A DNA stretch of 64,000 bases from Rhizodiscina lignyota (Eukaryota), in NCBI GenBank assembly GCA_010015805.1, contig ML978126.1, forward strand, positions 434,001-498,000. The letters run 5' to 3'. Shown here piece by piece: positions 1 to 64,000 of the stretch (positions are counted from its first letter, which is position 1; each line of letters opens with the position of its first letter). Below the pieces are notes generated by a model. The model was given only the letters and a program-made list of their open reading frames with translations. It ran no database searches and had not been told where the DNA came from. Both the position numbers and the translations under genes were made by a program.

Positions 1-57
1 GTATTTCCTGAAACAAATCGAGGCCCCTGTTCAAATTGCATAGATGCCATATCACGA

Positions 58-1002
58 TTACAAAATCAATCTGACCTTCAATAAATCGCCTCTTTCTATG
101 TCCTCCTTGCGTCTCAAAATCTCTTCCATATCCCAGGTGCAGCTTAAATACCTCCCAGCAAGCCAATCTCTTCGTTCCTGCGTCAACCAGGTCACAGTAT
201 CCCCTGCTATCTCTGGAGTATCACCCAGAGCTGCCAGTGTCTCTTTCGGCATCCCTTTTTCAGCCAGTTCCGTCAAAACCCCACCAGGATGCACAGAGTA
301 TGCTAATAGACCTCTGTCAGCTGCTTCAACCAGCAAAAATTCAGTGAACCTGAGCGCTGCGGCTTTGCTGATGCCGTATGCGCTCGCCATGGGCCGGAGA
401 TTATGACTTGCGACAGAGTTGATGTTAACAAGAGTCTTCAGCCCACCGTTGGTGTCCAAAAGCAGCGGTAAGAAATATTTGCTGATGAGATACACGCCTT
501 TTAGATTCACCTCGAATGTGCGCCACCACGTATCCTCATCAGATTCCGTCACCGGCAGAGCGGGTGTCATGAAGCCTGCGTTGTTCACAATTACGTCGAG
601 CCTGCTATTGAACTCTTCCTTGATGAGCTCAGCGGCGTTGCTCACGCTCGCAGATTTGGTAACATCAAGCTTTGTCAAGACTAGCTTCGGCGGTTCAACT
701 GCAGCACTTCTCGCAGCTGCGGCGACATCTTGCGAAAGACTTCCGAAGTCATCGACAATGTCGCCTAGACCTATTGATGCGGCACCCGCTTTGGCGAATG
801 ATAGCGCTATTGCACGACCGATGCCCCGAGAACCACCGGTAATAAAAACGTTGTGACCTCGATGGTTTGACTTGGAGATGAATGGATATGAGTCGGAATG
901 GATTGTCGACGTGAAGGAAGCCCCTGGCAAGAGTAAGATATTAGACACCTTCGGAGAATTGGAATGCTCACCATTATATGGTGCAATTAGAGGGTAAGCC
1001 AT
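58..1002 (-). CDS. Short-chain dehydrogenase/reductase (classical SDR)
   Basis: TGGSRGIG cofactor motif, VNNAG and YGISK (YxxxK) catalytic motif. Likely start is the ATG at 1002 (MAYPLIAP). A probable in-frame 48-nt intron lies at 924-971 (GTGAGC..CTAAT..CAG). Confidence 0.9.
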   Translation of the reverse strand: MAYPLIAPYNGEHSNSPKVSNILLLPGASFTSTIHSDSYPFISKSNHRGHNVFITGGSRGIGRAIALSFAKAGAASIGLGDIVDDFGSLSQDVAAAARSAAVEPPKLVLTKLDVTKSASVSNAAELIKEEFNSRLDVIVNNAGFMTPALPVTESDEDTWWRTFEVNLKGVYLISKYFLPLLLDTNGGLKTLVNINSVASHNLRPMASAYGISKAAALRFTEFLLVEAADRGLLAYSVHPGGVLTELAEKGMPKETLAALGDTPEIAGDTVTWLTQERRDWLAGRYLSCTWDMEEILRRKEDIERGDLLKVRLIL

Positions 1003-2064
1003 CGCAGAATCAACTATTTTGTCTCCTGAGTTCCACAGATTCCCTCCTTTTAACCACACTGTTGTCTTTATAGCTTCAGCGTAAGTGGTATTTAGTAGCT
1101 GAAGGCGTCTGATCATCAATGGACAATGAAATCGGATGATACATCCAGGATACTGATTTAAATATTCTCATCGGCTAACAGTCGTCATATTTCTCCTGCC
1201 CCAAGGCGGACTTTGTATGCTTAGCACCGTATAAGACCGACTTACAGCCTAGCTTCAATGTATAGAGTATACTTATGGCGATTTTCGGCGATTTTGAAGA
1301 CGGCCAAGCTGAAGACGGGGCGTTCGGGCGATCTTCATCAACCCAACTACCTACGGAGTAGCCCCGGCTAGACTCACGGCGGAATTTGGTGAATATGGGT
1401 CCGTTAGGTGCATAAGATAATAGAATGCAAGATTTGTCGTTCCGAAATCTTCAATATTTGGACAGCAAAGCTTTGACCAGAACTGAATTTCTCATCTAAA
1501 ACTACAGTGTAAGCTCCAATTCATATGATATCGTGACTCATAAAATATCATTCACGACCTTGAACTCCTTACTCCATGCATTTCAAGCACCGTAGCAACG
1601 TAGCATTGCCGCAATAAAAATCCCATTGCCGGATACCAGAATCTCCGCCAACGGACTGTCCATTGCCCTTCATGTCCAACTGTTTTTACTTGCTGCGTTC
1701 ACATGCAAATGCAATAACCGAGCAATATCTTTGTGATCGATGGTATCATTAAACATTTCTCAGTGCTGTGGATGATTGGGTCTCGCCTGAACCCATTCCA
1801 TAAAACGCCATAGACGGATTCCGTCTCTTAAAACTTGTTCCACGCTAATTCTATTGAATTTAATGCTCGAGAAATGGGTCGCAGTGCTCGCTTTCGATAA
1901 TTATTGATGGTAAGAGATTCGGGTTGTCTGTGCCATAACCGACGAGTAGGGCCGGCGCGGGTGCGAGGAAGGACTCGGTAAAAGATTGGGCCCCCATTCT
2001 GAATATGATGAGGATGAAGGTTGGGGATGATTCGGTTTTAGATGTGGTCGTTCGTTCCTCGAAC

Positions 2065-2439
2065 CTATTGCGCCGCTTCCGCACGCTTCTTGGCCAGGCC
2101 ACCGAGCTTCTCCGCAGCGCTGCTCAGAGAACGAGGATCAGCTCCCCGGATCATGGGTTGTCCATTGACTGCAACCTGTTTTCCGTCTTTGAAGAACATG
2201 AACGTTGGCATAGCGCTGACGCCGTAAGTGGCCGCGATGTCTTGAGCTTCATCAACATTCACCTTCGCGAACGCGAGGACACCCGGGATGCCGTGTTTCT
2301 TTGCGAGATTGGCGTAGACGGGGGCAATGACTTTGCAAGGTCCGCACCAGTCGGCGAAGAAATCGACGGCTACGTAGGTTGTGCTGGAGAAGAGCTTCTG
2401 GAGCTCGGCTGTTGAGTTGACGTGCTGTAATTCGGTCAT
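2065..2439 (-). CDS. Thioredoxin
   Basis: VDFFADWCGPCK active site and cis-Pro motif AMPTF; start MTELQHV at 2439; no intron seen. Confidence 0.95.
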   Translation of the reverse strand: MTELQHVNSTAELQKLFSSTTYVAVDFFADWCGPCKVIAPVYANLAKKHGIPGVLAFAKVNVDEAQDIAATYGVSAMPTFMFFKDGKQVAVNGQPMIRGADPRSLSSAAEKLGGLAKKRAEAAQ

Positions 2440-2973
2440 GGCTTCAAATTTAGCTGTGATCTTGTTCTTCCTCACGGCCTGATGAGTGATGTGTACGTAT
2501 GTTCAGATGGGTTCGATTTAATGTATCCACTGCAACTCTATCAGTGCCGACTTGTCTTTATATGTTCGAAGGCGGAGGTGGAAAGGACCAGAAGCGCGGA
2601 TGATTTATCACCTCTCTCTCATCGAAACAGGCTTAGCTGATCGCGCTTATCTAATCAGTACTATAAGAGGCTGAGTTGAGTAGAATGCGTTTACTCCGGG
2701 ATGATTCCATATCATATCTACTTCCTAATTTTACATATGGCCGACGCTCTATTTCTCATCTAGAACTGTTTGTTGGCAGATGCGAGATGACATATAAGAC
2801 GTCTCGGCGGAGTCTCGGAGACCTGATTTGAACGCCGAAGTTGGAACACGATTGTCTGTGACACTAATATGCTCGCATCTACCGAGTATAGCAGCTAATT
2901 GTTTCATCAAAATGTGTCTTTACACGTCGGAAGCTGGATGCATGAGCTGGTTTCCTGTGAATTGAACGTGTAC

Positions 2974-5920
2974 TTAATGAAAGTCAATTCCATCAAACAC
3001 CGACGTGCCGTATTCGAACGAAGCTCTTGAATTTGCAACAACACCGGCATCAGTCCTGGTCCTATTTCTTGGGATTCTGACCGTCGACCCAATTTGTGAC
3101 CACGAGGAACCATCTTCGGAATAGTAACCGCTCACCAATGATCCTGAAACATTGACTCTCACCCACAATGGTGGCGTTAACCCGGTCACCGTCGTTGAAT
3201 TTGTTAAATATCCATTTCCTCCTTCATCCCAAGCGAAGACCAGTCCTTGTCGGGCGGTAACGTACGTTGCTGCATAACCTGTCGCGTTCACATGCCTAGA
3301 ATCGTCCGGCGGCGTAAGATTCTCGAAGCTGTCTCGTACTGCAGCACCAGCCATTGAGCCCGGAACGACAGGATCAACAGAGAGCACATTCGCTGTGACA
3401 CTTCCATTGGACGCAATCACGGAAGGCTTATACACAGCCGCCCAATCGTCGTAAGTCCCGTTCGTATTCCTGCCGCCTGTTCGAATTGCCACTTGCTTGC
3501 AGCTTTGGCCAAAACTTGCCGGCCAAGTGGAAGAAGTCGACCAATGTCCACCGAGCGGAAGATAGCCCATTGCCGTGCTATTGGCGGTGATACTTTTCGT
3601 TTCCTTCGTGCGAAGGTTTGTATACGTCGCGCGAACTGAGACAAATGGCAGAGTGCATCCATCTGGCTCGAAATCCCAAGTGGCAGTCGCAACACCATCG
3701 GCCGGCACACTCGACGGGAGATGCACTGGCTTGGCTTGGCTACTGCCAGTAGAGATTTTGATATCTTCAACATGGAAATCTGCGTCGTCGAAGTTCCAGA
3801 GCGTCGCAATGAGCTGTCCATTGGTAGTTGACGGAAATCCCAAGCCCAGATATGCGTCCGAAATGGGCGGATTGCTAACAGGTCTTCCCAATCTTTCAGC
3901 GGGCGGAATGCCTGCTCTGTATGCTACTCTCTGGCCCTCTGGCTTTGTCTGCAGCAGATTCCCTACAACAAAGTTCCTGTGGAATGTGGAATTGAAATAT
4001 CCGGTGCCATTTGGTGCATACGTATAATCCCATCCAGGTTCCCAGAGTCCAAAGTTATCCATAAGAGTCAAGTTGCCAGTATTCAAGCTGCCGCTAGGAG
4101 GTTGATTGGGATTGTACCAGCCAAATCCATTTCCCCATTCGCCGAGAAACGAGTTGTTTAAGATAATGTAGCTGTTCGAGCCCTATTGTATGTCAGAAGC
4201 ATCTCACAATCAAAGGGAATCGTGTGAGCTTACCTCGTCACAATATACTCCGTACCACGAAGTGTTCAACGAATAATTTTCTGTGATGTACGTGCTGGGG
4301 CTCCTCGACAGCGTATATATAGCGCCCAGATCTGTATGGGAGAACCCATAGTCACGGATTATATTTCCATGAACTACATTATTCATCAGCGTCGTTGGCG
4401 TCTCGAACATTGGCTGGTATTTATAGGTGCCGAAGCTGACATATAGCGGACTCCCACCCGCGTCGTTCATGCCCCAGCCATAGCCAAGACATATCCCCGA
4501 ATAAGGTGTATGCGAAATGTCGTTGTTCGAAATGCTAGAATACTGCAGATACGTGAACATAATCGGGACAGTAGAACTGAAGAGGCTGGATGTGTTGTAG
4601 AATATATTTTTCGTGGCATGGATGCCTGAAACGATCATACTCGACGAATTGGGATGGTGAGCGGGAATGTTGATGCCACCGGCGTAGATGGAGTTCCCCA
4701 TGACTTGCGTAAAGTAGCCTTTGCTGACCGTGACGTTCTTCGCTCCGAGTCCAAGGCCAGAGACATGTGCGTTGGGGTCATTGCCAATACCGAAGCCGCC
4801 AGCGCCCAGTTGCGTGTACGTTCCTCCCGTGAAGGCGATGTTGTGTGCAGCGCTGATTTGAATTGCTCCGGGATTCTGGTACCAGTATTCTCTCGAGGCT
4901 TCGAATTCCGGATAAGTGACATTCTGGCCGATATAACCTCCTGTTTGTTGATCGGCGTATCCGTACGCTCCAGGCCGCAACCATGTCGAATGTGCCTGAA
5001 AATGTCAGTTGTGGCCACTGATGCTTTCACCCACTTACAAAGTTGAGCTTCTCAAATGCAATATCGTGAGCCGGATCATCATACGAAGACCCACAAATGA
5101 CAACAATCGCCTCCAGAAGCCCAAGATATGTATTTGCCGTGGCCATATCTTCTCCTTCCAGTGGCATGTAGTACACAATCCCCTTTTCCGAGTCCAAATA
5201 GTACTCTCCGCCCTCGTCCAAGAGTGCAAGCGCATTTTGCACCCAAAGTCCAAAATCCGCATATGGGGCAAGAAATGTATCCCAACCAACAACCTGGTTC
5301 TTCCACGTGTCCTGTGCCATGATCAAACTTCGATTACCGACCGCTTCAATCGGCGCATAATGGTCCGTGAAGGACTGCAGAGAGCGTAATTCCGCACCAG
5401 CGATCCCTGGAGTTGTCATTAACCAATCGTATGCAGGGCTGTCCCAGTCATAAGTATAGTTGGTCCCTTTGAAGTACGTTCGATTGAGCTCCACGCGAGC
5501 ATATTGTGCTGCCCATCCATTGACGAATAGATTCCGTGACTGCGTTCCTTTGGGAACAGAAGCATGGTAGATACCGGAGGTGTCATTCTTAGTCCACCCT
5601 GTGACTTTCATACCGCCAGATATGGTTGCATTCGAACCGGTTGCCCTCCAGAACACAGTGTGTCCATTCTGGCCAGAGTCTGCTGTGGTTAAGTTCAGTG
5701 GAGAGTCCAGGTAATATGTTCCATCAGCAATGTGAACAGTAATATCATCGGTCATTCCATTCTTAATGATCTTTCGAATGGCATTTTGAGCTTCATCTAG
5801 GCTGTCGTATGTATTCTGGTGACCATCGCTTGCGGCATTTGGAGAGACATAGAGATCCAGGGCATGAACTGTTGACTGGATGGACAAAAACGACAAGAGG
5901 AGATATCGCAGAAGCTTCAT
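2974..5920 (-). CDS. Secreted right-handed beta-helix (pectin-lyase fold, GH141-like) protein with C-terminal Ig/NEW3-like and ConA-like domains
   Basis: Signal peptide MKLLRYLLLSFLSIQSTVHA, then LYVSP...DGTYYLDSPL...ISGG and beta-helix motifs (TPYSGICLGYGWG, DLGAIYTLS, YGVYCDEGS). Three ORF blocks join via GTAAGT/GTAAGC introns at ~4996-5038 and ~4183-4233. Confidence 0.75.
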
Positions 5921-6949
5921 GATGCCCAATCTCCCGTTGAAATCAGGGAAGACATCACAGTGAGAGAGCAAAGTAACACAACTACTTTCAAGGTTCAACA
6001 ACTTGAGTAAGCCTCTGGCTTTCCAAGCGCAAAGTTGCCTCTGTTTGGGCAGCGAACTCCGCACTTGGCGCTGGGGGCATTTTTCCTTCTTGATCAAGCT
6101 CTCATACATACACCTAGAGGATTCCGAAGAAACCCACCAAATGCGAGGCTGCGGAACGTGCGCTGTTAAATGTGAGGACGTGGTTCTGCTTTCATTAACC
6201 ATGCGTTAACCATCGGCATAAGTTCATCCTATTGGTGGAGAATGGAGGGTCCTGTAGACCCATATCTTCTAAATTGTGGTGCAAGCCTCGCGGACGCGTT
6301 CTGCAAGGTACGATGTCAGTACCGTCGTATTGTTAAAGGTGGTTGAAAAGAGGGATGTCGATCTTCTGGCCAGAGCCGGCATTTCTCCGGTCATACAGCG
6401 GCAGTGCGGAGCGAATTGCTCTTTTGGTGAGCTGTTGCTAGGATTTTTCTCCCCGCTCCCCACTCGATATTGACCAAACTTGCCCTTTCACTTGTCGACA
6501 ACGATCACGAGGGTGATAAAATAGTTGAGTCCTATGAAGTTTGAACGTATTCAGCAGAAGCGAGGTTTCCTCTTCAACGCTAGCGAGAGTATCTCTGAAA
6601 GGTTAATAAGCTATATACTAGAGTTCGTTTATCTAAAACACTTAGCTTCAGCGTGTAGAACTTATATTAACTATCGAGATAAATCCTCGTAGTTCTACAT
6701 ATTACAGCCACGACCCAACTATTTTGTCACCCACTTGGACGATATCCACGCAGAACATATGACCCGGGGAGATTGTTACCGGACTACTTAAATTTACTGT
6801 TTCGACCTCATTCATGGACGCAAATACAGAGTCAGGGGCTCTGAATACGATGTCTATTGTCTCTTAGACTATGCCTGATTTACAGCTAGGTACATAACTG
6901 TGGGTTTCTGCTCCCCAAAGTGGCTCAGAAACATCTTTCGAACGGAAGA

Positions 6950-8938
6950 TCACAGCTTGGCCTTTTCTACTCCCTCGCTCTTCGCCTTGTCCTTCAGCAC
7001 TCTTCTTAGGATCTTTCCTGAAGCGCTCTTCGGAACTTCATCGATAAACATTATACCTCCCCTTAGCCGCTTGTGAGGCGCAACCTTTCCAGCGACCCAA
7101 CTAGCGATCTCATTCGCCGTCTTGTCGCTCTGCTCGACACCCTTCTTCAATACACAATACGCTCGCGGTAGTTCTGTCGCCTGCTCCGTGTCATATACTC
7201 CAATGACAGCCGCGTCTGTTATGCTGGGATGGTCGACCAGCAGTCCCTCCAGCTCGGCCGGAGGTACTTGAAAGCCCTTGTACTTGATAAGCTCCTTAAG
7301 GCGCTCTGTGATGTACATATTTCCTTCTTTATCTTGAAACCCGATGTCGCCGGTCTTGAAGAAGCCGTCAGGAGTCAAGGCGTTTGCGGTGGCCTCAGGA
7401 TTGTTTAGATACCCCTTGAAAATGTTCGGGCCTTTGATCCAGAGTTCTCCAGTTTCGCCGATTGGAACCTCTTCCCCCTCTGGAGACACATATTTCGCAG
7501 TCTGATTCGCCACAAGCTTCCCTACTGATCCGATATGGACGCGCCAGTCTTCCCACTCCTGCGTGTGCGTCGTCGGGCTAGTTTCAGTGAGACCGTAGCC
7601 CTGCTTTACTTTCAATCCGAGCCTCTCATACAAGCTCTCTTGGAGCTCTCGTGTCATTGGCGCTGCGCCACAGTTCTATCACGAATAAGCACTGAATGTA
7701 GCAGATGGATGAGCCTATAAACTTACGAGCATTTTTATGGAACTCAGGTCGTATTTCTCTACCACTGGATGCTTCGCCAACGCCAAGACGATCGGAGGGA
7801 CCAGGTAGACGAAAGAGACCTTGTGCTCTTGAACAAGTTGACAAAAGCGTTCGATATCGAATTTTACCATACAGACTAGCACCCAGCCTTGGTAAAGAGC
7901 GAAATGTAGTTGACATGTCAACCCTAGTGTAGTAATTAGTCATTTAACTCTTCAGCATCTGTTCAATTGCATCTATTGAGCTTACCGTAGATGTGGAAGA
8001 AGGGGAGAAATGCAAGTACTCGCTCCCCTTGGCCGTCCGGGCCTCCGTTGGGATCTAGACGATTCTCTACGGTGCAAGCTTGCAGGACATTGGCCACTAT
8101 GTTTCTGTGTGTCAACATCACCCCCTTTGGTAGTCCTGAATCCCATTAGCCCTCTGACCTGGCCCATTCGTGTGGCTTGCTCTTGCCTACCAGTTGTACC
8201 AGACGAGTATACCAAGAATGCCAGATCATCTTGCGGATTTATCTTCGTCTTTCTGTATCGTGCTGCCCCAGAGATATTCCTGATACCTAGGTTTCCCAAT
8301 TAGACAGGTTCTATCCTTAATGCATGAGATGTCTCTCGTACTTGTGAAGTGCTTATGCCTCGCTGTCGGGTCCCTTTCATCGCCCATCAATATAATCATC
8401 TCTGGCGGGATGCCCACACTTTTCGCCGCCTCGACCGCTGTTTTCAAGAACGGCCGTTGGGTAACGATCGCTCTGGCGCCTGAGTCCTTCAATTGATATG
8501 CTAGTTCCTTCACAGTATATGCGGGATTTGCTGGAGACACGATGCCGCCAGCCCAGAGACATCCCCACACTATCGGTGGAAAGTCGATGCAGTTTGGTGT
8601 GTATAAGGCGAGGACGTCGCCCTTGCGCCATTCCCATACTGCCTTGAGGCCTTTGCCGAAGTCGAGAGCGGTGCTTTTGACGCTTGCGAAGGTATAGCTG
8701 CGTTTCGTCTCACTATCAACGTAGATTACTGTGAGGCTTAGTCAGTAACTAGTGGATAACGTTGGATTTCTGGGTAAATCAGATCCAGCAAGGATTAGAA
8801 GTTCATAGTAGAGGTATGAACAGGATTCATCAACTCACCTTTATTATCAGGGTAGGGCTTGTCTTTTCTTTCGAACATGAACTGGAATATGTCCTGATTC
8901 GGAATGTCGATGTGGGGATATGGCGACGAGGTAGGCAT
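6950..8938 (-). CDS. Peroxisomal 4-coumarate/phenylacetate-CoA ligase-like AMP-binding enzyme
   Basis: YSSGTTG, QGYGLTET, GELWIKGP, FKTGDIG and PKSASGKILRR adenylation motifs. Multi-exon, start MPTSSPYP at 8938, C-terminal AKL (PTS1). Confidence 0.93.
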
Positions 8939-9140
8939 GTTGACTGCTTTCTTGGAATAAATACGGTCTTTGGAATAGACGTAGGCCAAGCAATGAAAAG
9001 AGAAGATGGAAAATCAGATCTTATAGCGGCCACCCTCTCTTTGGCTTCCAATTGCTCAGCTTCCACTGTGTATCAAAGCTCTCTCTGCGAGATCAATAAT
9101 AGCTTCGATTAGCCTCCCCGCGCAGGCCGTGTTCCGGCGA

Positions 9141-9185
9141 CCGAGGCCTTTGCTAGTTATGGCTTAGCGCATACCGATACCGAGG
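9141..9185. promoter_or_regulatory. Two CCGAGG (CCTCGG) FarA/FarB/CTF1-type sites in a divergent promoter
   Basis: CCGAGG at 9141-9146 and 9180-9185, within the ~400-bp spacer between two PTS1-bearing genes. Confidence 0.55.
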
Positions 9186-9336
9186 ATGGCCGAACTTTCC
9201 CAAGTTCGAACCAACGTCGAATTGTACTTGAATTGATACTGGACCCAGTATAGAGCCGTAACTACCCTAAACTGCTGAGGAGAGCCAATTGCCACTCCAA
9301 GGGCTCCCGGAAACCTCTACGGAGTTCATCGCTGCT

Positions 9337-10340
9337 ATGGCGACTCGATTTGACAAAGCCACCGAGATACGGCAGGTCGACTCACACACATATTCTGCGC
9401 ATTTCCCCGATGAATGGTGTATAGGCACAGGTCCGTGGCACAAAGATAGACGAAATCCTTTCCGCTAATTGGTGCAGTCCCAAATGGCGGCTTCATCACG
9501 TCGTGCTTTATGCTCGTCGCCTCCAAACACTTCTCCACTACCCTCGCGAAGCAGAACCAACCCCACACCATGACGCTCCACCTGGAATTTATGCGACGCA
9601 CTCAAAAAGGTCCCGCGACGTTCAAAGTCAAGGACATGAAGCTCGGGAGACAAGCATCAGTGATACACGTTTCGCTGGTGCAAGATGGTAGAGAAGAGGT
9701 GGTAGGATACCTGAGCAATACCAACATGCACACAGAAGAGGGCGCATCGTTCCCAACAGACTGGGAAATGCACCCGCCGCCTCTACCGGCAGACCACTCA
9801 AAATTCGAGAAGGATGAGGATCCCCATTGGATCGAACAGAAACGAATGCCTTTCGCAGGGTTCCGGAAGTCTTCAACCAGAATGAAATGGTTCTTCCCAA
9901 GGAAAGGACAACGGTTGAGAAGCATATCCGACGAATGGGTACGATGGAGCTCCGGCGAGAAGTTTTCCCAAGAGAGCTTAGGATTCGTGTGTGACAATTT
10001 CCCTCTAGTCGTTGAATCGTATGTCAAAGATAGGCCGTATGACGTGAAGGAGGGCGAAGATGAGAAGAAAGATGAGAAGAACAAGATGACACCGGCTCGA
10101 TTCTGGTACCCAACTTTATTACTGAATTTAGATGTCAAGAAAGCGCTTCCTCCAGATGGAGTGGATTATTTGTTTGTGAGGGCGCAGTCGAAGCAAATTA
10201 AGAACGGTCGACACGACATTGAAGTGACCATTCTGGATGAGCAAGGAGATCTAGTCGCTCTAAGCCATCATGTTGTTCTCGTGGTTGATTCGAGCAGAAA
10301 TCTTGCAGAAAGGCGGAAACAAGACGCTTCAAAATTATAG
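9337..10340 (+). CDS. Peroxisomal HotDog-fold (TesB-like) acyl-CoA thioesterase
   Basis: Exon 1 MATRFDKAT...EWCIGT, intron ~9431-9477, then VPNGG; WYPTLLLNLDVKK and GRHDIEVTILDEQGDLVALSHH motifs; C-terminal SKL. Confidence 0.88.
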
Positions 10341-10883
10341 AGGATCAGATAGTGCTCTAAGCTAGACCCTGGATATCCATAGAGGGAGCAAAGAAGCATT
10401 TCGAAATGTTATATTGAAGACTATGGTCTAAGTCTTGCCAGAATGAAAAAAGGGCTTTCCTGAAGGGCTTTGAGCACACAGAGAAGCCAGACCTACGCTT
10501 TATGTCTGCAGGCTTGCACAGCCGACGCATACCAAAATTCCAACGCTTCAATTGCTGCTACGGGAAGTAAATCAAACTGACACAAAGCGTACGTTGAAAC
10601 GGTGCCGTAGGCAGTAGAGAAGACACTGGGAGAGGATTGCCTAGAAGAAGTGAGAGTCAGTCAGTGCGCAATATGGGAAGAGGGAACAAATCGGTTCCGA
10701 ATGTGGTATTTGTACAAGCCCTAGGCTCCCGATTGCTGTGTGAACCACAGCTGATGTTACTATCATGACTGGTACGACGCTATCGAGCGCCGAATTCGCT
10801 GTGCTGTCCTCCATCACAATGCTCCTTTCTCCTCTGCTCCCGCTTCTAATCGTCACATCGTCACATCGACCTTTCGATCCGCT

Positions 10884-12116
10884 TCAATCGCGCCTTGATG
10901 AACGGTACCGCTCCTTATCGTACTTTCGATCCTTCTCCCGATCCTTGCGACTACGATATCCGTCATCGGGAGAGGCACTTCTGTCCCGACCCGACCGATG
11001 GCGCCGGTCGTCATAACCTCGTTGATCGTCTTTCTTGCTTCGATGTCTGCGGTCTGTGGATGAACTCCTGTTTCGACGAGAGTCCCGGTGCTTGCGCTCT
11101 TCGTAGTCTCGGCTTCTCTCCCTACGCTTACGGTCTCTGTCTCTTGAGTCGTAGCCATGCTCTTCCCGGTGTTTACGGTGCTTCGATGACGAATCATGAT
11201 CTCTATCCGATTCATGCTTCGCTCCGTCCTTCTCTGGTAAGTAACGGATTAAGGTCTGGTCTTCGAGTTTCCGCTTCAGCTCTTCTTCCGTGAATTGCTT
11301 CCCCGTCTTTTTGTTCTCCATCATCACCGGGTTGTAGCCAATATCCACCTTCTTCTTGCCTTTGGCACTCTTTCCCCAGGCGCCAAGCTCGACCCCGACA
11401 GCTGCATCCTGCTTGGCGCCGATACCCAGCAGTGCTGGCCGATGTTTGATGAGTGTGGGCTTTGAAGCTGCTTGTCCCTTCTCCTTGCCAATGTCTTCGC
11501 CATCTTTCCAGCCCATGCCTCGTAGCAAAGCCGCGCCAAATTCTTCTACGGGGACCGCTGCATAATCCGCCAGAGTTGGGACGTCAGGAGCTTCGCGATA
11601 ATCGCGGTTGAACACCTCTTCCTCGGTTTCAACATTTGGGAGAACGAGGTCCGACTTCGCTTTTTCTCCTAGGAGGGCGGCTAGCGCTCTCTCATCGTCC
11701 GTCATCGTCTTCTTCTCGTCCTTCGTCTCTGCCGCAATATGCTCGACTTCAACCTCTTGCTTCTCCATAACATTCAATCCATATGACTTTGGCGCGCCAT
11801 TCTTCTCGTCTGGCATATCTCGTCCATTTCTTTCTTCTCCCGGTAGGCCCGTCTTCTGTCTCTTCCGTCGGCTCTCCTCCATCCAGTCACGATTCGGCTG
11901 AGCCTTGATTACCAACGGCTCCCTTTTCTTGGGTGTATGCTTCTCATGTATAGCGCCGCCAGCAGCAAGGTCAAAATGTGAAACCTCGTGTGCCTTGCCT
12001 TCTGCATCGTCTTCGAGATCGGAGTCATGATCGCCAAGCGCAGGTTTTCGTGTTGGAGGTGGGGGAACTGTGGTCTTTTTGGTTCCCAGCGTGAGGGAGA
12101 ACCGAGGGCCAGACAT
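10884..12116 (-). CDS. SPP2: Pre-mRNA splicing factor Spp2 (G-patch protein)
   Basis: DYAAVPVEEFGAALLRGMGWK...RPALLGIGAK Spp2/MOS2 G-patch followed by an RD/RS-rich tail. Confidence 0.88.
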   Translation of the reverse strand: MSGPRFSLTLGTKKTTVPPPPTRKPALGDHDSDLEDDAEGKAHEVSHFDLAAGGAIHEKHTPKKREPLVIKAQPNRDWMEESRRKRQKTGLPGEERNGRDMPDEKNGAPKSYGLNVMEKQEVEVEHIAAETKDEKKTMTDDERALAALLGEKAKSDLVLPNVETEEEVFNRDYREAPDVPTLADYAAVPVEEFGAALLRGMGWKDGEDIGKEKGQAASKPTLIKHRPALLGIGAKQDAAVGVELGAWGKSAKGKKKVDIGYNPVMMENKKTGKQFTEEELKRKLEDQTLIRYLPEKDGAKHESDRDHDSSSKHRKHREEHGYDSRDRDRKRRERSRDYEERKHRDSRRNRSSSTDRRHRSKKDDQRGYDDRRHRSGRDRSASPDDGYRSRKDREKDRKYDKERYRSSRRD

Positions 12117-13600
12117 GGCGAGTATAAGGCGTGGGTTGTTTTGTTGAGGGAGGAGTAGAGTGAAGAGTGTAAGTGTTTATGCGAAGGCGCGAATATCTAC
12201 TTCGTACATACCCCGTGGTGAGCGACAATTTACCGGAAATTAGCCGACGCCGAAGAGACATTTTGCACTAGTCCACTTTGAGCGTCTATATACTAAGACT
12301 TCATGACGAACTGACTTAAGTATCGACTAATTTGAGTAGATATTAGCTACGTAAGATATTGTAATAAAACCACTCTTAATTTCTAATGTAGATAATACAT
12401 TCGTCTTGTCACCTTCTGTCTTTGTGCCAGCATCGTTCTAGGGATCGTTCTCAGGCATTACGGATACCAACTACCTCGACTGTACGCCGGTGAGGCCTCG
12501 GTCAAGCAGATGCACCGTATAACAACGAGTCTCTCATTTTCAAGCTGAGAGGATTGAAAACAATCCAGTTGTTGGCTTCCAACCTCCCTCAACTTCCGAC
12601 AAATTGTGGGATACACATGTGCCAGGTATCACTCTGTCGCCATCTGTGGCTCCCTTATGGTAGCAGGCATTCGTTCGAGATAAACCAGGCAAGATTTCTC
12701 GCGCAGCAAGGCTATGATAGTGCTCTAGTCCCAACTCCGCCAAATTCCTGTTCACGTGATCAGCATTGATGCGTCTGGGCCATTATTCCACGATCTCGTT
12801 CGAGTCGCTCATCCCACCACAATGCCCGCCATCAGTTGCTGCGCTGCTCTGTGCTTAGTGTGACGTAGGCATATGGTATCACAAAATGGAATCTCGCAAA
12901 GACCTACGGTTCGAAACGGAAAACCGTCTAGCTCGTACCTGTTCTGACGGCCATCAAACGGCCATCAGATCAGTGGATAACCTGTACTTTTACAAGATTT
13001 GGTGGTGGACTAAGTAGCAGAGCATGTTCTGCTCCGGCGTAAATCGAAGCGATGGCTAAACTCGTAAGTCGAGTGGGGAACGTGTACCTGCAGCGTTGCT
13101 AAGCAAGGATCTCCAAGGTTGCATTGAAACTAAAGTCAGCGATGTTTACGCATCTGTGCATCTGCATTTGAATCTCGTGCATTTATGGGGCCGACGTTCC
13201 CTCACTCGCCGTCTGTCCCAGCAGAGTTCTCCGACAAGTTGCATGTATTTCCGCAACGTGGGAAGTTCTTGTGGTACCGACAAAGCACGCATAATTTATC
13301 CGGCAGGCTCAGAGAGTTGTCTTCTGGTAGCTCTCCGCAGAAGATCGCCGGTAGATCTGGTTTTGGTGGTTACACTGTCAAGGTACCGGCGGTCGACAGG
13401 CGGAGACAGATGCGGGGAATATGCCAGAGACATTAGGCTTCATGTGCATATCTGGAAGGTCCTGCGGCCCTCACACGTATATGGGGAGTTACGTCCGGTA
13501 GCGGAAATGCTATAATACTGGTAGAGTCGCCCAATTCTGAAGGTGTCCTGTTTCGAGGTGGTTGAAAGTACCTCTTGTGCCAAGTCGTCCCATCTCCACA

Positions 13601-15296
13601 ATGTTTTTCCGGTCTCCACTTCTCTCGACGTCGCTCCTAACCTTGCCAGCACTCATCTATTCGCAAAGCACCCTCACGCCGTCGCTGCAGTCATATAACA
13701 AGCCAGCACCAGCGAATGGATACTATATCGATGTTGCAGATACTGCAAAGGGCGTCGCTGCGCCTCTTCCCGAGGGATTTGTCGCATATTCGATAGAGTT
13801 CGCATACTTCCCAGACTTTGCTGGAAATAGATCAGAGCCGAATACGTTCTCAGATAATCTGCTGAACAATCTGCGAGATATTCAAGGCACGAAGCCGTAC
13901 ATTCGTGTAGGAGGAAATACGCAGTACGTCTCATGGAACAGAGAGGATTGCGGCAGAGGCGAAGAGCACTGCGACGCTAACCCGGATCAGAGACTATGCA
14001 TTATACAATGCCAGCCTGAAGACAGCGACATTCGGTATTGTGGTTCCGTCTCGATCTCCTGACTATCCGTACATCCTCTACATTGGCCCGTCGTATTTCG
14101 AATCGTACGAAACCTGGCCCGGTACCCGCTTCAGCCACGGTTTCAACCTGGGCAAGAACGGAACCGTCGGTCGTCAGACCCTGCTCGCAACAGCTCCGCT
14201 TGCCTGTAAAGCTCTTGGTAGGGATAAGTTATACTATTGGGAGCTCGGAAATGAACCAGATTTGTATAAGACCAGCGCCCAAGGTGTCGTGCGACCTGCA
14301 AACTGGACCGAAGAAGACTATATCGCGGAATGGAAGAGCGGGACGAATGCTGCCGAGAGCGTCTTCAGGCGTGTATGCCCTGAACTGACGGGGTATAGTC
14401 GCAATCGTTGGCTGGCGCCTTCCTTCGCGGGGACCTCGAACAGTCTCAATGATGTGACGACTTGGAAGGATGGACTTGACTCTGCTCACAATATTGCTTT
14501 GGATTCCATACACAATTATATCGGTGGTGCCACACAGCCTGGCGTAACGCTGCAGGGCACCTTGATGAACCATACCAAGACAACGTCGAGTGTCGACAAT
14601 CTGATCGCGCTGAGGAACAATCTGTCGTATACCGGTGTGCCTTTCATCCTCGGTGAGACCAACTCTCTGTATAATGAAGGCGCTCCAGGGTTGTCGAACA
14701 GCTTCGGGGCCGCGTTATGGGGCGTGGATTTCAATCTCTACTGTGCCTCCCAAGGCATCAGGCGTGTCCATATGCATCAGGGAACGGATTACAGGTATGC
14801 CTCGTGGCAGCCGGTCGATACGAACAAGACGACGAAAGGGACGAAGGCGCCGTACTATGGCAACATTGCCGTTGCCAACATGCTAGGAGACCTAACGAAG
14901 TCTGAAGTTCAGATCAAGAATTTGCTGCTCAAAAAGGAGAGAGAGGCGGCCTACGCAGCGTATGTCAATGGAAAGCTGAAGAGAGTCTTGGTGATCAACA
15001 TGGTCGCCTACAATTATTCAGTACCAGACCCAGGGAAACGTCCGACTTCGACGTACAGCTTCAAGCTTCCGGAGAGCTGTTCTGGCATTGGAGTTGCGAA
15101 CTACCTGCAAGCGAACGGTAGCGACGCGATTACCGGTATCACCTGGAATGGAATTAGCTATAATTACGAGCTCGACAGCGGCAAACCGAAGCTACTTGGA
15201 AATGTAACGAAGAACACGCCGCTCTACATCAGTGGTGGTGTGTTGAACGTGGAGCTGCGGGATTCCGAGGCCGCCATGGTGAACCTCAAATGCTGA
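13601..15296 (+). CDS. Secreted glycoside hydrolase family 79 (beta-glucuronidase-like)
   Basis: Signal peptide; IRVGGNTQD across intron 13924-13990; WELGNEPD acid/base, LGETNS nucleophile and SNSFGAALW motifs. Confidence 0.92.
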
Positions 15297-15972
15297 TGTA
15301 ATCGCTATACACGAGCAGGAATAACAGAATTCGCGTCCATTGATCACGAAATGATGTTGCTGACTGACCTATTCATATCGATTCCCGATGTCAAATTCAT
15401 TCATCGAACAATTTCTGTGGTTTGTTGTTGTGATCGTTTCATTTCAGTCAACCGGAAAAATATTTTTGCTGTCTTGGTTGGAGGGAATTATTTCTTTCAT
15501 ACTTACCTATATATTCAATTTCAAGTTTTCAAAGTCTTAATAGAGTCGGGAATTGGCTGAATGGCTCAGTGGTATCGTTGTTTTGCCCAACATCCCCAAA
15601 TATATATTTGGATCTAACTGGATGAGGTCAAGCGTTATGGGCGGGCATTGCAATTTACACCACATACGAGTCTTGGGCATCTGGCAGTCGCTTCATACAC
15701 CCAACCTAACAATAAGTGTTCCTAAGCGGCTGCATCACAGATGAACTTATTGCTGGAATCCCTAGGATTTCAGCGCCGGACTGGATGTCACCAAATACCT
15801 CGTGATGTTCATCCCACAGTCATACTGCATGGCAAAACAGGCCCCGATTGGACTAGGTGTGTGTGGACCGAGTAAAGGCCAGGAATATTGAATTCCCCTA
15901 CCGTTGCTCCTGAAGCCCATCTAGCTCCCGGATTTTTTTTTGTCTTTCTTATCTAAAGTTCCTCATACATAT

Positions 15973-16080
15973 CGGTAGGTGGGACTGGGTATCCTTTTGC
16001 CTGGTATACATATCCTTCTCATAATGGTTCTCGTATGTGTGGGACTTGTTGTCTTTTTGCCTGGCGCACAAGTCCTTCCC
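15973..16080. repeat. Degenerate direct repeat, ~60-bp period, two copies
   Basis: gtgggactgggtatccttttgcctggtatacatatccttctc versus gtgggacttgttgtctttttgcctggcgcacaagtccttccc. Confidence 0.55.
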
Positions 16081-17141
16081 GCCTGATGCTCCATCCACAC
16101 GTGGGCGGGACATAGCAAGCTTTCGCCTGCCACACAACACCCGCGGGCATTGCAGAGCTATGGTTGCAATGCTTCAGAAATCAAAAGGCCCGGAGTTCGA
16201 AACTGAGGAGGAGAGCTCAAAATGCCTCTTTTAATTTTTATTCACAACTTCCTCTGGCAGTTGATTTAAGTTTTTCTCTCAAACCACACTTAGCCTAGAG
16301 ATTCTTGCCCTCAACCGTGATCGCTGACGCCTCTATCTAAGTAGAAGGATGCGTGATTTGCTATGAGAATTGCGATGCACCAGGTGGAATGCATGTTTGG
16401 TCACTCACGCGCAGCGACAGCGTCACTCTAGCATTTGGCGCATCTACTATTGTTTACAAGAATTTTGGCTATCTGGCCATCGTGCGCATCAACCTTGCTT
16501 CCGTGAATCCTTCTGTATATTCGCGGCTTGGGTTTTCAAAACCATGGCGTCGCAAATGCAATTGCGAAGACCCAAATAACACGTCAAGGCACTGACTAAT
16601 CACTGAAAGCGCGAATTACAATTTCTAAAGCGTAAACAAAGCTCAACGACAATGCTGGAGATGCGGGAGAGTGATCGTGCGTGGCGCGCCCACGGCTACA
16701 AGCAGCATGCCCGACACCACAACCACAAGCTTTCCGAGTATAAGCCCAGAGTTGCAGATGGAGCTTCTAACAGCAGAGTCAGAAGTCTTTTGGATAAGCG
16801 GCCGCACATGAATATCGTATCTATCCCGGGAGCAAAATTTCAGCGACGCACAGTGGCGGCATCATGAGTGCTCCACTCTGCCAAAGGGTCTGACATTCCA
16901 GTACATGCGTAGGTTTTCATCACACAAGTTCAACATTACGTGCAATTGAGAGGTATGGAGATTTGTAAAGCCGTTTCATTTGATTTCAATGCCATAAAAC
17001 TCCGCTGATGCAACGCTAAGCTCAGTTCAGATTCAGATCACAGAAGTTTGAAAAGCGCAAAGATGCCAGAGTCCCTTCGCCGCTCGCTGTCAACGAAAAC
17101 AGATGCGATATTTCTCGTGAGTCATGCACAGAGCAAGCCAT

Positions 17142-19865
17142 TCACCTCCTCCTGCGTCCATGCTTGGGCGTCTCCTCCGTCCCTTCGCTCAGATTGCTCT
17201 CGCTCTCCTCCTCTACAGGCGCTGGCGTCCTTCTCGCGCTCCGACTCGCCCGTCCATCTCTGCGTCTCCTCCTCTCACGATCCCTCCAGCCAATATTACT
17301 TGCGCTGTCATCAGGCGCAAGCTCGCTCCTTCCATCGTCAAAGTCCAATACCGATGCACCATCGCCTTCACCATCCCAGCCAACTCCTCCCCACCCGCTT
17401 GCCATACTCGCCGGCGTGCCGAGACGCACCTCCACACCGCCGACGCCAGAGCCACGACGCGCCTGCGCAGCAGCAGCTAAGCCAGCAGAGCGTTCGCGGA
17501 GCGCAGTGCGTACGGCCTCGGCTTTGTTGTGCAAGGCCTCGAAAGCGTCTTCAAGTGCTTCCATACCGGCATAGATTTCGCGTTCGACTTCTGCCAGGGC
17601 GGCAATCTCGGTCTCTTCGTCGAGCTGGACGGGAGCGCCGAAGGACGAAGGGCCACCACCGTTCTGCGCAGGCGTCGGGCCACGGGACATGCCGGCAGGG
17701 GTGGTGGTGCGATAGTTGAATGGTGTTGAAGAAACCCCGTTGGAAGGACTGAACGGCGTGGTCGTGCGTGAGTGCGGAGCATGCAGTGGACCTCTTGAAG
17801 GGCCGCGACTCATGACGGGGGAGGCGGAGTTTGGCGGTGGGAAGGCGCTTTCAGCACCGCTCCAAAGAAAGCCGTCGAAGCGTCCGGAGATGAGGATTTC
17901 CCACTCGTGAGGTGAGACTGCGGCAATGGTCGCGAGGATTGCGTGCATGTGAGGGTTATTCAGAAGGTAAATTGTGGACTCGGGGTCTCGTGGCAAATTA
18001 GCTAATCGATAAAGGCGTTGGAGAGCCAGTGCAGTTTTGGGTATCATTTCGCTTTTCGGTGCATTAAGAGGTGTTGGTGCTCGTGACGCTGGAAGGGTAG
18101 ACATGCCACGAAGAAGTGCATGGAATAGAGGTCGATTTTCGGGCTCGAGATGGGTGAGTATTGCGAACGTGAGTGTTTCATCATCAACTTCCTGAGGCGG
18201 TGAAGTCGGTATCTCCGGTTGAGTTGCAAGCCATGCCTGAACTGCCGTCTTGGTCTTCTTCGATTGACGGATATAATGATCTCGATACTCCTCCGGGACA
18301 TCGATGTCAAGTTTCTGCATCGGTGCTTCAGTGCCTGAGATACCAAGACCAGTAGAAGAGCCAGAGATGGAGAATGGCGGCCACTGCGGAAGCTCTCGTC
18401 GACCAGAAACGTACTCGAGAATCTCGCCCCAGCTGACACCGGTGTCTTCTGCAGCAGCGGCAGGGCTCTTCGGTGCAGAGTCTTTGCACATGATGCAAGT
18501 GCATGTCTCTGAAGATATGTTCCGAGCGAAAACCGCTTCGAGACGATCGAGGAGACGACGTGCAACGGACCTATAGCCTGTTGCTACGGCAATAGAACCA
18601 TTCTTGCCCATGACCTGTTTGTACGAGTCCAGGATATTGTTCAGCGGAGCAAAGATGGTCTGAACGCTCGGAGACACGGCAGGCGGACGATTGACGCCAT
18701 TCTGCTGTTGGCCAACTAATGTAGCGATAGGCGAAACCCCTGCTAGGAGGCTTCGGGGTATCACGTGTGCTAAACCTCCATTTTGCAACAGGTAATCGAC
18801 GCGCGGAACGTTTTGTAGCATAACAGGCGGTGGTGGTGGAGGCGGAGGCGGGGGCGGAGGCCCAGGCGTATTGAGAGACATTTGTTTTGGAGAGAAAGGA
18901 CTTGCATCTCTAGATCCAAGGACTTCAACCATGGGAGTGCTCTTTGGTCCAGGGGGTGATTGTGGAAATGATGGTTCGTGAGCGATAGGTGTGCGAGGAG
19001 AGGAATCCTGAGCGGAAGCTGGTGAGGATTCGGTTTCTTCAACGACCGGCTCTGGTTTCGTGGATATGGCACGTGGAGGGGCAGCAATCGATGTCGCATC
19101 AGAATCTGTCGTTTGTGTAACCTCTGAAGTTGCGTGGGTCTGCGTCGCAGTCGTGCTTTCACGCACGGTACTGGGCTTCGACGATTGAGTTGTGCCAGAT
19201 ACCGCAGAAGCTGTCGTATTTCGGCGGAGGCTGGAGGCAGATGATGACTCTCTCAAGCCCGAGGATCGCACGCCAGCATCGATGCTCCGCCGCTTCTCGG
19301 GCGTCACCACCCTCACTTTATTCGGTGTCCTCATGTGGTTCGCACTCGCAGGTCGTCGAACGTCTGATGCTGCTGTCAAGGGTGGACTAGGTGGTGCGGC
19401 GCCAGTAGTTGCTGGTCGAGGTCCTGGCTCCTTCTCACCGCCCCGTCCCAGATCTGTAGTATTCGGAGTGTACAGAGACAGCCTCGGATTGATGACGTCT
19501 TCTCTGCTTCCAATAGCCTCTTTGCTGTGTGCTTTCGAGAAGGAGGGATACACGCTGGGCCTCACGCTCTCTGGCGAGTTCGTCGAAGCTCTCCGCTCCA
19601 TCTCTGGTACTACAGAGGCCATCTTGGTGCTGCCCGACGAGTGGGACACTGTCCTGTGTGTTCTCTCCCTCCTCGAACTGTCCCGATCGCGCTCCTTATT
19701 CGAGGATGACGAGGACGCCTTGCTGCGGGTTTTGGAGGAGCGGACCTTGTCTCTGTCGCGGTCTCTGTCTCTGTCTCGATCACGCTCTCGCTCGCGGTCC
19801 CGGTCCTTGGCTTTCGACGAATCTCGATCGTGCGTCTTCTTCTTCCGCTGCGTTTGAGAAAACAT
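17142..19865 (-). CDS. Conserved fungal protein of unknown function (907 aa)
   Basis: Long uninterrupted ORF with RD/RE dipeptide N-terminus, poly-Pro, an ordered core (RRLLDRLEAVFARNIS, CTCIMC, WEILISGRFDGFLWSG) and a C-terminal coiled coil. Confidence 0.85.
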   Translation of the reverse strand: MFSQTQRKKKTHDRDSSKAKDRDRERERDRDRDRDRDRDKVRSSKTRSKASSSSSNKERDRDSSRRERTHRTVSHSSGSTKMASVVPEMERRASTNSPESVRPSVYPSFSKAHSKEAIGSREDVINPRLSLYTPNTTDLGRGGEKEPGPRPATTGAAPPSPPLTAASDVRRPASANHMRTPNKVRVVTPEKRRSIDAGVRSSGLRESSSASSLRRNTTASAVSGTTQSSKPSTVRESTTATQTHATSEVTQTTDSDATSIAAPPRAISTKPEPVVEETESSPASAQDSSPRTPIAHEPSFPQSPPGPKSTPMVEVLGSRDASPFSPKQMSLNTPGPPPPPPPPPPPPVMLQNVPRVDYLLQNGGLAHVIPRSLLAGVSPIATLVGQQQNGVNRPPAVSPSVQTIFAPLNNILDSYKQVMGKNGSIAVATGYRSVARRLLDRLEAVFARNISSETCTCIMCKDSAPKSPAAAAEDTGVSWGEILEYVSGRRELPQWPPFSISGSSTGLGISGTEAPMQKLDIDVPEEYRDHYIRQSKKTKTAVQAWLATQPEIPTSPPQEVDDETLTFAILTHLEPENRPLFHALLRGMSTLPASRAPTPLNAPKSEMIPKTALALQRLYRLANLPRDPESTIYLLNNPHMHAILATIAAVSPHEWEILISGRFDGFLWSGAESAFPPPNSASPVMSRGPSRGPLHAPHSRTTTPFSPSNGVSSTPFNYRTTTPAGMSRGPTPAQNGGGPSSFGAPVQLDEETEIAALAEVEREIYAGMEALEDAFEALHNKAEAVRTALRERSAGLAAAAQARRGSGVGGVEVRLGTPASMASGWGGVGWDGEGDGASVLDFDDGRSELAPDDSASNIGWRDRERRRRRDGRASRSARRTPAPVEEESESNLSEGTEETPKHGRRRR

Positions 19866-20601
19866 TATGGCTCCGGGCGGGCATTACGCTGCCGGGCCCT
19901 TTTACCTCAGCAGATGCTTGCTGCTAGCTCCCGTGCCGGAGGTGGTCGAGGTCGAAGGATGAGGCCGGGGTGGGTTGGGATGCGCGTTCAGCGCTTAGCA
20001 GGCCGGGGGATTGGGTCGGGTTCAGATGCAGACACCAAATCAGCGTGTTGGGTTTGCCATGCACCCGAGAAGGTATCGGAAGCTTTCAGAGCCTGCCGTT
20101 TGAGATGCGTGAGATGATCTGCGCAGCGTGCACTGTTGCCTGAGTGAAATTGGCATGTGTTGGAGGCTGAAGGCGGGCACTGTTCTAATTTGAGGCGTGG
20201 CTTCACGGCTGGCCCAAAAGTTGGCCAACATGTCACCCATGCGCTGGCGTTTGTAGGGCTGAGATGCCAGATGCGTCACGTGGGATGTTCGCATGGATTA
20301 TTATGAAACTGGATCTACACTTCAATGTAGCCCTTCGAGACATAAAGCGCTAAAGTCCTCTAGTATTTGTGCGGTCTTGTTGCACTGTGTGCCACGGAAC
20401 AGCAAACGACACAAGGTATGCACAATAACACTTTTGGACATTGCTGTAGAACGCAAGTCGGGTATCCTGCTACAACGGAACTCCAGATGTCGACAAAACA
20501 AGCCGAACCAACACGACGAATGGCTAATCTATCAAATCGGCGGAGGCACCATGCTTCTGGAACAGCAGCCACCACCCACCACCAACTATTCCGCTATCCA
20601 C

Positions 20602-23600
20602 TCACTGCGGGAGATCAACATCCATCTGCACAGACCCGCCCCTCCGAGGAGCCTCACTGGCGGCGCTGAAATTGCGGCGTACAAGGCTACGCCGCCCACC
20701 ACCCACGACATCTCGCTTTAAGCGCGCTCCGTCAGCCGCTTCTGAGTCATCCTGCTCGTTACTGGTCGCTCGTTGCGCAGAGCTGCTGTTTCCTTCGTCG
20801 GCTTGCGTCTGAGCCTTTCTTTTAATGCGGTACGTGCTTGACGCGGTAGGTAATGGAGGAGAACTTGGCATCTCTGACTCTGTAGAGTCACCGTCCTGCA
20901 CGTCGACCATCTCCACATCTTGATCTAGATCAGGTGAGATTATCTTTGATATAGACTCTTCGCTCGTCGAGTCCTTCTCCACTTCAGCAGGTAGCTTGCT
21001 CTTACGTTTTGCTTTTTGGGTAACGTCCACGCCACCAATCTCAGCCTTTTCCAACTCCTCTTTGCTCGCAACTTCTGTTTCTCCTGTCCTCCAGTCCCAT
21101 ATAAAGCCCTCCTTGAGCCACATCCACCGTAAATAAGCTCTTAGTTCCTTGTCGGTTGGCCGGACTCTCATCCATTCCGGTTGGAATCCCTCCGCGGCGC
21201 CTTCGCCATTCCATCCAGCTGCTAGGTCGCGACACTTATCCCTACAGAAGATGCGCCAACTGTCGAGGGCGTACGGTCCGCAACCCGGCAAGTGACCGAC
21301 TTCGAAGGCGCCAATACGCTCGTCGTCATCGGCAAGGACTTCAGATAGTTTGATGCCATTACTGTCCGTTTTTGTGGGATATTGAGGAGTTTTGTAGCGC
21401 TTCCCTTTCGTAGGCGGTTTGGACAGCCAAGTCCTCGCCAGGTTGATCAGAATCTTTGCGCGATTGTTCTGTAAACCCAGAGGTTCTATGAGCGTCGCAA
21501 TCTCGTCAACACTTGCATTAGCGATGTCGTCGATAGTTGGATAAGTATCAATGAATTTGCGGAACATTGGAATCGCAGCTTTTCCCGTGGTCTGATTGAG
21601 GAAGATGACCGCGACAATGAGTTTGAAAGGCTCGTGAGCAAGCTCTTCTTGAATTAGGCCAAATCTTTCGGCCTTGGTGGATGGAAAGGGCATGCCTGAG
21701 ATGGCCTCCGTGGGCAATTTCTTCTTTCGCTTCCCATTTGATTTCGGGCTGTCGAAATGGTGAGAGGCTTTGCCAGTCTTCCGGAAGGGACTGAGGATCG
21801 CTGAACTTCGCTGAGGTCCACGATTTCTTGGCTTTGGTAACTCCTGGCTTTGGCTCATGCTGTGTTGGATATCGGTTTGCAGTTGAGACATGATAAGATT
21901 GTGGACGTCGTTCGATCTAGGAGTAACTGGAGCCTCTTCTTCTTCATCCACGGATTGTTGGAATCCCAGCGATACTGAATCGTCTCTTGCCATGGCATCT
22001 TGCGACCGACTTGCTTCGATATCTCCCGATAGTTGAGCCGCTGCGCCCATATCGTCTCCAGCTGACTGCTTCGAGGTATCAGAGTTGGAATCAGATGAGT
22101 CTTCTTCTACTGCCCCTATAGTCACTCTTTCGCGAACCACAGGTACGGGGGTTATCTCTGAATCTTGTTCTTCGTCCGTGGTTTCTTCATTCAAATCTTC
22201 AATTCGTTGCACCTCCCCTTGCAGAGCAATCGTCCTTTGGCTAATGTGGAAATCTTTTTGCGCCTGCCGTTGCCGGGGTGAACTAGATATAGATGTACCC
22301 TTTCCTGAGTCCTTGTCGCGTGTTTGTTTCCCTTTTTCTACCTCTACCTCTGAATCACTCACAATCACTGAGTCCTTTTCATTCTCAACCAGCTTGGTGA
22401 CTGGCTGCAACCGCGGCGGGGTTTGCGAGATGAGATGTTCTTGCTGTGGCACATCTGCCTTCGGAGGACTCATATATGACCCAAGTTCTGGCGACCGGAC
22501 TCCCACACTCGCCACGCGAACAGGAATGGTAGGTCTTGCTTCTTCCCGTTCGGGACTAGCGTCAGAGTCTTCTGTCTCTGGAACTGACCAATCATCGTCC
22601 TTGACGGAGCGGTGATGACTGAAAGAACTCATATGTGAGCTTGGAGTTGATTTAGATGTGGATTTGCGAATGCGCTTGAGCCGACCGGGAACAGGAGTGC
22701 GTCCCTTTTCGTCTTCTTCTTCTTCCAACTGGCTCTCGCTAGGACTTGGCTGTTGGCTTGCTTTACGGGAAGGCTCCTCTAGTGTTTGCTGAAAGAGGCG
22801 CGGACTCGTCTGTACAGCGGCATCACAGTATCTAGTACGGTGTTCGGGCGTACGCTGTGCGGCGGTGTCTCGATAGCTAGGACGAGGTTCGGGTGTACGC
22901 TGAGTAACAGCGTCGTGGTAGCGAGGACGGGGTTCCGGAGTTCGTTGTACGGCAGCATCACTGAAGGATATAGGGTTGGAAGCGTTACGTGGTGCATCAT
23001 CCATGTCTAAATCCATAGGTTGTACGACCTCGTCGGAAGAAGAACGATTGGAGGTTGTAGCTTCGTTATCGTCGAGGGCTGTAGCATGAGCCACAAATTT
23101 AGTGCCATCCGCAATGGTTTCGATCGCATTGCTAGCATGATCACCAGCCTGTGATTCGCCGCTGTTGGGCAGGTCAAGGTCCACAGACGGCTCATCGTCC
23201 ACAATCATTTCATCGTCTCTGGTCAATACATCTTCTTGGCCCACAACAGATTGAGTGCCGATTTCTTTTTCGTCATCGAAGACTCGCTCCAAGCCAAGGG
23301 ACTCTTCATTGCTAAGCTGTTCCAAAAGTTCAGCATGAGACGCCAATTTTGCGGAACCTTCAGATTCCTGAAGACGTAGCTTGCGCAGTGCTTTCTCGCG
23401 CTTCTTTTCCTCTCGCAATTTCTTTCTTTTCTTCTTCTTCGAGTTTGGCGGCTCGAGCTGCGCTTTGCTAATGGCAGCAGCATCCTTGGAAGCCCCAACA
23501 GGCGTGTTCGGGCGCACTGCTTCGCCTGATGAACGGCGCCTCTTCCTCTCCTTTTTCTGGTGCTTGGATCGCTTTTCCACGGTGTCTGGCAGCTCTCCAT

Positions 23601-25358
23601 GCCCGGCAAGTATTCCTTCATGAGCAATAGGAGATTCTTTCGTCGTTCGCTTCTTCTTCACTTTCTTCTCCTTATCCTCCTTTCGGATCTTGGATTGCTT
23701 TTGGGCAGTTGCTGGGGTCTTCTCCTGCTGAAGCTCAGTTTCAGCTTCTACGGCGTGGCTTCCTGCCACTTGGCCATGAATTTCATCATCTTGATGTTTA
23801 GACTTCGATTTGCGATTGCGATTCCGCTTCTTCTTCTCTGAATTTGTGCCACCACTCGAATTTGCGGTGTGTTGCCCGTCAACATCCTTCATTGACGGCG
23901 TCTTCTGCATCATCTCATCCCGTTCTTGATGATTTTCGACCGGTTCGTCCTCGTGCGTATGCATTTCCTCATCCTCAAAGGTGGCAGTGTCCTCTCCGAA
24001 GGCTTCATGTGCTTGAACATCTTCGTTATCTTCCAGATTCCGGTGTTCATCAAGGTCCGCTGCTAATTCCGGGCTAGTCATGCGCACAACGAACATTGGA
24101 CGCTCCTCAGGTTCGGAAAATGCAGCGTCGCTTGCGAATGGAGACGCAGAGCGCAGAGCGTCATCCTGCGCAGGGGATGTTGACTCAGGATCGAGTTTTG
24201 GCGTACCCTCTTGATGCTGGTGTTTTGCCTTCTTCTTTTTCTTGCTCTTCTTTTTGTCCCCTTTGTCTTCGGCGTCTTCGGCGTCTGCAACGCTTTTGGA
24301 CTCCTTGCGCTTCTTGTGGCGCTTCTTCTCTGCGGAAACAGTGGCTTCTGCTTCAGCCTCCTTTGGCGAGCTGTCCATCCTAGCCACAAGAACAGGACGT
24401 TCATCCGGTTCTTGAGGTCCCAGCTCGCTGAGAGAGGTGGATCGTGATCGCATAGCCACATCTTCCTGTGCTTCTGGAAGCAGGGAAGGGTGTTGCTCGA
24501 TCGCTTTGGACTTTCTATGAGTTTTCTTTTTCTTCATAGATGGCGCATCCTCGACAGGAGAATCCGACTGTTTCGGCTTCTTGCGCTTCTCCTTTGGGTT
24601 TGCATCGCTCTCATCGCCACCTCGTTTTCGTTTCCGGTTTTCTTTGGCCGTGGCGGAGTCACCATTCAGTGATTTAAGCTCAAGCGGAGACGATCTTGGT
24701 TGGAGAGAAGAGAGTCGTCTTGCTATTGAAGCAGTCGGCTTGAATTCTTCAAGAGTCCGCTGCGCTGAATCTCTCACACTCCCTTGACGCGCTGCGTCAA
24801 TTGCTGGAGAGGATGGAGGTAAGATTGAGTCAACAGACTTCGTTCTCGTCTGAGGTAGACTCTTCTTGCCCGAGACGGTTCCGTTATGCGCTTTATGTGC
24901 TTGTGATATTGGGGTCGGTCCAGGTCCAACATCGTTGTATTTGTCCCGTAGCTCCTTGCGCACCTTCTCAGCCTCCTCCTTGTATAAGCCCTTCAGACGA
25001 GAGTATCTGTAAACTTCATTGCAGTATGCATCCAAACCAGCCGGAGATCGTGAGCTTCCCTCTTGCTTCGCAAATGCGTGGTTGCTAGAGAAGTAGTCGA
25101 TGCTGTGCTTGATCGTCATCAGAGCCAAGTGGCGAGGGAGCGTTGTGAAGTTTGCATCCAGAGGGTAGTCTTTAGAATCGTCAAAATCTGTTGGCACATT
25201 AGCATCTAGACTCTATCACGGTCAATTGCCAGTTGCTGCGAGAGCATACCATCATTTGCGGCAGCCTTTGCGAGAGCAGTAGTAGGAGTTGGCGCCTTCG
25301 CTGGAGTACTGCCCAGCGCATTGCTGGTGTGTTTCTTTTTCTTGACTGTGCTTTCCAT
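20602..25358 (-). CDS. MBD4-like G:T mismatch DNA glycosylase (HhH-GPD) with a very long disordered N-terminus
   Basis: C-terminal FGLIQEELAHEPFKLIVAVIFLNQT...PLGLQNNRA...LPGCGPYALDSW...DKELRAYLRW resembles the MBD4 catalytic domain. Exon 1 (MESTVKKKK, ATG 25358) joins in frame through a GTATGC..GCTAAT..CAG intron at ~25188-25249. Confidence 0.85.
22807..22959 (-). repeat. 45-bp (15-aa) coding tandem repeat, ~3.4 copies
   Basis: DAAVQRTPEPRPRYH / DAVTQRTPEPRPSYR / DTAAQRTPEHRTRYC / DAAVQT. Confidence 0.9.
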
Positions 25359-26199
25359 GGCTGTACGTCCAGTGCCGTTCTCACATATCTTGAAGATGCA
25401 CTACTCCACACGCAATTCCTTCGGTGCGCAACTCGGAAGCGGCCAGATGAAACAATTTTGGTGGTTGTGGTAGAGAAGGGTTATCGCATGCTCTCTTCGA
25501 TGTGAGAATATCGCGAGAAGTTTTTGGTTTGCGCGCGTTGCGATCGCTCTGATGAGTGTTAACCGTAACGGCCGCTCGTAGCGCAACGGATGTGACTGGG
25601 TTCGAGTACAACAGGGTGAGTGCGACGAGGAGTATTTAAAAGTACGGGGGTGTTGAATGAGGCAAGTATTTGGATTCGGTATACAGCAATTAGTGCCAGG
25701 TATGTACAATCGCGATATTGGAACAGGAAGATAGTTCAGACGGAGAGCGCGTCAAGCAATGATGTCGGGGGTTCGTAACGGACCACGCCGCAACGTGATC
25801 TCGCGTTCAAGGGGCCGTGCGGCTTTTTGGTGGAGATTTTCAGGGTCAGGCCCCAGAGTCGATCATTCCATTGCTGCAAAATTGGAGAAATAATAATATC
25901 CTCTTCCTTACATAGAAACTTATTATGCCTCTCGTTTGCACATTGCAAACCGTTGAGAGAATGCGACTAAAAGTCACTCAAACAAGTAAATGGTCGGGGC
26001 AAGTATGTTCGTTATCCATATTCAAGTCTACCTATCCTATACCATACCAAAGAGCAGAATGTTCAGCAATTAGACAAATCAAAGAATCAAAGCCGTTTCT
26101 AGCATTATCGCACTGATCAAGCTAATTGAGCGCTGATGCAAATGCAATGCCAATAGTGAAAGAAATCGAGGAGTCGAAGAGTATCAAGTGTATGCAACA

Positions 26200-27166
26200 T
26201 CACATAAAATCATCACTATACGGAGTTAGTAAAGTCAATGCGTCTTGAGCACGATTGCACTTACTCTTCCAGACCGTCATCATATGCCGTTGTATCCGCC
26301 TTGAAGGAGATGTCCCTCGTTGCAGCCAAGGTTGCCTTCGTCTTCGCAGCCTTCGACTTCTTGCCGCCTTTCTCAGCAGCTTTCTCTTCCTTCATCTTCT
26401 CGTTCGACAACGTTGTAAGGCCACTTGAAATCTTCTTGACTTGATCAGATGGGAGATCTTTGCATAGGCGCTTGGTGAATTCTTGGAGGAACAAGACGTA
26501 TTGGCCTTTCTTGGAGTTTGCGCTGATGAGAGGCGCAAGAGTATCGTTCAGTTTCGCGAACTGATCCTTGGTGTTCGGGTTGAAGATGGCCAAGGACGAG
26601 AGATCTATGGTATTTGTAGCGTCGCTGGGATCCGCGATGGTGACTGGCTTGCCCGTTGCCCTCTTGTTCGATATACCAATGTTGCCGAAGAGGTCTTCCG
26701 CGTGCTTGAGGTCTCCTTCTATTTCTTGCCGTCTTTCTCTGGCCCGCTTCTCAGCTTCGTCCTCGTCGCTGCTCTCGTCGTCTCCCTCTTCCTCTTTCTG
26801 TTTCAGTCTCTCATTCCTACGCTCCTCTATCCGCTGCGCCTTTGTCTTCTTGTTCTTGGCAGCCTCGGCTTCAGCTTTAGCCTTCTCTTCGGCGGCTTTC
26901 TTCGCCTTCTCACGCTCGGCTTCTGAATCATCTGCTGCGTCCCAAGACTCTAAGACCTATAGAGAGTTGTCAGAGCGGAATCAAACTCTGGTCGGAGGAG
27001 GGAGGCAACGTACATCGCTATCCTCTTCTTCGTCATCGAATTTACCACGACGCGCGATTTGTGGAGGGGAGGTTGGTGGAGTGCTGTCTTCTTCTTCGTC
27101 GTCTTCCGGTGAGATGTTAGTGGTGATAAGTACACAAGGAGGCCTTTACATACCCCAGGACGCCAT
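26200..27166 (-). CDS. HCR1: Eukaryotic translation initiation factor 3 subunit J
   Basis: MASW N-terminus, acidic tracts, DLKHAEDLFG, EKMKEEKAAEKGGKKSKAAK and terminal DDFM*; three introns. Confidence 0.93.
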
Positions 27167-27934
27167 GATTGCGTTTGCAGCGGCTTGAGTGTGTAGAAGA
27201 CGTTGATTTACCTCTAGTGCTGGCGATTAATTTTGATTTGTGCGTTGTAAGGTGTGCTGCGACGGGCGCTCGAGGGATGGTGTATCAGGGCGCGCTCGGC
27301 AGTCGCAAGGCTGTGTCCGGATCGGGTAGTCTCGTTGTAGTCTCGTGGGAGAGATGGAAGAGTCGAGATGCCTGAAGGATGTTCGGGGGAGCCTTGCGCT
27401 TGCTCTATGAGATGTAATGGTGGATAGACGAGTGTTAAAATGCAGGTTTGTGCGGGAGCGTTGAGCGTGGCGTCAGCGCAGTCACAACCCCTTGTCACTA
27501 AAATGGGCAGCAGCGACCCAGCAACCGGGAGCAAATGGCAGCCACAGTTGTAGGGAAAAGGCGTCGCTCAGCCTGGAAGGAGCCAAAAAAGTTGTCAAGG
27601 CTCAGAATCAACGAAAAACATTCACACTGCGCTCCTGAACACCTAACTTGAAGTTGAGCGGCGAAAACGCACATGTTTGAGCAAAGCACGTGAATTGAGC
27701 CGCGATTCAACGCCAAGACTGCGAGAGCTTCATCAGCATCCCCCGTTAAAGTTGATGTGTTCAACACCTACCTCTGCCAACATCCAATCTTCCACCACCC
27801 TTCATCCTCTCGCGTACACTCGCTTGCGCGTCAGACAGCTTCAGATCACTTCTCTGCGCGCTTCTTTACCATTTGTTTCCCCTGCGCAAAGCGCACATTG
27901 ATGCGCTGCCCGCGTCCTTCCACGTCCACCAACC

Positions 27935-30900
27935 ATGGCGCCTCTTCCTATCAAGTTCACTGAGCTATTGCAGGTATGGACAAATAGTTACATACTTTGA
28001 AGAAGAATTAACTGACACATCGTGTTCCAGCTCTCCGCCATAGACATCCTCGTACGTTCATTGACAAACGGCTGACTGGCGCCGTTGTAGCTGCCTCAGT
28101 GTTCATAGTAAACTAACAGCTTGACAGCCATCCTCAATAGGTTTTAACAGCTGCGTAAGTCACGAGTATTTCATTTCTCTGAGACTGGACCTGTAACTGA
28201 CGTTGCCTTCACTAGACTCTCGAGTCCGACCACTTCATCTGCATCCGCCAAAAGGCCGACGAAACCGCGTCCCCTGAAGTCATCATAATCGATCTCAAAA
28301 ATGGCAACAACGTCATTCGCAGGCCAATCAAGGCCGACAACGCGATCATGCACTGGAACAAGCAGATTATTGCGCTCAAGGCACAATCAAGGACGTTGCA
28401 GATTTTCGACTTGGCTCAGAAACAGAAGCTCAAATCCGCAACCATGAACGAGGATGTGGTCTTCTGGAAGTGGTTCAGCGAGACAACGCTTGGTCTGGTT
28501 ACTGACACTGCGGTGTATCACTGGAACATCTTCGACCAGAATGCGGTACAGCCTCAGAAGATGTTTGATAGGAATGCAAATCTTCAAGTAAGCCAGCTTC
28601 GTGGATGAAACTGTCTCAGTCCTACTAATACACAGCGCGTTCAGGGCTGCCAGATCATCAACTATCGCGTAACGTCTGACGAACAATGGATGGTGGTTGT
28701 AGGCATCACACAGCAACAAGGCCGAGTCGTGGGCGCAATGCAGCTATACTCCGTTGCACGTGGCATTAGCCAGTCTATAGAAGGGCATGCCGCTGCATTT
28801 GGTAACATCCGCCTAGAGGGAGCTCCTGCCGACACGAAACTCTTTACTTTCGCTGTCCGCACGGCTAATGGCGCGAAGCTCCACGTTGTCGAGGTCGATC
28901 ACAACGACGCAAATCCACCATTCCAAAAGAAGAACGTCGATGTGTATTTCCCGGCTGAAGCAACCAATGACTTTCCAGTAGCGATGCAGGTGTCGGAGAA
29001 GTACAAGATAATTTATCTCGTCACGAAGTACGGTTTCATCCACCTCTACGACCTCGAAACCGGTACTTGCATCTTCATGAACCGTATATCAAGCGAGACC
29101 ATCTTCGTCACCGCACCGGATGAGGAATCGACGGGTATCGTGGGTGTCAACCGGAAGGGACAAGTTCTATCAGTCAGCGTTGATGAGAGCAACATCATTC
29201 CTTATTTGCTTCAAAACCCTGCCAATGCTGAATTGGCCTATAAATTAGCTTCTCGCGGAGGCCTACCAGGAGCAGACAACCTTTACCAACAGCGCTTTGA
29301 GGGCCTTTTGAGCTCCGGCCAGTATAGCGAGGCTGCCAAGACTGCTGCAAACTCTCCGCGTGGCTTCTTGCGTTCACAGCAGACCATAGACCGCTTCAAG
29401 CAAGTTCCGCAACAGCCAGGACAGATGAGCGTGATACTGCAGTATTTCGCTCTTTTGCTCGACAAGGGCAAGCTCAACAAGTACGAGACTTTGGAGCTCG
29501 TCCGTCCAGTCCTTGCCCAGAACCGCAAGCATCTCCTTGAAAAATGGCTGGGAGAGGGCAAACTCGAGTGCTCAGAGGAGCTGGGCGACATTGTCAGGCA
29601 GCATGACCTCGCTCTTGCCCTGCAAATCTACCTCCAGGCGAGAGCGCCCCAAAAGGTCATCGCCGCCTATGCAGAGCTTGGCCAGTTCGACAAGATCATC
29701 CCGTACTCGGCAGAGACTGGCTACAGCCCGGACTACGTTGTTTTGTTGCAGCACAGTAGGTAGCACTCCCCACTCTTCCCGCAATATGCTAACAGAAGCA
29801 TTCCAGTCGTTCGCAGGAACGCGGAGAAAGGAGCAGAATTCGCCACTGCTCTTGCGAAGAGCCCTCAAGGACCACTCATCGATATCGATCGTGTGGTCGA
29901 CATCTTCCAGTCGCAAGGCATGATCCAGCAAGCTACCGCATTCTTGCTCGACGTCTTGTCCGGCAACAAGCCAGAAGAGGGTCACTTGCAGACGAAATTG
30001 CTCGAGATGAATCTATTAAACGCTCCACAAGTAGCCGATGCCATCCTCGGAAACGAGATGTTCTCGCATTACGACAAGGCCAGAATTGCGCAGCTTTGCG
30101 AGAATGCCGGCTTACTCACTAGAGCTCTGGAACACAACGATGATCCGGCTGCGGTCAAGCGCATCATCGTCCAGACTGACAAGCTGCCTGAGGATTGGCT
30201 CGTTAACTACTTCGGACAGTTGACAGTCGACTTGTCCTTCGAGTGTCTTAACGAGATGCTTCGTGTCAATATTCGACAGAACCTGCAATCTGTTGTTCGC
30301 ATTGCACAGAAGTATTCTGATCTCCTTGGCCCTACTCGTATCATTGACCTGCTCGAGAAGTACAGAACGGCAGAGGGTTTGTACTTCTATCTCGGGGCCA
30401 TCGTCAATATCAGCGAGGACAAGGACGTACACTTCAAGTACATTGAAGCCGCCACAAAGATGGGTCAGCTGAACGAGGTTGAGCGTATCTGTCGAGACAG
30501 CAGTATGTCATTTCGTTTTCTTCTACTCACCCTTCTGCCCTTGGCTCCATCTGCGAAGGAGCTAGTTTCCAACCAGCGAAGTCTGCAAAGCAAGCTTCCT
30601 AGCATCGGTAGTTCCCATTCAAGATTATCAGGGAGTAGCTTGCCCGGCGGACGTGGGAAGATTTACTTCTCATTGCTACAAAGAAAGGATGCTGTTGCAC
30701 ATCTCGTGCGCTCGCTGGAAACTAGCTCCTCCATACACCCACTTTCTCGACTCTCTTCTTCTCCGTATCAACTCAGCAGCATTGCAACATTAACTGACAA
30801 CTCCTTCTTCAGACTTCTATGACCCAGAACGGGTGAAAAACTTCCTCAAGGAAGCGCATTTGACCGAGCAACTCCCCCTCATCGTTGTCTGCGACCGTTT

Positions 30901-33796
30901 CAACTTTGTCCACGACCTCATCCTTTTCCTCTACAAGAACCAGCAGTTCAAGTCCATTGAGGTGTACGTTCAGCGTATTAACCCTGGAAGGACGCCTGCT
31001 GTTATTGGTGGTCTCTTGGACGTCGATTGCGACGAGAATATCATCAAATCGCTGCTCGAATCTGTCAACCCTGCATCTATTCCGATCGATGACCTTGTTT
31101 CGGAGGTCGAGTCGCGCAACCGCCTTAAGTTGCTTCTTCCATTCCTGGAGCAGACTCTTGCGAGCGGCAATCAACAGCAAGCAGTCTACAACGCCCTTGC
31201 CAAGATATACATCGACAGGTAAACGACCAGCGCTGAGACACTTCGAGGACATCTGCTAACATTGTACAAGTAACAACAACCCGGAGAAGTTCTTGAAAGA
31301 GAACGATCAGTACGACACCTTAAAAGTTGGCAAATACTGCGAGAAACGTGATCCGAATCTGGCCTTCATCGCATACAGCAAGGGCGGCAATGACCTCGAG
31401 CTCATCAGCATCACTAACGAGAATGCGATGTTCCGCCCACAAGCACGTTACCTATTGGAGCGTGCTGACGCGCAGATCTGGGAGTATGTCCTCAGCGACA
31501 ACAATATCCACCGACGATCCTTGGTCGACCAGGTCATCTCCACCGCTGTGTAAGTCCTTAATTCATATTTTACTGGAATTTGGAGTGCTGATAACGTTCC
31601 AGGCCTGAAAGTTCCGAGCCGGAGAAGGTATCGACTGCCGTCAAGGCCTTTGTTGACGCCGATCTCCCCACGGAGCTCATCGAGCTCTTAGAAAAGATCA
31701 TTCTGGAGCCTTCTGCTTTCAGCGACAACTCAACCCTGCAAAACTTGCTTATGCTCACTGCAGCCAAGTCTGATCGTGGTCGTCTGCTGGGTTATATTCA
31801 ACAGCTCAACAACTACACTCCGGAAGAGATCGCGACGCAATGTATTGAACTCGGCATGTACGAGGAGGCCTTCGAGATCTACAAGAAGGACAACAACCAC
31901 GTGGAAGCCACCAACGTCTTGGTCGATCACATCGTGAGCATCGACAGAGCGCAGGAGTATGCAGACCGCGTCGATCTACCCGAAGTGTGGAGCAAGGTTG
32001 CAAAAGCGCAATTGGACGGCCTCCGCGTTACCGATTCGATCGAGTCATACATCCGTGCTAATGACCCATCCAACTATATCGAGGTTATCGAGATTGCAAC
32101 GCACGCCGGCAAGGATGAGGATCTTGTCAAGTATCTTAGAATGGCCCGCAAGACGTTACGTGAGCCGCCTATTGATACCGCACTGGCCTTCTGCTTCGCA
32201 CGTCTCAACCAGCTTGCTGAGCTCGAGGACTTCCTCCGTGCCACAAACGTGGCCGACGTTGAGGCGTCTGGTGACAAAGCATATGAAGAGGGTTTTCATG
32301 AAGCCGCGAAGATCTTCTACACAAGCATCTCTAACTGGGCCAAGCTTGCAACGACATTGGTGCATCTGGAGGACTACCAGGCTGCTGTAGAGTGTGCTCG
32401 CAAGGCCAACAGCACGAAGGTCTGGAAGCAGGTCAACGAGGCGTGCGTGGCAAAGAAGGAGTTCCGCTTAGCGCAAATTTGTGGTCTCAATCTCATTGTC
32501 CACGCCGAGGAGCTTTCCGACCTTGTTCGTCAATACGAATACAACGGCTACTTCGACGAGCTCATTGCGCTGCTTGAGGCTGGTCTTGGCCTCGAACGTG
32601 CGCATATGGGTATGTTCACAGAGCTTGGCATTGCGTTGTCCAAGTACCATCCAGACCGCGTGATGGAGCACCTGAGATTGTTCTGGTCGCGTATCAACAT
32701 CCCCAAGATGATCCGTGGATGCGAGGACGCGCACCTGTGGCCAGAGCTTGTCTTCTTGTACTCTCACTACGACGAGTGGGACAATGCCGCATTGGCTATG
32801 ATGGAGCGGGCTGCCGACGCCTGGGAGCATCATACCTTCAAGGACACTGTCGTCAAAGTTGCTAACCTCGAGATCTACTACCGCGCATTGAACTTCTACC
32901 TGCAGGAGCACCCAACTCTCATGACCGATCTCCTCCAGGCGTTGACACCTCGCATCGACGTCAACCGGGTTGTCCGTATCTTTGAGAAATCGGACAACAT
33001 TCCTCTCATCAAGCCGTTCATGCTTAATGTGCAGCCGCAGAACAAGCGTGCCGTCAACCATGCGATCAATGCACTGCTCATCGAGGAAGAGGACTACAAG
33101 ACTCTTCGTGACTCTGTCGAGAATTACGACAACTACGACTGGGCAGAGCTTGCTCAGCAGCTCGAGAAACACGATCTTGTGTTCTTCAGACAGATTGCGG
33201 CGAACATCTGGAGGAAGAACAAGCGTTGGGATAAGAGCATTGCGCTGAGCAAGCAGGACAAGCTGTTCAAGGATGCTATTGAGACTGCAGCAATGAGCGG
33301 AAAGTCTGAGATTGTGGAAGAGCTGCTGAGATACGTAAGTGACTCTTATTGGACCCGACGGAGCCGCCAGCTGATAATGGTTTTAGTTCGTCGACATTGG
33401 CAGCCGCGAGTGCTATGTTGGCATGCTGTACGCCTGCTACGATCTCATTCGACCGGATGTGATTCTTGAAGTGTCATGGCGCAATGGCCTAAACGACTTC
33501 ACAATGGTATGCCAATTCGATACCCAATTCAATAATGCAATTTCACTAATACATGCTAGCCCTTCATGATCAACATGCTCAGCCAACAGGTTGCCACCAT
33601 CGAGATGCTGAAGAAGGACAACGAGGAGCGCAAGGTCCGTGAAGCATCGCAACAGACGGAAGAAGACAACGCACCGATCATGGGCGGTACCCGGCTTATG
33701 CTCACACAGGGCCCGGTTGCCCAGGCACCGAGTCCCGCGCCTTTTGCGCAGCCAAACGGAATCACTCCCCAGATGACGGGTTTCTCCAGGTTCTAA
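27935..33796 (+). CDS. CHC1: Clathrin heavy chain
   Basis: [13 protein letters not shown] start, [33 protein letters not shown] and [15 protein letters not shown]; about 10 GT-AG introns. Confidence 0.99.
30557..30730 (+). ncRNA. Putative structured intronic RNA element in the clathrin heavy-chain intron (30503-30812)
   Basis: Perfect 15-bp inverted repeat AGGAGCTAGTTTCCA (30557-30571) / TGGAAACTAGCTCCT (30716-30730) enclosing further nested complementary segments. Confidence 0.55.
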
Positions 33797-34962
33797 GTGA
33801 TTTTCCGCCGCCGCTCCACCCCGACCTTGGCAATGTTCACTTTGAGGGCGCGGTCCGGGCGCGGAAAAGCGGTGTGAAGACAGGCGCCCGTGCGAAGAAA
33901 GCGCTTTGTGAATGATGGCAAGATGGTTATATACTACTCTAATTTGGGATTTGTTGAGCGGGATGGAGAGCCGCGTGTGCAGCTTGGCCTGAGCGCAGAC
34001 GTCGGCGTTTCTTCGACTTTCTCCCTTGAATTTGTACCTTTGGCGGAGCAGCGGCGAGGACTTGACGATGGGTTTCTTTTCCGCTGCACCCCCGTGCGGA
34101 CTCACAAAAATGGTCAATTTCTGTATACTAGGCAGTTTGGGACTCTCGGCGTTGCTACCTCGCGGTACTGCGAATAGAAATTTTTCTAGACTCTGGCCCA
34201 GCCTCCCCGCTGCAGTGCTGCTCGGTACCTCGCATGGCCGATGTCCTGCCCTGCAGTTGAGCACACAGTCACAGATCTCGCGTCACCGCAGCGCAGACCG
34301 CATGACCTGAATTTTCCTCCATTTCGAGCGTCGTCTGCCTCGCAAAAAGAGGACGGATTACTCGTCCATGTGTGGCAATATGCACATCTCCTTGCGCCCG
34401 ACAAAGTCCGAGGTTAGCCGTGCTCGTCGCAACTTCGTCCAGTTTGCGAGCACTACCCGGACTCAGATTACCATCATGGAGCTCGTTCTCCGACTTCGCC
34501 CATCTTCCCTCGGCCTGTATGAGCAGCTTCATGAATCCGGGGGGGAGTGCACTCCGAGCTTGCATTGGCCGTCCCTCTGCTATCCGATGACCGTGCGTAT
34601 TTGACAATGATATTTCGCTGAAGGCTGTTGTTGGACGGAGGTAAAAAGCATCTTGCTGTTATCGGCCACTGCGGGGCTGTCGAATGCAAAGCTGATCCTT
34701 GCCCAGCATCTGTGATCCCCGTTGCACCGTTGCTTTTGCCCTGCCAGCTGTGCGCGGGTTCGTCATACTTACTGCGCGCGTTTTTTTGGTGCATGCTCCA
34801 CCGACCTAGCTTCCACCATCAGAGCTCTGCCCTCAACATTCCCAGCCTATCTTCATATACCGCCCTTTCCCCCATCCGCAACCCCGAACTCCCTCTCCTC
34901 CCTCCTCCTGCACTCCAAGCACTCTCCACTCTTCTCAATTGCTCGCAGAGGGCATTGCAAAA

Positions 34963-37900
34963 ATGACTGACATCGTCACCGACTCGGGCGTCAGCCAGTC
35001 CGCCGGCCTCAATGGCCATGGGGACGAGCCCGTCGGGCGGGACCAAATTCACCAGCGCCTCAGGGCCAACAGCACAATCATGCACGTGAACAAACTTCTA
35101 GGTAAGCCTCTCCAGCTCCTTGACTATTTTTAATCATCTTCCGGCATCAATTGAGCCGTCCATTCCATTTTGAAACCTCCGTAAATACACCCCCGCAATG
35201 CTAATACCCTGCCTCCCTCATAGTTGCCAACCGCGGCGAGATCCCGATCCGTATCTTCCGTACCGCACACGAACTATCACTGCAGACTGTTGCCGTCTTC
35301 AGCTATGAGGACAGACTGGGCATGCACAGGCAGAAGGCCGACGAGGCGTATGTCATCGGCAAGAGGGGTCAGTATACGCCTGTGGGAGCATATCTGGCAG
35401 GGGACGAGATCGTCAAGATTGCACTCGAGCATGACGTAAACATGATCCATCCGGGCTATGGCTTTCTCAGTGAGAATGCAGAGTTTGCGAGGAAGGTGGA
35501 GAAGGCTGGCATAATTGTGAGTACGGCTCTTCTTGACGGACGCATGGCAAGCTACACAACGATTGGGATGGAACACTGCGGATGTCACATGTCATCATTC
35601 TCAAAGAACCTCAATTTGGAGAGAATGCCGACAATACATCTCTTTCATCTTGTGGGAGGTCCATATAACTAATCTGGACATTAGTTCGTTGGTCCCACGC
35701 CAGAAACCATCGACGCCCTTGGAGACAAGGTCTCTGCTCGCCATTTAGCGCAGAAGTGCGACGTGCCATGCGTCCCCGGTACACCAGGCCCAGTCGAGAG
35801 GTATGAGGAAGTCAAAGAATTCACAGACCAGTACGGATTTCCCATAATAATCAAAGCTGCCTTCGGCGGAGGAGGCCGTGGTATGAGAGTCGTCCGCGAG
35901 CAGTCAACCCTGAAAGATTCGTTCGAGCGAGCCACCTCCGAAGCCAAATCGGCATTCGGGAACGGCACAGTCTTCGTCGAGCGTTTCTTGGACAGGCCAA
36001 AGCACATTGAAGTTCAGCTGTTGGGTGACAGCCATGGAAATGTGGTCCACTTGTACGAGCGTGACTGCAGTGTCCAGCGCCGTCACCAAAAGGTTGTCGA
36101 ATTGGCGCCCGCGAAGGATCTGCCTGCAGAGACTCGCGACGCCATTCTAGCTGATGCAGTGAAGCTGGCCAAGTCTGTCAACTACAGAAACGCGGGTACG
36201 GCTGAGTTCCTGGTGGACCAGCAGAACAGATACTACTTCATTGAGATCAACCCCCGCATGTGAGTGTCCGCATCCTGCAACAACGCATTGAGTCTGATAC
36301 ATGAGCAGTCAAGTCGAACACACAATCACCGAAGAAATCACCGGCATCGATATCGTGGCAGCCCAAATCCAGATCGCGGCAGGCGCTTCCCTGGCACAGT
36401 TGGGTCTTACCCAAGACCGCATTTCCACTCGTGGATTCGCTGTTCAGTGCCGTATCACCACGGAAGACCCAGCCAAAGGCTTCCAGCCTGATACCGGCAA
36501 GATTGAGGTCTACCGATCTGCGGGTGGTAATGGAGTACGTCTCGATGGAGGTAAGAGAACTACTGGGGCAAACATGAATTCTGGGCTTGTGCTAATTTGT
36601 TCCACGTAATCTAGGTAATGGATTCGCAGGCGCTGTCATCACGCGTATGTACCTCTTTCCTTTTCTTCATTGAACGCCCGTTGAACATTCACTAACGATA
36701 ATAATAAAAAAGCCCACTACGATAGCATGTTAGTCAAGTGCACATGCCATGGCTCAACGTATGAGATTGCACGTAGAAAGATGCTTCGTGCATTGGTCGA
36801 ATTCAGAATCCGAGGTGTCAAGACCAACATTCCTTTCCTTACAAGCTTGCTCACACATCCGACGTTCGTTGAGGGCAACTGCTGGACTACTTTCATTGAC
36901 GACACTCCAGAGCTGTTCTCGCTCATTGGCAGTCAGAATCGTGCTCAGAAGCTTCTCGCTTACCTTGGCGACCTCGCCGTCAACGGAAGTCAGATCAAGG
37001 GCCAAATCGGCGAGCCGAAGTACAAGGGTGAGATCCCCGTACCGAAGTTGATGAACCATGAAGGCAATGAAGTCGATATCTCCAAGCCATGCGAAAAAGG
37101 CTGGCGTAACATCTTCGTCAAGGAAGGACCGGCTGCGTTCGCCAAAGCCGTCCGAGCAAACAAAGGCTGCCTTATCATGGACACAACATGGCGTGATGCC
37201 CATCAGTCTCTTCTCGCAACGAGAGTGCGTACCGTGGATCTGTTGAACATTGCCAAGGAGACGAGCCATGCGCTCAGCAATGCCTGGGCTCTGGAGTGCT
37301 GGGGTGGCGCTACCTTCGATGTGGCGATGAGATTCTTGTACGAGGATCCTTGGGACAGGCTGAGGAAGATGAGGAAGCTGGTGCCGAATATTCCTTTCCA
37401 GATGCTCCTTCGTGGCGCCAATGGAGTAGCCTACTCCTCTCTTCCCGACAACGCTATCTACCACTTCTGCGACCAGGCTAAGAAGGCCGGTGTCGATATC
37501 TTCCGTGTGTTCGATGCTCTCAACGATCTCGATCAACTTGAAGTCGGTATCAAGGCAGTGATCAAGGCCGGTGGTATTGCTGAAGGGGCTCTGTGCTATT
37601 CAGGAGATAGTGGGTCTTCCTGATTCTTGATTTGCTCACTTGATTTAATATTCTGACCCCGGTCTCAGTGCTGAACCCGAAGAAGAAGTACAACTTCGAG
37701 TATTACATGAACCTCGTCGACAAGATGGTCGACATGGGCATTCATATACTGGGAATTAAGGACATGGCTGGTGTGCTGAAGCCTCAAGCGGCCACGAAGC
37801 TTGTGGGCGCTATCAGGAAGAAGCACCCCGACCTGCCGATCCACGTCCACACACACGACTCTGCCGGTACCGGTGTGGCTTCAATGGTGGCCTGCGCTCA

Positions 37901-39136
37901 GGCTGGTGCAGATGCGGTCGACGCTGCGACGGATAGCATGTCGGGCATGACCTCTCAGCCCAGCATCGGTGCTATCGTTGCTTCCCTGGAAGGCACTGAA
38001 TGTGACACTGGTCTTGATGCCAATGAACTTCGTGCCATCGATAGCTACTGGGCACAGCTCCGCCTGCTCTACTCTCCCTTCGAGGCTGGTCTCACCGGAC
38101 CCGACCCAGAAGTCTACGAGCACGAGATCCCAGGTGGTCAGCTCACCAATCTCATTTTCCAGGCTTCGCAGCAAGGCCTCGGGGAGCAGTGGGCACAGAC
38201 TAAGAAGGCTTACGAGCATGCGAACGACCTTCTCGGAGACATCGTCAAGGTCACACCCACATCCAAGGTCGTCGGTGACCTTGCGCAGTTCATGGTCGCG
38301 AACAACCTCACCGAAGACGAAACCCGCAAGAAGGCCGAGCACCTTGACTTCCCCTCATCCGTGCTTGAATTCTTCGAAGGCCTCATGGGCCAGCCGTACG
38401 GCGGCTTCCCCGAGCCTCTGCGCACCCACGCCCTGCGTGGCCGCAGAAAGATGGACAAGAGGCCTGGTCTGTATCTCGACCCCATCGACATCGACAAGGT
38501 GCGCCAGGAGCTCAAGGATAAGTGGCGCCACATCTCGGAGACGGACGTGTCGAGTTACATGATGTACCCGAAGGTCTTCGAGGACTACCGCAAGTTCATC
38601 GACAAGTATGGCGACCTGTCGGTTCTGCCGACGCGCTACTTCCTCGCGCGGCCGGAGATCGGCGAGGAGTTCCACGTCGAGCTAGAGAAGGGCAAGGTAC
38701 TGATCCTGAAGATGCTGGCGATCGGCCCGCTGAGCGAGCAGACGGGCCAGAGGGAGGTGTTCTATGAGATGAACGGCGAAGTCAGACAGGTTACTGTCGA
38801 CGACACGAAGGCTGCTGTGGAGAATAAGAGCAGGCCGAAGGCCGATCCGACGGACACGAGCCAGGTTGGTGCGCCGATGAGCGGTGTGGTTGTTGAGATC
38901 AGAGTGCATGATGGCAGTGAGGTCAACAAGGGAGATCCTATCGCGGTGCTGAGTGCGATGAAGATGGTGAGTTCCTCCCCGTGGTACGACCGCTGCGCAG
39001 AGTGATCAGAAGCTAACTTGCGTGATAGGAAATGGTGATCAGCGCAACGCATTCGGGCAAGGTGGCTTCGCTCGGAGTCAAGGAGGGCGATTCGGTCGAC
39101 TCGCAGGATTTGATTTGCAAGATTACGAAGAAGTAG
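34963..39136 (+). CDS. PYC1: Pyruvate carboxylase
   Basis: [51 protein letters not shown] and the AMKM biotinylation motif; multi-exon with a 30-nt exon at 36615-36644. Confidence 0.99.
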
Positions 39137-40576
39137 ACTGCTTTCTTGGGCGCGCGGTGTGGTGAATGTTCCTTCACCTCAGGCTTCGAGAATAGCTTGT
39201 AGTCTCGGCTGGACGGTTATCGTACTCCTTGGGCAAATACTAAAATGGCGAATGGTAAATTGAAGTACTCATGAAAATATGATATTGCGTTTTATCTCCG
39301 GCTTGAACGTTTGTCGACGCGCTTTTTTGACTTGATTTTAATACACTTCAACGTAACATATGTGATTGGTCACAGGAAGCTGTGTAGGTGCTCAATATAG
39401 GTACTTCGATACTGAACAGTATTACATGTCCCCGCTTTAGTTAATATAGGTTGTGCTCGAGAAAGCTGTACGTCCTTGATATATACGGTCCGAAGTATAT
39501 CAAACTGTCGTTTCAGCGATGCTCTCGCTTCTGTCGAAGAGAACTGCTTGTTGAACTTGTCAAGCTCAACTGGGTGTCACACTCGAGCATCTCAGACACA
39601 CTATTAAAGGCTGCCTACTTTGATACCTTGATACGAGCATGACGGCCCACTCCGGTATAGCGTGGGCGGCGACTTGGGCAAATGCTCGCTCGCGCGCCAA
39701 TCAACGGGCGCGTTGGCGGTGAAAGCAAAACACCGAGCGGGCATGAATCGCAAGTGACAGCACAGCGACGACCAGGATGCTTTGTTTACCACTCGTTGCG
39801 CTCTGCTCATGTACCTTGCATACTGAGCAGCCAGTCAGCAAAAGTGTGTCGATAGCTTAATCGCACTGCATCCTCTCTCCCATCAGCAGTGCTATTTATT
39901 TAATGTTGCCTTCGCAACGGGGTGCATGGTACATCTCGCCCGTCCCGCGCGCTCATCTGCATCCCGCATTCGCGCCTTCCTTGCTCGTGCGACTCGACGT
40001 CGTCGCCCACCTCCAACTCGCCGTCAGCTCGAATGCTGCCGACAACACCTTTGGAGAGCCCCTACACTTCGCCAGTACCTGTCCACCGCGAGAAGCGACT
40101 GCTCTCGTGCTCCGACGTCGAGAATCCCCCCGCTCTGCGAAGTGGATAATCTCCGGTAATTGCGAGCTCGAAGCGCGACGTAAGGGACGACGACCAGACA
40201 TCCCCACAGCTCGAGAGGCGTAAAAAAGCACTGGCAACTTGCAGCACTCTCGCCTTGCACCTGTGAGTTCCCCTTCCGCAATTGGCTCCCTATCAACTCG
40301 CAAAAGCCCGGGCTCGCTGCGGTGGAAATCCTTCAAGACTCAAGCTAATATCAAGACCGCAGGAATTCTCGAACTTGTCATAATTTGGCCTCACCGCTCT
40401 TTGCTTTTGCTTCTCGCCTTGTACTTAGTTCCGACCAACGAATAGCAATTATCCCGCCTCCGAAACTTCAATTTCGACATTACTTCGAGCATTGGCAACC
40501 ACACCATTTATACACCTCGCTTGCGTAGACGTTTGGTTCCTTTGGGGAAGGTATTTTCTTCGAAGAATCCAGCACC

Positions 40577-42998
40577 ATGGCTGGCCACGCTGGGAGCATG
40601 AATGGCTCCATTGACCCAGATACAATATACACGAGGCAAGCTGTGATAGGTAGCGGTAGCTTTGGGAGAGTCTACAAAGGGTATATGACCTACATGTCCC
40701 CTTCAATCATAGTTGACTCACGTCTCTAGTGTGGACAAACGTACGGGCCAAGCTGTTGCTATCAAGATTATCGACGTCGAGGCTCAGGACGACGAAGTCG
40801 AAGATGTTATCCAAGAGATCGCTATCCTGTCTGAATTGAACTCGCCATATGTCACAAAGTACCATGGATCATACCTGAAAGGCTCAGAGCTGTGGATTGT
40901 AATGGAATACTGTGCCGGTGGTAGCTGTAGTGATTTGTTGAGGCCTGGTCTTATCCCGGAGGACTACATAACGATCATCGTACGCGAGCTTCTCATGGGA
41001 TTGGACTATCTCCACGGTGACCACAAGCTCCATAGGGATATAAAGGCTGCGAACATCCTCCTCAGCGCCAATGGCCAAGTCAAGTTAGCCGACTTTGGCG
41101 TCTCTGGTCAGCTCTCCGCAACGATGACCAAGAAGAATACTTTCGTCGGCACGCCGTTCTGGATGGCACCAGAGGTCATCAAGCAGTCTGGGTACGACCA
41201 TAAGGCCGATATATGGTCTGTCGGCATTACTGCGCTTGAACTAGCCATGGGCGAACCTCCTCACAGCGACATCCATCCCATGAAAGTTTTGTTCCTGATC
41301 CCGAAGAACCCTCCTCCACAGCTACAAGGCGACTTCAGTAAAGAGTTCAAGCATTTCATAGAGTGTTGCTTGCGGAAGGAGGCAAAGGAGAGGCCATCGG
41401 CGAAAGAGCTGCTGAAACATCCTTTTGTTCGAAAAGCGAAGAAGACCACATACCTAACCGAGCTGATCGAGCGCCATGAAAGATTTATGGCACAGTACCA
41501 TCCCAACAAGCAGGAACGAGACGAAGAAGAAGCAGAGCAATCAAGGAGCATCCCACAGTCGCCAGAGAATGAGGATCTTTGGGACTTTGGAACCGTGAGA
41601 CCTACTCACGCAGGCAGACCGCCTGCTCTGCAAGTGATGAATGATGCGGGTACAAATGCTCGCAGCCGCACGTTTTCTGGTGGCGAAAAGCTCCTTTCAA
41701 AAGATAGTCTTGCTTCAAAATCTTCACGGTGGAACCGCTCGCAAGAAAACAGCAATGGCCCGTCACCGCCGCGCACTGCTCGCCTCAGGCCTACGGCGCA
41801 GTCAATGCCTGTGACACCGCCAAGGAGGCCGGTGCAGCCGTCACCTACGAAGGTTCCTCTTCCACCGTCACCTGAGAAAGGACATGACCCAAGTCACGTG
41901 TTACAAAGCCCAGTGCCCGGCGCGTCTCCTGGGAAACAGCTTCTAAATGAACAGCAACAAGAAGGGGTCAACGCCGTCGAATTTTCAGACGACTTTGATG
42001 CGTATCTTCAGAAGAGCATCGCCGATGATATGGCTGCGTTGCAGATAGGCTCACCCTCGTTTTCTGCACCAGAATCGGCGCCACGTCCAGCGGCGCAGGC
42101 ATCAAAGTCCGCAGCACCGCAACTGGGCACCCCCATCCACCTGCCGCCTGCCCAGCCATTCTTTGGCCAAAGGAAGGATTCGAAAATACTAGAACGGCCA
42201 GTGACGCCTCCACAGCAGCGGTATCCGCAAGAGAGGCGGCTGCCGTCAATGGAGGAGCAGCGTCCGCTTCCTCCGTTCATACCGCCGACGGCGCAACTTC
42301 AAGCTTCGAGAGATACATCGACTCAACGTCAAGTCTCCCCCACACGGGCGCAGGAGCCATCGAAGTCGCGTGACGCGCAACAGCCCTTCGCGCCAGCAAC
42401 ACCGAGTGCCCAGCTCATGGCCAACTGTGATTCCCCGTTCACCGCCTCGCAGAAGAAGACCGCGCTACAAGTCCCTCCGAAGGGCCAAGCGCCACAGCAA
42501 CAGCAGTCTTCTGACATCACCGCACTCTCCAACGTCCTTCTCCCCGCCCTCGAAGCCGCACTGAACCGTCGCTCCGAGAACTTCTTCCAGTTGCAGAAAG
42601 CCGCAGCATCATCGACCTCCTCTGGCCCCTCAAACTCGCTCTTCTCCTTCTCCTCCGGCTCGCCATCCAAATCCGCGTCATCGACCGCATCCTCCTCACC
42701 AACAAAGTCGGCCTCAACGCACAGCTCGACAACGCCCTCGTCCGCATCGTCGACGAACTCCGCGACCGCAAGTGCTCTCCAGCCGCAGAACCTCTCCAAG
42801 TCGGACCTGAAGGCGCTCAAGGACTCGCACGACCAGATCCGCAAGCTGGTCAACAAGATGGCGCACTATCTCAACGAGATCGACAAGCTGGACGCCAGGG
42901 CGCCCGGCCCCGTGGGCATGGGCCAGAATGTAGGCCCATTCCTGGACGGGTTCCTGGAGGAGGTGCTTGTGAGGGTTGATGCGCAGCCTCGTGAGTGA
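40577..42998 (+). CDS. Ste20/GCKIII (MST/STK24-like) serine/threonine kinase
   Basis: Exon 1 carries [10 protein letters not shown] (ATG 40577, intron ~40682-40729); [22 protein letters not shown] and [17 protein letters not shown]-terminal helix [13 protein letters not shown]. Confidence 0.95.
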
Positions 42999-45900
42999 TG
43001 ATTAATGCCTGCTCTGCTTTTAAGAGCCATGTGCAAAAGTGTTGGTTCTGGGGATGACGAGAGGAAGAAGATTAATGATTTTTGGGTTTTCACGATACCA
43101 CAATTGGTTTTTTGGTTTTTTCATTTGTTTCTATAGATTTCTACTACCCGACTAGTGCAGTCGGATGAGAAACGGCTAGTATATCTTATTAGGGCCTTCG
43201 AAGGCCAGTGAAGAATTTTTGTAGTTGGGAATTCAGACTACATTGTAAAAGCATTTGAATGGATTATGGATTTATCCGTACCACGCTCTACCCGTATCCC
43301 ATGTGATGCTTCGGTAATGCTTGGGTCTGCTGGATTGCCGCAGACTTTAGCCAGGTATCAGGAGGCTTCCACTCTTGCGAGATTACGCCGACGCTACACC
43401 TGCCTAAACTGGTACAGCCAGGCACAGAGTAATGGAAGCTTCAGCACATTCTTCCAACTACATGCAGTGGATCCTAGGTTGAACGGAAGCGGTGTTCGCT
43501 CAATAGTCTGGATCTGCTTCGCCGCAGTCAACTCCTCGCGTTACGCACATGTATTTAATTTTTTGGGGAGGGGAAGTCTGAAACCGAAACTTCACAAGGT
43601 TCTGAAGCTCTACAAAATGAGTTTCAGGAGGAATCAACTTGCCGTCAGATGAATGCTTTCGATATCTGTCCTTCGGATTTGCCGAGTGCGCGTATCAGAA
43701 TCTTACGGAGTTGGCGTCCGCGAGACTTGCGGGATTCCGAAGCCGTCAAACTCAGTTCAAACGGTCCGCCGTAAACTCGGGCCCCGGCAGGCGGCGATCG
43801 CCACGAGTGCGCCTGCGGTGAAGCAAACGAGCGTTCACACTCCCAAGCTCCGGGCGACGTTTTTCGGCGTCCTGGCGTGTCCCAAGGCCGGTGTGGCTTG
43901 ACTGGCCCGACGTCTGACAGGGGAAGAGACCCCTGGCGCGCTCCGGGATCGCGCTGGTAACGGTTCTCCTCAGCACAGCCGTTGACACACGTGCGCAGCG
44001 CCCAAGCGCGCTTGCTGTTCTGGCTCGTGGTTTGACGTTGCAGTCGCATTCTCGCAGACGTGGGTAAGAAAGTGGGAAAAAAGGAGTGAGAAAAAAGGGC
44101 GGCCGACGATACGAGCGCACGCATGAAACTGGACACTTTTACGGAGAATTACTTAGCAGTTGGAAGGGATGGAGCTGTCATCTCGCGGATCCCGCATTCT
44201 GAGCTTTTACGTGCAGCTTGCTGTGCCACTTGCTGCAGATGTGGCAGTTGAGCGGCTGGCTTTTCCTGAAGCTATGACCTCTCTGATGTTGATGCCAGTT
44301 GGAGTCGCAAGAGGCTACGGTAGCGCAGGACGAGCTCCGCGTCATCCCTCAGCCTCGGCTCGTTCCTGATCGCGCCACACATCCTACGCATCGGAAGATG
44401 ACATAATGGTCCCGTATGATATGAGCGGGCGTGGCCGGGCAGAGCAGGTTCATTGTCGCGCGTCTTGGAATCATGGCGAAGGGAACGAGCATTTATTAAG
44501 ATTGTCTGTTAATGCTCAGGTTCAGCTTGATTGGCACAGCTGATTCTGATCGCTGGGATAGCGATCAGCGCGCTCGCTGCAGTTCCCAGCCTTATGCATC
44601 CCGGCATGCCTCGGGAAACGTGGGCAGCCTGTTTTTAGGATTCTAGCGTACCATACTAACGAATGAGATCGCAGGAACAGGGCAAAGTTGCCAGGAGCTG
44701 CTGACAGTGTGGAAACATAAGAGGTGAGACGCCATTCGAGGCTGATGACGTCGGGCGAGGCGCGACATTCGGCAGCGACAGAATACTCTACCTGCAAGGC
44801 GAGACAAGAAAAAGGTACCGCTCCGCTTATGAGATGCTATTAGTGTCACGAGCACTGCGTAGCGCCCTGAGGAGAGCGGTCGGCATGCCGGTGCGGAGCG
44901 CTTCGGCTGTCTGAAATGCTGATTTGATGAGCAAAGTTGGGTGGGCTCGAGAGGATTGCACACCGGCGACAAGACGTGCAGGGTGGAGGTGCTGCGCCAC
45001 CCTTGGGACATGTACGATCGCACGGTGATTTGTGGTACGCGAGAGCTGCGTCAAGAGTCGTTTAGTAGTGCACTTGTTGGTGGAGTGATGACGCTTTAGT
45101 ATGAATGGAGGAGCTGGAGCCGCCGACTGCTGTTTGGGGAATCTTAGCAATCGCATTTGCTGTGTGTTCGTGAACACAAGAGGCTCTGCAATGCTGCATC
45201 GCGATTAGTGACAGTTTGTGAGATGGCTCGAGCACTCGTAGTGGCGGTTCTTGTTTCTTAATCGGCGTGGCAGCTCTGATCTCATGCGGCGAGTGAGTCG
45301 GAATCTGCAGCCACCGCGGTGATGCTACTCCGAGCTCTCTCGTCTCTCTTCGAAGGCGTCTAAGGGCGTGTCGCAGAGTGCTACCCCTGCGGCAGCTACC
45401 TCGATAAAATGCCATTGGTAAGCTGGAAAGAGTGCCGGGCTGGGAAGACCATGCTCAGCTATTCGTGCAGAGGCCCCCGCAAGTGGTAACGCCATGTTCG
45501 CTTGCAGGAGCGACTTGTGGTGAGGCTTACGGCTGGACATGGAAGAGGGCAGAAAAACCAAACGGCAGCCACATTTTGCGGAGACCGGCGCAGCGAGCCC
45601 AAACATCATCGTCTCTGAGCCGTCCCGCGCAGCTCTCTCCTCCTCGCATCTCGAGACTCGATCGCGGAACACTTCGCAGGGCGACGCGTTCCGGCCGTCT
45701 GCAGTGATCCTCGCCCGAACGACGCTTGGGGTGTGGCAGTTGCCGTCCTCGCCCCGCCCGCCCATCCAGCGCTTGCTGTTCGTCGATCGGCATCGCCCTC
45801 AAGTCCAGCCACAGCCTTCGTCATACCGCGAACTGAGCAGCCATCCATCGCCGTGCTGTCGCTCTCCATCATCGCAGCTCCAACTTCTTCGACTCCTCTC

Positions 45901-46564
45901 CTCTTCCATGCTGCGCGATTCGAATCGCTGATTCCGCTGCCAAACGCGCACTCTGTCGCCGACTCAGGCACACCACGCCGTAGCAAGTGCGGAAAAGCCT
46001 GACTCCAGTTCAGCCGGCCCAGCCCAGCGCCTCTTGCTTTTGCCTGCCTTTGCTTGCCTTGAGAGCTTGCCTTGAGAGCTTGCCTTCCACTCACCCCGCC
46101 GATCGTCGTGAGCTCTGTTGCACGCGCTTGCAGTGTGTCGTTGTCGCGCGCGTCTTTGCGGCTCTCTGTGCCTGAATATCTCGACGTTGTTGATATCCAT
46201 TCAGCGTTCGCCACCGCGCCAGGACTCCGTCGCCACCATTGGCATCGCCATCGCAACGGTAGCGCGTCGTCCTGTCGTGTGAGTACACTGCAAGAGCTGA
46301 AGCGCGGTGGAGTCTGTCGGGCCGTTCAATCATTTCAAGGTGGTGGATGGATATCATGTACACGCAAGGTTCGTTGTCGTCCCATTTCGCCTCTCGCTTC
46401 ATTGCTCGGCCGGCATCGCGCCTTCCCTTCACCAGCATGCGCCACACCACACCTCCCCTCGCTCCATCTCACATCAACTCGTCCTCGAGCTCTACTCACC
46501 TCTTTCGCCGTGCAGTTGTCGAATCGCATTGGCAAATGTTCTAGATTAGCTGCGCGCCACGTTC

Positions 46565-48538
46565 ATGGCAGCATCTACTCGAGCAGTAACTCCCACGCAC
46601 ACAGGCATCTTTGCCCCCAATACTGTCGCTCCCGATACTCCTACGTCCATCTCGTCGAATCCACAAGCTCTAGCTGCCCAGTATACCGAAGAACGTCCGC
46701 AAACGCAGCTGACTCCCATAGTCGCAAGTACCACGCTGCGCGACTCCGCATCCCCCAAATCGCCCCGCACTGTGTTGTCTTCTGTACGCGCTCCTCCGCT
46801 CACTGGGGCGGCTGCGATGGCAGAGCAGCGACAGCTCCGTGAGAAGCAACAGAGAGATAACGCGCGCATCACAAGTCCAAATCCCGCCACTGCAGCGATG
46901 CAGACGCTGCTTGACCGAGGGATGAGTGCCTCGAGCGATACACCGGCTGCGGTGACAAAGTTGAGCGAGCCGCTTGCTAAAATAGCTAAAAATATCTCAA
47001 TCCCAAAGGAAACATCCAATGATCCTACTCAAACTAGTCCAATAAGCATGTCGAGCTTCGGTAGCCTTGACACTACGACCGCGCCCACTGCGACAGCCAT
47101 GGAGACTACAGCCAGTCCTCTTATTCCAGGTACTGCACCACCAAGCGATGGACCAACTCCGAAAGCTTCGGCTCAAGATGCCAAGTCGACAGCTGCGCCG
47201 AATGAGTCTGCTAATCGAGCTTTCACTTTCCCTCCACCTTTAGATCAAGATCCACGATCAACGCCACAGCGGGGCATGTCTCTTCCGATGCCCTACAGCC
47301 ATCAACAGCAGCAGGGTACACCTCAAACTCGCTCTCCGAGCATATCGACAGGGTCTGGATCCGGTTCTACAAAGCGACATAAATGTCCTTACTGCAGCAC
47401 CGACTTTACGCGCCACCATAACCTCAAATCTCATCTCCTTACACATAGTCAAGAGAAACCATACGAATGTCCGACGTGCAACGCTCGTTTCCGTCGCCTT
47501 CATGATCTGAAGCGTCATACTAAATTGCACACTGGCGAACGACCACATACGTGTCCGAAGTGCGGAAGACGGTTTGCACGTGGCGACGCCTTGGCGCGAC
47601 ACGGAAAGGGTGTTGGTGGATGCGCTGGACGGCGAAGCAGCTTTGGCGCTCCAGGGAGCGGTGGTGATGACGGAGATGAAGGCATGGATGGTCTGGAGTA
47701 CAGCGCACACCAGACGGAAGAGCCGGATCGCATGGATGAAGATGAGTCTGTAGAAGGCGATAGGCGAAGAAGTGAGCCTTCAAGAGAGGTACAACATCCT
47801 GGCAACACGAGCGCGAGTACTTATCCCCCGATTCAAAGCAACAGGGCGCTCGGGAACAGCGTTAGGGCCATGTACCCACCTCCGCAAACTTCCACGAACA
47901 CTACAAATACGACATCGAGCTCAGGGCGAGAGCAAAGTGGCCCAAGTCTACCGCCTGGACAAAGCGGCGCCGGTGCCGGTCCAGGTAGTATTCATTTCCC
48001 GCCCCAACAACCACCGGTCTTTGGACAACCTGGCATGACTGAGTCCCCGAAACCACTTTCACCTGGCCAAGAAGGCCAAAGAGGAAGTCTGTCAGAGGCG
48101 AGCATGCCAGGCAGTCGAAGTTTGACTGGCTATACGAGATCACGCGGTTCAAGCTCCGTCAGTCTTCATCCAAACGCGAATCCTCCTCAGCTGCCAAGCC
48201 TTCCTGGACTTACTCCTACACATGGACCGAGCATGCTTCATCAGAGTATGCCTGCACCTGGTCCACCAGGTCCAGGTAGCGGGTCAAATCCTGGCAGCCA
48301 TTCGAGTCACGGCCAGAGCAGTGGAGGCAGCATGAGGGAGGTTCTGGGTGGCGGACCGAGTCAACCCCCAGACGTTTGGGCCGTCGTGCGAGATCTGGAA
48401 GGCAGAATGGCACGCATGTCCGACGACTACGAAAGAAAGATGATGCAGATGAACGACGAAATTGGGTTCCTGAAGGCGCAGCTTAGAGATGCTTTGGGCA
48501 CTGGTGGAAGGGAGCCACCACCGCCCCAGGCGCGATGA
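46565..48538 (+). CDS. C2H2 zinc-finger transcription factor (3 fingers, C-terminal coiled coil)
   Basis: CPYC..HLLTH, CPTC..HTKLH and CPKC..H with SQEKPY/TGERPH linkers; low-complexity flanks. Confidence 0.93.
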   Translation: MAASTRAVTPTHTGIFAPNTVAPDTPTSISSNPQALAAQYTEERPQTQLTPIVASTTLRDSASPKSPRTVLSSVRAPPLTGAAAMAEQRQLREKQQRDNARITSPNPATAAMQTLLDRGMSASSDTPAAVTKLSEPLAKIAKNISIPKETSNDPTQTSPISMSSFGSLDTTTAPTATAMETTASPLIPGTAPPSDGPTPKASAQDAKSTAAPNESANRAFTFPPPLDQDPRSTPQRGMSLPMPYSHQQQQGTPQTRSPSISTGSGSGSTKRHKCPYCSTDFTRHHNLKSHLLTHSQEKPYECPTCNARFRRLHDLKRHTKLHTGERPHTCPKCGRRFARGDALARHGKGVGGCAGRRSSFGAPGSGGDDGDEGMDGLEYSAHQTEEPDRMDEDESVEGDRRRSEPSREVQHPGNTSASTYPPIQSNRALGNSVRAMYPPPQTSTNTTNTTSSSGREQSGPSLPPGQSGAGAGPGSIHFPPQQPPVFGQPGMTESPKPLSPGQEGQRGSLSEASMPGSRSLTGYTRSRGSSSVSLHPNANPPQLPSLPGLTPTHGPSMLHQSMPAPGPPGPGSGSNPGSHSSHGQSSGGSMREVLGGGPSQPPDVWAVVRDLEGRMARMSDDYERKMMQMNDEIGFLKAQLRDALGTGGREPPPPQAR

Positions 48539-49494
48539 CCCCGAAACAATCGAAAGCAACAACGAACGGACGGAAATGTAAACAGGTCGAATACGGACAA
48601 ATAATGTCTCGAATGTATTTTTGATACGACTTGTTCCCAATCGGGATCGATTGGCACAGCATCGGCGCTAATTTCAGAGAATGGGATGGCATGGCACTGC
48701 TTAGCTCGCAACTGGCATTTATTTTGTCGGGAACAAAGGGGTCCAGTACACGATAGAGACTTCCCTCAGAAAAGCAACAAGGGTCCCATGGAGTCTATGG
48801 GGGATTGTGCGGCTATGTATGTGACGGATGAAAAAGGATTTTCTATCTATATGAGCGCAAGGGTATTTTGGGAGTTTCGGTTACGTTTTCATCTCTTCGA
48901 TCCCCACGGCCTTTCATTTTGAGATGCAAGGATATGGGATCAATGTCAATGGTGTATTTCCTACGCTTATCTAGCTTTCTTGATCTTCGGTCTTATATGT
49001 CGCGATCGGACATTCAACAGCTCACAACAAGCTTCGTCAACCACGCGACGGTGTTGTATGGATTTTTGGGTTGCCTAGTCGCGCATTGCTGTGTACCATA
49101 CCATTTCATATCCTCAGTGTTGAAGATCAAAAAAATTCCGAGACGTCGGTTTCTCTTTTTGCAACAGCTGTTGTCCAGTGGCTGGTCCTTTGCATTCCTT
49201 GCGTAATTGTCCGGTTGTCTATCAGCATTCCTCATGCACGCCTGTTGCCCAGGCCGCAACCGAAGATTCGTCACATGCGAATGCGTCACCAGAATCGCAG
49301 ACGGACGTTTTCGTCGCATCTATGGATCAAGTCGATATATTCTTATTCATGATAGCTTAGCAACTTGACCACTGTTGCTGTGCTTCTAACGCATATATCA
49401 GACTTCGCAGACTAGCATCGCTCTCAGAATTGATTCCACCAGCTATTCGCGACGCCGTATTTCAGATTCACGCTCTTGGTAGCATTTGCTAAAC

Positions 49495-50526
49495 ATGACG
49501 TCGACCACCTGGCGCCCGTTCTCCATCCTGCGCTCAGGACCTGTCCCTGTTCCGCAGTGGACACTCGGCCTCCGCGCCTTACAAGCGCTTTTCGCAATCA
49601 TCATCATCGGCCTTTTGGGGTACAGTCTACACTATCATGGCGGCGCTGCAGTACGTCCACTCCCAGTCCCCAAAGTTGCTCGAGTACTCTACTGACGTTT
49701 GAAACCCCGCCCACAGCTCCAAGCACCATGCATCACGCAGATATTCATCGCCATCATAACGCTCCTGATCATCCTTCCGCTCACCACGGCAATCGCGCCT
49801 TTCCAGCAGAGGTTCTACGATCCCCGTACGGCGCTTGTGTTGGATTGGTTTGCGTGCTTGTTCTGGCTCGCGAGCACCGCAGCGCTGGCGAGCTATCTGG
49901 ATATAACCAGCGCCTCGTTCGGCGTGGTCAATGACTTTGGCATCCAGGGAATAAACGCCAATTTCCTTTCGGGATGGAAGACTGCGTGGGACTGCGGCGT
50001 CGCTGCTGCCGTGTTCGGCGCGATTGAGTTGTAAGTCCGGCCGTTCCACAATCACTCCGTTCAAATGAGCTCACAGCGCTACAGCCTCCTCTTCGCAATC
50101 CAGACCCTGGTCTTCGCGTACCACTACCACCTCTTCCTCACCAACACAATCCCCATGTCCAGCACCACCGTCCCTTACGGCGTTCCCCCGCCGCGCAGAA
50201 ACAAAGTCACCGTCAGTGCCCCACAGGCCACCGACCCCGCAGCCCTCGAAGCCGGCGTGGCTGCCCCTGCCTACGCTCCTAACGGGATGATGCACGAAGT
50301 CCATCCCGCTCATCGAGATGTGATCGCACCGGTCCCGCCGCCCCCACCACCGCAGGGTAGCGTGCTTGCGGGCGCCGGCGGAGGAGCGGGCGGAGTGGAG
50401 AAGCCAGTTTCGCACTTGCCGGCTGGTGGGAATGCTGCGGGCGGAATGCCCGTTACTGGGGCGCCGTTTGCTAGGGATGCGGAGAAGGAGGCCGCGCCGT
50501 ATCCGGTTGAGGGGGGAGTTCTTTAA
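49495..50526 (+). CDS. MARVEL-like four-TM membrane protein
   Basis: LRALQALFAIIIIGL, LDWFACLFWLASTAALA and AAAVFGAIE hydrophobic segments; introns 49651-49715 and 50031-50083; Pro/Gly-rich tail. Confidence 0.8.
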
Positions 50527-50927
50527 GAGGAATCGGATGAGAGGGTAATTGGGGGGAAGCGGGAGTTTAGTATGAGTTTGAGGGTGTAATACGCAGTGTG
50601 GACAATTCTTAGTGAGAGGAGATTTCCTCACATGGTTTCTTGCTTGTTCGTGGCGTTACAGTTTAGGGGTCCTCACACGTCACACCACATTGGATCCTAC
50701 ATATTGCGTTCTACAGCGCAAGGCGGGATCTTTCTAGAAGAAATGGGATTCGGAATAGAAACGTCTCTATCGAGACCACCACAATTGAAGTCCGAGGGAT
50801 GCGACTATATAAGATAGTCTTAATCCCGTTCCAGCTCAGTTCCAAAGTCTCCAACGTATCCAATCTACACAGGGAGCTTTAGGTGCTGTCTCGAGAACCG
50901 TCGGCCGTCGAAGGGTGCATGGTCCGC

Positions 50928-52732
50928 TCAAACAATGTGAACTGTTTCAAAGACCTTGCTCCTTGGGTAGCCAAATCCCGTGCTGTATCCCAACAACTGG
51001 TAGAAGGGGAAATTGTGACTCTCCGAAAATCGAGGCTGTACACGCTTTAAAATGAAGGGCGCGAATTCAGACGTTAGGCTTGCGGTGAATACATCACAGT
51101 CTTGCTCAGATACACTTGATGGGACCCAAAAAATCGTGCATTGCTGACGGCCTGTTGGATAGCGCACGAGACACAACTTGCGATTTAACAAGTTCTCTTG
51201 AATAAGCTCTGCAACTTGTAACTGTGAATCAGAAAGTGTGACATCCATAGGAGGGTGTTGGAGCATTTGGTCCACCCAATGCACGTGATCCCAGGTCAAA
51301 TCTGTATATTCAGTGATAAAGCAATGGTCTTCTGCAGGAGAGTGTTCCTCGGGATTGGGAATCTTGGACGGAATGGCCAGAAAGGAGACGAATTCGGATT
51401 TCTTGGCGTTGTCATATGTCTTCGTAATATGCGAATATATTAACACCAATTGGTTGAGCATAACCCAAGGGAGTGATGCCTCCAAAGTGCGAGCTTGCGA
51501 GCGTTGTACTGCGGATGCGACGCACGACAGCAATGTGCGTTGTATCTGCAAAGGTGAAGTTTCCTTTGTGAACGTGCTAGTCGCCCAGCTGATGTTGCCC
51601 ACTCGGACTACCTCCCATTTTAACAGCATTTGGCCTTCTAATTGTGGTTGAGAGAACTCTCCAGGCTTGAGCTCTACCCACGCCAGTGTTCGACCGGCAC
51701 CTGACTCAGGTCGTTTGGTGGCCTAGGAACGCACCAATCCGGCGCCCATAATGGCCATTGGTTCGCATACCTCGTAGAGTCTCGTCTATAGATGGTCGCA
51801 TAATGTAAAAGCTCAAGTCCAATACCGTTCCGTATGCAGCTGCGCGAGAATTGTAGAAAAAGCTCTTGAGTAGGCAGAGTATAATCGAGGTTGAGAGAAT
51901 GTTTTTCTTTGGCTATCCCAAGTAATGCAAAGATTCGATCGCGGTCATCGGAGCACTTAGCTTGATGGAACTTGTGCAGAAGATCCAGTATCGAATATGG
52001 ATGTGGCCGCAGGTCGCAAATGAAGCGGGCTCAGCCAAGGACTCCTCGTTTCTGAGGATCCAAAGAGAGATCCTTGATATGGTTCAAGCCAGCGCCGAAG
52101 ATAGTCCATTTCATCTTCAGCTGACCGCAATGTATGATGATATCGTGGCCAAGCGCAACTTCTTGTAGAATCCACCTTCTTTCGAACCAGGGGACGCTGA
52201 GAAGTCGACCAGTCTCGCTGACTATTGCGGTATGTGCGCTGCCGTTCAAAATATATTGCTTCATCGACTTGTCCATGCCATACCGCTCCAGCGCTTCAAG
52301 AGCCATAAAGAAGGTCGAGGTATGTTGGCTTGATTCCCCCAGCCAAATATGAACCTTCCTTGAGTGGCAGAATATGCCGCCCATGTTAAGCACCTGGATG
52401 CTTTTCTCCTTCTCATCAGATTGATTTATGCTGACAGAATCGATCCATAGTGCTCGCTTAGTATATTGTTTTCGCAGATACCGCAGAAAGAGATCGACTG
52501 GAGGCGTAATGTTCATACACGCACTACCGTCACAAAAGAGCGCCTTTGAAAACTCTGGTTGTCCCCAAGCATACGAGACGGCTTCGTAACGCTCATGATG
52601 TAGATTCATATCATTACGTCGTCGATGTACGATTTCACAATGGAGAGGCTCCGAGAAGTCGAGTGCTGGTGCAAGGAGGAGCAGCCTGATATCGTCGTAG
52701 TTCTCCAGTTTGCGGTACTGGTAAGGGGGCAC
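50928..52732 (-). pseudogene. HET-domain (HET-6-like) gene, disrupted
   Basis: IRLLLL, YEAVSYAWG, LWIDSVSINQSD, EKSIQVLNMGGIF and WFERRWILQEV motifs. An in-frame TGA at 52031-52033 precedes CSDDRDRIFALLG and WAPDW; a frame change follows near 51680-51720; the start codon is GTG. Confidence 0.8.
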
Positions 52733-54698
52733 GGTCGGCAGAAGCTCGATGTCTGGCGAAAGAACACTTTTCGGCCCTGGACGCGTTTCCGCGAAAACTT
52801 CTTAGACATTGTTTGGCGGGATGCGCTGGAAGCGAGGTGGTGAGGATCTCAGCCTTGCGTTTGGCTGCATTTCGATGGTGCATGTTCGATTCTACTGGTC
52901 AAGTCAGTCGGAATGGGGTCCTTAGGGCATGCTACACCTTTCGCTATAAACATGGGCTCAAATGTGTGGTGAGGCGTTAGTGTGCAGTCGTGAACACTAT
53001 CAATGAAGCTTTCTTCATGAGGGAGTAGGCGAGCAAGAGCGCAATTTGCCGATGTTCAGAGCGATGGCGTTCGTATGACGAGAACATTACGATACATCTA
53101 CATAAAATGGTTTCATGCCTTGGATTGCTTCGAGCTTTCCGGAGTTACTTCCGCCGAGCCGCTATATGAGATCTCGCGCGCGCGTTCTTCTGCTTGCATA
53201 TTATAATCTACTGCAGCTTCCTTATGCGTGTATGCGGTTCTGCACCAAAAATACCTGGAGCATCCATCCAACACCGTGGTGGCCATTACAGCAAATGCCT
53301 TCAGAACGAACGAAATTCACCAACACCAGACTTGTATTATCAAGGAGCCAGTTTGTGGCGAGCGAACAGTCTACAAAGTCACTCTATTGAGTTGCTTTTC
53401 AACGCCTCAGAAGCTTCCCCGTCGTTAGGGAGTAGCTTGCCAGGCCTGCCTTAGAAGATCTGGTCCTCGTTGTCACGAAAAGAGATGGTGCTGCGGTCTC
53501 ATATGCTCATGAGAAACTAGCTTCTTCATGCTCCTTCGCACTCCTTCGTATTCCTTCACACTCTTTCACACTTCTTCGTGCGTCTGTCTCCCTTCATCGG
53601 CACCCTGAGCTCATCGCTATCACTGAAGATAACCCAACGAGAGAAGAGTTTCCTAAATTCCAGGAGTTTCAATCTGGAGAGCGCAGGTCGTTTCCAACCC
53701 TGGCAACTATGCAGCATGAATGAGGCTCGATAGCTGTGGCTGCTCTCGTATTTTTTTGATCTAAAGAGGAGAAAGAAGAGTTGAGGCCTTCCGCGGCGAG
53801 AAAACTTCGTGTGCCAAGCCACGGCACGTGCAGAAGCATTAGGTAAGCGCCCCAACCAGCACCCCAGCCAGCACCCCAACCTGCTACCTAGGTTTGTCGA
53901 CAGAGATCAACGCCGCAACGAATGCTGAATTTTTGCTTTCCCATCTCTCCAGTCTCAGAGAAGCAGGTTGGAGAGCGATCGAGAACACCGCCAAGGATTT
54001 TCAGGGCTCCTGGGATCTTCGATCTGCACTTGACAAGGTCCGCTCTATTACCGTAGCATGGCATTCCAATGCACTTAACGCCCGGACTGCCTTCCGGACG
54101 CCCACATGCGCAAAGTTGATTGGACAGGTGGCAAAATGCTCAAGCTTCCTGTTCCAAAGGGATACCCCGAGCGATGCACGTACGATGATCCAGATATTGT
54201 CGGCCGCAAGTTATCAGCTTTTTCTGCAACACTACCAGGGTTCTTCCTCGTGCATATGCACTGCCGTTCGCTATGAGAACAATTCTAGAACTTTTGATGG
54301 GCGCAGGTACTACAGCGACGTCACACTACGGCGACAGGCCCGATCGTTATGAAATCGTCGATCAGCTTTCCTTGGGATGATGTGCATGGCTAGCACCCTA
54401 CCTTGAAACACGAGAGGCCGACTAGGCGCGCTTTCGCATACATAGGGAAAGTTACAATATCAAACGACGTCATATAGACGCGCTCTCCACCACACACCCT
54501 TCAAACCAACGGAACCGAGGATCGACACACAATGGCTCTAACAAGTGCGATTGACACATCGAACTTCATTTTTCCCGCTGACAAGCTTCGGTACATGCCC
54601 CGATATGTAGTGGGAAATGTTGAAATATCTTTAACATTCTCATACTTTACACTGACCATACCCGCTGGTCGCAAGTTAGGCCAGGAGCGATAGGCAGG

Positions 54699-57207
54699 AT
54701 GAGTCGGCCAATTCTACCAGTGCCATCTCTGAACAAGAGTCCAAGAAGTGGTTCCGGCTCTCCATTGCCACCGAACGCGCCAGGAGGAGATCAACAAAAG
54801 CGACAATACACCAAGCGAGGAGCCATTTCGAAGATAGCTTGTCGCAGTTGTAGGAGACGGAAGACCAAATGCAACTCGCAACGGCCGACTTGCTCGAACT
54901 GCGCTGGGAGGGCGGAGCATTGTATCTACGATTACGACGAGTCTGACCGCAGCCTCACCTTCCTTCGAGAAAATGTGGAAAACCTCGCGGAGGAACGCAC
55001 TGCCCTCGAGTCTATGCTCAGAACCCTTCAAACGGACTCGGAAGATGCAGCTTCTGAGATATTCCGCCGATTGCGGACCGGAACAGACCTTTACACATTA
55101 GCCCACCAGGTCCATGCGAGTAAAGCTCTAACAGAGGTAGGAGCTGCTGCCAGCTCTGGAAGTCCGAGTAGTATGTGCTTCGACCAGCATGTTGTAACTT
55201 GCTGGTCCAATTGCCCCAAATTCTAGACTAGACTAAACTAGGCCAGGTACCCTCTCTAGGTTGGACCAATACGAGCAGCTAGTTCGTGCTATCACGTTTA
55301 GCACACCCACCGAGCTGGAGGAAATAGTACGTCGTCTTCGGACCAAGCCCGATCCTGAGCCTATTCTTTCAGCAATTCGGACGAAATCGCTGTTAACTCC
55401 ACTTCGGCCCGCTGACTCTACGTCAAGTCTCGAAGGGGAGTACTCTGATCGTACGCAGGCCTTTCGCCTCGTCAAAAGCACCGGTTCCCATAATGCGTTG
55501 CCGCCATCAGCGGATCCAGAGCGATCCGAGACTCCAAGACTTCACACGTACCAGCGTTGGACTTCTATTACCCATGATGAGGGCTTCATTGAGCACCTAT
55601 TTCTCATTTACTTTTCCTGGCAACACACCTTTTTCCAAAACTTTCCCGAGGAGCTGTTTCGAGCGGATTATGCCAGTGGACAGACGGCATATTGTTCAAG
55701 TCTCCTAGTTAACTCGATATGCGCTGCTGGGTGCTTGCTGTCAAGAAAGCCAGAGGCTCGACAAAATCCAGAGGACTTCAGTACCGCGGGAGTACATTTC
55801 TATTCCGCTGCGCTGGCAGAGCTTGGAGAATTTCGAAGGCCGTCAATATGTAGAGTTGCTGCATTGGCACTATTAGCCCACTTTGAAGGTGCTCGTGGTC
55901 ATCTTAGGACCATGTGGGACTTTACTGGGCGCAGTGGACGAATGGCACTCGATCTCTCACTTCATCTAAGAGAAAGCAAGCTTGACGGCGCCGATGATGG
56001 GGGAGAAACGACGTATGAAGAGGCAAACATGCATACGTTTTGGGGTTGTTTCATAGCTGATCAGTAAGATCAAATCACTGCCGTTTGGTTACTGTTAAAC
56101 TAACGCACTGCCAGAGTCACGAGTTTTACATTCGGCCGGTTACCGCAGATTCCGATCAATTCAGTCACTACTCGACGTCCCTCGATCGATCGAGAAGTCG
56201 ATGCGAGAACATGGATTGCGTACTATGACAGTTCTGAAGGTGTCTCCCCAGGTGGCTGTTCGACGACATTCAAGGAAGTGATTTCCCTTTGTGTTATCGT
56301 CAATTCAACCTTAACAATGTTCTTCAACCCGGCACGAACAATCAGCGGTACCCTGCTCCTAACGGAGTACAACAAATATCTAAAGTGGAAATACGCTCTT
56401 CCAAAAATCCTCACACCCACTGGCCGCGCACCTCCACATATCCTATGCGCACATCTTCTGTGGCATGCTGCTGTCTTACTTCTCTTCCGACCGTTTCTGA
56501 AGGCCAAAGTCATCGAATCTGAGGTTGTCCCTCAGGACATTTGTCGCCAATCCGCAAATGCTATATCGGAACTCTTCGCGAATCATCGGTCATATTACGA
56601 TCTTACAGGCATCTATGCATTTCAGATTCAATGTCTGCTCACGGCCTGTACAATCCATATCATTCACATACCCGCCATTGCTTCAACAGAGCACTTCATA
56701 GACGCATGCAATAACCTACACGACATGGTAGATCGCAGCAAGTGGGCGAAGTCAAGTCTGGACGAAATCAAACGGCTAGTCAGGAAATGGAACCGTGTCC
56801 TTCCTGGTGATGCTGAGGTAGCATTATATCGCGACGAGCAGAGATCACCAAGCCTAGACACACTCCCCTCGATCATCGGAAACTTACAAGCGCCCTCCAA
56901 AGGAATAGCAACATCAAGCACCCCAATGGATGTTCCAGAGCTACCCGAGAAGCGAGCCGCTTCTACTCTGCCAGCCCAGGCGATACAGATGACAAAGCGT
57001 CCTCGTGTGGCAGAAGCGCGAACGCCTCAGCTATTTGCCCCCAGCGAAAGTCAGCCAGCTCCTTTACCAGGCCCTATGCCAGACGGGCTGGACCCGGATT
57101 TTGACGATGAAGACATGACGCTTGAATTTCCCGGGCTCGATTTCTCCAAGGACGACATGTTTAATCCGTTCATGGGCTTTGAAGGTGGTTTCACGGAACC
57201 AGGTTAG
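54699..57207 (+). CDS. Zn(II)2Cys6 fungal transcription factor with middle homology region
   Basis: CRSCRRRKTKCNSQRPTCSNCAGRAEHC; YFSWQH, MALDLSLH and TFWGCFIADQ motifs; introns ~55171-55241 and 56064-56114. A possible extra upstream exon starts at ATG 54532. Confidence 0.92.
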
Positions 57208-57805
57208 GGTGCGTGATGGAAGCTGCACTCCCGGATGCCTACTTTATCAGGCAGCTCGATCGATGATACCCTCCTCGTAAAGGTTTGAGGTGCAACGGTT
57301 TGTCAGAGTGAGCATGAGCGCAGGTTGTCATTGGGTTTTGAGAATTGTGATCAAGGACTATTCTTTCCTTCATAGCCGCCTCTGAAGGTTCATTCGAGTG
57401 GGCGCTGAATTGAGTTGTGAGATGCGTTTTGCATTCCAAACACATTCGCATATTTTTCATTGGCCTGACGGCTCCGTCCTTGATACTAGAACCTCGTCTC
57501 CCATGTAATATGCATTGAATCCAACCCTTGATGGCAATGTAATTCTCGTCTGGTGCAAAACCTTTGGGTGGATCCCGCAGGTAATCCAACGCGCACTTCA
57601 TACGCAGCTTAACTTGTCTGATTGTACCATGCGCCCATCATTCACGAACTAGCCTTTGGTTACGGGGCATACGATTGATTTGCTCAACAGTGATTTGGAT
57701 TGCATCATATCCACAAGCAACCGGTTCGAGTCCGTATGAGTATCTATTCACCATGAACGCCGCAGCTGTATGCAGAACCCTTAGTTTTGACCGGTAACCC
57801 AAGGC

Positions 57806-58545
57806 CTATGCGGGCAACACTTGTTTGTCATCCACCCAATCTTCTTCCCTTATGCCATCTTTCGTGATGATCTTGACCGCGAGCTAGCCATGAGTCAGCA
57901 TTTACTCATAAACCTATGCGTAAAATCAACTTACCCCCTTGAAGTCTATCGGCAGCCTTCTCTTCAGCTCGTCCGAGCACATTCTAAGTATCTTCAAGCC
58001 CTTCTCAAGATCTATGTCCGGATGATGATGCTTGTCCAGCGTTGAGAGACAGTAATATTGTGCATAACCGTGTGCAGCATACGGTAGTTGCGCCAGCGAC
58101 GCCAGGTAGTCGCACCAATACAGGGTCGGCTTCTGCGTTATGGGATCGAAGCCGCCGAGCAGCAGGTTGACCGTATATGGGCTCCGCGATCGTAGAGCCT
58201 TTGCAAGCTCCCCTCTGACGAAGGATGCTACCGCGGCAGGACCAAGTTCGCTGTTATTGCGCATGCTGTAGAGTTGCACGTTGGCTTGGACGTACTCTGC
58301 GAATTGCACTATGGTTTTGAAAAGATTAGCCCTGCTCCATGAGAGAGATGTCATGATAAAGATTGTGTAATGATGAAGGCTATACCTGTATCACCAGCTT
58401 CGCCAGAGAATGCCATCAGGTTGTACTTGTTGAGCTCGCGTGTCTTGTCGTCGGTGGCCTTGAGGATGGTGACGCCGCGCATGGCCGCTTTTGAGGAAGC
58501 GACAAGCGTAAAGTCTTTGCCCGTAAGACCTAGTAAGACCTCCAT
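57806..58545 (-). CDS. PRE1: 20S proteasome subunit beta 4
   Basis: MEVLLGLTGKDF, FSGEAGDT, VQFAEYVQANVQLY and PYAAHGYAQYYCLS; two introns; ends DKQVLPA*. Confidence 0.97.
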
Positions 58546-58830
58546 GTTGAGATGTATTTAGTGTTGAAGAAGAGGGTGGAGGTCAGAGGGGTTGGTATGT
58601 TCGATTTGAACCTTGAAGCTCGCGGTGAAAGCTCTCGCTCGACGCGAAGCTCCAGATGCCTGGGCATAGCCGCGCGCTTATTATCGGTGAAATAAGCGCC
58701 GAACTTTTCGTCACTCCTCATAAATTTTTTGGGTCAAAAATCATGGAAGTCCATTGTATCCATCTACAATGGCCACACTCATGTTAGTGATTTTCTAGGA
58801 CATTCTGCGAATTCGAGCCTCAAACCTACC

Positions 58831-61800
58831 ATGATGGCACAGCACACGTCCGTCAAGACAACATTCGAACCGTCGCAAACAATACAACCTTTCTACACTG
58901 GAGGAAGTGTTGCGCTGAGCCAGGATGGACAGATATTCGCTGGCTGCATGGGAGAAGATGCAATTCTCACCGATTTGAATACCGGAAAGGAGCTTGGAAG
59001 GGTAGAAGGGGTGCGTTGCGCATACTATCTTCAGTCTTCTATGAAGTCTAACATGTTGAATGCAGGATGGGGAACCAATAACTAGCATTTCATGTAGGGA
59101 TAGATCCGACCTCATATTTAATACTCTCTAATCTTGCTACAGTGACGCCTTCCGCCTCGCACCTGATAATCTGTTCCCGCTCGCTGTCAATGCGCATATA
59201 TAACTTGCAACCTTCGCTGTCCGGAGACAGTATAGACATCGAGCATGTTCGGACCCTGAAACCCCATGCTGCACCTGTTGTTGTATCTGCGGTCGATTCG
59301 ACAGGGACACTTCTGGCAACAGGAGGAGCAGACGGAGTCATAAAAGTATGGGACATCCGAGGGGGGTACACGACACATACGTTTCATGGACACAGCGGTG
59401 TCATCTCTGCGTTGCACTTTTTCCAAGTTGCCGCTGCGTCCCTCCCATCTGAATTTACTCCGAAGAAGCGACGCAGAAGCAAAGGAAAACAGGACGGTGA
59501 CGAGGTTGAGCATGTGGGCTCCGACTCGACCGTTGGATTCAGGCTCGCTTCTGGCGGAGAAGATTGCAAGGTTCGCATTTGGAACCTGCACAAGCGTTCC
59601 TCTGCAGGTATCTTGGAATCGCACAGCTCTGTCATCCGTTGCTTGGACTACTCACCTGAAGAGAATGCCTTGGTATCTTCCAGCAGAGACAAGACAGTAA
59701 CAGTCTGGGATGCCAGAACGTGGAAGATCAGACGTACCGTCCTGGCATCAGAAGAGGTTGAGAGCTGTGGATTCGTGAATGATGGCAAGATTGTCTTCAC
59801 TGGCGGAGAGACAGGCTGCGTAAGACTATGGTCAACATCTACCAGCCAAGAAATCACCCAAGAGCAGCAGCCGAAGTCAGAGACCGAAGCAATCTTGGAA
59901 ATCTTACATTTCGACACACTTCCATACCTTCTGTCCATCCAGGCTGACCAAACTCTGATCTATCATTCACTCGATCCCGTGGCAGATATCGTATCAGATT
60001 CACAGATCCCTCCATTACCAATATTGCAGCGGATATCTGGAACGCATGATGAGGTGATTGACCTTGCTTATGTTGGCAAGGATCGATCGTATCTTGCACT
60101 CGCCACCAACATTGACGATGTCCGAATCATCTCTCTATCGTCAAGCTCAGGAAACTCCACTAACGGGGAGAGCTTACAATCTGGCGCACGACATTTCGGT
60201 GCAGACGTGGCCTCATTAAAAGGCCACGAAGATATCATCATATGCATGGATGTCGACTGGTCCGGCCAATGGCTTGCTACTGGTGCGAAAGACAATACCG
60301 CACGGCTTTGGCGCATTGATCCGGATTCGAATTCATATTCTTGCTATACTACGTTTACTGGTCATGCAGAATCGATAGGCGCGATCTCACTTGCTCATTC
60401 AGAGCCTCCTTCCGAGAGCGCCGCGCATCAGAATCCTCTTGAACACCCTCCGTCTTATCTTGTAACTGGCTCGCAGGACAAAACTGTAAAACGCTGGGAG
60501 GTCCCAACTCCTAAAGCGCACGGGGACGTCAATAAGCCTGCTCGTGCAACATATACACGCAAGGCACATGACAAAGACATCAATGCCATAGACACGAACG
60601 ACCGTGGTACATTATTCGCGTCAGCGTCGCAAGATCGCACAGTCAAAATCTGGAGCCTTCAAGAGGGTGAAGTACAGGGAGTACTCCGAGGACACAAACG
60701 AGGTGTATGGACAGTTCGATTTGCTCCGCATCGCACACCTGGTACCATCAGTGGTGCAGGTCAGACCGGTGTGGGCCGCGGCCTTGTCCTTACTGGAAGT
60801 GGAGATAAAAGTGTGCGGGTATGGAGTCTCGCAGACTACAGCTGTCTACTCACTCTTGAGGGACACACGAATAGCGTGCTCAAGGTGGTTTGGCTTCCCT
60901 CCACCTTAAACAAAGACGAGCACGCTCGGCAGAAAGCAGCACAAGTTGCCTCGGCTGGCGGCGATGGGCTTGTTAAAGTCTGGGATCTGGGTACTGGAGA
61001 AGCGGAGTGTACGCTGGACAACCATACTGACAGGGTATGGGCATTGGCTGTGCAACCAAAAACTGGTACTCCACAGTCCCCTGAGACGGGGATTGAGCCC
61101 GTGGACGAGGACAGTTCTGAGATGGATGTCGACGAACAAAAGCCACGGCAGACACCAACGACTCTTGTGTCGGGGGGTGGAGATGGAGTTCTCACCTTCT
61201 GGACGGATACGACGCGTACCACTCTCCTTCAGACTCGACAACGCGAAACAGAACGGATCGAGCAAGATCAGCAACTCTCCAATTTGATCCACGCAAAGGA
61301 CTACCGGGCCGCGATCACGTTGGCCCTGCAACTCGACCAGCCTGGCCGTTTGCTCTCTCTGTTCACTGCTGTTGGCGACGGCCAGGAAGGAGAAAAGGAC
61401 ATCGACAGTTACACCGGGAAGAAGGAGGTTGACGATGTCCTTGCGTCCCTGGCGGACGAGCAGATCTATAGACTGCTCCTCAGAATTCGAGACTGGAACA
61501 CAAACGCTCGCACCGCGGACGTGGCGCAGAGGATCTTGCACACTCTAATCAGACGATACCGTGCGGATAAGCTTGCAAGTATCAGGATTCCAGATTGGGC
61601 AGGGAGAGGAGGGAAGGGAAGAGCTGTTGGATTGACGGAGCTATATGATGGCATCCGAGCGTATACGGAGAGGCATCTGCGGAGAGTGGAGGATCTCGTG
61701 GAGCAAAGTTACTTATTAGATTTTACGCTCAGGGAGATGGATGAGCTTGCGGGTGCCGATGCGTTGATATTAGGAGAGGGACGTAATGGTCTTGTTGAAG

Positions 61801-61832
61801 ACGGAGCGAACGTTCTCATGGTTGAAGATTAG
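58831..61832 (+). CDS. UTP13: U3 snoRNA-associated protein 13 (WD40, SSU processome)
   Basis: PFYTGG N-terminus, many WD repeats, KAHDKDINA, RGHKRGVW and the Utp13 C-terminal RDWNTN..AQ / YTERH motifs; 28-nt exon at 59066-59093. Confidence 0.96.
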
Positions 61833-62465
61833 AGTTCTCTCGAGTTCATAGCTCGGGATGTAGATACCCCTAGCCAGAATCAAGTCTTCCTCAGTGCCCT
61901 CAAGATCGCCGCGATGGAGTGGTGGAAGGTATGATCCCTTTTGAGCAACCCGATGTTTAGTATCCACTCTACTGCAATATGAAGAATGTTCCACAACTCA
62001 GCATCTACATAACATTTTGGACTTGAGACTAGAGAGCACTCGTCTATCGCTCTGATTGCAATCATACCATTTGTTGCACGGCACTGATATAATAAGGTGT
62101 GAATGAAAGTCGCATCGGTCTCAATAGTAGTAATTTGGTACTTCCACCCACCGACTTTTACTACTAAAAAGTGCAACGTCGTTAGATATGGGAGCTCTCC
62201 TCACGGGCATCATTACCGACTTCAAATTCAATGTAAATGACTTCCAGACTCCTCAGGAACTTGCATCTTCAGAAATACATCACAATAAACGTTATTTGCA
62301 GGCTCCTAAACCTTCTCAACATCCTACTCAGTAATGCTAAATATAGAGTCAACTTGGGGTAACACAAGACCCTAACCCTCGTTGATACAGTCAAATTAAC
62401 GCTCGAGCATTGAAATATTTCGCTATAAAGACATGTCAGTAGTAAATACAAATTTCTAAATCCAA

Positions 62466-64000
62466 TCAAAACCTCCTCGTTCCTCTTGAGGGTGGTTCAA
62501 TCGGCGTCTGCACATCCAACTGACTCCGAAGCTTATTGTTCCTCCTCTTCGCATCATCTAGCGCAGCCTTCACCCTCCTCTCATGCTCGGCCTGGCCTTC
62601 CTTGCCTCGGAATGCTTTCTCGACGGTTTCCTCCGCCGTCTTGAGTGCGGTCTGAATCTCCGCGAGCCGCGCCTCGTGCTCCTCCTTCAACCGCACGTCC
62701 TCTGCGCCTTTCTCGTCCGCAAGCCGCGTGACGACGTGGCGTGGCGCGTTGTCGAAGGTTGCGCGGGCAACAGCAGAGTTGAATTCGGCGAGGTTGAGGT
62801 TAGTATCGATAGCGTAGAAGCTGCCGGTCAAAGACTTGGAGCTAGCTGCTAGCGTTTCTAGGGCTTGCGTTATGCTAGCTTTGAGGTGTTGATTCTCTGG
62901 GTTTGCGAGCTGCTCGCTAGCTGCCTCGGTCTCTTTGGTGATCTCTTCGACCGTTGCTTTATTCTCGCGTGCACCTCTGACAGTCAACGGTCGTACCAGC
63001 TGCCACAGCGGCTGGAGTCTTGATTTGCACTCCTCGCATTTCGTGACCGTAGCGTTCTTCTCTACCATGTCGAGTCGTTTACGGAACTCGACTTGATTGA
63101 GCTTATCCGCGCCGGCAACCGAGACCTCATCGATAGCCCTCCTACGGCGGTCGCGTTTGACAATGCAGTCCACCAGCTGCTCGTGCCTCTCCTCAAGCTT
63201 CTGATGCAGCTCTACAACGAGTCTTAGTACCTCTGCAAGGTCAACCTTGTCGGCGGCCCCGTTACCGCTGTTACTGTTGGACAACATCAACAGTTCTTTG
63301 CCTGCAACGCCGTCTTCCCTCGCCATCGTCTCTGCGTCCCTCAGAAGCCCAGTCACTACGCTAATCTCCTCCTGCAGCCGTTTGTATAACGGATCAAAAA
63401 CATCAGTCAGGTAGCTCTCGTACTCCTTCTCATTCTGTTCGCTCTTGATCTCCGCCTCTTGTTTCTTGAATGAGTCTTCCAGCATGGCAATATCTGAATA
63501 TGCAATCTGATTCTCGTTGAAGAGATCGTCGATCTGTTGCTGGGACTCGAGTCCTCGCTGACGTGACTCCACCTCGGCTCGTGCGCGATTGGACGCTGCC
63601 TTTGTCTTCCATTTGTCGAAAGCGACGGTCACGAAGTCAAAATTGGAAGGATAAAGCATCAGAGATGTTTTGAGATTCTCCAGACGAGGGTTGAGGATAG
63701 GGCTGGCGTTTGGTTTGGGCAGAAGCTCTTTCAACCTCTCGAGAGAAGGAGGTTGAACAGGCAGTGGAGGTACAACATTGTCCAATGGTGGTTCTTTTGG
63801 TGCTGGCTGTCTTACTTCTGGCTTTACTTCTGGCGGCTCTGGCGACTTGTCCGCAGCCTTCGTCTTTTCAGGCAGTGGTGCAGCTGGTTGTGGTGCGGGT
63901 GGCGGGATTTCTTGAACTGTTCTTGTCGTTTCTGCTGTGCTACTTGGGATCGAGGGCTTCCGCGTCCCTGTCGCAGCGGCGCTTGGCTGAAAACCTGCCG
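62466..64000 (-). CDS. Uncharacterised protein with Pro-rich linker and long coiled-coil C-terminus (5' part outside window)
   Basis: Frame is open from the window edge to the stop at 62466; helical, charge-rich 439-aa segment. Confidence 0.75.
   Translation of the reverse strand, partial: AGFQPSAAATGTRKPSIPSSTAETTRTVQEIPPPAPQPAAPLPEKTKAADKSPEPPEVKPEVRQPAPKEPPLDNVVPPLPVQPPSLERLKELLPKPNASPILNPRLENLKTSLMLYPSNFDFVTVAFDKWKTKAASNRARAEVESRQRGLESQQQIDDLFNENQIAYSDIAMLEDSFKKQEAEIKSEQNEKEYESYLTDVFDPLYKRLQEEISVVTGLLRDAETMAREDGVAGKELLMLSNSNSGNGAADKVDLAEVLRLVVELHQKLEERHEQLVDCIVKRDRRRRAIDEVSVAGADKLNQVEFRKRLDMVEKNATVTKCEECKSRLQPLWQLVRPLTVRGARENKATVEEITKETEAASEQLANPENQHLKASITQALETLAASSKSLTGSFYAIDTNLNLAEFNSAVARATFDNAPRHVVTRLADEKGAEDVRLKEEHEARLAEIQTALKTAEETVEKAFRGKEGQAEHERRVKAALDDAKRRNNKLRSQLDVQTPIEPPSRGTRRF

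Follow-up and report, generated by a model that had tools for sequence, protein, structure and literature searches.

Overall, after analyzing the sequence, copy number and evolutionary setting of an outsized clathrin heavy-chain intron in Rhizodiscina lignyota, we consider it likely that a MITE-like relic, non-autonomous and ending in inverted repeats (~174-188 bp), landed in an intron that already existed, and that the conspicuous hairpin of this intron is a by-product of the element's two ends. The sequence is a dispersed repeat whose boundaries fall at the inverted repeat, and its inner structure is not preserved from copy to copy. We infer that the element moved by cut-and-paste transposition. 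A preliminary description of this DNA had offered three origins for the structure, namely, an intron-hosted noncoding RNA, a splicing-control structure for clathrin and a small MITE-like insertion. Our best reading is that the feature represents mobile-DNA debris of the everyday sort that genomes accumulate, rather than an RNA gene in its own right.

The intron was analyzed within a 64,000-nucleotide stretch of genomic DNA, hereafter called the window, and all positions are those of the window. The clathrin gene lies on the plus strand, and the exons on either side of the intron match the Clathrin repeat (PF00637) with E values of 6.5e-41 and 4.3e-20. The spliceosomal intron itself (30503-30812, plus strand, 310 nt, phase 1) was placed by its GTATGT...CAG boundaries together with frame continuity. 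It interrupts the Asn codon of ...CRDS-N-FYDPE, and the spliced product reads ...ERICRDS, followed by the split Asn and FYDPERVK.... The donor GTATGT starts at 30503, the terminal CAG ends at 30812, and TTAACTGAC contains the motif CTGAC at 30794-30798, which is the likely branch site on the plus strand as judged from its sequence, 15 nt upstream of the 3′ splice site. This motif fits the fungal branch-site consensus CTRAY. Six further introns of the same gene, placed by splice signals and frame continuity, measured 57, 51, 52, 53, 52 and 53 nt. Therefore, against neighbors of 51-57 nt, the 310-nt intron is outsized, at approximately six times the usual length, which agrees with what had been claimed for it; the comparison covers these six introns, all outside the 5′ end of the gene.

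The reading frame of the upstream exon was also said to stay open through the intron, and we found that it does run across all 310 nt, with the first stop at 30820-30822. However, an open frame as long as the intron also arose in 118 of 5000 dinucleotide shuffles, and we judged it to be a mild, after-the-fact oddity and a weak coincidence. Retention of the intron would append ~106 unrelated residues and truncate the protein.

The composition of the intron changes sharply along its length. The two flanks that separate the element from the splice sites are 77% and 68% pyrimidine, as the preliminary description had noted in general terms, and the element between them is even in composition (A26 C26 G24 T24). 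An element of even composition within a pyrimidine-rich intron is the picture expected of foreign DNA inserted into a typical intron. The element is framed by a perfect 15-bp inverted repeat, whose 5′ arm occupies 30557-30571 and whose 3′ arm occupies 30716-30730, exactly as first described. With 91% complementarity, the arms lengthen to 22 nt (30557-30578 and 30709-30730). By a rough count, the chance expectation for an inverted repeat of 15-mers in 310 nt is ~5e-5. When one mismatch was allowed, the arm motif AGGAGCYAGTTT occurred at five sites against 0.58 expected, and four of these fall on the arms of the two element copies that the window contains. The fifth site (50399-50410) has one mismatch and is accompanied by neither a partner arm nor any other homology to the element; judged by its sequence, it is probably a chance match and possibly a lone relic end.

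The predicted fold of the element is strong. The 191-nt stretch 30550-30740, selected on account of its inverted repeat, folded at -69.0 kcal/mol (z = -4.03), and none of 200 shuffles was as stable. In contrast, the fold of the whole 310-nt intron was unremarkable (z = -1.28): out of 100 shuffles, 10 performed equally well. The motif pairs previously reported as nested inside the stem (TGCAA/TTGCA, AGCATC/GATGCT, GTAGC/GCTAC and TTCCC/GGGAG) are all in the sequence, and so are the letters of the reported GTGGGAAG-ATTTA-CTTCTCAT hairpin, although the minimum-energy fold contains partly different inner pairings. The ACA triplet reported to follow the stem is present at 30735-30737. For the antisense strand of the element, the predicted fold was more stable still (-76.3 kcal/mol, z = -4.40). 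Since the antisense fold is at least as good as the sense fold, the symmetry is a property of the DNA and is not tuned for the transcript.

A structured noncoding RNA hosted by the intron, whether of snoRNA type or not, or a switch dedicated to clathrin splicing would account for the strong fold of 30550-30740, for the ACA after the stem and for an exon frame that remains open through the intron (as in 118/5000 shuffles). We consider this explanation exceedingly improbable. The Rfam search that had been recommended, run on both strands of 30300-31000, returned 0 matches at E values up to 10, H/ACA and C/D snoRNA families included, and the better fold of the antisense strand also argues against it. 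A snoRNA was examined as a candidate and rejected: the sequence has neither the two-hairpin layout of H/ACA RNAs nor C/D boxes, and it has no Rfam match. The remaining evidence against a noncoding RNA or a switch comes from other copies of the element and from related introns, since the sequence is multicopy, occurs in intergenic DNA as well and is absent from 22 of 22 related introns.

A diverged, intergenic second copy of the element is located in the window at 53342-53527. When the intron was compared with the 64-kb window by blastn, a second site was found at 53427-53529 (E = 3e-5, over 105 nt), and a collinear end-to-end alignment, together with this match, defined the full copy. The homology between the two copies runs from arm to arm, starting at 30556 in copy 1, and there is none beyond. 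In total, 114 of the 182 aligned positions are identical (63%). The blocks common to both copies include the arm sequence, the stretch adjoining the 5′ arm and a conserved inner core of 15 nt (30630-30644) that is matched exactly at 53427-53441. When the two copies were combined into a profile, it found only these copies in the window, and the next best match had an E value of 0.27. The differences between the copies comprise 43 transitions and 25 transversions. RIP was considered as the cause of this transition excess and set aside, the excess being too little to support such a claim.

Copy 2 lies between a minus-strand HET-domain gene (PF06985) and a plus-strand Zn2Cys6 gene (PF00172). Local open reading frames across the copy had no Pfam match, and no recognizable gene or intron is present there. 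The HET-domain gene (52034-52801, minus strand) and the Zn2Cys6 transcription-factor gene (54624-55226, plus strand) are divergent and separated by a spacer of ~2 kb, in which the copy sits ~540 nt from the upstream end of the HET open reading frame. Directly 3′ of the 3′ arm of copy 2 is a tandem array (53531-53578) consisting of 4.8 units of 10 nt with 76% matches. The reverse complement of the array unit equals 30552-30561, a segment that overlaps the 5′ arm of copy 1 and reaches just outside it. Therefore, the true ends of the element may extend a few bases past the 15-bp arms and may carry a repeated terminal motif.

The structure of copy 1 is poorly preserved in copy 2. The arms of copy 2 are degenerate (over the corresponding 12 nt, one pair is a wobble and one is mismatched), and they fall below the 7-nt exact seed of the repeat finder. 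Its predicted fold is no better than those of shuffles (z = -1.04). At the aligned columns, copy 2 could form 35 of the 64 minimum-energy pairs of copy 1. Only one change is compensatory, while 23 one-sided and six two-sided changes break pairs. In addition, the alignment shows no ACA in copy 2 to match the one that follows the stem in copy 1. The inner helices are not kept, with one compensatory pair of 64, and the option of a noncoding RNA in the preliminary description found no support in Rfam, the antisense fold, the 35/64 pairs or the lost ACA.

Further copies were counted in one public contig run (34 Mb, uniform depth), whose contigs were mapped onto 30350-30950 at a likeness of at least 80%. 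The run is possibly the window's own source, so it does not independently confirm the window, but it still counts copies. In total, 14 records were placed. One spans the whole stretch without a difference, and the 13 others are further contigs that match inside bins 30539-30748 only and never the splice-site flanks; at a likeness of at least 80%, these flanks are single-copy in the contig set. The matched pieces of these other copies are 38-115 nt long. All contig depths in the run fall between 146 and 157, and this equal depth of ~150 indicates that all placed contigs belong to one genome. Five contigs stop matching at 30730, two start at 30550, and one piece reaches 30737. Past 30730 and 30550, these contigs continue into sequence that is unlike the window and unlike that of each other. 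Two contigs hold both ends of the element in collinear order, with a middle that is missing or too diverged. The depth peaked over the core (1391 against a baseline of 151, bin 30623-30643) and was nearly as high over the 3′ arm (1309 against 151, bin 30707-30727), which corresponds to ~8 extra contigs at each place. Both of these deepest parts, core and 3′ arm, belong to the blocks that copy 2 has in common with copy 1. Across the contigs, no letter differences were listed in 30707-30730, although such a listing may omit differences close to the end of a match. Additionally, a pattern scan of metagenomes with the core and the 3′ arm gave 0 matches.

From the contig match limits, the homology with copy 2 and the composition, we placed the MITE-like element at 30550-30737 at its widest and at 30557-30730, the outer limits of the perfect arms, at its narrowest. 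When set against the general definition of a MITE, as excerpted from PMC5172404, the element is a short noncoding unit (174-188 bp, with copy 1 in an intron and the open reading frames of copy 2 lacking a Pfam match). Inverted repeats stand at the limits of the unit, as the homology ends at the arms or no more than 7 nt from them, and dispersed copies are present in one genome, with two in the 64-kb window and 13 further contigs. The suggestion of a small MITE-like insertion is therefore the one that gained support, from copy 2 and from the 13 contigs that match only the part bounded by the inverted repeat. The preliminary description had added that dispersed copies with target-site duplications would identify a MITE; the dispersed copies were found, but the two window copies share no target-site duplication. 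No direct repeat of at least 3 nt occurs at equal offsets flanking both copies, and the copies are old (63% identity).

We then placed the intron in its evolutionary setting. When metagenomes were scanned with the exon downstream of the intron, they yielded 80 fungal loci with 81-90% identity, 78 of which contain both exons. The majority of these (56/78) have no intron at the clathrin site and read straight through it. In 13 of the 78, a phase-1 intron of 50-113 nt occupies precisely the same site as in the window. In a 72-row tree, the window falls in a 23-row clade, and its three nearest rows (L002, L007 and L001) are without an intron at the site; the exact-site introns all fall in the other, distant clade. 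An old intron that has been lost many times is the simplest reading of this distribution, although the intron may instead have been gained separately in the lineage of the window. Neither the 13 exact-site introns nor the nine displaced ones described below contain the element (0/22). When the element was searched for in the 80 related clathrin loci, no match was significant, and the best nhmmer matches (E = 0.57 and 0.92) were both off the intron site.

By eye, nine of the 78 loci carry introns that are offset by a few bases around locus position 1497, which corresponds to 30502/30813 in the window. The offsets are -3 in L011, -2 in L019, L052, L055 and L059, +4 in L018 and L048, and +7 in L078, and the intron of L054 lies farther downstream and looks like a GC-AG intron. 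This tight cluster of distinct clathrin intron positions suggests sliding or repeated gain. Several intron positions within ~10 nt of one clathrin codon may be relevant to the study of intron gain, loss and sliding.

The same distribution might be taken to mean that the intron is young and was made by inserted DNA, introner-like or transposon-derived, with the repeat as its recognizable middle. The 56 of 78 related loci that lack an intron at the site, the three nearest tree rows among them, are compatible with such an origin. Moreover, the intron is much longer than regular introns and has a stably folding middle, both of which are described as features of introner-like elements in the excerpted text of PMC3609843. 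However, the other copies match 30539-30748 only, and copy 2 resides in no recognizable gene or intron. Additionally, the 13 loci of the distant clade share the site and the phase, as expected of an old intron that has often been lost. Therefore, we regard a young intron as quite improbable.

In the model that we prefer, an old non-autonomous element with terminal inverted repeats would have inserted into an existing clathrin intron and lengthened it from about 120-135 nt to its present 310 nt; removing the element from the intron would leave about 122-136 nt. The 15-bp stem, which is perfect, would represent the two element ends, and the multibranch interior would be ordinary for a sequence of this kind. 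In the transcript, the arms would pair, with 54 nt between donor and stem and a further 66 nt from the stem to the branch A (30797), and this pairing would cut the path from donor to branch point from ~294 nt to ~120 nt. The hairpin may therefore incidentally shorten the distance that separates the splice site from the branch point to this extent (~294 to ~120 nt), which would make it understandable that a genome with introns of ~50 nt tolerates the insertion. Splicing control as a side effect of the stem is conceivable, and the present data show no sign of it.

It could also be argued that the stem, while of the same transposon origin, was co-opted in the manner of a yeast zipper stem and selected to remain intact, as a 310-nt intron would otherwise splice poorly in a fungus with introns of ~50 nt. 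The intronic copy does have a perfect 15-bp stem, whereas in the intergenic copy the corresponding 12 nt include one wobble and one mismatch, and the stability of its fold is that of shuffled sequence (z = -1.04). However, one intronic copy set against one intergenic copy is an anecdote. The arms are also the best-conserved part in ~8 other contigs, with no differing letters listed in 30707-30730, and this conservation across other contigs makes an intact stem a trait of the family for which no local selection is needed. Furthermore, the symmetry is fully Watson-Crick and the antisense strand folds better, neither of which gives any indication of tuning on the RNA strand, and the linker of ~120 nt exceeds the 42-85 nt that define yeast zipper stems in the excerpt of PMC12350175. 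Co-option of the stem thus appears unlikely to us. We hold a broader idea to be similarly doubtful, namely, that the introns of a short-intron fungus grow mainly by capturing hairpin-forming mini-transposons, whose end pairing is then selected to loop out the extra RNA. If it were true, the clathrin intron would exemplify a rule that holds throughout the genome, in which such inserts are tolerated because the stem restores a short effective distance from the splice site to its branch point.

On the favored reading of a MITE-like insertion, an odd-looking intron of an essential gene is explained as mobile-DNA debris, and one candidate noncoding RNA is removed. Taken alone, the element in the clathrin intron matters little, and its value as a data point is modest. 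It bears on how fungi with introns of ~50 nt tolerate occasional long ones, to which looping out by inverted ends is a possible answer, and on the frequency of MITE-like elements within the introns of housekeeping genes.

Several known systems resemble the clathrin intron in part. In Saccharomyces cerevisiae, zipper stems (RPS17B and others) are defined by a total linker of 42-85 nt, as far as the excerpt of PMC12350175 describes them. The clathrin intron likewise has a stem between donor and branch site, of 15 bp, which is separated by 54 nt from the donor and by 66 nt from the branch A (30797), but its linker of 54 + 66 = ~120 nt lies outside the range given in that excerpt. Unlike the yeast stems, that of the clathrin intron is built of transposon ends and not of intron-specific sequence, and its pairing is a prediction only. 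The symmetrical sister (stw)introns of Hypoxylaceae have terminal inverted repeats of 45-55 nt, and no flanking duplications were found for them, according to the available text of PMC8469720. They are similar to our case in being introns of fungi that are strongly symmetrical internally and have related copies that proliferate. However, in the (stw)introns of that text the repeats form the ends of the intron and each copy is itself an intron, whereas in the clathrin intron the repeat is internal and one copy is intergenic.

Introner-like elements, found in Dothideomycetes and other fungi, are also similar in appearance, as a multicopy sequence in an over-long intron with a stable predicted structure is also typical of them in the part of PMC3609843 at hand. 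In the same excerpt, however, the repeated unit of an introner-like element is an intron with donor, branch point and acceptor. In contrast, the element described here is separated by 47-54 nt from the donor and by 57-64 nt from the branch site, and one of its copies is intergenic. No match with a likeness of at least 80% was found outside 30539-30748, and nothing at copy 2 aligns with the flanks, so that no complete intron is repeated. As its repeated unit carries no splice signals, the element is not an introner-like element in the sense of the excerpt from PMC3609843.

The MITEs of filamentous fungi provide a further comparison. No TA or other target-site duplication was found around the two element copies, which would set them apart from these MITEs. 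The terminal sequence of the element is not known to fit any superfamily signature, and no matching transposase is known. The mimp elements of Fusarium oxysporum are an example of a fungal MITE and are mobilized by the Tc1-like impala. Like such MITEs, the element in the clathrin intron is ~180 bp long and noncoding and has terminal inverted repeats, and its copies are many, dispersed and diverged and lie in or beside genes.
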